Assembly (NCBI GenBank): GCA_048013815.1
Contig: CM106586.1
Location: forward strand, 21,018,001 to 21,082,000
Reading direction: 5' to 3'
Source of the DNA: Setoptus koraiensis
Taxonomy: Eukaryota > Animalia > Arthropoda
DNA length: 64,000 bases
A program made the position numbers and the translations under genes. The notes under the pieces are model-generated. The model saw only the letters and a list, made by a program, of their open reading frames with translations. It did no database searches and was not told where the DNA came from. Of this stretch, positions 1 through 64,000 are shown in pieces (within the stretch, counting starts at the first letter, position 1; the number at the start of each line of letters is the position of its first letter).

Positions 1-581
1 CCAGGGGCTGCCTAGACTGATGACATAACAGCAAATAGTGTGAGCTCGCAATTTAAGCGAGGAACATGAATTCGTTATTGGGGCGCTCGATTGATTTGAG
101 CGCATCTTAAAATTTGCTTTCACAAGCAATCCAGTCCATGTTTGTTTACCATCACTCAGAGCTTTATTTTTATTCCTTTCCCATCGAACAAACCCAAACA
201 ATCCCACAGTTTACTCTGAGATAATGCCACAGATAAGCCACCCGAGGTCGGTCGGATAACTCGTGCCAATTCGAAGCCAGCTGCCGTGTTCTTACCTAGT
301 GCCACTCGATGAATTCATATTTTTTCGCGCATTACACTTGAAAAGAAGAAAAATATCCATTAAAATTTTTTTATATTGCCCAGTTTAAGGGATGGGTGGG
401 CGAAAGTGAGGAGCTCGTGCAAAGAGGGGCGCGTCTCTAAGTTGATTGAATGATAAGTGTTGACATAAGGCACGTTGTCGTTGTGGGCAACACCAGATTG
501 CGCAAATAAGAGAGCGTCGTAACGGCTGCAGGGTGACGAGTGCAGTTCAATTATTCAAATGAGCTCATATGAAAAGAGAGG

Positions 582-584
<3 letters not shown>

Positions 585-659
<75 letters not shown>
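585..659. repeat. (GA)n microsatellite
   Basis: Perfect AG dinucleotide run of ~37 units; it explains the RE-repeat ORF at 569-766. Confidence 0.97.
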
Positions 660-662
<3 letters not shown>

Positions 663-3293
663 CACCAGTTTTAGCTGCTCTTGAACAAGCAGATGAAGGA
701 AGAGTAAATTACGTAATGGCTGCTAAGACGAGCGAGCTTCTTAGATGGGGCCTTTTCGTCGTTTGAGATGGGCCAAATTGTAATTTGACAATTTCAAAGG
801 CAGCTTCTGATGCATTAGCTTATCTTTAATGAGGCGCCGGTCAACTCTCCCCTGATTCGAGCCGCTCAATTTGAGCAGCCCGAATCAAACTGACCCAAGC
901 CGGGTAGCAGTAGTTGCGCATTAAGGCTTCTCATCGAAACAAAATCGGGCAAAATCTCGTGCCATTGGCCTTTATATATCTGGCCATTCATTTGAAGGAT
1001 ATCTAGGCACTCATGTGAAGGATATGAACTCTTCATTTGAGGGCCCCTTTTAACTATCAAAAGAGCAACTGCCTCGAGCCGCACACGACTCATATAAACG
1101 AATTAAAAGGGACTATCGTTAATCGATTGGTTCATTCGACGCTAGCCTCCGAAGGAATCGAAAAGAACTAAAAAGAACTAAATCTCTTTCAATAAATCAT
1201 CACAATTTCGTTTTAATTCTACGTGAAGAACATACAGCTAAATAAAAAACAATCACTATGGTTTCTGGCAAGCTTTACCTCGTGGTATTTCTGGTTGTGG
1301 TTTCCGTTATATCACAAGGTGAATGCGCCGAGGAATTGGGTAAGTAACACACAGATTTGTCTAATCAGTAGCGAGATTGAAAAGAATCCTCCACTAACAT
1401 TGTTGCGCGTAATGCATCGCACCATCCAAGAAGATTTCTATGGCGACATTCAGCGAATCGATCCGAAGACTATGATCGACAAGGAAGACAAGACTGGACA
1501 GTATGGTTATGGGGACCCACTGTTATCTTCTCGATACTCAAGGGTACCCGTGTTCTTTCGGATAGCAAAGCCTGACAATACGTTATTTTATCGGTTTGGA
1601 CGATAAATTTGGACCCGTGCTGTCGGGCTAACAGAGTACTTTCTCGAAATGAATGCAGTGGCATAATTATCTGATACAATTCGATATACTATTAGAATTG
1701 AAATATACTAAAGTCATGTCATCAAGTCTCGAGCTTATCATTATCATAGCTTAGTATTATTATATAATAAGATGCGGAGCATCATACATACATTACATAG
1801 TAACGTTGAATACATACAACGAATATGCATGACAAAATACTATTAGTATTATTATCTGTCGCCTCCATTATACATAGTTGTCTATCTGTCTGTCTGTCTC
1901 TCGCTATCTCTTATGAATAATATTAATATAATACTTGTGTGACACTAACAAATAATCATGAATAAACGAATCTAGCATGCAATCAAAATAAGCAAATAGA
2001 CGAAACCAAAATCAGCTCTGGTTAATCAGCGGTAGTTAATTAATTTTAATTGCAAGTTAGTGACTTTTCAATAATTAGCTGCACTCGTCTTTGATCGTCT
2101 TCCGGCAACTAGGGAAGCAGCAACCGTATCTGGCCACGGTCATTGAATATGTGCTCGTAATTTATGAAGCAAGTCTATCTGAACCTATTGTTGATGACCC
2201 GTATCATGTCACGTGTGTCACATAATGTAAATTTATGATTGAGTGGATTCGATTCGAATCACCGAAATCCACTCAATCACTCAACTATATCAAGTACAAT
2301 GTTTGTGAATAGTCGGGGCGTCACATGAGATGGTTTTGTATGAACCAAATATAGTTTTTTTTTGTGTTAGGTGTAAATGAGTGCGCGAACAATGCTAGGT
2401 GCTTGACGGAAGCGCGAGTAAACATTGTATTTAACGGGTGATCGATGGACAAAGCAGACAGGCCATTGAAGAAAATTCGCCCCCTCCACATACTCTCTAT
2501 ACCCGTTTCTGGTTGACGCTGCAAGACGCCTATTAGGCCTCATCCGATTAATAGGAGTTATAATTGGAAAGACAAAGGGCGTGCATGAGTGACGTTGCAT
2601 CTAGATAAATCTCATCCGAGGCTGCCATATGGTCTCTTAATCAACAAGTGTTAATCTCGCCACAGTACTCGATAAACAAGATAATAAAACCGTGATGGCA
2701 ATAATGGCAAGCCATCACAACATTGTTGTACATGCTGGCATCGTTGTGAGCTGACTGGCAAAATGAATGAGACAGTTTGTTTATCTATACGTGATAAACT
2801 GCATGATAACTGTAAGGCTATTGTTGTTCATCAAAATCATAATTGCGAGCATTTTATTTCTTATTTTTGTATTTGTGTGATTGCTCACAATCACAATCGC
2901 AAATGTCAAATGTAATCACGAGAAAGAAAGAAAAAAAAAGATCAGAGCGTCTAGTGTGTTTTTATGCTCTGCTGACTTGCATCTAGAAATGAACAAGCTT
3001 CAAAGACAGAAATCATTTCGTTGTTGTAATCAATGTGGCCTATTATTCTCCAATGCGCCTATCAAGCGAGAATATGTAAATGTATGGGGTCCTTATAATT
3101 GCTAATTAGTCATTAAGATGTTAGATGTTATAAGTAGGCGACCAGTAACGGCGAGTATTAAATGTCGAATGATTAACCGAGGACCTATACTCGTTGCGCA
3201 ATTTCGTTTGTTGTCAATTATGACAATTATGTTGTGATGACGACGATTGTTTTGTAATTGTGCGGTGGATGAATATTGAACATTATGCCGACT

Positions 3294-4238
3294 CTACATG
3301 TGTCTGGTGTTACCAAAGTTCTGTCCACTTTGATTGGCGCCCTTATTGGTACCGTATTGGAGATTGATGACTGTGTCTCCTGCTCTGAGTTGTTCGTCAG
3401 TGAAATCTCTTTTGTTTTCTCTCGAGGGCTTCACGTTAGCACACGAATAAACAAACAAACGAGTTAGTAAACAAACGATTGAAAAAGGATCGGCACAGGT
3501 AATCAATTGGAAGACTATTAATTAATTAATAGTTATGTGCCCCAGATCAGGTTGCTCACCTTTGGTCCCAAGAAGGGTCCTTTGAATTCCGGGTGAAGGT
3601 AACACTGTCGTTGTTGACGATGATAACACGAGCGAGAGATAACAGGGTTATATAACGAGGTTACAACACGGTTTATGTTGAGAACATTTAGAATATTGAG
3701 ATTGTTGAGACTGTGGAGACAGGTGAATGGGTGATGCGCGACAAAGTTCACTTACGGTTCTACCTAGGGCCATGATACACTGGGTGACGGCGGGGATGTT
3801 TCTCCTTTCATAGAGGTCCACAGTTTGAAAAACATCCACATCGGAAACACCGTATTGTTTGCAGGCAACCTGAAAATTGTTTATGTTCTCCATGAACTTG
3901 AACTGGCCGCCCGAGGTGTTGATTTTTCTGATGGATCCGGGCGACAACTTCTGGATGGTTCTGTGTGGGTGGCGAATGACAGCAGATTATCAGTATATAT
4001 CCACATGGGATGTATCTATTGAAATAGAATAAAATTGCGTAATTGCGTGAATGGTGGCTCACCTGCACAGCACTGTTCCGTCGCGCAAAATGTCCTCATA
4101 TTTGCCGGCGGGTAACTTTTCGCCAATGATGGCCTCTATCCAGGCCAACACTTCGGCCTCTAGCTCCTGGTCTCGCTTGCCGGCGATCTTGTTGGCAACC
4201 TGAGCGCTCAAACCGTAGGCTGGACCTCTTGAAGACAT
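3294..4238 (-). CDS. Mp20: Muscle-specific protein 20 / calponin-transgelin family (CH domain plus calponin repeat), 186 aa, 4 exons
   Basis: Exons 4238-4063, 3960-3756, 3604-3560 and 3428-3294 have GT..AG borders and join in frame (561 nt). Protein: MSSRGPAYGLSAQVANKIAGKRDQELEAEVLAWIEAII...KINTSGGQFKFMENINNFQ...FQTVDLYE...FKGPFLGPKPSRENKRDFTDEQLRAGDTVINLQYGTNKGANQSGQNFGNTRHM, typical of Mp20/transgelin. Confidence 0.95.
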
Positions 4239-6130
4239 GTTGCGGCTGGTGTGTTGTTGGTGTTTGTCGATTGAATTGCAAAGCAAATATCGAGTCAAAT
4301 TAAATCAAATATGTAATTTACACAATATGTATGAACAAAAAATGAAGATGCACTTGGAGATAATGTTGATATAATCACAGTTACACGTTGATTAATTTGA
4401 TCGTGGCGATTGCGAAGCGCTCTAACAAAGTTTAACAGATAATGTTGTTTGGCACACAACAACAGCAACGGCAACAACAACGACTAGACGGGAGACGACG
4501 GCAAACAATATTGAGAACAAACTTTAAAGTGACTGACTGACTGACTGGCAACGGCGGCAGCAGCAGCAGCGCAATACATGAATCACGGCAAAATCTCTGC
4601 CGATCTCTGTCGCTTCAGACGCCCTCTAACTCGCGATTTCAGCCTAACCACAGCAGCAGCAGAAGCCGCCGCCTTGGCAGTGCCTCAGTCTAGGCAGGGC
4701 TAAATGGAGCAAATCTAGACAGCAAGTATGAGTCAACTTGATGCGTGTACATGTCTAAAGACAAATGCAAAGATAATCACACTTTGAGAGTAATTAGAAA
4801 CAGAAAGAAGCAGAGGAGAGGAGAGGCGAGACTGAGGCGAGGGACAAGTGCAGTTCAGTGCTCCCCGGTGGCTAGGGCCTCATATGGAATATCTCTATAA
4901 CAAGTTAGACAGATACAGTGCAAGACCTTTGATATTGTTGCTGCTGCTCTCTTTATTTTATTAATAATCTAAACTATCCAATTCTGCGCTTGCTACGCTG
5001 GCTGGTGTTAAAATGAAAGGACCCCGCACTTTGTGAGTGCATGTCGTCGTTTCGATAATAATAATGGACGCCTTGTTATCATTATCACGACGAATATAAA
5101 GAAGAAAAAGAAGAGATATATATATATAAAGCGCAACATAAGCAGCGCATATAGATAAAAAGAGCGAGGCATAAATTTATATCTCGGCGTATAATGATTC
5201 ATACTGCAAGCTGGCAGTGCGAACTGTGCCTGTCGAGCTTATTTGGCTTCGAGCCTCTATGTCCCTGGCGCTGCTGTCTCGCTGTTGTTCATAGTCCATG
5301 TTTTTTGTTCATGCAACAACAGCCATCATCTACATCCATGCACAGGACACAGAGAAAACATAATGGCAAGACAAGAAACAAAAAGATAAGCGACTACACC
5401 CAGCACATATACTCTATTATATAATTCAAGTTAGTAATAGTGGTGCACAAGAGACAAGGAAGTGATTGTTGGAACCAATAGTTTAATAGAAAAACAAATA
5501 CAAACACAACAACTCATCTCATCACCATCTAGACAGCTAACAGCGAACTAGCGAAAAATCGAGTTAGCTCCGGTCGGTTCGTTGGGGTCTTGGTTCGAAA
5601 AATCATACTGTATTATTATTGTGTGTAGTCACAAAAAATACAAGAACACACACAGACACATATCACACAGATCCACAGTGAGATAAACACATGAGGTGCA
5701 TGTTGCAAACTAGATGATAAAATATATCATTGCAATCATCATCGCATTGCATTAGTTTACAACTGTTAGTCAGAGATGCAAGTTCGTTATTTGATACGCA
5801 TTGACGCTAAACATTGTTGTAAATGTGACGACGGCCACAGCCAACCGCTATAGCCAACTCGCTAACCTTGCCGCATCTTCAACAACTTATATTACGTAAC
5901 TATCGTAAATATTATTATTATTATTATCACTCAAACAACTGTGAACAAGCAACCATCTAGACGTGCTAATATCAATGGGGCGCTTCAAAGCAGAATCGCC
6001 ATCGATTGGAATTCTTGATTGGTGGAGCATGAAGGTTGATGGGGCAACAAATGGCATGCTAGATTGACGAGAGCTTTAGGATATGTCTAAACTTTTGTCC
6101 AATTGGCAACTTACTTTTGGAAACTTTCAA

Positions 6131-6140
6131 ATATATATAC
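6131..6140 (+). promoter_or_regulatory. TATA-like element ~-30 upstream of 5S copy 1 (the same ATATATATAC precedes all four copies)
   Basis: ATATATATAC at -32..-23 from the 5S start at 6163, again at 6631-6640 and in the mirrored copies. Upstream AT-rich elements are known for Pol III 5S genes. Confidence 0.55.
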
Positions 6141-6162
6141 TGCCCGCTGACCTCTCCCTTTC

Positions 6163-6281
6163 GTGTAGGACCATACTACGTTGAAAACACCGCATCTCGT
6201 CAGATCTGCGAAGTTAAGCAACGTCAGGCCCGGTTAGTACTTGGGAGGGAGACCACCTGGGAACTCCGGGTGTCCTACACT
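6163..6281 (+). rRNA. 5S rRNA copy 1
   Basis: GTGTAGGACCATACTACGTTGAAAACACCGCATCTCGTCAGATCTGCGAAGTTAAGCAACGTCAGGCCCGGTTAGTACTTGGGAGGGAGACCACCTGGGAACTCCGGGTGTCCTACAC aligns with animal 5S. It has a perfect 9-bp helix I (GTGTAGGAC/GTCCTACAC), box A and box C-like regions, and T-run terminators downstream. Confidence 0.97.
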
Positions 6282-6291
6282 TTTACTTTTT
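6281..6291 (+). terminator. Pol III terminator (T4 followed by T5) after 5S copy 1; equivalent runs follow the other copies
   Basis: TTTTACTTTTT directly after the 3' end; TTTTGCTTTTT at 6781-6791. Confidence 0.8.
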
Positions 6292-6662
6292 GCTAAAAAT
6301 TCATCAACCAATACAATTCTCATTTCCACTTTTAAAACTGATATATAACTCATTACTGATTGATGATTAATAATCATACGTCAACAACATTTTTTTTTTA
6401 ACACGACAACTACTAATTAAGTATAAACCAGCTCTTCACAAAAAGTCGAGACAAACACTCTCAATGAATTCTTATACTGGAGATTCGGGTTGGACATAGA
6501 GGTCCTTCGAGTGACCAGTGGCATTTGAATTGGCAACCATTCTAAATCATCGGCTACTTGAGTTACTTTTTGAAATATTGAAATATTGAAATTTTGGAAT
6601 ACTGAAATTTTGAGATACTGAAATATCAAAATATATATACGGCGCGCGGACCTCTCTCTTTC

Positions 6663-6781
6663 GTGTAGGACCATACTACGTTGAAAACACCGCATCTCGT
6701 CAGATCTGCGAAGTTAAGCAACGTCAGGCCCGGTTAGTACTTGGGAGGGAGACCACCTGGGAACTCCGGGTGTCCTACACT
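6663..6781 (+). rRNA. 5S rRNA copy 2
   Basis: Identical to copy 1 and exactly 500 bp downstream of it. Confidence 0.97.
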
Positions 6782-7013
6782 TTTGCTTTTTGCTAAAAAG
6801 TCTCACAACATGTAATATCCTCATCTGTAATCATACCAATTATTACAATTGTATCAATCAATGATCAACAATTGTCACCAACATGTTTGCTGACACGGAC
6901 ACCTACTATTTAATTATGCCATCGTGAAAAATTATTATTTTTGTTGATTCTATCACAAGTAGTAAACGGACAAGGGCATGAGATAAATAACAATAACAAT
7001 AATAATAAGAAAT

Positions 7014-8612
7014 TTAAAAGTCAACAACGCGGAACTGGGCCAACATTAGAATGCAAAACGTAAACAATACCATTATTGCTGATATTAATGATGACGTGAC
7101 AGGTATCTGGAGTATTCTGGCCTCCATTCGCAAGCTACTTGTGTACAATAGTAGACTGTCGAGATCGTTTCTATCATTGTCCACCATCATCGATATTGCA
7201 CCACTAATGGGCATATGCATGGATCTCAACTCGTGGCCAATGTTCTTGAGCACCAAACAGGCATTGGTCAATCGGAGCGCCTGTCTCACGTGTGTAAATA
7301 TCAAAATAAACCACAGGGACAGTGTTACAAGCAATACAAATGACGATCTAATTGTTAGCACGGCCCCAGTTGGCGGATGCAACAATGCAATAGAGGATAC
7401 TGTTATGCGACAGATGAGATTTAGCAGCAACAATGATACACCAACAGCTTGATCGTTGTTGAGATACTCAATGAAATTTCGCGATTCCTCTACTCGTTTA
7501 AAAAATTCCTGGATGGGAATGCGACGCTCTCGCATCAACGAGCACAAATTATCTATGTAGGATATGTTGAGTTCACAATGAACCGAATAGGTAGTCACTA
7601 TAGCCGCACAAACAAGATCATTCCAGGACGAACAGGCTATCCTAATTACAATAAATGCCTTATGACCGGGAATGAAGGGCCACTGATAATTGCACATCCA
7701 CACGTGCTGATACACCATCTCGTACCAAAAATAATGAAACAATCGCATCACTAGCGCCAACAACACCCACGTTATACACAACCAAAAGAAATTGCGCAAT
7801 TTTCTCACTAGCTTCCTGTGACATATGAGCCATCCGGCGTTGCGGCTACTCTGCAGAAATACGCGCTCCATCAGCGTTTCCAACCGTTCACTTTCTGGCT
7901 TCCTCAAAAAATATAGCACCATAATATAGGAGGTTAAATGGAATAGGCTCGGTATGAGATGGGCGAATTTGGGCCTCTCGTCGCCCTTCAATATTTCACT
8001 GTGGCAGGCGGCATATTCAAGAAAATGTCCGGCCAATATTATCAATGTTATTATAATGGGGTAACTAAAATTCAACGCTCTTATAATACAATGCGGCTCA
8101 ACAGCGCTAAAGAATAACGGTCGCCACCCCAGTATTGATATTAGTCTCAAATATGGGTATAATATGCGTTTTTTACAACACAACAGTATAACAGATATGG
8201 AGGCCTCGTAGCTGAGATGGTCGACATTGACGTCGTTGATTATGTTGACGGATTGCGACGATCCAGATAAATCCATTATTCTGTAGAAGGCTGCGTTGTT
8301 ATGTATAATTGTTGAATGGCTGCTGTTACTGGTAGTATTATTGTTGTTGTTATTATTGTTACTATTAATATTATTATTATTGTTGTTATTGATATTATTA
8401 TTATTGTTATTACCATTACTATAATGTTGGTTGTTACTAAACTCGTCTTCAGGCGACGACGTTGTTGGCGACAAATAATCACGACCATCTCGATAATGTT
8501 GCCGCTGATCATCAGCATTATCGTTGGCGCTAATTAGTCGAGTTGTCGATAGCAGTTGTATCGATGATCTGCAGCGGGCATTTCTAAACTTGCCGTTTTG
8601 CATGTCTCTCAT
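7014..8612 (-). CDS. Intronless multi-pass membrane protein, gustatory-receptor-like/7TM ion channel superfamily (probably GrlHz/CG3831-like), ~532 aa
   Basis: Long open frame; the first ATG is at 8612, whereas the track starts at a GTG at 8672. An N-terminal poly-Asn tract is followed by ~7 hydrophobic segments (KRILYPYLRLISILGWRP...). The C-terminus EARILQIPVTSSLISAIMVLFTFCILMLAQF resembles the TM7 hhhhQF ending of Gr-type proteins. The family call is from memory, not a search. Confidence 0.75.
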   Translation of the reverse strand: MRDMQNGKFRNARCRSSIQLLSTTRLISANDNADDQRQHYRDGRDYLSPTTSSPEDEFSNNQHYSNGNNNNNNINNNNNNNINSNNNNNNNNTTSNSSHSTIIHNNAAFYRIMDLSGSSQSVNIINDVNVDHLSYEASISVILLCCKKRILYPYLRLISILGWRPLFFSAVEPHCIIRALNFSYPIIITLIILAGHFLEYAACHSEILKGDERPKFAHLIPSLFHLTSYIMVLYFLRKPESERLETLMERVFLQSSRNAGWLICHRKLVRKLRNFFWLCITWVLLALVMRLFHYFWYEMVYQHVWMCNYQWPFIPGHKAFIVIRIACSSWNDLVCAAIVTTYSVHCELNISYIDNLCSLMRERRIPIQEFFKRVEESRNFIEYLNNDQAVGVSLLLLNLICRITVSSIALLHPPTGAVLTIRSSFVLLVTLSLWFILIFTHVRQALRLTNACLVLKNIGHELRSMHMPISGAISMMVDNDRNDLDSLLLYTSSLRMEARILQIPVTSSLISAIMVLFTFCILMLAQFRVVDF

Positions 8613-8663
8613 GATCTTATGCAATGCCTTCAAACCTTTTATCTTGGTCGCAAAAAATACTAC

Positions 8664-8709
8664 TTGTCTCACTACTCCGTTTTTTGTCTCACTACTCCGT
8701 TTTTTGTCT
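8664..8709. repeat. 20-bp tandem duplication (TTGTCTCACTACTCCGTTTT x2 plus partial)
   Basis: Seen directly, ~50 bp upstream of the 7TM gene ATG. Confidence 0.9.
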
Positions 8710-9639
8710 GCCTAACAAGTTACTGTGATTTGGACACATTGCCAGCACACATTCGAATAATAATTGAATAGCGATTCCTTGTAGCAAGTTGTAACGAAGC
8801 TCTGCATCAATTCGCGGAATTGTTCCCGAGTTTAGTGTGATCATCGTCAGTTGTGTATTGTTATACACAGTGACAAACAAAAAAGCAAGCAACATCATTC
8901 ATCAGGTGAACTCTCTATAATTAGATAATAATTTGTGAACAGTATTACACAATGTTGTGTTTGTCAGCGACAGAGAAACGAGAGATTTTAGCGAATCGAT
9001 TTGATCGCATTCATTTGTTCAGATAATCGCTGCAGAGATAGTTGGCTGCCGCCAGTGAAAACTGACAACAACTTTGCCTGGCCAATGTTGCAACAGGTTT
9101 GCGACAATAATCAACATACACAGATATAGACTGTCATATGCGCTGCGTCAAGATAATGAGATGTTGAGATTATCCTTTCGCCTCGGATTGCTATCATCTC
9201 ATGAATAATAGAATCATGATGGCGATATTATTATCTCTCTCGATGGTCGTTCGAGTCCTTTGAGGGCATAACAAATCACTTTGTGTTTGGTTGCCATCAC
9301 TTTCGTTTGTGCAGCTATTATCGCCTCGACCATTATGTAACGAACAACATCAGACCAACAAATAGTCGTTCAGCCGGAACCACAAAAAGTTCATCTGAAA
9401 AGGTGAAAAGCCTGCCTCGCATAGATGGTGAGTTAATCTCACCAATGAGTTAATCTCATAGATGAGAGTATAGTGTTGAATGAGTGGGCGAGACACGATA
9501 ACTGTTTGTCGCACCTCCCAAAGATAAGTAAAAGTTTAATCATTATCATTACACGTGATTGTTATTAATATCACTCTTTTCATATCATCATTGCAAATGA
9601 GAATTTTACTTGTTGTGAGGCTTTTTAGCAAAAAGCAAA

Positions 9640-9758
9640 AGTGTAGGACACCCGGAGTTCCCAGGTGGTCTCCCTCCCAAGTACTAACCGGGCCTGACGT
9701 TGCTTAACTTCGCAGATCTGACGAGATGCGGTGTTTTCAACGTAGTATGGTCCTACAC
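9640..9758 (-). rRNA. 5S rRNA copy 3 (mirror of copy 2)
   Basis: Its reverse complement is identical to copies 1 and 2, and its flanks match copy 2. Confidence 0.97.
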
Positions 9759-10140
9759 GAAAGAGAGAGGTCCGCGCGCCGTATATATATTTTGATATTT
9801 CAGTATCTCAAAATTTCAGTATTCCAAAATTTCAATATTTCAAAATTTCAAAAAGTAACTCAAGTAGCCGATGATTTAGAATGGTTGCCAATTCAAAATG
9901 CCACTGGTCACTCGAATGACCTCTATGTCCAACCAGAATCTCCGGTATAAGAATTCATTGAGAGTGTTTGTCTCGACTTTTTGTGGATAGCTGGTTTATA
10001 CTTAATTAGTAGTTGTAGTGCTAAAAAAAACATGTTGTTGACGTATGATTATTAATCATCAATCAGTAATGAGTTATATATCAGTTTTAAAAGTGGAAAT
10101 GAGAATTGTATTGGTTGATGAATTTTTAGCAAAAAGTAAA

Positions 10141-10259
10141 AGTGTAGGACACCCGGAGTTCCCAGGTGGTCTCCCTCCCAAGTACTAACCGGGCCTGACG
10201 TTGCTTAACTTCGCAGATCTGACGAGATGCGGTGTTTTCAACGTAGTATGGTCCTACAC
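10141..10259 (-). rRNA. 5S rRNA copy 4 (mirror of copy 1)
   Basis: Its reverse complement is identical to copies 1 and 2, and its upstream flank matches copy 1 (TGCCCGCTGACCTCTCCCTTTC). Confidence 0.97.
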
Positions 10260-10729
10260 GAAAGGGAGAGGTCAGCGGGCAGTATATATATTTGAAAGTT
10301 TCCAAAAGTAAGTTGCCAATGGTTGAGACACAGCCTATAGCTCTCGTCAACCCAAGATGTCATTACTATTTGGACTCATTCGCATTTGGATAAATTCAAT
10401 TGTAAATCTCTGATACGAGATTCTGTATTGATGGTATTTGTTTCAACTTTTTGTGACTTCTGATTTAGACTGTATTCAACCATATTTAGTTGGAGCAAAT
10501 CAGAGCAAGGACGCATCAATGATCAGTCATTGTCACGATTTGGACAGCGACGATTGATTCTTTAATTGGTTTCATTGGGTGCACTTGTATGGATAGTGTA
10601 CTCGTATCAATTACAATATATCGGCCGCGCTAGTATTATATATATATATGTACCCATGATAACAATATTTCGGTACTTGTCGGCGTGAAACTACAATAGT
10701 TTTTTGTCCTTTATCCGACGATCTCTGTC

Positions 10730-13038
10730 CTACTCAACTGAGGCCGTAGTGGTGGTGACATCCTCTTTTGCAGCATCTGTCGCTTCTGGTCCGTTAGTTG
10801 TGGAGCTGCCTGACTCATTTTGTGTTGTTCCGCTGTTGTCCGGGCGTCGAGTTGATGCAGAATCGTTCTTGTCTGGATTTTTGTTTTTCGGTTCATTATT
10901 ATCATTGTTGTGGCGACGAGCCCATGGTGATACATTGTGATAAAAGTCTCTCACCGATACTTGAACATCCGATAATGAATCCCGGAATCCTTGGGGCACG
11001 TGCTCACCAATGTTGATGTTCTGAAAGAAATTCCTAAATCTATCTGCGAATGGAACCCGTTGCTGCTGCTGCTGTAACTGTTGTTGATTTTGTATAACAT
11101 TGTATACAGTGTCAGCGTCACGTTGCAATCTGGATATTTCCGTGATTTTTCCGTCGATCTCATTGACCGATTGGTCGTTAGCGCCACTGGGCTCACTTCC
11201 TTCTTTTTCCACTTTTTGTCTCGTAACAATCGACTCCTGTGCAGCACCAACTAAACCAAATCCTGGCCCGGCTGGACCGTACAATGGTGGTGGAGCCACT
11301 GCTACAGGTTGTTGTTGTGGATTCAAAACGGCGCGAACATTGCCAAGAGTAGATTGCAACGAATCGGTAAGACCGTGCCACATTCTGTTGAGGTCGCGTT
11401 GCATATTTATAACATTAGATTGGATTTTGGCGCCCACACTATTCAAGTCGTTCTGTTTAGACTGATCTGGAGAGTTTTTGCCAGTTGTAGAGTCCGCAAC
11501 AGGATCCGTTAGAGTGTAGAGCGGATTGTTGACATCAATGTTATTGAGCAAATTATCAATGGAGGCCGACGATGCCTGGCCACTGTCTTGTCGGCCGCCT
11601 GCAGGCAGGAAGCCCCCGTAAGCAGGCGCTTGGTGTGGCGAACTTACAACACCGTTATGGGTGAGGTCTTGCCAAACTCGGGAGATTTTATTTTGCACTT
11701 TGGCCATCTGAGGCTGTACTTGGTTGTGCCAGAACTCAACAACAGAGGCGCCTAAACCGCGTTGATTGTTTCTATTTTCGTTGTTGCCGTTGTTGTTGTC
11801 CAATGTTGCTTGTCGCCCATTCAATTGACCGGTTGGATCAATATCATGAAAATTTTCAGCACCAGGCCCCGGTCCAAAGCCTAATGAGTGCTGGATGCGA
11901 TCAAAAAAGGTGCCAAATGCATTTGGTGGTGGCTGGTTCGGGTGAGCCGACGGAAATATGGGCCCATCGATTGGGGGCGAGAATAGATCACGATTGTCAG
12001 CGTTTGATCTGCTAGTGATGCTCGCTTGACTTGCCAAGGCGGTCAAATTGGCGGCGGTGCCGTTGTTTGACACTTGTTTCCAGAATCTGTTTAAATTATC
12101 TTGAGCGTCGCTTAGCCTGGCCACCATGGTCTTAAAGAATGCCGGCACTTGTTGGGCGATTCTTTGTTGAACGGGATTGCTGCTATTCGACACCTCTTGT
12201 CGCATTCTGTCCTGTAATAAGTTCAATTGTTGCTGAACAGTGGAATTCCACATGTTAGATAGATTGCTAAATACTGAATGCATTCCGCGATTCAATTGTT
12301 GCAATACAGTTGCGTTATTCAACGCTCGCATTTGTTCCTGCTCGAGTCCATTGCCGCCTTGCTGTTGTTGTTGCTGTTGCGATTCCGAGCGAGTCTCCAG
12401 TGAATCATTCTTTTTGTTGCCAACACCAAACATTGACAATAGCCTGCTGCCTAGATCATTGATAAATTTTGCTGGACGATCGGAACTTATCTGCTGATTG
12501 TCAGCCGGAATGAATGGCACTGGCTGGGGTCCGCCATTCATCGGATCAAATGGTGGTGATTGGTGGGGACCGGGAGACAAGTTCGGATACAACCGCTGAG
12601 GTTGATGGCTCAAAGCTGGATTATGCTGCGAGAAAGGTGGTAAGAATGCCCCCTGTGGCACCAATTGAGGGTAGAGGGCTTGGTTGGGTGGGGGTCCGTA
12701 GGGCATGAAATTCTGTCCATTGCCGCTAGGTTGTGTAGCCTGAGGGTTTGTGGGACCATTGCTCGATGGGTTGTTGTTGCTGCTTTCCTCATTGGCTTGT
12801 CTCTTGGTTAGAATTTTACTTTCCAAAATTGATCCTATAATTATTCATGAGCATAAGTTAAAATAAGAATATTAATTGTGTTCGTTGTGAAAAGTTTACC
12901 TGCAGCGATACCGTTGATAGGTTGTATATTACATATATAAATTGTTCACTCACTTTGTGATGCCAATGAATAGGACAATTGTCCAAACAGAAGTCCTGCC
13001 AGAACAATCGGAATGATTGCTCTTGTTTTTTGTTTCAT
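10730..13038 (-). CDS. Secreted Q/N/P/G-rich protein of unknown family, 729 aa, 2 exons
   Basis: Exon 1 (13038-12954) encodes a signal-peptide-like MKQKTRAIIPIVLAGLLFGQLSYSLASQ and ends at A|GTGAGT. Exon 2 (12834-10730) starts after TTATAG|. The phase-1 junction keeps the frame (2190 nt total). Confidence 0.85.
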
Positions 13039-15144
13039 CGTCTCTGTGAATCAGATTGAACTCTTCGTCGAACCACAGATTTTATACGATACCGGTATTA
13101 TGTGAGAAAAGATTTTCTTCAATACAAATGAAACAATTTGTTTGGCGTCTATTTTTGTTTATAATCCAACTAACAGTCCATTTATGTAAGAGTTAGGAAA
13201 ATTTGGATGAAAGGACGACCAATGTTGATAGACGGCTTTCTAGAAAACTAGTATTGCTGAATGATCGGGCTCATATATACTAAAGCTCAATAGTTGCTTT
13301 CTTTTAGAGGCTTGATTAAAAGAAACTGTTTTCGTCTTTCTCTTGCTGCCTGTCGTAGATGACGATATAAGAATCGATTATTACAACTGGATATATAGTT
13401 GGGCGTTCAAAGTTACGTTCAAACAACTTGACATGATATAATCTAATGTATCGACCATGAATTAAGTAGTTTCAGAGATATGAGTGATTTGTTCGACGTA
13501 ATCTAGTGGCTGTTTATCACTTCGACGAAGTTGTTTGTGTGCAACGCGTATCGATTGAATTACACGCATCAACAATATAGTTGTGGGATATAAAAAACAA
13601 TTTTCTTGTTACAACTCTTGTATATTGAAACAGCTTAATTTAGCTTGTTAGCTTCTTAAATTAGCTGCTAATTTATTGAGTTCGAAGTCTTGTTACTAAG
13701 TTCTTCAGAATGATATCACTGATTTACATGTCGCACCTAATCGTACATTCCACATGCATAAGACTTTAAAGTGTATCTGCTCTGTTATTTCCTATTCTTT
13801 ATACTGAGTATCACTAAGTTATGGTGATGCCTCCATCTTTTTATCATGGCCACTGTTCGAAATGATGCCACCATGAGATGGTAAGTCAAAAAACACTATT
13901 GATAGTTATTGATGTTGTGTGTGACTTGACAAAATCATGAAAAAAGTTTGCCCAGTGCTCAAAGTGCTCAGGAGTAAAATTAGCAGGTATTCAAGCAGTC
14001 CTTGTTATTTTTAATGATCTCTCGCGCTTATGGAACTGCTTTTTCTCTTTCCAACAAGATCCTTTCCTTTGTTGATCTGGCTAGTTAAAGAATCTATTAT
14101 TGATCATATGTTGGAGTGGCAACATCTACCATAATAATCTGAAATCTGACAACTTTCAATCCTAAGTCAACAATTAGATAGTATGTATACGCCCACTACT
14201 GTCAAGTAGTATGTCTATTAGAATGAATTATCATCATCATTGTCGCTCATTATAATGAACGTGGCTAGATATGGACGCCAAGGAATTAGTAAGACGTGTT
14301 ACCGCATTCTCGAGAAGGCTTTCTGGAATCTCAATTGTAATTATCAGTGTTTGTGTGATTTATGCTGGCTAACCACTTTACATTCAAGTTGTGGGCTTGT
14401 GCAACAATAGAACACATAAACACTATTTTGTGGTCTTGTATAGTTTGACTAGTCAGTCAAGTGATTAGTTCCAGAGAAAATATTTGCGTGTCCATCACCA
14501 TTGAATCCTTCTCTACTACATACTACAACATTGTAGAATTTTCAATGTCTACTCTCTTTCACAATATTATTTCTATCTGTTGTGTATGTCGCCATATTGT
14601 CTTGTTGTCGATGTAGTATTTTTATAATTTTCAGGACAATAATTGCCAGGACAACAGATAGCGATTTAGTAATGTTGATAGACTGATAATAGGGAGTGAG
14701 GGGGTAACAAATGTAAGACTACTTTTGAATGACATGGTGGTGAGAATCAAGGAAATCTCACGGTTTGTTGAACACGATGAATACCAAAAATAATGACAGA
14801 TGTCTTTACGTGAGACACTCACAACAACTTGATCCCTCGAGATAATGAAAATGCTTATTGTTATTATTGTTGTTGTTTTCGTCGTTATTCCGACTTGTGA
14901 ACTGAACAGTCGCTTGATTTTAGCACCGTAGATCAACTCTGTTACCACAAGTAATAGCTGTGGGCTTTACTTGTGTACAGCCACAAATCAGCTCGTGCCA
15001 AAGTCTTTTTCAGGAAGATCACATTCGAGACGATGGGAATAATAGCCATTTATGAGTAACTAGTTCTGGTGATCTTTTCGGAAGTATTGCTTCAAATTTT
15101 TCATGATCACGTACATTTGGACCTTTATTATATAAGTTGCGATA

Positions 15145-16054
15145 TCATGAGTGTGTTGGCCTTGATTTCACAACAATTGTTTGTCTGCATTTTCTGTGGC
15201 TTATTTTTTGAAGCTTATTGTATCTATTTAAATAGTTTAACCATGTGGATTTCATCATGACTCTAGGTGAAAAATTTGTCTCTGTTGAGCCGTCAACAAT
15301 ATAAGATAATTTGTTGTAATGACGATAGGCAGATAATGCTTCATCTGGTCGAGAGAATTCCACAAATGCATAACCTTGCGGCATCGGACGTGTCCTACCC
15401 TTGTTGATAGGATGGCCTTCAGGAAAGTGAGGTAAACTAACATAGTTGACCTGCCCATGTGAGGAAAATTTCTCTCTGAGAAGCTCTTGACTACAATCCT
15501 GTAAATCAAAATGTTCCACGTAGATGGTGCAAGGTGTGAGATCTTTTTCCAGCTCTTCTAACGGCAACGGTCGAAAGCGTCTGATCCTTTTTTCATCTCT
15601 ATCAACCTCCAGTAGTTTGGATTGGCCCGATTGCAATGCTAGAAATATGTCGTCAATACCATTTTTGGCCAATTCCTTCATTCGATTGAAATTCATCAAC
15701 TGATCCGCTTGAACCCAGTTGGTTCCTCTAAGAAAACTTGATTTCTTATGAGCACCAGTTAACTCGGCCATCATTGAGTCGTGTCTCAGATTTGTATCGC
15801 TGAAGTAGAACTCAACCTAATGTAAGTAAGGAAAACAAGAAAATATTTTAGATACGATTCACTAATGGTCTGGCTGACTTGTGCTCATATGACACCAAGT
15901 TTTGCCTTAGGAATCAATTGGGTTCGGGCGGATCAATTGACTAAGTTTAATCAAATTCACTCACCTGACGTTGCAACATTTCTAATATATCACCATTGTG
16001 TGACTTTTTGTGTCGCTTGTTTGGCGATTCCGTAATCGGTTCTTCTCGCTCCAT
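15145..16054 (-). CDS. Larp7: La-related protein 7-like (La motif plus RRM1), ~253 aa, 2 exons; no C-terminal xRRM found
   Basis: Exon 1 is 16054-15965 (MEREEP...EMLQRQ|GTGAGT) and exon 2 is 15816-15145. Motifs: VEFYFSDTNL (La motif), TIYVE...YVSLPHF...QGYAFVEF (RRM1), and PRVMMKSTWLNYLNRYNKLQK, which matches the LARP7 [21 protein letters not shown] segment. Confidence 0.85.
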
Positions 16055-16396
16055 CTCTCAAATCTTACGAATATAAATGATTAAAGGATAAATAAAAAAT
16101 AATATCTGGAGAGATTTTCTAGGGCCGTATCATGTGTTCTTGCTAATGTGAAAACTGTTGGAACGCCCAACACGATGCTCTTCACAATTGTCAACAACGT
16201 ACATCTGTTGTGCGGTTGCACGATACGATTGTTTACAAGCCGAATAGCAACCACGTTTTTGTGAGTGAGATACATTGGTTTGTTGTTGTTGGTTGTTATT
16301 ATTATTTGTGTTGTATCCTATTACCATCATTAATCCGTCTTAATCATAACTGTACAATATCATTAGTCACCTTAATTATATATCCACGTTATCGCC
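16055..16396. promoter_or_regulatory. Probable bidirectional promoter between Larp7 and MTERF4
   Basis: The two start codons are head-to-head and only 342 bp apart. Confidence 0.6.
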
Positions 16397-17248
16397 ATGT
16401 CAAGGCTAGTCAGTGCCACCAAAGATGTCGTCAAGGTGCTTGCTTCCCGTGGTTTTCTCGCCGACCAAATAGATATATTGCTGCCACGCTTGCATCCGGG
16501 TCTCACTGCTCAACCGAAATTGCTCGGCCAGGTTATTGACGCTTGGAATAGAGAAATGACAAAACTAACTTCGCAGCGAGCATCTGAAGACAACCCATTC
16601 ATTGTAGCCACTGCTAGCGCACCAGACTCTCTGGATCTTGGTTTCAATATAGACATGAATATGATATTAGCTGAAAGGGAGCCCAACTTACTCAATATTC
16701 ACCCAGACAAGATAGCAGTTAGAAAAGAAAAACTACTCAATCTAGGTATAGTATACAGTGCCGGAGAATTGTGGAAGTTGTTATATTTTGCACCTGCTGG
16801 ATTTTTTCTACAAGATTGGACAGAACTAGTTAAGAAATTCTACTACATTGAACACAATATTCTCAGTTGGTTGTACGATAAACATGAGCGTAAGGCGTTG
16901 AAAACCCATCCTATGGTGTCCAATGCCTTGGTTTCGGAGAAGTCATTCGATCATATCAGAGCTAGGTTCTTATTTGCCCAGAGGACCGGATACAAGACTC
17001 TTGTAAACAATCTCAAGGTGGAGTCATCTTCCAATCTAATAGGTTTGAGGGAGCTAATATTGTATGATACCGATGATTACCTTCGAAGGATAGCCCCGAA
17101 CGTCAAATTGGAGGAATATAATTGCTTTGTAGATCTTATAAAGAATAGTCGAGAACGAGAAAGCAACGACGATGCCAAAATTTATGAGCAGTTGGCTGAG
17201 TTAGAAAATATCAGATATGAAAAAAATAAAGGAACTGAGAGACAGTAA
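16397..17248 (+). CDS. MTERF4: Mitochondrial transcription termination factor family protein, MTERF4-like, 283 aa, intronless
   Basis: mTERF-like helical repeats. The C-terminal SFDHIRARFLFAQRTG and DTDDYLRRIAPNVKLEEYNCFVDL resemble MTERF4. Confidence 0.7.
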   Translation: MSRLVSATKDVVKVLASRGFLADQIDILLPRLHPGLTAQPKLLGQVIDAWNREMTKLTSQRASEDNPFIVATASAPDSLDLGFNIDMNMILAEREPNLLNIHPDKIAVRKEKLLNLGIVYSAGELWKLLYFAPAGFFLQDWTELVKKFYYIEHNILSWLYDKHERKALKTHPMVSNALVSEKSFDHIRARFLFAQRTGYKTLVNNLKVESSSNLIGLRELILYDTDDYLRRIAPNVKLEEYNCFVDLIKNSRERESNDDAKIYEQLAELENIRYEKNKGTERQ

Positions 17249-17576
17249 CTGAGTGATTACAGCATCCATGGTCCTTAATCTTTTCGTAGTTTCTAGCTCG
17301 AAATGTCCATTTAAGAAAAATATCTTCTTTTGGGCGGATTTTCTGGGTAGATTTTGCCAGCAGACCAACATTCTTATTATTCGCATGTGAATATTCACTT
17401 TACGATTATAGCGAAATTCACGCACGAGCAGTCCAAGGATACCAATCCATCCGCAGCATCAGCTGTTCAAGGGCTTGCCATGCACACGTTTCTGAAGTTT
17501 ATCATTAATAACTAATCAACCATTGTCGAGGTATTTTTTTATTATTATCATCGGTTTAATCAATTAATTAACTAAC

Positions 17577-18020
17577 ATGAGCGCATCACTGGAGAGTGGC
17601 CTGGACAATCTAGCCATTAGTGTTCAATATTGTGATCAATGCACATTGCCACCCGAATATTGTGAATTTACCAAGTGCGCGGAGAATGCCGATCCTGACC
17701 ACAAGAGACAGACCAGAGGAGGCAAAGCACAAGGGCCCAAGGTAAAAAAACAAGCCGAAAAGAAGATGGAAGTGTTCAGATCTAATAGAGGCAAGAAGAA
17801 ATTCGTTACTGTTGTAGTCGGTATGTCTACCTTTGGCGTCGATCTTAAGGAGGCCTCAAAATTTTTCTCAAAGAAATTCGCCTGCAGCAGCAGTGTCACA
17901 GGCACCGACGAAATAGTTGTTCAAGGAGATGTCAAGGACGAACTCATCGATATAATCTCAGAGAAATTTCCAGAAATAGATTCTGACCTCATAGAAGACG
18001 GTGGGGATCAAAAGAGATGA
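17577..18020 (+). CDS. DENR: Density-regulated protein (SUI1 domain, translation re-initiation factor), 147 aa, intronless
   Basis: YCDQCTLPPEYCEF zinc motif, KRQTRGGK, and KKKFVTVVVGMSTFGVDLKEASKFFSKKFACSSSVTGTDEIVVQGDV (SUI1 domain). Confidence 0.95.
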   Translation: MSASLESGLDNLAISVQYCDQCTLPPEYCEFTKCAENADPDHKRQTRGGKAQGPKVKKQAEKKMEVFRSNRGKKKFVTVVVGMSTFGVDLKEASKFFSKKFACSSSVTGTDEIVVQGDVKDELIDIISEKFPEIDSDLIEDGGDQKR

Positions 18021-18533
18021 TCTAGTATCGTGTAACGTTCTCTATTTTAGAACGCCTAACACACAATGTCCGGCATTCACTAGGAGACTATTGAGTCTTG
18101 TGCTCTGTTGAGATCATGGAGTCCATTGCTCTTTAGGAGACTATCGGGTGTCCACATCATATTATCACTCATTAAATTTTAGTATTTATAGTTAAGTTCA
18201 TTATAGTAATAAACCGGTAGAGATACTATTCCTGAATTTTAATCTCTACACGATATCATATGGTCGACATAAACAGTCTTGAATTTGCCGCTTCTCCTCG
18301 TGCTTGAAACAGCTGCTCCGCGTTGCCATTGCATAAACGTGGCTTCTTGCTGCGTGCTGATTCATAATTGTCATGTCGCCTCTTGTAAAATTCTGTCCTC
18401 CATATTGTTGTTGTTTTCAGGAACATTTTTAGTCATCAACAAAAATAGGATGCTCTAGTTTTTACTGTATCAGGTGAAACTTTCATAAAGATCTTGTCAG
18501 TTGATCACATTATTATGATCAGATAGTCATGCG

Positions 18534-19226
18534 ATGATGGGCCAGGGATCTAGTCGCATGGAGCCGTCCTCTTTCGACGTGTTTGGCCTCGAGTCGAGTG
18601 CTAGTCATTGGACACCAGGGAAAAGAAAACGATTCACCCACCCATCTGCGGCTTTGTTTCATGTTATATTTAAATTTTTATCCATAGTACTTTATCTATT
18701 TGGTGGTATATTTGGACAAGAGTTCCTAACTACATTCGTTCTCATTATACTGTTGGTATCTATGGACTTTTGGGTAGTTAAAAATGTCACCGGACGACTA
18801 TTGGTTGGCTTACGATGGTCCAACTACATAGATAACGAGGGAAATTCACATTGGATATATGAGAACAAAAACACTTCAGCTGGACCGAATAATCGTGGCT
18901 CTGCAACCAACCCAAATAACAACTCTTCATTGTCATTAAATTTACAGAAAGAACTTGATTCAGTTAATAGATCTGCCGATGCATCTATATTCTGGTCAGC
19001 ACTCATATTAGCTCCAACATTCTGGTTTATATTACTGATAATATCATTGTTCAAATTGAACATTCAGTGGTTCATGTTAGTGGCCCTGGCACTGGTCTTA
19101 TCAACTTCAAATCTCTACGGATATGTGAGGTGTCGTCTTGGTACTAGCGATATTAGATCCATGGCAACACAATTCGTTGCTAAGCAATTATTTTATAACT
19201 TTATAGGTGGTTCATCGAACAACTGA
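18534..19226 (+). CDS. TVP23: Golgi membrane protein TVP23/FAM18, 230 aa, intronless
   Basis: Signature HPSAALFHVIFK...MDFWVVKNVTGRLLVGLRWSNYIDNEGNSHWIYE and C-terminal NLYGYVRC. Confidence 0.95.
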   Translation: MMGQGSSRMEPSSFDVFGLESSASHWTPGKRKRFTHPSAALFHVIFKFLSIVLYLFGGIFGQEFLTTFVLIILLVSMDFWVVKNVTGRLLVGLRWSNYIDNEGNSHWIYENKNTSAGPNNRGSATNPNNNSSLSLNLQKELDSVNRSADASIFWSALILAPTFWFILLIISLFKLNIQWFMLVALALVLSTSNLYGYVRCRLGTSDIRSMATQFVAKQLFYNFIGGSSNN

Positions 19227-20155
19227 GAAGATGGTGGACAACGGCCCTGCCAAGATTATTCAGAAACTATACATCCCACGCGAAAACTATCATCAAGTAA
19301 ATCTCTAACGCAACGTATGACGATGAAGAGTTGGATGATTGGTTAAATGAGTTTCGCCATCAAGCCTGGATATGAACATTCATGTAGGAACATTTATTAT
19401 AACTGTGATTGTTATGATTTTCCCAATGCAAATATAGTAACTACTATATAGTAGCCTCAATTAGATTGAGCCTGTACAGATACATCCGCCAGTAACCTAC
19501 AAATAATAGCTTTCTATCACATTGTAATCTAACATTAGTTGATCCTCGTCAACCCCGACAATTTTATTAAAATAAGTACGTTATCACTCTCTAGCTTCAA
19601 TCTAAAATCATTATTAATAGTATCTAGTATTGCCTTGTATAAGAGATCCATATCAAGTATCGTGTGCGAGTTAATATTGACTTTTGTGTGCACCATGATT
19701 ACAATTTTGTTTTGAACTATTTGCTGTCGTTGACCGGCACTGGCCCCAATCTAGCAAATTGGAGTGGCCATCGTGGTCGAATAGGATGGAAAGTATCTCA
19801 ACTTTGTAGCAGAAGTTTCATTCATGACAGATTCGACCAGCTTTTTGAGCTCACACCATGACCTGGCTTCACACCTGTTGCCTGCATATTGTGTTGAATG
19901 AATAGACAAACATCGAAACGATACATTAGTTGAGTTATATTGGCAACAAAACAAGACGACACAATGGCATCCGTTCATAAACACGACGATCGTCAATCTT
20001 GTCGCTTACCTTTGTTGTTTAAGCCATCACTCGGTGGTATCACCTCACAGCCCTATGTTGGGCGAATGAGAATGAGTTGATTATCGATACTTGACGAATA
20101 TGGCTTTATGTGTCGTTTTACGACGGGCCAATGAGTATTACCTGAGGATCTAACG

Positions 20156-21085
20156 TCATCTTGGTGCCGATGATGTTGATAATAATAATAATATAGACTG
20201 ATAATTATAATAATCTGCGTAGTGCTGTTGGTAGCTTAATAGTTGATTGTTATAACGATGACAATGTTGTGTGTGACTGAAGTCACCAGGGAAAGGATGA
20301 TTTGTGGTCAGATTGGAGAAATCTCGCTGTTGCTGTTGTTGTAGTAGTTGATGTGGTTGTTGTTGTTGCTGTGGTTGTTGCGCTTTTTGCTGTTGGAGAT
20401 GAGGTTGTAATTGTGGCTGTAATTGTAGTTGGGATGGCGGTGCTGGCAACTGTAGTAATTGTGGCGGTGGTGGCAGTTGCGGTAATTGTGATGGTGGTGG
20501 TAGTTGTAATTGTTGCTGGTGTTGATGTTGAAGATTGAGTTGCAGTTGCTGCTGTTGTTGATGTTGTTTATTGTGAATTTTGGAATGCTTTTTTAGGTGA
20601 TCCTTTCTGCCGAAAGTTCTACCGCATATCGAACAAGAGAATGGCCTTTGGCCAGAATGTATCCTTTTGTGTCTGGTTAATTCTTCATTTCTGGTGAACG
20701 TCTTGCCACAGTTGATAAAATCACAAGCAAACGGCCTTTCGCCTGTATGGATTCGAATGTGTCCACGTAATTGTCCATTATTTGAGAAAGCCACCTTACA
20801 AAAAGGACAGTGAAATTTCTTTGGTCTGACTTTTTTTGCTACAATCAAACTTACGCTGTCTTGCTGCTGCTGGTGATGGTTGTGATGATGGTGACGATGA
20901 TGATGGCGATGATTTTGATAAGATTCGGCTGCTTTTTTATTCGTTGTGATCGCGACGCTTGCCGACTGTATTGCTCTAACTCGTGGACCTTTACCAAGGA
21001 GCGCCTCTATGGAGAAGTCTGTCATGTTTTCTTTGTCGTTTTGATATTTTGTTGATGATGGTGCTAGTGAGACGTTTTTGGTCAT
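20156..21085 (-). CDS. hkb: Huckebein C2H2 zinc-finger transcription factor, 309 aa, intronless
   Basis: Three fingers, RPKKFHCPFCKVAFSNNGQLRGHIRIHTGERPFACDFINCGKTFTRNEELTRHKRIHSGQRPFSCSICGRTFGRKDHLKKH, match the Hkb-specific SNNGQL/TRNEELTRH/RxDHLKKH helices. Poly-H/Q/P tracts are present. Confidence 0.9.
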   Translation of the reverse strand: MTKNVSLAPSSTKYQNDKENMTDFSIEALLGKGPRVRAIQSASVAITTNKKAAESYQNHRHHHRHHHHNHHQQQQDSVSLIVAKKVRPKKFHCPFCKVAFSNNGQLRGHIRIHTGERPFACDFINCGKTFTRNEELTRHKRIHSGQRPFSCSICGRTFGRKDHLKKHSKIHNKQHQQQQQLQLNLQHQHQQQLQLPPPSQLPQLPPPPQLLQLPAPPSQLQLQPQLQPHLQQQKAQQPQQQQQPHQLLQQQQQRDFSNLTTNHPFPGDFSHTQHCHRYNNQLLSYQQHYADYYNYQSILLLLSTSSAPR

Positions 21086-23860
21086 TTGATTTTAATTTTA
21101 ACTTGTTTTATCTTGTATTGTGCCCTTGTTAGAAGTTACAACTCTTACATGAAATGAAGACATGAGCGCGCGATTCTCATTTGGGTCTGAGTGTGCGATT
21201 CGATTTCAAAGAAGATTAGTTGACATTATAGAACCGGCCAGCACCGATGGATAGTTTAGATTGAATAGAAAGAGAATCACGGTCATGCCTTTCCCCCTAT
21301 CAACGCCTTCGACGTCTATTAAACTATAGACTGAAGTTTAATAAGTGGAAGGACAGATACAGTAGTAGTTTGAACACCCTCTCCATTGTATCCAAGCCAT
21401 CGATCCCCTTCTATAATGTTCCTCTACACTTACCAACGTTACTTTGAATCGCTTCGGAACGCGCAAACCCAAACTTATACCCCCTCTTTTGCCCCTCTCT
21501 ATTCTATACTATAAAGTGACTTTTCAACTATTATAGTGCTGCTACTCACTTTACATTCTGGCCACACTATACATCTCTCTCTACTTCACTGTTACCACTA
21601 CAGCCACCACCGCCACTACAACTACTACTACTACCACTACTAGTGTACATACAACCATTATCGACAACTATCACCACCACCACTCTCAGCACTACAACTA
21701 CTACAACAGCAACGGCAACTACTGTTGTACCATGTGGAAGTGGAGGCAGCAATCACTGGGATCATCTATCACCAAAATTCAAGAGTGTGTCACCACCTCT
21801 CTTGTGTTGTTGACTCTATATCCCGTAGCGGTAGTTGTACGAGTCACGAGATATATCCAACATTCGAGTGGCGTGCTCATTTCCAGCTCAATTGACGGTG
21901 ATGAAGGAGACGATGACGATAAATTGAGGAACGACATAAGTTTTTACAACAAACAGTATTCAATTGATTCTTTCTTCGCACCATTACATACATACGTAAT
22001 GCTGGCGTGGTGTGAGAAACCTCCAGACCTATATATTATCTTTACCGTTATCATCCAATGCCACTAGATGATTGAGCGATTCCGATCATAATCACTCGAT
22101 ATGATGCAATTTATCGAACCGTTTGTTGTCTCATTCTGTTAAGGTTTTTCGGGGTAAAGTATCATGGGCAAAACATTGTCTGTTCGCATCAACCACGTAC
22201 AAAGTAACCGACTTTGTATTGCAGAGGCCAGCCCCATGTTAATATCACCAAATTTTATCAACTCTATCCCTGTGATATCCCCCAACATGACTAAGTGCGT
22301 GTTCCTTTAAGCGTGCAAAATGTGACAATGCCTTTGGATTTGTTTCTTGTATTTGAGCGCGGTTGAGCTGAATCACGAATTTGTGTTCACTGTATACTCT
22401 GTAATTAATACGAACAATGAGCCGATGGCCAAAAACTATGCAAACATAATAAACGTGAACAAGTAAATTCGTACAGTTAGCAGAGAAGCGAAATGTTTCG
22501 CTACATCGTGGTTGTTCAGGTATCTCGTTGTCATTGTTCATTAATCTGCAGCTTCTCTCTGTTGAAGTTGGCCCTCCGTATCCTCAAAGCCTTTGTGTTA
22601 TTGCCATCATCTTCAGGAATCTCTGAGATCAAATACTTCATACTATCATATCTATTGAGAGCTAGCAGACATGCTGGCCACCTTAATTGTTGTTGCTTCG
22701 GTACCAAGTGTTAATGGTCATCAATGGTGTTGCTATTGACGCCTCCATTGTGCTTGTGCATATTAAATTTATTCTCATTTATTTGTTTGTATCATGATGC
22801 ATCGATTCCTGGTCCCATCATGTCTACCGAAATCGGTGTAGCTTTTTGACTTGCTTTGGGTAGGACTGCTGCCATGCACTGCGTAAAGTGTTAAGATTTT
22901 GGGTGTAGTTTTTGCCTGTGTCCTGCGCACATTGTTTATTTTCATGATTAGCAAAATTCATTTCATGTGTGTCTCTGTGTGTTTGTATGATAATCTTCAT
23001 TGTCAATGTGTGACTATGAGCGTGCAGGTACATCTGAAGGTGTTCGAAGGGTTTGTATCGAAGCCACGATTTTACAATAGTAGATTGCAATCAATCTGCA
23101 TCGACCCAATAGCTCGTATTTGTGCTCCATCACCACCAACTAACCGCGGTGGAAATATAATGAGATTGCACTTCTGTTGTCTTCTGTTCTCGAAAGGCAG
23201 CCCACAGCCCCAAGTCCCTCGGCAGCACTATTCACTCCCTCGTCTCTGTATAAGTTAAACCTTTCCCCAATTATTATAATCTCTCATAGTTGTGGTTCAC
23301 TTTTTGGTCGTTCGATCTTTTTTTTTCTCTTTCTGTCCGTTGTCTTATGATTGTTGAACATTTACAAAAGAATTCCTATTGTGCACAAAGTTCTAATGTG
23401 GAAATTGTATGACTATCGAAAACAATTGTTGGCAACGCGGGCTACCCTTTGCACCAGTGGTCAGTAGTTGCTCGCTATCCTGTTTGTCGGATATATTGAG
23501 CTGGTCAGCTGTTTCACAAGACGTATGCTGGTTTATAGCAGGCATTGTGAGTCAGTGAGCAGACCCAGTGACCGATGCAAGTTGATTGATTTCTAACCAA
23601 GGAGACCATAATGATAGTTCACACCTTTGCCAATCCCGAATGTTTGACTTTGCCTTTACTACCTCAAGGTTATTAGAGTGGCCGAAGGCAAATAGGAGGC
23701 TTTAATGAGAAGTCACTTCTTACACCTTTTAGTTGTTGTTCTATGGTGTGGTTGTTCCGCGTATGTGAAGTTTGTTCCAACCGACCATGAGCCAATCAAA
23801 TAGCGCCCGCTTCTTCTTCCATTCTTTTGGATAAATAAATAGCACGAACGCGCAAACACT

Positions 23861-23890
23861 CACACACACACACACACACACGCACACACA
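23861..23890. repeat. (CA)n microsatellite
   Basis: Seen directly, with one interruption. Confidence 0.9.
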
Positions 23891-24307
23891 AAGAAAGAAA
23901 ACAAATCAAATTAAATGAAAGAGATTACAATGTTTCTTGTCACATTCGATTGCCTCCTTGAAATAATATTAACAATTTTGGCCCATTCGCCCCTGGCCGA
24001 TTCGCTCATTGATGATGCTTGCGTGCTCGTTTGCATTCCGGTCGTCGGAGCGTGTTTGCCAGACTGGCCGGCTTGTATTGGCGCTGTCGTTCAAGCATGA
24101 GTGGATTCTAGAGAAGGCTGGTGATAAAATAAGACAGAGTGGTAGGCTTCTTCTCACCCCGCTACTACTTTGCAGCCGCAGTAATGGATTTGGTGCTGGT
24201 GCTGGCAGCGTTGCTGCGAGCCATCAACTCTTTCTCGACTACAATTGGGGCCACTTTGGGCAAGGCCTAAATTGGTGTGTATTGGTGGATAAAGTTTATG
24301 TCGTCGG

Positions 24308-24308
<1 letters not shown>

Positions 24309-24362
<54 letters not shown>
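24309..24362. repeat. (TG)n microsatellite
   Basis: Perfect run of ~27 units. Confidence 0.97.
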
Positions 24363-24363
<1 letters not shown>

Positions 24364-25750
24364 TGATCTGAGCAGCCTCAGATTCTGAGGTGCAATCTGT
24401 AAGCGGCATTGAAGTGCGTTTATCATCATCGTTAGCGGGCCCGGCATCATCAGCGTCATTAGATCAGATGATGATTCATTGGCTATTCACGCGCCGTGCC
24501 GCTAACTGCAACTATCTGTTCCTTTTCAGAGAGATCACTGGAGTGTGTCGCGAATGATTGAACGGATGATGACTGTTCCATGCTGAGTTGGCTCTGAGTC
24601 TGGCCGCTGGTTGCAGACACAACCAAATGTATCATTCGAAGAGAAGAGCCTCTCTGTGGCCTGTGTTGTGTCCCATCGATTATCCCGAATTGTAGGCGCT
24701 GATTTTGCACTCCAACCGACGCTCTTTTACGCCTCTGTCGGCGGGCGCGTTTGCGATGAGTCCAGGTCGCCCGCTGGCAACACCATTGGTTCTAGCTTAC
24801 ACATTGTATATTGTTGCTTGAAACAGAAGCTGCCGAATGAATCCGGTCACAATTGTAATTGTATTAATTAATTACCATCGTCACTGTGATATGTCTCTGA
24901 GATGGCGCATATCACATGATATCATGGAATTATTATCGGATAAAATATAACAACAATTCGATCGCCGGGAGCCCTGATTTGGTCAGCACGTGGCACGTTA
25001 TCTGCAGGGGAAAGCACTCGAGTTTCCCCAGCGAACTATAGAATCTGCAGTATAGATTCAACGGTTAGAATGCAACAGATTATTGGTTAGTTAGTGCACA
25101 GTTTTGTCCAATTGTGTCGCTCAGCGAACTGCACCAAATGATTGCGGCGAGTCTGCGCGACCAAACGATAAGCGCCAACTTCAAAAGCGAAAAAAAAGAC
25201 TTTTTCAAAAAGTGTCACTCTGTGAGGTGCCACTTATGACATTAACGTCGGCCAAACATTTGTGTGAGGCTCATCTGGCGATATCTGGCGACAGTTTCAG
25301 GTGATCGATAATGGCAACTGAAGTGGCCGACTTCGATCCGCGCCCATGAATCCTCGGAATGAGCGCTCGGTTTGAGGTTTAATCGAGTGAACCGGTTCCA
25401 CGACCATACGACCATTGTTGGCGACCACGATATACGCGACCAATGGATATATCTTTATTTACGACCAATTGCGATGTGTCGCTCTGTTTTCGCATCATGC
25501 TCCAATTTGCTTTATAATGAGGTGCCTGACGAGCGTAAACTCGTCCTTTTAATGAGAGCGTGACAATCAGTTTCGAGGGCTGCACCAGACTAGACTGGAT
25601 ATTACATTATATTATGTGTTTGTGTTGCCCGAACGTGGCCTCATATAGGTTCAGCGCCTGCCGTGCGATACTGTTAGTTGGGGTCCATGAGGCGATCTGG
25701 TACAGACCGAGATCATCATATGATGTCACACTATGGTCATGCGATTAACC

Positions 25751-25840
25751 GACACCATTGGACACCATTGGACACCATTGGACACCATTGGACACCACTG
25801 GACACCACTGGACACCACTGGACACCACTGGACACCACTG
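25751..25840. repeat. 10-bp minisatellite: GACACCATTG x4 then GACACCACTG x5
   Basis: Seen directly. Confidence 0.97.
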
Positions 25841-28800
25841 GACATCGTGCTGACCATGCGAGCATGTGACAGTGGCACCTCGTTGTGAATATGAAGATGT
25901 CACGAGAGACGAAGCTCGCGCCCGTTCGCCACGGTGCCATTGTGAATATTGTTTCATGAGTGCCCTCGAGTGGATAAAGATCTAAAGCATCTGGCTGGAC
26001 ACATCTATAGATTATTAACGATTCAATGGGTTTTGGTGCGTATGCGTGCCGTTTGAAGCAGCGTTTGGTGCCCCAGTTAGCGGTTAACGAAGTTTACAAA
26101 GGTGCCAATCAAATGATTGCAGACAGTGAGTATATAATATATAATAAATGTGCGAACGGTGAGAGCTCATTGTGGCACAACAACAACACCGGCAACAGCA
26201 ACAGCAACGGCATCAGCAAAGGCAAACGACAGAGAATAGGAGCCGAAATTCTTCGAAATGAAATAGATTGATTGAATTAGGTACAAAGGTGAGCCGGCAG
26301 CAACAACACAGGCCAACAACAATGGGCACTATGTCTGGCATAATAAATCTTGATCTCAACTAAGTGGTGGGCACGGAGCGGGTAGCTTTTTGGAGCGGTC
26401 ACTAACAAGCATTATCGCATCTAGACGTTGGAGAATAATCGCTGTTGTTGTTGTTGTTGTTGTCTCGATGGGCACGTTTTGCACCACCGTTCCAATGGCG
26501 GTTGCCACAAACCAACATTGGCACACAATAACAACAATAGTAATCGTCGCGGCCCGATTTACATAAGCCCGATGAGTAGATTAACTGTGGACAGTGGTAA
26601 TGGCATTGGGCAGCATTGATTGCTATAGGTGCCGATCGGCGTATCAAGATGTGTCGGGGCCCAGCGTGATATTTGTATAAATTTGTTTGTAGTTTATTAC
26701 AATAGCATTGTTTTGATGGCGGCACCGTGAAGCCGACCGACCGACCGACCAACCAACCGCCCGACTGACCGGCCTGTCGACCGACTGTTTGACCGACCGA
26801 CCGACCGACACAAACACGTGAAACGCGTGAAAGCGCGCGCTGTTGTCGTTTGCAAACTAAACATATAAACGTAAAGTCAACCGACCAGAGGTGACAGAGG
26901 GCACATAGTGGGCCACTTCAACGGGTGACACACAACGCTCAAATCTGGGCACACAATCGAGGCTTCGAACTTATTCAAGCGAGGGCTGCCAGCGGCGACA
27001 AAAGTGGAGTGATCTCTGTTGCAATATACATACAAGACATTGTGTGACACCTTGCCTCTAATCGGCTTGGGCGGATTATAATCGGGCGAGCCGGCGCGTC
27101 TCAAAAGCGTGCGACGCACTTCTCAAAAGCGCCCACACTTGACTGGCGCAACGAGTCCCCCAATCAGGCGCCCATTGTTTGTGTAAGAGGTCGGCCGCAT
27201 ACTAGACGCAACAACAACAACAACACCAACAACGACGACAACAACGACGACACCGCCAACAACAGTAAATATCAACACAGGATTAGCGCACAATGATACA
27301 TTGTGGGCCATATATCACTGCCATGCAACAATGCCAATCAAAAGCGCCGAGAACTGGTGCACTTTAGATAAACTGTGCCGGCTCTAGAAATCGCCCGATA
27401 ATCGTGTTGGCATGCGCTGGCGGTGCCCCGTGCGAGTGTGGCTCGATATGCGAGTGTGCGTGCGTTAACAAATGTTTGTAGCCATTACGACAACGACAAC
27501 AACAACAACATCGACAACAACAACAACAACATCGACAACACCGACAACAACAACAACAACATCGACAACACCGACAACAACAACAACAACAACAACAAAT
27601 GTTTGTCGACAGCCAGCAGTCTATTAGCGGCGCTTACTTGTTGGGCCCAATATGTGTCCGCGACGGGCCCCAAACGTTGGGGCCCAGCACAGGCGTATGG
27701 GCGACACATATAGACTGGCGGTGTGGAAAGTGTGACGCAAGAGCGCGCGATGCATCAGTGTCACTTGACTTATCTCTATAACCTCATCTTATCTCTCGAT
27801 CTCATTGTTGCGCGCGTTCGAGTCGTGGCTGGTTGTCGTTGGCGATGAGTTGCCGAGTTCATTCATCAGCAGCAGACGACGAGTTAACTCGCCAACTAGC
27901 CTGCAAATGGGTGGATTAAATTTGAATTGAATTGTCTTGTCTGTTGGCTGGCAGCGACGCATCGCAGACACTTGGACATTGTCGATTGCGAGGCGCGACT
28001 TGGGCGCCCCCAACACACAATGGCTAACCACTTAGAGCCCTGCGTGTGCCCGCCAAAGCCCGCCAAAACCCGCTAAAATCGCCCTGTTAATCGATCATGC
28101 CGACCAGACTTGCCCCTGTTTGTGAGCCGCCATTTGATTCCATTTGGGCCCCATCGCAAGCTTACGACGCGGGCGCGGCTGTGTGTCGGCATGAGTCGTC
28201 GGCATGAGTCGTCGGCCCCCACCACGGGGCTATATATAGCGGATATAGGCTACATATATACCAACCACCAACTGTTGCTGGCTTGTTGGTCTGTCGACGG
28301 CCTGGTCCGACGGGCAGCCCGAGATGCACAATTGTCAGTCAAGTATCACAAGTGTGTTTGTGATCAATGACTCCGATAATGATCTTGAGCTCTCAATTGT
28401 GCGATATGCCCCGATATCATCATGTATCATATGGGCCCGTATGTGTGCACAACGGTGCATCCATTAACATTAAATTGTCGTTATTCAAGTGTTGCACTGC
28501 TGACGGACATTAAATTGAGCATAAGGGTGCTAATGGCTAACATTTGCATTTGTGCCCACTGGTTGGGCCAGGTATTTTCATATTGTATTTTCATTTGTAA
28601 GCGAACCAAGCGAAGTGGAGCGGTGAGGCCACTTGACAGTTGAATGGGCGAAAACATTTAGTCAGCAACAATGCTAATGAAAGCTGGCTCATCTAAAAGT
28701 CGCTGATTGTGTTGAGCCCGTCACTGCAACAATTGAATTTTAGATTAAACGGCGACCAGCGAAAAAGCGTTTTCTTCCTTCCTCTCGCATTCTCGTGCTG

Positions 28801-31800
28801 TTGTGCGCCCCTCGTCGAGCGGCTCTCTCATCAACTGTCGACACTGTGAGATATCGGATGGCCAGATATTGAGAATCAATTGAATATGGCGGCTACTGCA
28901 ACAATTGAATGGCGCCTATATGATGGGGCCCATGTCGTCGCCTATAGCAGCACTCCACGGTGACACTAATCCCCTTCTAACAAGTCGGGGCGATAATGTG
29001 TTTAAAAATGGAGACGCTCAGTGGGACAAAAGCCGGCCGAAAGGTGACGCCGGCCTCTCTAGGAGGCCGCTCGAAGGCAACCCTCGAGCAAGCAAACAAA
29101 CAAATGGTTCAAATGTTCGCGCAAACATTCGAACAAAATTGGGCAAAACATTTATTGATATTTATAGACAATTTATATGGGCGCTTGTCGTCGAATGTCG
29201 GCCGGCCGGCCATTGTATTGTGCTGCTTGTAACCGGTGGCGGCGCCCAGTTGTAGTGCACAGCCCGTCTGGCAGAGGGGCGCTACCAATTGACAGATGAT
29301 GATTATATCCATTGTCGATGGCGCTCTCATTGCGAGTTCGAGTGGCCGGCCGGACAGTTAGCGGCGCGCACGTTTTTCGCTTCTTGATATCGTTTCTTTT
29401 CGCTTCTTTTTCGCTTCTTGTCGCTTCTTTTGGCCTCCCTTGGCCCCATTCGCGGCCAACAATGAACCAGCCAATGCCAGCAGCGAGACATTAGCACTCG
29501 GATTGACACTTAAGCGTTGACGTGGCGCACTTTTACACGTGTGCAGCACGGGCGGCAATATCCACTGTCATTGATGGCACTATCATGGCCACTTTTATAG
29601 CCAGCGAGTTTTCATTTTTTGGCTTGCTCGCCGGTTTTGCCGGTTGACGACTGTGAGTGTCAGTTTGGCCGGACTGTCTGAGGGCTGTTGTGCTCGCTTT
29701 TTATCCGCTCGCTTTTTGTCGCTTTACTGCGCGCTCGTGACGAGTACGTGTCGTGATTCTGGGAATCACTTAAGAGGCAAAAAGTCGCCGGCCCACAATG
29801 GGCGCCTTTTTTGCGCGAGCTGCGACACTGTTTTTACACTGTCGCCCAAACGTGCCCGCGAGGGGGGCACCAAACAACTTTGGTCGGCCCCCTGGCTGGC
29901 AGTGGGTTTTTTGGGCACGCACACACGCGTAGACAATGTTAGTTTAGTTATCACGGTCATTTTGTTTTTCTGAATGACTGAATGAACGAATAATCAAATA
30001 AGATAAATACCGAACAACTGGAGCAACTGCTCGTTGGGCGCCCATCGCCGGTCGCCGGTCGCCGGTCGCGCCAGAGGCTCCTTGACTCGCCTCACTGGCC
30101 ACTATAAATAGCCGGTTCGGTGGTTGTCGGCCGGCGTTGACGCTATATACGCATAACGTATATGCATGTTGGGCTGTATATATACCAAAATATACAGCCC
30201 AAAATACATACAAACGCCGGCCCAAACGCTGGCGATGGCCCGCCAGCGAGCAAAATTCAAAAGTAACGCGCCGGAGAAACAAACGGATGACGAGTGTCAG
30301 TGTTAGCGAGACGCTTGAGTGAGCATGATCACACAATGACTTTGGGCTACGTCGAAGCCAATTTAAATGGAAAAGAGGGCCAGCGCGATCAATAACTCAC
30401 ATGATTGAATTGTGGTGTCGCTTGCAAACTGCACTCTCGTCGCACCGGCGACAAGCCAACAATGCGAGCCAACACAACCTACGACACTCCACGGGCCGGC
30501 TAAGTGGGTACGGCGAGTGGGTACAGCCAGTGGGTAGGCATACAATCAATCAGATCAACACCAACACAAACAACCCAATGCGAGCCAACACGAACAACAC
30601 ACACACGCACACGCACACGCACTGGCACGACGATAAAGAATTAAATTAGAACTGGACAATTGCCAATATTAGCAAAAGTCATTATCGACGGGCCATCATA
30701 AACAACAATCATAAAGTCACCAGAGACAATTGTTGTCAGCGGCGCCATTGTCGGGCCGCTGCTTGCGCCGGCATTGTGTCGGTCGGTCGGCGGCGCGGTT
30801 TTGGCCACTTTTGGCCACTTTCGGCCACTTTTCGCCAGTTGGCCACCTTTCGGGCCGGCCAAACGGCTGTAACAGTGTCACATATCTCGCAGCGACGCGT
30901 CTCGCAGTGATGTATGGCGAGCGTTTGAGCCAGCACACCGGACATGCACAATTGTTCTGGGCTCGAGACTTTCGGCGCCGGAATGATATAATGATGATAC
31001 GCGACGCTGAATCGATGGGCAGCTCGTAACTGCGACTCACAAGAGCCATACGAACAGTGCGTGCGACGCTCAATTGAAATAAATATCGATATATGCAAAT
31101 TATCGAGCACCGTCGTGAGCCAGATATCATACTCATCACATCGCTCATCATTCATGCGCCCTCACTGAACCTCGCCTGGCCTCATCGCGGCCAGCGCCGG
31201 CCCCCGCGACCAGCGCCGGCCCACGGCCTCATTTCGAGAGAGCGCGTCGCAGGAACGAGACCAGTCCAATCCAAGTTCGAGAGCATTCCAACAACCCAGA
31301 ATTCGCTGACAAGCAATTACACCACAGGAGCACATTAATAACTGTTTTGGATAAAGACAGAGCTGGCGTGTATAGATAAACTACGAGAGCACTCGACACT
31401 TTGTGTGCATTTATGAAAAGCCAGCCAGCGGGCCGGTTAAACGAATGAATATTTACATATTTGTGTTTGTTGTCGTTGTCGTGGTTGTTGTTTTGATCCG
31501 TCATACTCCTGCCTGAGCTTGCATTTGTGTTGTGTTCACTTCTCACTGGAGACACTAGAGATGATGTATCTATTATAGCTATCATATATCACAGATACGG
31601 TGCAGATGATTTTGGTCATATTCGGTCAGTTTGTGTCGTGACATATCGTACAAAGTATCGCACAAAACGCCAACACCACACGAAATACAATTGTGTTTTG
31701 TATGATTGTTGTATTTGCACGATGCACGACGCAGCACGACGGCCAGCTCACCGGCACACTCAAGAACCGGCCAGCAACGACAACAATGGCGACAACAGTG

Positions 31801-31951
31801 CGACCAATTGTGAAAATGAATGAAAATGAATCACGCTCACAAATCATATCATCCGCTACAAGTTGGCCAACCGGCCACTTCCGAACAGTTTGAGCTCATT
31901 GTTGTCTCGCTGTTGTGCCGCTGGCCAGTCTCGGTCGCCTGCCGGTTCCGG

Positions 31952-34900
31952 TTACCCGTCGGACGGCCCGTCGGCGCTCGAGGGCGCCGCCGGACTGGAG
32001 GCTCGCCTGTCCATTTCGTAATCGGTGGCTGGCAGCCTTGAGTTGCGACCGGCTCGCAACTCAATTGCGTCACTGTCTGTGCCACCACTATTCGTCGCTA
32101 ATTTCGTCGTCGTTGACTTGTTGTCTGGCGGCGGTCGCCGTCGATCGGAGTGTCGCCGTGAGTCGTTGAATCCGTTGCCGCAGTCACAGTGAGCGCACTG
32201 TCGCGACAAACTCTCGCCAGCTTCTGCGTCCTGGTGCTCGTGTCGTCCGTGGTGGTCTCGGTGGCCGGCTTTGTGGTCGTCGCTGGCCCGGCTCGATCGA
32301 TTCAGCAGGGTCCGTCGACTTTTGAGGCGCGCGCCAAGCCCCAAATCGCCGCCACCATTGTCACACAATGCGCCGCCGGCAACAAGTGGCTCGAGCTGGC
32401 ACGACGAGCGATGCTCCAACAGATTGTCCATGTCCAAAATTATACTGTGCGCCGAATGCTTGCCATTCACGGTATCACGGTTTGTCGTTGGCGACTGCAC
32501 TGGCTCAACGGCCGCTATCAGCTCCAAATCGGGCAACGATCTTGTGTCTATCGTTAGGTAATCGGCGCCATTTGTCGCCGATTGCGCATCGTCCGGCAGC
32601 TTCCGGTCGGCGTCGTTCGTCGACACATCGCGTCGTTCGTCGTCTTCGCTGGTGGGCAATTGGCGCTTGCTCGCTGACTGGTTGGCAAGATCGCTTGACT
32701 TGCCATGTTGCTGCCGTTTGGTGCTGTTGTGTTCGTTGCAAGCTCCACATTTGTCGCCACAATGCTCGCCCAATCTGTTGGCCGATTTACTTTTGGTCGT
32801 GATGATGCTGCCGCTGCAACAATCGAGTCGCTGATTTGAGCCGTGCTGATTAACTCTCATTAGCCTGGCCGACGAGCATCTCAATTGGCTTGCCACTCCC
32901 GTAGATTGAGTTGTTGATGAATGTGCGCTAGAGGCGCTCACGTCGCCGCACCCAGCCGACGAGTGACAGCTTGAGCCGGAGCTGCGTCTGCGCGCCTCTG
33001 TGCCTGCGTGACGCAATCGATTGACATCGTTATTATTGATTATGAGTCGGTGAGTGTGAATAAATTAGCGTTAGCAATTAGTAATTAGTAGTAATTAGCA
33101 AATTACACAAAGATTGGTGTTTTTGTTGTTGTTGTTGTTGTTGTGCAGCAAAAGTTACACAACAGTCATGACAGGACAGGTGACTCACCTGGCGCTCGTT
33201 GCGACCGCTTGTTGCTTGTTGTGGCAACAATCTCGTCTGTGGCTGGCTGGTTGGCATCGCAAGCCAATGCCAATTTATTGTTGGTCAACAGTGACATTGA
33301 GCCATTAACGGAGGCCGATTGTTGGTGCTGGTGTTTGGTTGTTGTTGTTGTTGCTGTATGATGGTGGTGTTTTTTGTTTCTGCCGCCACTGTGGCGCCCT
33401 CTCTCGTCGCCGGTGGCCACCAGTCTGGGATCGTGCAAGTGGTGACACTGTGTCCAGGCATCCAAGAGATTATTATCAAAATTATCAACATCTCTATCAT
33501 CTCTTGTATCCGCGCCTACTGTTGCATCATCCTGCTGCCTGATCGTTGGACACTGAATGGTCATGGCCGACATTGGCGACACCGGCGACGAGCCAGAAAT
33601 TGCGCAATTTGCGCTGTTGTGATGGTGACAATTGTAATTGTGCTGCGACAAGCTGCTGCGATTTGCGCTGTTGCGCCGGTGCGATTGTTGTCTTCTTGCG
33701 TTATTACTACTACTTCCGGTGTGCTGCTGATTAATTGCCGACTGATTGGCCGACTGATTGGCGGTTGCCAGTGATTTAGCGATGAGATTGTCGCATTGGC
33801 CGAATTGGGTGCCGTCATTGCGGTCCACCGTGCGCCCGTAATGAGAGGAGGCTCGGTGACGCGGCGCCGGCGCACAGTGATGAGGGTTGCTGTTGTTGTT
33901 GTTGCTGTTGCTGCATTGGTGAATGTAGTCGTAGTAATCGCTGGCCGACAGGTGAGGCGCCCGGTACCGGGCGTGCTGATGCCGCTGGTGGGCGGGGGCC
34001 TGCGGCAGGTCAGCGTTGGTGTTGTGCCGGTGATAATAACGGTGGTTGTGTGCGGTGTAGCGGTCAGTGTCGCAGGCATAGTGGTGCCTGAAATCGTAAC
34101 AAGTGTTGTTGAGCTGGCTGGCCAGCGCCAGCGCGTCCGCCCTCGGGCCGGCGCAATCCGGGCTCGGGCCCAGGTAGTCGGGCCGCGGTATTTGTTGCGG
34201 GCCCAATTGCAGGTAGGGCTGCAAATAGGGCTGCTGCTGCTGCAGGCCAACACTGGCCCCATTTGTGCCCGTTGTGCAATTGGGCGCCGGGCTTGTTGCC
34301 GTTGGCGCGCCCGCCAAGGGGGCGGCGGGCGCCGCGCTGCTGCTGCTCTGGTCCAGTTTGCTCAGGCGCTTCTCGGCGCGCGCCCTGATGCGCGCCTCGG
34401 CCGACGGATAATTCTTGAGCACGTCCCACAGGTCCTGCCGATACGATACAATGAGAAAAAGCAATGTTTTGCATAATATTTGATGCGTTCGTGTGATTGA
34501 CAATTAATTACGATTATAATTACATTTGGTCCGGTTAGTTGCTGGTCCGGCGACATTCGCGCCGACTCGCAACTATCGGCCGCTCCCCCGGACAGCAGCG
34601 GACAGCAGCGGCTGGCAGCCGCGTCTGCCCAGCCAACCAACTCACCTGTTTATTCAAGCAAAATAGGTCCGAGTAGCCGAGCGAGCGCACCGAGGCGGTG
34701 CGCTTGTTGCCCGCGCCGCCCACGTTCAGGATGGATATCTCGCCAAAGTAGGAGCCCGCGTTGAGGTGCGCCAGCACCGTGTTGCCTGGGGTGCGTGCGC
34801 GTATGCATGGGCGTGATTTATTCGAGCCGTTGGTCGTTTGGGCGGACGGCGTCGGTATCCAGCGCAATCGTATCGCGAGTATGGCGAGTATCGCAACGCG

Positions 34901-37900
34901 CGGAAATGTCGTCATTGCGGGCCGCGACACGGAACGAATTGCGTAACATCGATTGCCGAATTGGGCCCCAATGGCGGCGAAATGGCGGCGAAATGGCGGC
35001 GAAATGGCGGCGAAAATAAAAATAAAAATGGAAATGGAAAGGATGAGCAAAACGAAAATGAAACGTTGCCGAAATGTTTGCTTGTCGGGGCGTGCTAACA
35101 ACGGGCCCCACAACGGAACCAGCTCAATGGCCCGTTGTGCCGAACAGCAAACACGTCGGTCACACTCGGCCGGCACAGGTGAGCCGCCCGTTCGCTTGTG
35201 ACGGGCCCGTTGGGCCGTCAAATGTGACTGCCGGCCAGCGCCGGCCAGCAAACTAACGGCGCGCTCAAACATGGCGAAACATTATCAGACACCATGAAAG
35301 GTTTCGCTGCTTTTGTTCGTTTTTTGGGGCGCTCGCTGGCCGACTGGGCGCACTCAAGCGCTGCACTGGTGCGCTGGCTGTGGCGCCCGCTGGCCAGCGA
35401 GCGCCCCAAAAATCCAAAGAAGCCATTGCTGGCCGTTCGGGCCGGCCGCGGTCAACGGCGCTCGGGCCGGCCGCTGTCAAGGGCGCTCGGCCCGCCAATA
35501 TCATATTGGCAATATGCCCAGCCAGCCAGCCAGCGCACAGGTAAATAGATGGGATAAGAGTCCCTAAGCTCACCTTCGTCGGCCACCACCTCCAGCCGGC
35601 CCCTGTTGACGATGTACATCTCGTGACCCACTTCGTTCTTGCGGCACACGTAGTCGCCCGGGCTGAACAGCACGGGCTTGAGGCGGAGCACCAGCTCGCA
35701 CAAAAATCCCGCCTCGGTATTTTGGAAGATCTCGACGCGCTTCAGGGTGCCCAAATGCACGTGAATGGCTATTTCGGCCTTGAGTCGGTCGGGCAGGCAC
35801 GCCACTGATTTGTCTTCGTCGCTAGATTTTTGCGACACCCATAAATAATCGAACCTGCTCAGTGGTTCGGGCAACCGCATCGCCGTTATTGTCGCCGTTA
35901 TTATCCGTTTGTGGCACCATCGCGCGTTCGAATGTTCCAATGTTTGCATGTTTGTACGTTTGCATGTTCATATGTTTGTATGTTTTTATTATTGTATGTC
36001 GCGGGTTCGCGGGTTTGCGGGCCGGGCGGCCAGACGCGAAATCGCGTGCGCGTCGTCGTGCAGTGTCACCGCCGGTTTTGGCCGGTTTTGGCCAGTTTTG
36101 GCCGGTGCGAGGCGAGCAGAATGGGGCGAATAGTGGACAGAACAGAGTTAGCGCCGGACAAAATCATGGCAGCGGCAGCGCCAGCACAGTGACTTATCGC
36201 TCTTGTGTGACTCACCATTTAATCACCTTGTCTTGGAGTTCGTCCGAGACGCGCCTCATACGCAAATATGTCTTGACTGCGTCCAACTTGGCTGCCGTTT
36301 TCCGTCATGTTACGTCGCGTTACGTCATGTTACGTTGTATTGGGTTGTGAAATGGGTTGTGTTGTGTAATGTTGTGTTGTGTTGCGTTTTGCGTGACCAG
36401 CGCCACAGGCGCGGTTAGTGGACAGCGGTTTGTTTGGCGTGTTTGCGTTTTTGTCGGCAACACGGCCACCACGAGCATGCCGATATCATCATGTGGCGCG
36501 CGCGCGTGTATCATGTGTCAAGTGTCATTTGTCGTGTGTCGCGCGCGTTGCGCGTGTCATATGGCATGCGGTGACGTGCGACAAGTGACAGGTGACATAT
36601 GGCGTTGGCGTTGCCAGTTGCACCAGTTGGCAAGACGACGTTTCAAGACGAGTTGGCACAGAAATGGCGCAGCCAGAGCGCGACAATCGCACAGCGGCAG
36701 CGGCAAAACAATCGCACAGCGGCAGCGGCACAACAATCGCAAGGCAGCAGCGGCACGACAATCGCACACAGAGGCCCAAGGTGAGCAAGCAATAATAACA
36801 ACAACAACAACAAGGTACAAGTTTAATAATAAGCGCTGCAATGAATTGAGGCCGCCAGGTAGCAGCAGCTGTGCGGTGTCGTATGTGGATAAATGGCGGA
36901 TATAAGGAGGATATAAGGCGAATGTGTGTGCATTGTCTTTCGAACTCACCTTGAAATTCTTTTCTCGCCGCGCTCACGTTTGTCACAATGTTGGCAACGT
37001 GTCCAAGCACCGAGGCGAACAGGAACAGGCCAAACATGAGCTCGACAGTTACAAAAATGTACTCGCTCTTGGTGCGCGGTTTTGGCAAGCCGCCAATGGT
37101 GGTGAGAGCCTGGCATTGGCAATGGGAGCGCAAGTGCGAAGATTGAAATTGAGACGCCAAATTGAGACGGCAAATTGAGATAGTTGAGATGGTAAATTGA
37201 GACGCAATTGCGAGACACGGGCACAATTATCATCATATCACTATCATTATATTGCGTAATCATCGCCGAGCCGAGCGTAATTGCCGGTGATTGCCGGTAA
37301 TTGAGCGACTGAGTGATTGAGTGTTAGGGCAATTGAGAGTGTGACTCACCAGAGTGGACCAGTAGAAGGCGTGCAGATACTGGCAGAGGATGTCGTCGCA
37401 CTTGTTGTCAATCATGTACAAATCCTTGATGTCGATGATATCTGATAGGAACGATACGAACAATCATTTGTAGTTTACGATGTGACGCAATTTAAATTTA
37501 TAGGTCAATTATTATCAATTAGTTGGTCAGTCGGTGGCAGCACGCGCCACGAGTCACTGGTGACCAGTGGAGCCGGCTGAATTTGTCTGAATTTGGCCAG
37601 ATTTGTGCAAATTTGTCCGGACGAATCTAGACAAATGTGGCCAAATGTGGCCAATTTCAGACAAATCTAGACAAGTGCGCCAGACGAATGCGCCAGACGA
37701 ATGCGCCAGATGATGCGCCGGACGAAACGGAACTCACTCTTGGTGGATATCATGTGAAATAGGCAGGCGTTCCAGTGGAATATCACTAATATGTAATGGA
37801 CCAGTGTGAATGTTCTAAACACGTTGGGATAATTTGTGTGGCGTTCCGTTCTGTCTAAATACAGCCAAAATTTGTATATTTTCACTAGTCGCGTGCAGCG

Positions 37901-38467
37901 CAATATTGAGTTGAAGCCAATGCTCAAATACAAGAAATCCAATGGCAACAAACAAAAGCAATCCAGATAAAACGTTGTACAGTCCATATAATGTTGACGC
38001 AATTTATCAATATTATTCTGCAATACGCCGTCCTCTAAATAACCCGTACGGAATGATATTATTATGTCTAACAAATAGATAAAGTCAGCAACATAATCCA
38101 ATGTAAACCAAACATACACACTCTGCGAATTGATCTCTTGGAAGGCAAATCTGTAGCTGAGCGACCAAAAGTTGTACATAAAGGCAAAGCTCACTATCAT
38201 GGACCAATGATAGCACAACTGACCCGACGGATCCAACACAATGGGGCCCTTTTTGGGGGCCCCCGATCTCTTGTTGGCGACACTTTGTTTGCTGTTCGCT
38301 ATGCTTGTTTGTTTGCTGCTGCTGCTGTTGTTGTTGTTGTTGTTGTCTTGGCTGTTTGTTGTTGCATTGGCTGCTTCATTCTGTTCGTCGCAAACAATTA
38401 GCGACACCATGCCGCTGTTGGCCTTTATCAGCGACTCTCGCCTTGTCTTGTCTTGCGAATCGGCCAT
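31952..38467 (-). CDS. Cyclic-nucleotide-gated cation channel subunit (Drosophila CG42260-like), at least 1258 aa, 8 coding exons
   Basis: Exons 38467-37738, 37441-37350, 37109-36950, 36291-36216, 35854-35574, 34785-34646, 34434-33189 and 33003-31952 all have GT..AG borders with compatible phases (3777 nt). They encode S1-S5 ([12 protein letters not shown]...[13 protein letters not shown]), pore [17 protein letters not shown]6, the C-linker ([47 protein letters not shown]) and the CNBD (FGEISIL...[17 protein letters not shown]). An acceptor at 38491 means upstream exons may exist. Confidence 0.93.
34970..35013. repeat. 11-bp tandem repeat AATGGCGGCGA x4 (CNG intron)
   Basis: Seen directly. 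Confidence 0.9.
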
Positions 38468-39710
38468 TGTGGCCAGCGCACGACCACACACTGCAATTAA
38501 TTACTGTAATTGTCGTAATTATTGGTCGTTGTTGTTGGTGGTAATTATGGACTTGTCACTTTAAACTGCTATTGCTCTACGTTATATTGCTGTCCCTTAT
38601 TTGGGTCGTTGCCGTCGTTGCCGTCGTTGCTGTCGTTGCTGTCGTTGCTGTCGTTGCTGTCGTTGGGGTTGTTCTGGCCGTTGGGGTTGTTCGGGTCTTT
38701 CGCAGTGGGTTGGGATTTTCGGGCGCCAGTCGGGTGGCTTTCGGCTCGTCAGTGACGGCGCGAGTCGGCGCCTTCACCGGGCTTCTGCCTGAATCCGCTT
38801 GAACGCGCTCGGGCCGGTCGGCTGGCTCGCTGGCGTGACTGCCCGCATGGCCGCCAGCACTTGTTGTCGTTGTTGTCGCTGTTCGTTGTTGTCGTTGTTG
38901 TCGCTGTTGTTGTTGTCGTTGCTGTTTGTTGCTGTCGATGCTGTTGTTGTCGGTGTTGGTGTTGTTGCTGTTTGCCGTTGTTTCTTGTTGCTTGCTGTTG
39001 TTGGGCCGGCCTCTCGGTTTGGCTGGCGCTGGACTCTCACGAGGGTGGCGCTGCGGTAGCTGGCCAATGCTAATGTCGGCCACTCGCACACGATTCGATG
39101 GAAGTGTCTTGGCTGCTCGTACCTTGCAAATGTTGTCTCGTTCTTGTCAGTGCTGCACGTCGCCACTAGTGTCCACTTAAACTTAATTCTGAGCCTGTCG
39201 CTGTCCCCGACCGAATGTAAGTGACTCGCAAACGACCCTATGCGCTCTCTCGAAATTAATAACACGCCGCTTCTAGGTCATTCAGCGACTTACTCGGTGC
39301 ACACAAACTCGCAGCGAGCTACTCCTCAGCGAGCTTGCCATTTGCGAGTCCTCGCGGCGCGCCATTCCCGCTAGCGGCTACGGATAGTGCGCGAACTTGC
39401 GCCCTTCTCCTCACCGCTGGCTGCTCGCTAAACAGACCCAGCGCTCAGACGGCAACGACGAGCAGCGAAATGACGCCAAAAGAATGCGCCACCATGTGTG
39501 TCGACAACATGGCGGCAACATACAATCACTATAGCTCGCGAGCTATGGCTCGGTGCGGCAGCTCGCGAACGCGCTAGGTGCAGCCGCACAGCGCGCATTT
39601 GGCTTGCTGGAGTGCGCGTGCAAATCCGGCCTGCGCCTGCCGAACGGGCACATGAGCCGCTCATGATGCGCGCCGACCTGCGTCGCGTCGCGCAGACACA
39701 CCCCGTACAC

Positions 39711-39790
39711 ATATGTGCGGATATGTGCGGATATATGAGGATATGTGCGGATATGTGCGCCTATGTGCGCCTATGTGCGGATATGTGCGG
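39711..39790. repeat. 10-bp tandem repeat ATATGTGCGG x8 with variants
   Basis: Seen directly; variants include CTATGTGCGC and ATATATGAGG. Confidence 0.92.
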
Positions 39791-39911
39791 ATCAGCAACG
39801 CGCCCACGTGTGTGCGGATGGCTCGCCGGGACCCTCGTTGTATACGTGATATATCAATAGCGTGCTGACGCTGCCAAGATTCGTGTGCATAAGTGGTGCG
39901 CGGCGCGCATC

Positions 39912-39976
39912 AATCTTGTGCGCTAATCTTGTGCCCTAATCTCGTGCGTTAATCTCGTGCGTTAATCTTGTGCATT
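39912..39976. repeat. 13-bp tandem repeat AATCTYGTGCNYT x5
   Basis: Seen directly. Confidence 0.85.
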
Positions 39977-41916
39977 AATTGTTTAGCCGCGCCACAACAA
40001 ACAAGCGAGCAAGCGAGCGAGCCACTCTGGCGCCGAGCTGCGCCCCGCTCGTTGGGGCCCCGCTCGTTGGGGCCCCCGTCCGCACGGGCCCACCAAGCGC
40101 GACCGGCCGACACGCTTTCAAGCTGGCTAGACATGATTTCCGCAGACGCCGTTATTACATAATATTTATGCGATAGCTGTCAGTGGGTGACATTCACTTG
40201 TCTGGCGGCGCACAATTGCGGCCAGTGCGCCCATGTGCGTCCGCTAATGTGACACATATCGCACTATATCGCACATTATATAAGCAAATGGCACGAACGG
40301 GGCCCCCGCGCACTGTGTGTGTGTGTGCAAACGCCAATCACGCCGGCCCCATTCACCATTTATGACAAGTGCGCGTATATGTGTGGCTGGCGGTCGCACT
40401 GACCGCATCACTGGGACGGTTATTATTTGTTGTTGTTGTTGTTGCGACGCGGCGCATTGTCTTGGCCGTTTCGGCCGCGGACAACTGAGCGGCGACGGGC
40501 GCCCGCACAAGAAAACGGCACGCCACAAACCGGGCCGACGGTGCGGCCTTTGTCCGCCGCTCAGTCGCCCGCCGCTCAGTTGTCCGCCGCTCAGTTGTCC
40601 GCCGTTCAGTTGTCCGGGGCGCCGCTCGCGGCCAGTCATTTGATACAATGGGCTAAATATAGCTTTGCAACGCAATTGCAATTTGCGCCCGCGACCGCAA
40701 ATTGGCCGCCGAAGTTGCTTGTTTCACTTTTTGGGCGCTCGCCAGCGCCGCTGCGGGCGGCCGTCGAGTGGCGATTCGCGTCGAGACTCCCAACTTGAGC
40801 GTCGATCGGCGTTCGGCTCGCGAGTCGAAACATTTGAGTGGCATTCGGAGAAACGGCCGAATTCGGGCCGAAATCGGGCCGAAATGGAAATTGGCCGGCG
40901 AGTGGGCGAGCGCTTTTAAGCTGCGCTTGCAACTTGATATCGGCGCCATCAAGTTGAGACCTGCGCCCCCGACCGGCGGCATCAATGTCGGCGGCCCCGA
41001 TTTGCGCGTGATTTATGGGCCGATGAGCGGTATCGTTCTGTCGGCCGCCAACAGCCGCTATGATTGATAGCTGGCGCATTACGGGCGGCCTCTCGCGGCG
41101 GTAAGGTTGCCCGAGGTCGCCGGTTTAAACCGGCCGGCCGGCCAGTCGGCCGCTCACTCTGCTGGCCCGGCCGCCAAGGGCAAACGCTAAGTAATTGCCA
41201 ATTAGTGCCTGCCATTGTGACACTCACTAACAACATGTTACAATTATATATTGCTCAGATCAACTAACTCACCTGTCCTCTACCTGTCCGCCGGCTGAAC
41301 GCAGCCGGCAGCCGGCACACGGCGACAGCCAGCCGAATAAAGTGGCCAAATGGCTATACACGGCAGCCATTAGCTAATTTGGGGCCGGGGCCCCAGTTTT
41401 GGGCCCGGTGGCTGGCCCACTTTGGCCGCTTATTGTCAATATCCATCATGTGTGTGTGCGTTGAGATGCGATTGCCATTTATCTCATGCGGATTTCTCTC
41501 AGATTGCCGGGCGCTGATCGATGGGGCCCGGCGCGGTTCAAGTGGCAAGCCGCTGGCAGGCGCTCATTTTGCCAGATTATTATTCAATTACTGCATGCAC
41601 ACAACAAACACTCCGGCGGGTAATTGCAGCCACGTACGAGGCCACCTACGAGCCGGGCGAGATGCCGAATTATGGCTTTGTTTGTTGTGCCCAACTAACA
41701 ATCAATTGCGCGCGCAACTCACCATTAGAGTGCCGGGCTCGGCTGCTCGGGTCCCGCACGGTGTAGCTGTGGCCGCGGCCGGGCTCGGCGGGCTGTCGCG
41801 AGCGGCAAGCTCGATTAGCCGTCGTTGCAAGTTGGAGCGGCCCCCCCCCCAGTTGGTTGCGGCCTGCCAGTTGGAGCCGCCAACGACGCTAATGCTCGCT
41901 CGGCATCGCGCAACAT

Positions 41917-41968
41917 TTGAATATTTCAACTTGAATATTTCAACTTGAATATTTCAACTTGAATATTT
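41917..41968. repeat. 14-bp tandem repeat TTGAATATTTCAAC x3.7
   Basis: Seen directly; followed by the palindrome CACTGGAAA-T-TTTCCAGTG at 41970-41988. Confidence 0.92.
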
Positions 41969-43566
41969 TCACTGGAAATTTTCCAGTGCTCAAACTTTGC
42001 GGGCCTCAAAGTCAGTGATTTAAGGCCCCAAATTCATACTGTACAGTGTACTGTGCAGCACACTGTCGGTGGGGCACGCTTTTACAGTTGGCTCGCTCGG
42101 GCCAACTTGCGAATTTGTTGCGGGCCGGCGCTTGTCGTGGGCGCTTGTCGTCGGCGCGGCTTTTAGGGTAATTCGCATCTTTCGGTAGTAGGCATTGGGC
42201 TAGATGGCGCGCGCATTTAAATGATGGCACGAGCATATTTGTTGAAACGGAACAGATCCTCGAAATTGATGATCCGGCAAACAGGCTTCTGGGGCTCCGG
42301 CGCCCAGCTCGCCCAAGTCTCGCCCGAGTCTCGCCCGAGTCTCGCCAGGGAGGCCCCACAGACTGTGTGGCACAGAGCCCGAGAAGCGGGGAGCCCCATA
42401 AAAGGGGAGTCTCGGAATGAGGGGCCCCAGAAGCGGGCAGACGGTGCGCAGACAGGCACGGCCGGCGCGACAGACACTCGTTGCGGGGGCAATGAGACGG
42501 CGAAAAGTGTCGCCACTGCGGCGCAACAACATTATGCCAGCCAGTGAGGGGCTCTAATGAAGGCATTCTGGCGCGGATTCTTCGCCGGCGCGCATATTTA
42601 TCAAACTTGCACTGTGCAAGTTGCACAGCCAGTCGGGGGCGACAAGCGCCCACCGGAGAGCCCATTCGCCAGCCGAAAGATTGTCGCCGCCAGTACATTT
42701 ATCAAACCGGCGCCGTCCCATCAGCGCCGTCCCATCAGCGCCGGCGAGCGCAGCCAGCCAGCCATTCGAAGCGACCAATGCCGCTTCGAATGGGGCCCCG
42801 CATCGAGCGACTGACGCTCGCTCGAATGGGGCCCCAAATAGACGCTCGTCATCGCAGGGCCGCCATTGACTGGCTCGCCGCCGGCCCGAGCAGCTTGGCG
42901 CTATTAAGTACTAATAGCAGCTTGTAAAGTGGAGCATTCGCTCATTAAATGTCCGCCTCGGTGATCACACATTTGGGCCTGTCGCATTGTCGGCGCGTCT
43001 CGCCGGGCTCGCCGGCTGCACCGCTAGACTCTAGCGGCTAGAGCCCGCCGATATGATGTGCGGCTCGGTTTGTCCAGTGGCCGCGGATTACGGCGCACGT
43101 ACTCGTTTTATAATACAGATTATACAGCGAGTTGCTTCTCGGAGTAGCTCGCCGGCCAGACTCTGGTGCGCGTTCTTTCCTCGCGCGGCCTGTCTCTGTC
43201 GGGGCCCCTCTCCGCCGTGGGATTGGCCTGTTTGGGTTTTTCGCTTTGGGGCCCCGGTCGCTGTGTGGCCACGCTTATCGGGCTGCGTCCGATGAGTTTT
43301 TCATCAGTTTGGCTCATTTGAGTGGCCGGCCAAGCGAGCGTATCATAAATCTAAACGAGCGACGCCAACGACGATCGCATCACACGGCCCAAAGATAACC
43401 GAAGGCTCGGCCGCGACAGCCGGCCCTCACCTCAGGTAAGTTGCCTGGTCTGAGCCGCTTTGCGGGCCGACCAGGCGAGCTGACCGGCGGTGCTCATTGC
43501 CGGATTAGACTAATAGAGACGGTCGACGCTGGCAGTCGTTTAGCCTCGCGGCAGCCGGCGAGGCCC

Positions 43567-43598
<32 letters not shown>

Positions 43599-43710
43599 TA
43601 TTAAAACAGTTATACGCTGGCAGTTATAATAGCAACGTTGCGCAAATATCACCGCGCACACACACACACTGTCACCGCTTTTAGCGAGACACTTTTGGCG
43701 AGCTCGCGCT

Positions 43711-43766
43711 GGCGAGCTAGCGATGGCAAGCTAGCGATGGCAAGCTAGCGATGGCAAGCTAGCGAT
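43711..43766. repeat. 14-bp tandem repeat GGCRAGCTAGCGAT x4
   Basis: Seen directly. Confidence 0.92.
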
Positions 43767-45225
43767 GGCGAACGTTGCGGCCGAGCACGCTGGCCACGCG
43801 GATAAATAAACGGGGCCCGTGCGAGCTGGCTGCATCACAGTGTATCACAGTGACACGCCGGGTTGCATAATAGTCGCCGGAGCCAGCTTGCGCCCGTTAT
43901 ATCAGTTATAAATTTATACAGTCTCGCGCTGTTTTATCAGCGTCACACGAGCGCGCTTGTTTACTGAGGGCGCAACAAAAAGTGGGGCCCCGCCACACAG
44001 CCGGCGACACTGAGCCGCTCGGTCCGAGCGTCGGGCGGCCTCGCTGGCTGGCTCGCGGATGCGGCCGACGCGCCGATCGCGCCAGCATAATGAGACAATA
44101 TTCATTTAGCGCTGTTGTTTATGGCGCACAGTTTGACTTTTGAAAATGTTTGTTTATCACAAAATGTGTTTGTAATCTCTCGGCGTCGATACTCGCCTCC
44201 CATGGGCTCCGGCGCAGGCTCGTTGCTGAGACACACACACACACAGCGGGCTAATTTACATATTATGCAATAAAATGAGCCTCGTCGTTTTCGCGTTATC
44301 GTTGCTCGCTCGCGCGGCTGCCGTCGGGCCACGGGCCCCATTTATTCGCCGGCGTTTATTTATCCGCACAGTGGATAAATTTGCGCGATACATTGTGCAC
44401 AAAGTTTGCAGTGACGTCGGTGCGCCCCGGTCTGTGTGCGCGGCCCCTCCGAGCGGCCAGTTGTGCCCGTGTGCGGCTCGCGTTCGAGTGTCGGCTCGGG
44501 AAGGGATTAAATTTTTCGTCGTATGGCTGCAGTTGGCGCCGCCGACGGCCGACTCGCTCGCTCTGACAATGATTTAATGCGCGGCGCCCCAAGATCGGGC
44601 CCGATAGCCGCTGATTGATTGGTGCGATGCGTGGGCCGCTGGCCGCGACCGGGGCCCGCGGCCCGCGGGCTGCCAGCCCCGTTTCCGTGACCAATGGCAC
44701 GCCGGCCCGCTGAATATGCGAGCGACATTCGAGCAGCGCGAGCCGCATCATTGTCCGCGCGGCGGCGGCGCCATTTCGGCCATTTCGGCCATTTCGCTCA
44801 TTTCGGCCGTTTCGGCCGTTTCGGCCATGCCAACGCTTGACAGCGGGCGTCGGACGATGCGTCGGCGGCCGCGAGGGCGCGACGGGCACGCAGCGAGCCG
44901 GCCAATTGACAGGCAGATATGATAAATTATGTCAGGCACAAAGATGAAACAATGATCGCCTGACAAAATTGCAATCGGCCAAGAATCGGTGGCGCCATTG
45001 TTACAATTGGGGCTCAGTTCGGTGGCCGCTCGCTGTCGGCCGTTGCGGTGTCCAATTCGGGCGAGCCGATTGGCGCGAGCCGGCGAGCTGGCGACGCAAC
45101 AACGCCCCGCTGACCATCGCAAACAGCCGCGGCCCCACGCACCCGCTGGCCTCTTGTGCGGACGTACGAAGTTGGTATTGCGAACGGGCGCGCGGAAATA
45201 TATGACACATATAAAAGGAAAACTC

Positions 45226-45288
45226 GCCAGCGACTCGGGGCCAGCCAGCGACTCGGGGCCAGCCAGCGACTCGGCGCCAGCCAGCGAC
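45226..45288. repeat. 18-bp tandem repeat GCCAGCGACTCGGGGCCA x3.5
   Basis: Seen directly. Confidence 0.9.
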
Positions 45289-46936
45289 AGTTGGCGTTGG
45301 CCCAGTGCCGAGGCGACGCTGCGCCCGAACGGGGCCCACATTGTGCGGCGCGACATGGTCGGCGCCGTCAGCGGCAGCATCAATTGATGCTGGCTAGCGG
45401 GACCGCAGCGCCCTCAGCGCCCCTAGCGCACACCCCAAATACAGTGCCGTGCACAGTGCGTGTCGGGTGCATGGGGCCCCGACGCGGCACACAATGCGAG
45501 CTTGACAAGCGAGCACAATGAGCGCCGCTGGCTCGCGCAACCATTATCATGTCATTGTTTGGTTAACTATAATAAATGTCGTAATGTCATAATAAATAAT
45601 AAGTGTATTTCTCACTGGGCTCGTTGCGTCCCACGACAAAAAACAATTCTCAAAACAACAACAACCGCGCATACATGCCGCACCGTTCGCACTCCACTGG
45701 CGCTGGCCCCAGTTCGAGAGACAGAGAGAGAGAGAGATTCACCCCTTTCATACCATTCATCAGCATCATTATACTTGGCCGAGTGGGGCCCGCAAACATA
45801 ACCTCGTCACAACAACGAGCTCGTCGTTGTTGTGCCACTGCTGCGCCACGTTGTGAGCGCTTGTTAGCTGGTTTGCGCGTGATGAGGCCCGCTTATTATC
45901 AAGTCAAAGTCAAATTCAAAGTCAGAGTAAATGCGAACAATGCGCTCAACCGGCTGCCTCGCCGACAACACTGCACTCAACCAAATAAATATACAAACAA
46001 CAGTTTTGATGTGACAATAATTAGCTCGACGACATTCCGCCCGGGCCGCCGCTTGGTCCAATTGCAGTGCGCATTGCGTGTCCCGTTGGGCGCCAGTGAC
46101 GCAGCGACGTAACCCGCCGGCTACCGATGGGCCGCCCAATCACTGGCTCGACTGCGCCCATTCGAATTGGCGCTCATTCGAATGGGCGCTGGCCTCATTT
46201 TGGCCCCTAATTACCGAATGCGCGTCTCGCGCATTTATGCACGAATATCATGAGTATTACTCATTGAGTGAGAATTCTTCTCGCTGTCGCAAGCAGCCTC
46301 CGACGTTAATAACGTCAGGTTATATAATTGCGAAACAATTATATAAATACATATATAAATTATATTAATATGACGATATTTTTGGATCGAGTTGAGGCAC
46401 TCAGAGCAACACGCACAAACAAGACCAGCGCTGCGGATGTTGCTCGTGCGCGGATGTTGCTCGGCGATATTGGCGCGCGCCTCAACTGCGGAGCTGCCCG
46501 ATTTCATCTGATCTGATTAATTGTATTTGATTATTTGTATCCGATTATTTGTATCCGATTCACTCGTGTCTGATTTATTTGTGTCCGATGAGACACTCCA
46601 GCACTCGAGTTTCGCGATGGGGCCCCACCGAGGCCACAAGTGATGGCGTGAGCACTTGAGACTCTCAAGTTGAGAGTGGCATGCCGACAATGAGGCCGCA
46701 ATCAGTTGAGCGTCGCCGTCGGTTTCTCGGGGGCCCCTTGACGCTCGATTAGGGCCGGCGAGGGGGGGGGGAGGGGGCGACAATTCGTACATGACCATTG
46801 TTGACTGGCAAATGAGTTTGTGTTGGAATTTTGTCCGTTTATGTCGGTTATCCGTTTAGCCGTTATCATGCAGCTTATTCAGGCGGCTTTTCTGGCCACG
46901 CTGTCGATATATCACGATAAGCATCGCGCCTTAGTT

Positions 46937-46937
<1 letters not shown>

Positions 46938-47019
<82 letters not shown>
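46938..47019. repeat. (TTG)n microsatellite
   Basis: Perfect run of ~27 units. Confidence 0.97.
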
Positions 47020-50000
47020 ATATCATTAGGCTGCGCGCATCATTATGTGGTGGGGGGGGGGGAGCGGGGGCGCAGGCGAGTCACACAACGACGACGACGA
47101 CGACACCAATAAATCGCATAATGACAATGACTTCCGGTTGCACAAATCTCGCACATCGTCGGCCGGTCTGGCTGGCCGGCTCGCTGACTTGCCGGCCTGC
47201 CGGCTTGCTGACGGCCGGCGAGTGTTTGCGCTGACCGGTCCATCTCATAATGCGAGACTCGACTATCATATGAGACTCACGCGGCTATCGTGTTGCCATC
47301 AAGATCAATACTGTTGACATTAGCGTGATTGCGATTTCGTCTGGCCTCCGCCGGCGCCCACAAGCGATCCTCTCAGAGGGGGCCCCTCTGGCGCGTCTGG
47401 CGAGCGCGCCAAAGTGCGCTCAAGTATTCAAGTCCGGCGCTCATTTGTATGGCTTTGTGGGGCGCACGAAGGGCAGCAGCAGTATATGCTTATATCATTA
47501 TATCCGCCTGCCAGTATATCAGTGTATCCGTCAGTGTATCCGCCAGTATATCCGTGTGTCACAGTACATGGCAAATATCGCAGCAAGGCAGTTTGTGTGC
47601 TGCGCCGCGAGTGTAGTGACCAATGGCCAACAATGACACAATCAATTTGTCATCTATCAGCGCCAGCAGCTCGCCAAAGGTTTTCCGTCGGGCCGCCCGC
47701 ACAAATGCCGCCGCCCGCACAAGTGCCGAGAGCGGGCCCGCCAAAGATACAGATCGACCCGGTGCTGACAGTATGCAAATGAGGCTGGCTCTCGCACAAT
47801 CTGGCCACCGGTCATTGTCGATTGGCCGGCGTGTGTCGATGCCGATAAGCGCCATCTTGCTCACGTATCGGCGCACGTCTCGTGTGTCGGGCCGAACCCG
47901 GGCCGGCCCGGCCAACAAAAGCGGCCCAACAAAAGCGAGGATTGTCTTGCGTGCGCATATCAATATTAATTACACAATGCATCATGTGTAATCACCGCAC
48001 ACACACACACTTGTGACATATGTCACAAGTTGTGCGACTCAACAAACAGTTAATTGGTCAGTGTCAGATGCATAATTCATGGCCGTGTTATTGTTGCGCA
48101 ATCACACACTGGCCGCTCGCTTATCTCTGACAATATTGCTTGGGCCAATATTTGCGCTGGCCGGCCGCGCGTTTAGCAGCATCGGTCGTGTGTCTAGACT
48201 CTGGACAAACACACAAAATCACGCCAAATCACATGGTGAGGCCCCAGACTCTGGGGCCCAGAGTGAGGCCCCGAAGCGAGGCCCGAGAGCGCACAAGACG
48301 AGTGTTTGTGGTGCGACTGGCGCGCTATCAATTTGGTTGTCAGTTTGTGCCCGACAGCGCGTTGTTTGCCGGCTCGATTCGAGAGGCCCGACGTTTGTGT
48401 GCCGAGGCGATTATGCCGGCGCGGCCGTAATCGCAACATAAACTGTTACATGCGCCAGAAACGGGATCTATCCCATTATTTATGATTGGCCGGCGGTTAT
48501 CACGAGAGGCTGCTCATTATTAGCGGCTTGATTATTGTTATTACAGCAGCGGCAGCGGCGCCGTGTGACGTAATGTGTGATGTAATGTGATCATTATGAC
48601 ACGACATTGTTGTCACTGCTGACAACGGCAGCATGCATAGTGATTGTTGTTGTTGTTGTTGTTGTTGTCACACAATAACGGCAGCAATGCGCCGCCGTTG
48701 TCATTGTCAGTGGACGGTCAGTCGGTCGGCCGGCCTCATTCTGTTTGTTGTGCGACTTTTTATTTTCGCTCGCTCGCTGGCGCCCAGCGCCGCGCCCGCC
48801 GACACTGTGAGCCGATGGCACCGATCATCGGTGACCGATGGCAGCCTAATAAACTGACCGCCACGACCGAGCGCCGACTGGCTCAACTGGTCGACTGGTC
48901 AGCGGCGAGCCAGTGGCGACGGGGGCCAAAAGTGGCTCTAGTGGCGAGAGTGGCGAGCTTATCGGCGACTCCATCGGTGCGACTGATTCAGTCGATCGGA
49001 GGCTCGACGAGCGCAACACCTCGCCGGCGCGGCTGTTGACCGATGAGCTCATCCGCGGCCGGGTAGCAAACGGGCCCCAATGCGCGTTTGTTGCGGCTGC
49101 AAACACGGCCAGCCGGCAGCTCGACAAATCGCGCAAGCAAACAGCAAAAATGAGAGCGGCCAAGCGGGGGCCAAAACAGAAGAAACAATCCGCGCCGACC
49201 AGCACACAAAACAACGAAACAAAACAAAACAACATACGCAAACAACATATTGTTATATATTGTTTGCGAGACACACGAGATATATACGGCGCGTATAATA
49301 CGCGAGATGGGCCCAGATTAGCCCGCCGCTGGGCGTTGTGCCGGCCGAGTGGCACACTCTTTTGGGCTCCATTCTTTCTAGGCCATTAAATGGGGGCCGG
49401 CGCAATCAGGCGTGCACATGACACTGCCGATATGAGGCCAGCCGAGATTTGGCAAGACGGCCGGCCAGACGGTTGGCGCCACTGTTGGCGGGACCGTCGG
49501 CGGCCCGTTAGCCGGCCCGCTGGCTAGGTATGTGTGCTTTCGTCTGCTCGGCTTGTCTCGGCTCGTCTCGGCTCGTCTTGGCTGGCCGCAACTCGCCACT
49601 CGCCACTGTCGGCCCGCGCTCTGGGCCGCGCTCTTGGCAGCGAACGGCGCTGTCCGCGTGCATTACAGGGTCAAGTTTTCGCGGTGGCTAAATCGTTTCT
49701 GCTTCGTACACTCGCCGCCCATCACGGCGCCCATCATGCCGGCGCGGCGAGGCCGCATTAAATTGGATCGGCTCGCTGGCGTTTCGGGCGCGCTCATGTT
49801 TGGGGCGCGCTCATGCTCGGGCCCCACTCATGTTTCGGCTGACGCTTTGGCCGATATCTGGCAGTTGGCGGGCCGATGGCGGGCCGCCGGCCAGCACTAC
49901 CCACACAAGCCGGCCCGCACTCCCCACACACGCCGGCCCGCACTCCCCACACACGCCGGCCCGTGTGCCAGCTGGAGCATAACTGACGATGGGCGATTAT

Positions 50001-50649
50001 TGACGAGCAATGCATCATGGCAACGCCGGCGCCCATTTGCTGGTGTGCGCCAGTGCGCGAGCGTGCCAGCGCCCAGACACTGCGCTCACTCCAACAGAGT
50101 CCAACAAAATGGCCAAAATCACAGAGAAAATCTCGGTTTGTTTGTGACATTTGCTGGCCCCCCCGACCGGCTAATGGGTGTGCGTCTGACGTGCACCCGC
50201 TAGCTGGATCACATTAGCCGCTGTCGGGCGCGCTATACACGGCACAGTGCGGCCAATATGATAATATCCGTACATGTACCATTCACATTGCCGAGCTCTG
50301 AGCATGATGCTCGGCAGGCTCGGCGGGCTCGGCAAGCTCGGCGGGCTCGGCAGGCTGGGCAGGCCCGGCGCGGGCCCCGCGCCGACACGACACGTAACAT
50401 GGCGACGGTGGCTCGGCACATAATTGACTTGTCGCCAATTAACCCGCGCCCCGTGCGCTGTGGCGCATGCAAACAGTTGTCGATACCTATCTATAGACTA
50501 TAGATGAGTATCGCTCACATGGGACACTGTTCTCGCGGCGGCGGCGGCGGCCAATAATTGCGTCATCATTTTGGGCTGGCCAGCGCGACTCGTCTGCGGC
50601 CACATGCAGCCATCATTTTTGTGCGCCTCGTGTCGCGCGGACGTCGCTC

Positions 50650-50730
50650 GGGCACGGTGCGGACGTTGCGCGGGCACGGTGCGGACGTTGCGCGGACACG
50701 GTGCGGATATCGCGCGGATATCGTGCGGAC
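50650..50730. repeat. 22-bp tandem repeat GGGCACGGTGCGGACGTTGCGC x2 perfect plus degenerate copies
   Basis: Seen directly. Confidence 0.85.
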
Positions 50731-51743
50731 ACGAGACTCTCGTGGCGACAGGGCCAAAAATAGCCGCGTTATTCATGAGCCCGCCGGCCGAGACGAGATT
50801 GTTTGTTTGTGTGGCCGGGTTGTCGCCGTTTGGTCGCTTCGCGAGCGACTGGACACGGTCGCTGGCTGCACACGACACAGCCGCGCACTCTTGTGACAAG
50901 AGTCTTGTCAGATCGTGCGGGCCGCTTGCACACCGACGCTGCTTTGGCTACATTTGGCGACACAATTTGTCCGCCGCTTGACCGTCCACTTACGTAACGC
51001 CAACACTGTCATGTGTGCGCATTTGCACATGCTTATAAAGCCATCAAGCGGCAACACAATATCATGTATGTATAAGTGGCCGGCGCAGCTACATTGCGCC
51101 CAGGTGAGGGTATGTGAGTCACATAATGTGACCATTGTGAGGCTATGTGTCAGTATTTGTCGGTGCATGAGTCGTGTGCGATATCAAGGCACGATATCAT
51201 TATTATCATTTGACTCGCCTAAATCATTTGCGAGAGCCGGCCGACATGACGCAACGGCTGGCAGCGCCGTTACGTCATGTCGGCATTATTTACGTCATGC
51301 ATTGTGTGTTGTGCTGAGCGGTGCCAGTCAATTTATTTATAATTCTTGTTTGTAATTGTCGCGCAAGTTGCTTGTTTATCTCGTCGTGCATGCACCGTAC
51401 ACAGGCCACACTGTGCCAGCGTCAGACTGACTCCGACAACAGTTGTCAGTAGGCCTTTTCAGTAGGTAAACAGCAGATAAATCACGGCTCGGCTCGGGAG
51501 CCCAGCTCGCCGGCACGGCTCACTTGGTCACTTAGTCACTTGGCTCGCTCGCTGCGCAGCCAGCGCAAAGTGCAGCCAGTGTAAAGTGTGTGCACAATCG
51601 CACAGTGTCGCCGGACACAACTGGGCCGGAACTCGCAGAGCATGACAATTAACTTCTCATGGTCCAAATTATGAATTATGCCTACAACATTCACATTGGC
51701 GACATTCACATTGGCGACATTCGCAACATTCAACAACAACATT

Positions 51744-51828
51744 CAACAACAACGCTCAACAACAACGCTCAACAACAACGCTCAACAACAACGCTCAACA
51801 ACAACGCTCAACAACAACGCTCAACAAC
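51744..51828. repeat. 13-bp tandem repeat CAACAACAACGCT x6
   Basis: Seen directly. Confidence 0.92.
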
Positions 51829-52940
51829 TATATTTAACGCTGAACAACGTTACGCAACTACATGTGACATGTTGTGCAACGTTACACGCCGCTGTACAAT
51901 TATTAACATTGTTATTTGCATGATGCAGTGCGCTACATAACTGTGTCAACTGTCCCCATCTCGCCATTTATAATATCTGTTGTGCCCGTTATGTCTATTA
52001 CGTCTATTAGGGCCGGCGCGGCGCGGCGCGGCGATACCTGGGCTGCACCACTTGGCTGAGCCCGGCTCGAGCTGGCGCCGTCTCGAATGCTCGCTCAATT
52101 GTTGCCAACAATCGAGCCTCGTTGTTTAAGCTTATCAAGAAGCCAATTTCAACAAACAACAATTTGCAATCGCCGGCCACACAAATATCGGCGCTGAGAA
52201 CCAGCGGCCAGCATGCGTGTGTGTGTGTGTGTGTGCGGGCCTCCTCATATCTGTCATATCGCTGTCATTTTGCGCTGCCATTTCGAGCTGTCATTTTGAG
52301 CTGGCCGGCGCTCGACAGCCGTGAGACGAGTGAGAGCCGACAGCCGAGAGCTGGGAAAGAACAAACAATGATTATTGTATCAACTGGATCATTATCATTA
52401 GTTGCTGCTTTGTCAGCTCGAGCGCCGGCATCAGCTGCTGTCCGGTTGGCGCTGCCGTCGTTGTCGTTGTTGTCGTTGTTGTCGTTGTTGTCGTTGTCGC
52501 TGTTGTCGCTGTTGTCGTTGTTGTCGCTGTCGTCGCAACAAACGGCAACACTCACAAGTTGTGAGTCACAACTCATAGGTGGGCTGGCAACAAATCGAAA
52601 TCACTTTCCTGGCCAGTTTGCTCATTGCTCGGCTGTGTCTATTCTTTTGTTTCAGCTCACTTTTGTCACTGTTGTTCAACTCCAGTTGACAAACTATCAG
52701 CCGCGAGTGATACCGTTACTTTTCAAGTGCAGTTCACATGCGAGTGCACCGTTCACAACGTCACTCACAACGCCACTCACTACGCCCGAAAAGTGTCTCA
52801 TTGTCGCCGCCGCCGCCGAGAATCGCCAAGACCCGAATTCGCAGGCCGTTAGGCGCCCTTTGACCCCCTTTAGTGCCTGAAAATTAGTCGGGTCGCCCGT
52901 CGGTGGTTAGCCAGTGGCTCAGTGCGCATCACGAAAACAA

Positions 52941-53936
52941 ATGCCGCCAGATCTAGCTCGAAATAACAGCAACGTATTGTCGTCATCGGACACACAATCG
53001 ACACAGAATAACAATTTGCAACAACTTTGTTTTGTTTCGTCCATACCCGTATCGCACTCATCGACCATACATGCAATGGCGGCCTCATCACCGTCACAGG
53101 TAATGTCAACTGGCACTGTCAATGGCACTGTCAGCAACAGCAACAACAAATTCAAATTGAACAACAACAACAACAGCAAGGCCAAAGTTCAAAGTTTGCA
53201 TTATGCAACCGCCAAGCGATACAACCATCTGTCGGGCGCCGCGCTGAAAAATCACCACGATCTTGCCCCGAAGCAACAGCAGCCGCAACATCATCACTAT
53301 CAGCAAACGCGTCACCAGGATCTTTTACTCACCACAGCGGATATATCGGCCGCAATGACAGGCGCCTCGCACTCAAATCACAGCAACAACGACCAACAAC
53401 AGCCAACTAACATGCAGACACTAACAACACACACAACCACCACAACCACAAACAACAACAACCACCCAACACTGACGCACCAATTGTTCTCTGGCAAGAC
53501 CGGAATGAAACGTGTAAAAATTAGCATAATTCTATTGTCGCTATTGGATTTGTTCCTAACTGTGTTCATACACTTTTATTCTACCAATGATTTGCTCAAG
53601 ATTTGGTCGTATCAGTTTCGCTTCTCCACACTCAATCTCATTGTAAGCTCAGTATGGTTCGTTGTAATATGTGGCGCCATCTTATACGAAATATATTATC
53701 TGTTGGTCGTATCGAGTTGTGTCAATGTCATATCAATTATATTGCTACTGGTATTTACGCTGATACATTTCTCAATGCGAATAGACTTCAATCAGGTGCA
53801 ATATTTGCCATTTTTAGGCTTCCTGCTGGCCATAATAATATTGCATGCCTACATGATAACATTGGCCATACTAACAATATATCTGACCATGTGCATCAAC
53901 CGTTACAGAAGCAAGATAACAACCACCAAAATGTAA
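52941..53936 (+). CDS. Uncharacterised protein with a ~190-aa N/Q/T/H-rich N-terminus and four C-terminal hydrophobic segments, ~331 aa
   Basis: Open frame; the first ATG is at 52941, whereas the track starts at a GTG at 52914. Hydrophobic segments: ISIILLSLLDLFLTVFIHFY, LNLIVSSVWFVVICGAILY, LLVVSSCVNVISIILLLVFTLIHF and LPFLGFLLAIIILHAYMITLAILTIYLTMC. Confidence 0.75.
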   Translation: MPPDLARNNSNVLSSSDTQSTQNNNLQQLCFVSSIPVSHSSTIHAMAASSPSQVMSTGTVNGTVSNSNNKFKLNNNNNSKAKVQSLHYATAKRYNHLSGAALKNHHDLAPKQQQPQHHHYQQTRHQDLLLTTADISAAMTGASHSNHSNNDQQQPTNMQTLTTHTTTTTTNNNNHPTLTHQLFSGKTGMKRVKISIILLSLLDLFLTVFIHFYSTNDLLKIWSYQFRFSTLNLIVSSVWFVVICGAILYEIYYLLVVSSCVNVISIILLLVFTLIHFSMRIDFNQVQYLPFLGFLLAIIILHAYMITLAILTIYLTMCINRYRSKITTTKM

Positions 53937-54424
53937 TGTATCCCTCACACACCTGTATATCATTGACGTTTTATACGTTTTATACGTTTTATACGTATCA
54001 CCGCATTAGCTTACTGTAATTAAGCCAAAAAATTTTGCAATAAAAATGGGCCACATGACGCAACATATTGTAGCGGTCAAACACAAATGCGTTTTTTCAT
54101 TTGGAAAATTTACTTTATTTCGTTGTTCAATATTGTCTAATAGATCACAGTGGTTCAGTGCGGTGTTTCATTCAATCCCTTTCTTGCGCGCGACCTGCCC
54201 CCGTTGCATTGCTGCCCCATATGTTTCCGCTCGATCCGTTGACCAATTCATCCGTTACAGATGCTGTCTGGTCAAGATAATATTGGATGCAGTATGGACA
54301 TGTATTAATAACCGCAAAAGTTTAGTCCACAATTTAGGCTAAAATTCATTCGTCCAGCAATTAGGTAACACAGTAGTAGTGGTAGTAGTAGAAGTAGAGG
54401 TGAGGGCGGTGGTGTGGCGCGATA

Positions 54425-57400
54425 TCACAACGGAGTTGACTGTTGATTGACAACCAACTGACAAGCGTTAGCTCTGGGCGGCTTCACTGGCGGCGGTCCA
54501 CCACAATAAACAATAGTACATTTTTTGTTAATGTCTCCGTTATGATTGCCGGACACAACAGCGTTACCATCATCGAGTGACCTAGAGCAAACGGGCTCAG
54601 ATTTAGGGGGCGCCGGCATCGCACAATGCGACAACGACGTTGCGTCATCACTAACCAATGATACACTGGCGGCCTTGCCAGCTGATCCGTCTAAATCGTT
54701 CAGATTGTTTATGTTATCGTTTCTGAGTTGCTGGCCAGCAGCTGATTGGTCAGTATCAGCAGTGATGGTGGCATCGGGGTCGTGCTGCAAAATTGCTGCA
54801 GTTTCATTGGTTAGGGTTGAGGACAGGCTTCTACTTGGTTGCAGACCATCATCCTGACTGTCATCTGTTGACACGGGCGACACCGACGATGCTGCCAATG
54901 GATCGGATTTACTCGGACTGATAGTCATCGCATTTAAGCTCAAGTCCGAAACGCTCTCGCTCCACGAAATGGTCTTGGCATTTTTGTTGTTACTGGCCTC
55001 CGCTAGGATGTTGCTGTCGCCTTGTTGGCCTTGGTGGCGGTGGTGGTCGTCATGATCGTCATCATGGTCGTCGAAACTGCTGTCGTCGTCGTCGTCGCTA
55101 GTGGTGGCGATGATTCGGTCCTCATCGTCGTCTGTTGTATCGAGGGATGTCAATGACATTGTGTTGAGCACATCGCCTCTCTTTCCTATGTCATTGCTCT
55201 GCTTGTTTCCAGTGTCACCTTCACCCACAGTAAGCTGCTGTTCATGGCTGCCAATATCTGGCAATTGAAAGTGATTGCTGGTGCCGTTATCAGTATTGAT
55301 ACTGCTGCAAATAATGGCCGACATGGGTCTCCTAGTTTTCCTATTATTAATTAATTTATTTAATGAGCCTTCGTCGTTAGTTGTTGAATTGTCATTAATC
55401 TCACTTGATTGGTGGCGATGTGGTTGTTCTCTGGCCCGCACACTATTCAGTAGAGCTTCGTCGGGTCTCTTGGGCCTGTTGGGTGGTGGAACTAATCACG
55501 CACAATTGCATGATTGACATATTATCAAAAAACAGATAGACAGACAGATAAATAACAAAGTGGTTAGCAATCAATGGGTGATAGCGGTTTAATATTCAAG
55601 GCAAGGTGCCACAGCAAACGCATTGAGATATAAACGACTGGCAAGATTAGATTTGCCCGGTCGCTTGCTTAATTGGTTATGCTAAGATTTTGCGCTAATA
55701 GAGAGGGCGTCGAGAGCAGCGCAGCACTTGTTGATTGATTGCTGTCTGCACATATCCCAACACAATTAACGCACTTAGACAGTCAATTACTGTTAAAACG
55801 TTATAAATAATTATTTACGAATTGGTAGTGTGTCCCTTGAACTAGACACTAGCTTAGCTAGCTAGCGAAAATGGCTAGACCAAGCGAAAAACAATGAACT
55901 CCATTAACCTTGTGTTAGTGATAATCAATTGAACAACTTACCTGTGGGTCTGGTGACTGCGTTTGAGTGGGCGCCACCAGCGCTCTGTTTGCCGTTACTC
56001 TTTCCCATTGATAGTGTTGTTGTTGCTTCTATTCTTGAATCCAGTGCTGTGCCATTGTCGTCAGTGATGGTGGTTAGTGTCGTCGACGAACGGTTCGTGG
56101 CTCCAGATAGATGATCGTGATTGCTGCCATCGGCACTGCAAATAACGGTGGCCGGACGAACAGCGGGACTCCGGCCAGGGCACTGGCCTCCCGCTGGTGC
56201 TGCCGCCGCTGTTTGCATTGGCAACTGTTGTCTCGGCGTCTGAGGTGCTAACGGTTTCTGGCTTCTGCTTGGCTTCTGAACTGACCGTTGCTGCTTCTGC
56301 TGACCGCTGCTGTTCGCCTGAGCTGCTGTCATGTTTGCGCCAATGCTAGAGCCAGATGAGGCTGAACTGGACGAGCTTACCATTGACATGGAGGAGGGCG
56401 ACGGCGAGGGCGAAGAACAGGAATTGCTGCTGCTCGAAACTGACACCTGTTGCTGCTGATCGTGATTGGCCGGTTTGATGTTGTGGCCGGTGGTTGTGGC
56501 TTTGTTGTCTCTTTGTTGTTGTTGTTGTTGTTGTTGCTGCTTTGTTTGTTGTGCTATTGGTGTGTTATTACCACTATCGGTATCGGGAAAGAACCAATCG
56601 GCATAATAAATCAAATTGTCTATGATGGAAACATGTAGCGAGGTGCTCAAATTAACATTGGACATGGTCTCCACAGTTGGCTGATTAATATAGTCTCCCG
56701 TTGTCATGATTGCATTATCCATTGTATTGGCCGTGTGCTGTTTGTTGTTGTTGGTGCTGTTGTGGCCGTTGTTTGTTATGTGATTAGAGCCGTTAGTGGC
56801 CGTCATGGGAGTAAAGTTGCGCGTCCACAATAGCGACGGAGCCACTGCAATGGCCAGATTAGTGGACGACATCTTGTTTGTTTCGCTGTGACTAGTTATT
56901 TGTGACAAAAGTCTAATTAGGTGGCGCAAATTAACAAAGTTCACTTTGGGCAGTTGCTGACAACAGTGCCACAGTGCCTGCAATCTTAATTTAGTGTCGT
57001 TCACTTTGGCCGCCTCAAGCCATTGCTCGTTGAGTTGATAGGTGAGCAATGGTTCGGGTAATTCTCTCAAATGTAATTTAAGCACTGCGGCAATTGTGTG
57101 CGAATCAGTCAGAATTTGATCGTCTTGGCTGACAATATCCTTGATAAGTAGATCAACCATTGTTGTTGTTTGCTCTTGTGGTTGATTTGCATTTGCATGG
57201 CGCCTGTCGTTGTGTTGATTGTTGTGCAAACGGAGATCTGCATCAGAGGCCATGCTGACATGCCAGGCATCAATGGCATTCTTGAGCTTTTTCACCTTCA
57301 TAGAGCTGGCCGAAATCCTGAATAGGCCCTCTTCATTGAGGGCGTTTTTCATGAGAAGCATAACGCACAATTCGACAACAATAGACAATTCACGCCCTGT

Positions 57401-60400
57401 GACACGAAGATGCTCGCTTAGGCTTGTTCCGAATACAGGTTTCCTGGGAGTATTCTCTGTTTTGTTGCAGTGTTGTTGCGTTGCATTGCGTCATCATCAA
57501 TTGTTGGTAATGTGACATTATCCATAACGACAAGCGTGAAGATGGCCAACAGTAGAGACAGTTATCATCGATGAAAATATTCAAAAGGATAAATATTCAA
57601 AAAATAGAAAGAGATAAGTATTAATATAAAGTTGGCCAGAGTGTATATACAGAGAGAAAGAGCGACAAGGCCAAGTCGGCTAAACAACGGCCATTGGTGC
57701 CCTACTGTCGATCGAGACCGCATTGTTATTGTTGTGAATATACTGTAGACGAAATGGAAAATTGTGTTCAAGGTTGTAGGCTCGCCTTGGGCCAACAACA
57801 CAGTTGAGACGGGATAGCGTGATGCGCATAAGCAACATCGTATAATGTAATCGCGTATTGTGTGTTTATTGTCACTTCCAGCTTTCAACAACAATAGAGG
57901 GAGTGGGCGAGTGAATAATGATTATGTCATTTGAATAACAACAACACACTTGCTGTGGGCAATAAAAAGCACACGACAAAATGTTGTTGTTGTTGTTGTC
58001 GTTGTTGATAATTCTTTGTTCGATCACCGTTCGCTGGTCGTTGGCCAATGTCGGCCTGTCCGAGTCCGGCGTCGAGCTTTCCAACGAGCGTCGCGTTGAA
58101 TCCTTCATCGCAAAGTGTATGCCAGCCTCCCACCCGACACTTGTGTCAGACGTTTAGCTGCAGCGTTTATGATACGCTAGCAACAGGTGACTGACTGCTC
58201 GCCGGACAGCAACCTCACTCTATGCCAGCAAGCCAAACCAAATCGAAATGGATATGAGCAACACGGCATTTGGACCGGGATAGCTGTTGCACTTGGTCGG
58301 CAATGGCAAAGCTGTGGCGATTTGAGCGCAAGATAAACAAATATTACGCAACATACTCGTATCATCTCCATTAATCATGTCCGTTTGTGTGTGCGTCTGA
58401 TTATGATCTGTTTCTCTCGTTAGCTCACAATATTATTATCAAATATGATGATAAGCAACTCTGACTTTAACCTTAACTGTTCGGCAACAACTACACCAAC
58501 ACCGACACCAACACCAACAACAACAGGTGAGCTCGCAGTTGGCCCGGTCTGTCGTCCGGTGATGATGTGATTGCCATAGAAGAAGGCAGCGTCGTCGCTT
58601 TGTTGGTCGTGTTGTGTGACACACTGCAATTCGTTTCAAATGAAACGACGAAGAGTTTCCACTTGCTGTTGCTGTTGTTGTTCTTTGCGAACGCTCTCAT
58701 CGTGCTGCGCTGCTGCCTCTAATCTAATCCATGGGAAACAACCAAGAGCTTCCGCTCTCACAATAATAAACGATGATGATAACTTATCAGGTGAACACAC
58801 ACACACACACAAATGACCGCACACAACAACCAACTAACAAAACATTGTAAATATTCACTATCAGACATGGGTACACTAAAATTGTTATTATTACATAACA
58901 ACACAATGATTGTGTCATACAACAACGCATGCTGTGTCGGTTTAGTCTAGATTGTTTTGGATACTTACTTAGAAGATTATCTATCGTTGGCATGGACGAG
59001 CTTATGGCGAGGCCAGCCTGTTGGTGATAGTGTGCTTGAATCTGATAGAACTGCACAAATAAGTTGACCAATTCTTGCTCACGACTAATGAATCCAAATA
59101 GTTCCATTGCATAAGTGTCCTAACGATCGCCAATTAAATGGTGATTAATTTCAATTGGCACAAACCAGTCATAATTATAATAGGTTTGAGTGGATGATAA
59201 GATTAGTATCGATTAGTAAATTAGTAGGTAGTTATAAACGAAAGTGGAAGGAACGGACAACAGGCCAGAAGAGAAAACTGGCACTGGCAGTGGTAATGAT
59301 CGGCCATCGGCCCTAGATGAGCTTGCTATCAAACATGGCTATTTATGAATATATATGGGGGCTATCACTTGCAATAATACATGTGTGTATATTTAGTTAG
59401 TTGTTGCAGCCGATAGAAACTAGACTGTGTGTTTATTGATCTTGTTGACTTTTATTTAGTTATTCATTGAGCCGAGTCGGAAAGCATCACTAGGTCAGAC
59501 GACAAACATACACACGTAGAGCTGTTGCTCATGGAATTGCCAGCATTATTCAAGGTATTAGAGACATTATTGACATAAGAAGCAGGTGATCCAAAAATAA
59601 TAAGCCGTGGGCAATTTGTACAAGCAACAATATAAACAATAACTGATAAATAAGCCGTAGTAGTATGATGTTGCAGTGTTAATTCTATTGAACGACTTGT
59701 ATCTAAGGTCCCCTTTCTTACTACCTCTAGATTAATTAAATGACTCTATAGAGTTATCAAGTCACACTGTGAATTGAAGCGGGCATGACAAGACACACGG
59801 CAAGCTTGCCTGTCATCGTGATGCCAACATTTGTGTCTTTGTGATACTCATGCTGCTAATGACAACAATAACAACGGACTCTCGTCATTAGAACAAGAGA
59901 GAAGGCTCGCCAATTGTCGATGGAACGCTCGGTTGTTCGGACAGACAAAACAAGACAATGAGCTCGTTCTCTCGTTGTTGTTGCTGCGATAATCATGGCC
60001 TGACAGACAGATAGACAGACAGGGATAGGGACAGGGATAGGGAAAGGGAGGCATAGAGAGAGAGTGAGTGAACCACTCTTACCTGTAGGATGGCACTCGA
60101 AGATAGAGAAGAGAGACTGACAGAGACAGGAGAGAGACAGATTAACATACTAAACTAAATCTCGACTTATAAATATTCAAAAACAGCATCATAACAACTC
60201 TCACTAAAAACATCTAGCATCAATAAACAGCACCGGGCGATGTTTATGTTGGGATAAATCAATTGAATTGAACAACAACAAAAACAGCGAGAGATGAGTC
60301 TATTTCTCCATCACATAACTATGGGCTCTCTCACTCTCCATTTCTACTTATCATGAAAGTAGAAGTAGAGAAACAGTAATTATAATGGACACGCTCACGC

Positions 60401-61090
60401 ATTAGAGGCAAACACTAATTGTTGTTCTGTGGATCCCAACAACAACTACAACAGTTGGTGCTGCCGTTCGCCAGACAATATATATGTAACTACAATTACA
60501 TCCTTAGTTATTCGTCCGATGGATTGTTGGTTCGTTCATCGCTGATGATTTAGTCCACTATTACATCATCCTATTGGGAGGCATCTCAGCGATAAATAAA
60601 GCAATTGCCTGTGAGCTCAATCTGCTGCTCACCGTCTATATTAAGGGATGGTGAAAGAACAAATCCAAACTTGTCTTCTTCTTCTCCTCTCAGACACACA
60701 ATTATTTACAAACAACAAAGTGAAGAAGAAGAGGAAAAAGGAGGAGAGAAGCCGAAAAAAAAGGGATTGTAAACCGGTGTTTGAACCAACTTTGACGAAT
60801 GTGGAAACAGGTGGTGATTTTTTAAAGGTGTACACACACTATTGCACTATTATCATGTGACCAAGTGTGTATATTAGATGGCATAATCAAGTGGACCGAC
60901 TGAACTACTTTCCAGGCACAATGATAGAGACGAGTGCCTCAACAACGATCTTAAGTGATCTTTCAATGGTCAATTGCTGTGACTCAATCTAGTCAGCACA
61001 GTCAATGAGTGGGTGACGCTTCAACAAATTGCACAATACCAATAGGATGAGACTAGATATAATTATATCAATACAAAGATATGTGAACTA

Positions 61091-61157
<67 letters not shown>

Positions 61158-63513
61158 ATTATTTACTACGGTACAGTCGTTCTAGCGGAAGTGAACAAAA
61201 CATTTTAGCAACATGTACTTGCATGTTGCTGGGAAATGTCACTATCCTGAATTTGTGATGGATGACCTGTACATTCGGTTGGAATGTAGTACCATCGTCG
61301 TCAACAAATGTTGCGAAAATTTGAATCATTATGTAATATATACTGAACACACAACTGTTCAGTAAATATGCGTCCAGTTTGTCAGACACATTAGCCAATG
61401 CCGTACACTCATGATTCAATCTACGTGACATAAATCATGACTTTTTGATTGAATCAAAGTACATCACCACTACATTATATAAGCCAAATAAGCTACCACC
61501 ATTTGACACATCAAACTATAGTGTCATTTGATCTCTCAACTAATAATCTATGTGACATATACTTGGAGCGTCATGATGTGTAGCCTCCATAGCTCCATTG
61601 TGGCAACAAGTGGATGGCATTGACACATCATGGATTGTCCCACTGTACAATACATGTATGTTATTGTATATATAGAAAAAATATTTTAATGTATGTACTG
61701 TGTCGCTTATTATTTCTTCTTTTTTTCGTTTCGTTATTGTTGTTAGTGCCAATTCTATTGCCCATTCGATTGTTATCGAAAGCTCTCATGATGGTATTTT
61801 GTTGTTGGCTAGCTACACTCACTGTTGCTTGCCAGGAATATATTTTTGTAACCGAAGATAATGATACATCACACACAAACATAGTGATGTAGTTGATAAA
61901 ACTTGTTTGTGCCGGTGTGACACACAAAACCATCGAGATAAATCACACACAAACAAATCGAAAATTCAGTTAGTTTCGTCATCAATTGATTGCCAGAAAG
62001 AATGCTCCTAACGTTGTCTAACAAGAGGTTGTAAGATGAGCGAGCAGCCTGTAACTTTTAATCTCGAGTGTTATCATGTTTTTGAAATGATAACATAGGT
62101 GACGATAAAGAAGAAGCTCTTTACTATTATCACCATTCGAGTACCTTCCTTATGAGCCAATGTAGTCGTGATAGAACAGCAACAATGTTGGCAGTAGAAT
62201 GAGCAGACCTACAACAGCAGACCAACTGATTACAGAATAAGAAAAAAATAGTTGCGATTTTTCGACTATTCGTAGATTGATTGTGGCGGTCAGGTTTATA
62301 GCGGTAGTGAGCTACTAGTTTGTGTATAAAGATTAGGTTTATGTTAACAAGAGGAAGAAGAGGAAAATTGTTATAATAAAAAAAAATAATGAATAGCTCG
62401 ACCGCTATTGATTATCTCACAACAAACAGCACGAGTGGTGAGACATTCATCGAACTGACAGATCGAAAACTAACGGTCACCATCACTCATAATGTTAAGA
62501 ATATGCGAAATTGATCAATCATTTGATCAAGGGAGCCTTGAAAAGACTGCTGTCTGTAAAAGGCCAATCAAAGACAGGTTGGTCATCGCCATCAATACGA
62601 GTTTCGGCAGCAATGAATAATATTGTTGTTGGCAAATAGGCTCTCTTGGTAAAAGCCAAGGCTTGAGTGCAGGACTTACCCTAGCTTGATTAAATCGGTT
62701 GGTGGCATCGTCTAGCTCTTTCTTCAGCTGATCCAGTTTAGTAAGTACTGATTGTTGGATGACATTACTATTGACATTATAAGAGCTACTTGAATGGAAA
62801 GTGCCTGAATGTTGTTGCTGCTGCTTGTTATTGAATCCATTGTATCTTGCTTTAATAGATTCTAGATCGTTATTGGCCTTGATAAAGGATTTCCTGCATT
62901 TGAGCACATTTGGTATATCATGATCTAACATTTGATTAAGTGGTTGAAGGCAATTTTTTTCTATGTTTTGTTCGTAATTCAAATACAATTGAGCCAATTG
63001 AGATTGTAATCTTGAACAGTGACTGAAAGTTGTCGCCAACAGCGAATCCGGCTTCATTCTACTTGAGGATTTTGTTAGAAATCTATTAAAACTTAATATG
63101 GGCAACTTCTTGTGTCGTTTAGTAGCCTCTATGCCCTGACTTAGAAGTGTCTTGTTCCTGCGGCCATCTCCTAATGCTTGGCCATTGCAGGAGTCATTAT
63201 CACCGTTTGCTGAATGATTGTCGGCCGTATATTGTTGCTGTTGGCCGGCAACATTGTGATTACTCGTGTTGTTGTTGTTGTTGATAGTGGCATTATAGTA
63301 TGAGGACAAAGTTGACGATGTTGATGATAGATTTGATTGCAGCTGGGAGGATATTTTCTTTTCCGCATCAATGCACACTTGACGGAGCTCGTCAAATGTC
63401 TTCTCAACATTGATTAAATTTTCACTAAAACTGTCATTGCTGGATGATTTGTCGATTCTGTTGCGTACATTAGAATCGACAAAATGTTTTATATTCAACA
63501 GTGATTTCTTCAT
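54425..63513 (-). CDS. RhoGAP92B: BAR-domain RhoGAP of the RICH/ARHGAP17/ARHGAP44/SH3BP1 family, 1188 aa, 4 exons
   Basis: Exons 63513-62680, 59119-58969, 57456-55942 and 55491-54425 join in frame (3567 nt). The N-terminus MKKSLLNIKHF...RIDK...ENLINVEK parallels RICH1 MKKQFNRMKQ...RAEK...EDLLQIER, followed by BAR helices and KRHKKLP. The GAP domain is KPVFGTSLSEHLRVTGRELSIVVELCVMLL..EEGLFRI (Arg finger intact), with LKLHLRELPEPLLT and NKMSSTNLAIAVAPSLLW. The tail is Pro-rich. Confidence 0.93.
61092..61154. repeat. Compound (TA)n(GA)n microsatellite in RhoGAP intron 1
   Basis: Seen directly. Confidence 0.95.
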
Positions 63514-64000
63514 TGATATTGAGTGTTTAAGGTATTCCAGGCTGAACAATGGTGGTATCACAATGTAATGAGCTGTATAATGATATGTTATTGGCTTAGA
63601 GAAATATGTCTTGGTCGTTGTCAATACTGTATGTCATTGAAGGATTTGGTAAGTGTGCTTGAGTGTAGCGGTGTGTGTAACATCAATAATAATATTTTTG
63701 TGATTCGAGTAGTGACAGCGCTACGAACAAACAGATTTTATCCAATTGAAATCAAGCTACTGTTGATCATTCAATTCAGCCACTTGATGATTTCAAGTAG
63801 GAACAAAATAAAATTATGTTGATCATATAGTGTTTGTAAGCTCAAGTGACGATCTAATCTTGCTGTTAATGTGGAATGATGCAAAATGGTTGCTTCATTA
63901 GCTCCAACTGTTCTTCTATTGTTACTTGTGTTCGTGTTCCAGTGCTCGACTTGGCATATGTTGCAGCTATGTTATCATCACTACTGTTGCTCAAGGCATC

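Follow-up and report, generated by a model that had tools for sequence, protein, structure and literature searches.

In the Okinawa assembly of Oikopleura dioica, 22 of the 27 dispersed 5S rRNA genes lie in inverted repeats (PMC8008620). Inverted blocks of 5S genes are also known from pike (Esox), where they occur in 4% of long reads and belong to enormous arrays (~7,800 5S genes in a sample of just 286 long reads; PMC5437419). A third point of comparison is palindromes that are maintained through arm-to-arm gene conversion, such as the ampliconic ones on mammalian sex chromosomes, in which inverted arms of very high identity flank a unique spacer. Those arms are tens to hundreds of kb long and carry testis-expressed gene families. 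We found nothing specific in the literature on 5S palindromes in mites.

In a 64,000-nucleotide stretch of the genome of the mite Setoptus koraiensis (the window), two pairs of 5S genes face each other across a core that contains a single receptor-like gene (Table 1). The closest parallel is Oikopleura dioica: in both cases, a compact animal genome has scattered 5S genes that do not form an array and are mostly in inverted repeats. Given this precedent, the initial annotation was too strong in suggesting that the arrangement had not been described. However, the mite has fewer copies (14), and its palindrome has a 2.75-kb protein-coding core. Also, 5S genes accompany spliced-leader genes in Oikopleura, while the 5S genes of the mite have no linked spliced-leader or other small-RNA gene (Rfam, E <= 1). 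The inverted 5S blocks of pike are embedded in arrays, whereas in the mite, inverted copies make up nearly the whole of a minimal gene set. Like the mammalian palindromes, the mite locus has highly similar inverted arms and a unique spacer, but its arms are under 1 kb and carry Pol III genes. In the mite, the boundaries of the arms are less alike than the rest, and mirrored neighboring genes at a second locus (on C1, discussed below) show far older divergence.

Table 1. Features of the 5S palindrome and of the older neighbors of the enclosed gene. Positions are those of the window.
Feature	Positions	Strand	Evidence
5S rRNA gene copy 1, outer left	6163-6281	+	Rfam RF00001, 108.2 bits
5S rRNA gene copy 2, inner left	6663-6781	+	Rfam, 108.2 bits; 100% identical to copy 1
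5S rRNA gene copy 3, inner right	9640-9758	-	Rfam; mirror partner of copy 2
5S rRNA gene copy 4, outer right	10141-10259	-	Rfam; mirror partner of copy 1
Left arm, 5S dimer with 381-bp spacer	6102-6834	.	Inverted repeats, 97-98%
Right arm	9587-10320	.	Inverted repeats, 97-98%
Decayed outer extension, left arm	6050-6101	.	~75% identity with 10321-10364; 8-bp indel
Decayed outer extension, right arm	10321-10364	.	Mirror alignment with 6050-6101
Unique core, without residual mirror symmetry	6835-9586 (2752 bp)	.	Comparison of core halves; genome search
Intronless gene, predicted GR/OR-like seven-transmembrane (7TMIC) fold	7014-8612	-	ORF, hydrophobic segments, AF2 model, Foldseek
Gene A, no Pfam family	16397-17248	+	Homolog lies right beside the 7TM gene in L029
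DENR, SUI1 domain	17577-18020	+	Homolog lies right beside the 7TM gene in L029

All four 5S genes are full length: each matches positions 1-120 of the Rfam model at the same score, far above the gathering score of 38, and the four 119-nt genes are 100% identical to each other. The order of strands across the locus is + + / - -. The Rfam hits and the inverted-repeat alignment thus bear out the mirrored layout and the identity of the genes as originally described. Copy 1 is flanked by an AT-rich, TATA-like box (6129-6140) and by T-run terminators (6281-6284 and 6287-6291), and the flanks of copy 2 are 95% alike to these from -43 to +21.

The inverted repeat consists of two blocks, which pair 6102-6526 with 9896-10320 (98% identity) and 6524-6834 with 9587-9897 (97%). 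This gives arms of ~733 bp, rather than the ~770 bp that was first proposed, with a tandem period of 500/501 bp within them. The ~75% extension beyond the arms, which reaches 6050 on one side and 10364 on the other, scores well above shuffled sequences (z = 9.4; 0 of 200 shuffles reached its score). When we compared the two halves of the core, the only matches were poly-Asn and AT-rich simple repeats. As had been claimed, the core contains one intronless gene, in the form of one long ORF, and ~0.9 kb of DNA upstream of it. The non-coding part of the core (8673-9586) and the spacer in the arms are each single-copy in the genome, which rules out a multicopy mobile element. We found no other RNA families, such as SL RNA or snRNA, near the 5S genes (5800-10600, Rfam E <= 1), and the window contains neither tRNA genes nor other Pol III genes.

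The two arms differ at 17 sites, and these are not spread evenly. Ten differences are in 6391-6577 and seven are in 6801-6832, with none in 6102-6390 or 6578-6800. In other words, the 512 bp around the two 5S genes contain no differences, versus 17 in the rest of the arms. In a permutation test, just 65 of 200,000 trials avoided the genes as strongly as the observed differences do. If the inner edge is left out, the significance of the same test is moderate (~1%). Identity is 95-100% in the interior of the arms and falls to ~75-78% at both edges. That the differences avoid the 5S genes while the edges have decayed suggests an old duplication that has been renewed through arm-to-arm gene conversion; this reading rests on one assembly. 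The pattern of identity fits the idea of a self-correcting palindrome, with correction between the arms. The 5S genes are also identical between loci whose flanks are unrelated. Separately, selection on the promoter and terminator flanks could account for some of the clustering of differences.

To place this locus in context, we considered the 5S genes of the entire 48.8-Mb, two-contig assembly, which represents a small genome of two chromosomes, probably from an eriophyoid mite. There are exactly 14, all identical, at five dispersed loci on both contigs. The longest tandem run is two genes, and 13 of the 14 copies have an inverted partner at most 4.3 kb away; the other is a singleton. The genome-wide count therefore agrees with the proposed absence of a tandem 5S array. 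The five clusters vary in arrangement (head-to-head, tail-to-tail, or mixed), and different loci have in common only the gene and ~14 nt of terminator, with upstream flanks that are specific to each locus. A TTTT..TTTTT motif, the Pol III terminator, lies 3' of every one of the 14 copies. The four genes of the palindrome are simply part of the genome's set of 14 putatively working 5S genes. For 18S, counted as a check on rDNA collapse, a stricter first look at the assembly gave only fragmentary matches.

The locus is not unique, but is one of several inverted 5S clusters in this tiny genome. Some of the other 5S pairs enclose nothing and others enclose unrelated genes. In particular, a second palindrome, at 10.09 Mb on contig C1, encloses unrelated secreted-protein genes. 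Its 5S-proximal arms are 98-100% identical, and its mirrored protein genes are 76% identical at the nucleotide level and 49% at the amino acid level. If the census of 14 genes agrees with read depth, the mite's 5S complement would rank among the smallest known in animals. The mite would also be the second independent case, after Oikopleura, of a compact animal genome with scattered inverted 5S pairs and no array, and it would offer a small, tractable system for studying concerted evolution without arrays.

We compared the locus to those of two related mite species, which were obtained from plant metagenomes (L029/L030 and L031), and to a gene model from a third species (P0004). The closest relative's protein (P0001) is 91% identical to the core protein in the membrane domain. 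The 7TM ortholog has no 5S gene within 10 kb in either L029/L030 or L031, so a check of synteny in related mites did not find the bracket around it. In P0004, the first exon of DENR is fused to the 7TM ortholog; in S. koraiensis, DENR and gene A are 8-9 kb away from the 7TM gene. Because the ortholog has no nearby 5S genes in L029/L030 and L031, and because it adjoins DENR in L029 and in the third species, these loci indicate that the 5S bracket is lineage-specific relative to L029/L030 and L031. The bracket may be conserved within the genus. The relatives also differ in the structure of the 7TM gene: it is intronless in S. koraiensis, while in L029, L031, and P0004 it is interrupted around residue 401 by a frame break or a short intron. 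(We compared the relatives' two-part gene piece by piece.) A partial paralog on C1 matches without interruption across the position of residue ~401.

How did the palindrome arise? An assembly artefact, or the collapse of a larger 5S array, might be suspected, as 14 5S genes are very few for an animal and as collapse of an rDNA array is known in the assembly of a related mite (bioRxiv 10.1101/2024.05.17.594625). We consider this very unlikely. The locus is in the interior of a 24.5-Mb contig, the spacers of the two tandem copies differ, and four further loci have comparable small inverted structures. With 17 differences between its arms and a unique core, the locus does not match the perfect fold-back that an assembly artefact would produce. 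The palindrome is almost certainly real. It is extremely unlikely to be a mobile or retroposed unit, either as a composite element whose terminal inverted repeats contain 5S genes or as an intronless 7TM retrocopy that landed in the center of a pre-existing tail-to-tail 5S palindrome. A retrocopy would fit with the relatives' interruption near residue 401, which is missing here, and with the shift of the gene relative to DENR and gene A. But the new site is just ~9 kb from the old neighbors, which favors a local DNA rearrangement, and the uninterrupted paralog on C1 implies that loss of the intron is not a necessary mark of a retrocopy. Furthermore, the arms, the spacer, and the core are all single-copy, and we found no transposase, sharp ends, or poly(A) remnant. 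Nor does the locus bear the marks of a transposon with terminal inverted repeats: no long ORF is present besides the 7TM gene, and the ends of the arms fade gradually, so no target-site duplication can be read.

Other explanations assign a role to the bracket. tRNA genes and TFIIIC sites can serve as chromatin barriers in yeasts and mammals, and the initial annotation suggested that the locus could be a Pol III-insulated cassette. In such a cassette, 5S pairs bound by TFIIIA and TFIIIC would isolate the expression of the receptor-like gene. The geometry, with Pol III genes on either side, is what favors such an insulator. Against it, the 7TM ortholog of two related species does without 5S genes nearby, the window is devoid of tRNA and other Pol III genes, and the 5S pairs elsewhere in the genome enclose nothing or unrelated genes, as the C1 palindrome does. 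We find a Pol III-insulated cassette exceedingly improbable. We give as little credence to an invertible cassette, in which recombination between the arms would flip the core and alter how the gene is used. Inverted 733-bp arms with 97-98% identity would suffice for inversion, but the core contains both the ORF and its upstream region, with the promoter, and its arms are mirrored, so a flip would leave the immediate surroundings the same. Also, there is no recombinase among the ORFs of at least 120 amino acids that were scanned at 15-21 kb, and the assembly shows a single orientation of the core. Overall, the 5S bracket of the receptor-like gene seems to have no function in its own right. An alternative that deserves more weight, although we still think it unlikely, is that in a streamlined genome, small dispersed palindromes replaced a tandem 5S array because inverted arms can correct each other within the chromosome without the loss of copies that direct repeats risk. 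In its favor, there is no 5S array; 13 of the 14 copies are inverted; the arms are identical around the 5S genes; and Oikopleura, which also has a compact genome, has the same habit (PMC8008620). However, all 14 genes are identical, including the singleton and those at loci with unrelated flanks, so palindromes are not needed for the identity of the genes itself. The arrangement also differs from locus to locus, as haphazard rearrangement predicts, and with just five clusters, the pattern of orientations is not statistically compelling. More broadly, it is doubtful, if conceivable, that extreme streamlining of animal genomes repeatedly turns the 5S array into a few dispersed mini-palindromes (in the mite and, independently, in Oikopleura), whose inverted arms then drive concerted evolution. 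The seeds of such palindromes may be the Pol III genes themselves, for instance when stalled forks switch template at 5S genes.

We think that the palindrome is probably a lineage-specific local rearrangement that has been kept uniform through gene conversion, and that the enclosed gene is a bystander, with no switch or insulator involved. From what we observed directly (the structure, the copy census, the pattern of identity, and the lack of 5S genes beside the ortholog in relatives), we infer the mechanism of conversion, the order of events, and the absence of a regulatory role. The starting point would have been an ordinary tandem 5S dimer, predicted to be transcribed by Pol III. Most likely, the palindrome originated when this dimer underwent a local inverted duplication, or when part of a mini-array of four genes was inverted. 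The 7TM gene of this region had been displaced from its older neighbors, DENR and gene A. Recurrent conversion between the arms, starting at the 5S genes, would then have preserved identity close to the genes, and the edges of the arms and the middle of the spacer would have drifted. The conserved GR-like 7TM gene in the core would be a chance passenger.

We also examined the passenger, which had been described as a chemoreceptor-like 7TM gene. The ORF spans 7014-8672(-), with the first ATG at 8612, and the N-terminal ~150 residues of the protein are low-complexity (poly-Asn). Homologs are well conserved from mites through to a scorpion. The genome contains one copy of the gene and the partial paralog on C1, with no lineage-specific expansion. 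The AF2 model of the protein has a pLDDT of 72 and a pTM of 0.74. Among the best 20 matches from a Foldseek search of the PDB, all were to OR, Orco, or GR structures (TM 0.45-0.54), and the top matches, to structures from insects, had a probability of 1.0 and TM scores of 0.50-0.54. Look-alikes in the ESM Atlas belonged to OR, 7tm_7, DUF267, and DUF3537 clusters. These families have been grouped as 7TMICs (PMC9998090). The modeled mite protein resembles the insect receptors in aligning to OR, Orco, and GR structures only, but unlike them it has no match to Pfam's 7tm_6 or 7tm_7, is conserved as far as the scorpion, and has not expanded within the lineage. Neither the protein nor 15 homologs matched 7tm_7, 7tm_6, or Trehalose_recp at E <= 1; assignments to other Pfam families, such as HTH_26, were sub-threshold noise. 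On the strength of the predicted fold, "chemoreceptor-like" holds at the level of the superfamily, with no support from Pfam. The insect-type GR/OR chemoreceptors have a C-terminal motif in TM7, TYhhhhhQF. The mite protein ends in TFCILMLAQF, which has one residue more between TF and QF than this motif; the Q hardly varies across the family.

Rfam identified four full-length 5S rRNA genes in the window (108.2 bits each, against a gathering score of 38), which are 100% identical to each other. The other Rfam hits within 5800-10600 (E <= 1) were only noise. A repeat finder reported a tandem period of 500/501 bp for the 5S units, as well as two inverted pairs that make up the arms. Pairwise alignment of the arms showed that copies 1 and 4 are mirror partners, as are copies 2 and 3. 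The layout in the initial annotation (four identical 5S genes in mirrored arms around a unique core) is correct, except that the arms are ~733 bp long instead of ~770 bp. Judging from the sequence, this locus is most likely a lineage-specific palindrome whose arms are homogenised by gene conversion.

Features of the 5S palindrome, its surroundings, and related loci in the genome. Positions are in the window unless a contig of the assembly (C1 or C2) is named.
Feature	Position	Strand or order	Details	Source
5S copy 1	6163-6281	+		Rfam
5S copy 2	6663-6781	+		Rfam
5S copy 3	9640-9758	-		Rfam
5S copy 4	10141-10259	-		Rfam
Inverted arm pair, outer	6102-6526/9896-10320		98% identity	repeat finder
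Inverted arm pair, inner	6524-6834/9587-9897		97% identity	repeat finder
Unique core	6835-9586		2752 bp	
7TM reading frame	7014-8672	-	first ATG at 8612	
Gln-, Asn- and Pro-rich ORF	10730-12826	-	698 aa	
Gene A	16397-17248	+		
DENR	17577-18020	+		
5S locus	C1:3.487 Mb		head-to-head pair	DNA search
5S locus	C1:10.09 Mb	+ - + - -	five genes	DNA search
5S locus	C1:14.45 Mb		singleton	DNA search
5S locus	C1:17.96 Mb		head-to-head pair	DNA search
5S locus	C2, window	+ + - -	four genes	DNA search
Second 5S palindrome	C1:10094077-10097981		L026:1077-4981	
Partial 7TM paralogue	C1:5274807-5275386		L016/L017	

The arms differ at 17 sites in total, and these are clustered. Two blocks that contain one 5S gene each (6102-6390 and 6578-6800) have no differences. 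The mid-spacer between them (6391-6577) has 10 differences (~5%), and the final 32 bp at the inner edge (6801-6832) have 7 (~22%). Inward of that edge, we found no significant mirror similarity. At the outer edge, the similarity extends to 6050/10364, for ~45-50 bp at 75-80% (z = 9.4; none of 200 dinucleotide shuffles matched the score). In a post hoc permutation test, which scattered the differences randomly over the non-genic positions of the arms, gene flanks as free of differences as those observed arose in 65 of 200,000 trials, or in 2,013 of 200,000 if the inner-edge differences were left out. As far as sequence can tell, an older duplication, in which conversion has repeatedly refreshed the stretches near the genes, explains this pattern better than a single recent one would. 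Selection on the promoter and terminator flanks may also contribute to the clustering.

To place the palindrome among the 5S genes of the genome, we searched the assembly (48.76 Mb in two contigs; the window is C2:21,018,001-21,082,000) with the 119-nt 5S gene as the query. There are exactly 14 copies, which are 100% identical and lie in five loci. No same-strand run exceeds two genes, and 13 of the 14 copies have a partner on the opposite strand no more than 4.3 kb away. Different loci share only the gene itself and a terminator of ~14 nt (tttRctttttgct). Upstream of the gene, the sequence differs from locus to locus, although all loci have an AT-rich box near -30. Since the flanks are unrelated between loci, palindromes are not required for the 5S genes to stay identical; this would take strong constraint, or else conversion that is limited to the gene. 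Matches to eukaryotic 18S rRNA in this assembly were fragmentary and scattered, without a clean array (for instance, C2:937813-939263, C2:953108-953943, and C1:3252992-3253622). These may reflect the stringency of our search, or else collapse or fragmentation of the rDNA in the assembly.

The locus at C1:10.09 Mb contains a second palindrome, whose 5S-proximal arms are 98-100% identical. It encloses two paralogues in divergent orientation that encode an orphan secreted protein and share only 76% nucleotide and 49% amino-acid identity, and a GH18 chitinase gene adjoins it. This mirror duplication is old, but its 5S ends look new, as would be expected if conversion between the arms were seeded at the 5S genes. 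The genes enclosed by 5S genes at different loci of this genome are unrelated.

Dispersed, inverted 5S genes are also found in another compact animal genome, that of Oikopleura dioica, in which the 5S genes are linked to the spliced-leader gene and form inverted repeats (22 of 27 copies in the Okinawa assembly; PMC8008620). In pike, the 5S arrays are huge and include inverted blocks (PMC5437419). The arrangement in the mite is best filed as a known organisation in a new animal lineage, and not as a new type of cassette.

To see if the bracket is conserved, we ran one metagenome scan with an alignment of the 7TM family, and clear relatives turned up at three loci. Two of these, L029 and L030, from plant-associated metagenomes, are apparently from the same species and are 60% identical to the 7TM protein; L031 is 72% identical. 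We found no 5S genes within 10 kb on either side of the orthologue in L029 or L031, or in the shorter flanks of L030 (3 kb and 1.5 kb). In L029 and L030, the orthologue lies directly between homologues of DENR (80% identical to the window's) and of gene A. In the window, DENR and gene A are neighbours, and the palindrome is 8-9 kb to their left. P0004, a predicted protein from another mite species, begins with residues 1-35 of DENR, which the gene model joins to the 7TM protein. Since P0004 is only 76% identical to the L029 protein, it is from a different species. (DENR exon 1 is upstream and on the same strand as the 7TM gene in P0004's species, and DENR is on the opposite strand in L029.) Given this adjacency in two other species, the placement of DENR next to the 7TM gene is probably ancestral. 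A diphthamide synthase gene adjoins the orthologue in L031; its counterpart in the window's genome is 2.6 Mb away. These comparisons indicate that, outside the window's lineage, the 5S bracket would occur in close relatives at most.

We propose that the palindrome formed in this lineage, either when a 5S dimer was duplicated in inverted orientation or when part of a four-gene mini-array was inverted, and that gene conversion has since kept the arms alike. Its genes would simply function as 4 of the genome's 14 5S genes. The initial annotation had suggested a Pol III-insulated or invertible cassette. Only the geometry, with 5S genes on either side, favours an insulator, and the arrangement is absent around the orthologue in the relatives that we examined. 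A switch in which recombination between the arms flips the core is a weak proposal: the core includes both the reading frame and its ~0.9-kb upstream region, and the arms mirror each other, so the gene would have the same immediate surroundings in either orientation. Also, there was no recombinase among the ORFs of at least 120 amino acids that we scanned at 15-21 kb. An assembly artefact is unlikely, given the differences between the arms, the unique core, and the location deep within a 24.5-Mb contig. Extra 5S copies may have been collapsed, as was the 45S rDNA array in the assembly of a related mite (bioRxiv 10.1101/2024.05.17.594625). A mobile element was excluded, as the spacer and the core are single-copy in the genome.

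The relocation of the 7TM gene raises another possibility. L029, L031, and P0004 have a frame break or a short intron near residue 401 (the two parts were compared separately), which in P0004 is read through as an in-frame insert of ~31 residues. The window's gene and P0001, its closest relative, have no such interruption. Intron loss coupled with relocation could suggest a retrocopy. However, the new site is merely ~9 kb from the former neighbours, we found no poly(A) remnant at the locus, and the partial paralogue also matches uninterrupted across residue ~401. A local DNA rearrangement, accompanied by ordinary intron loss, is the likelier explanation.

The enclosed gene is a single open frame whose protein has a poly-Asn-rich N-terminus and ~7-8 hydrophobic segments. 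Pfam gave no meaningful match for it or for 15 homologs. In a word-based protein search, P0001 was 73% identical overall and 91% identical in the membrane domain, so the N-terminus is much less conserved. Further unnamed homologs were 57-69% identical, and uncharacterised proteins from an oribatid mite (Medioppia) and a scorpion (Centruroides) were at 33%. We modelled residues 150-552 with AlphaFold2, using the family alignment as input (pLDDT 72, pTM 0.74). The top 20 Foldseek matches in the PDB were exclusively insect odorant receptors, Orco, and gustatory receptors (BmGr9, Gr64a, Gr43a), with probability 1.0 and TM scores of 0.45-0.54; after these, TM falls to ~0.15. Look-alikes from a language model were in the OR, 7tm_7, DUF267, and plant DUF3537 clusters, families that have been united as 7TM ion channels (PMC9998090). 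These matches justify the label "chemoreceptor-like" as far as fold and superfamily. The genome contains one copy and one partial paralogue (52% identity over residues 270-469), which has stop codons nearby, is away from all 5S genes, and could be a pseudogene or a fast-evolving copy. These numbers, with conservation out to a scorpion, place the gene outside any fast-expanding receptor family here.

A long poly-Asn tract (AAT/AAC) spans 8280-8440 on the - strand (residues ~85-115). A 20-nt unit (gacaaaaaacggagtagtga) is perfectly duplicated in tandem (8669-8708, - strand), ~60 nt before the first ATG of the 7TM gene. The 698-aa ORF directly to the right of the palindrome belongs to no Pfam family, nor does gene A. 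Farther along, at 24000-52000, G+C climbs from ~38-42% to 49-59% over ~28 kb and then drops, and this region has few long ORFs.
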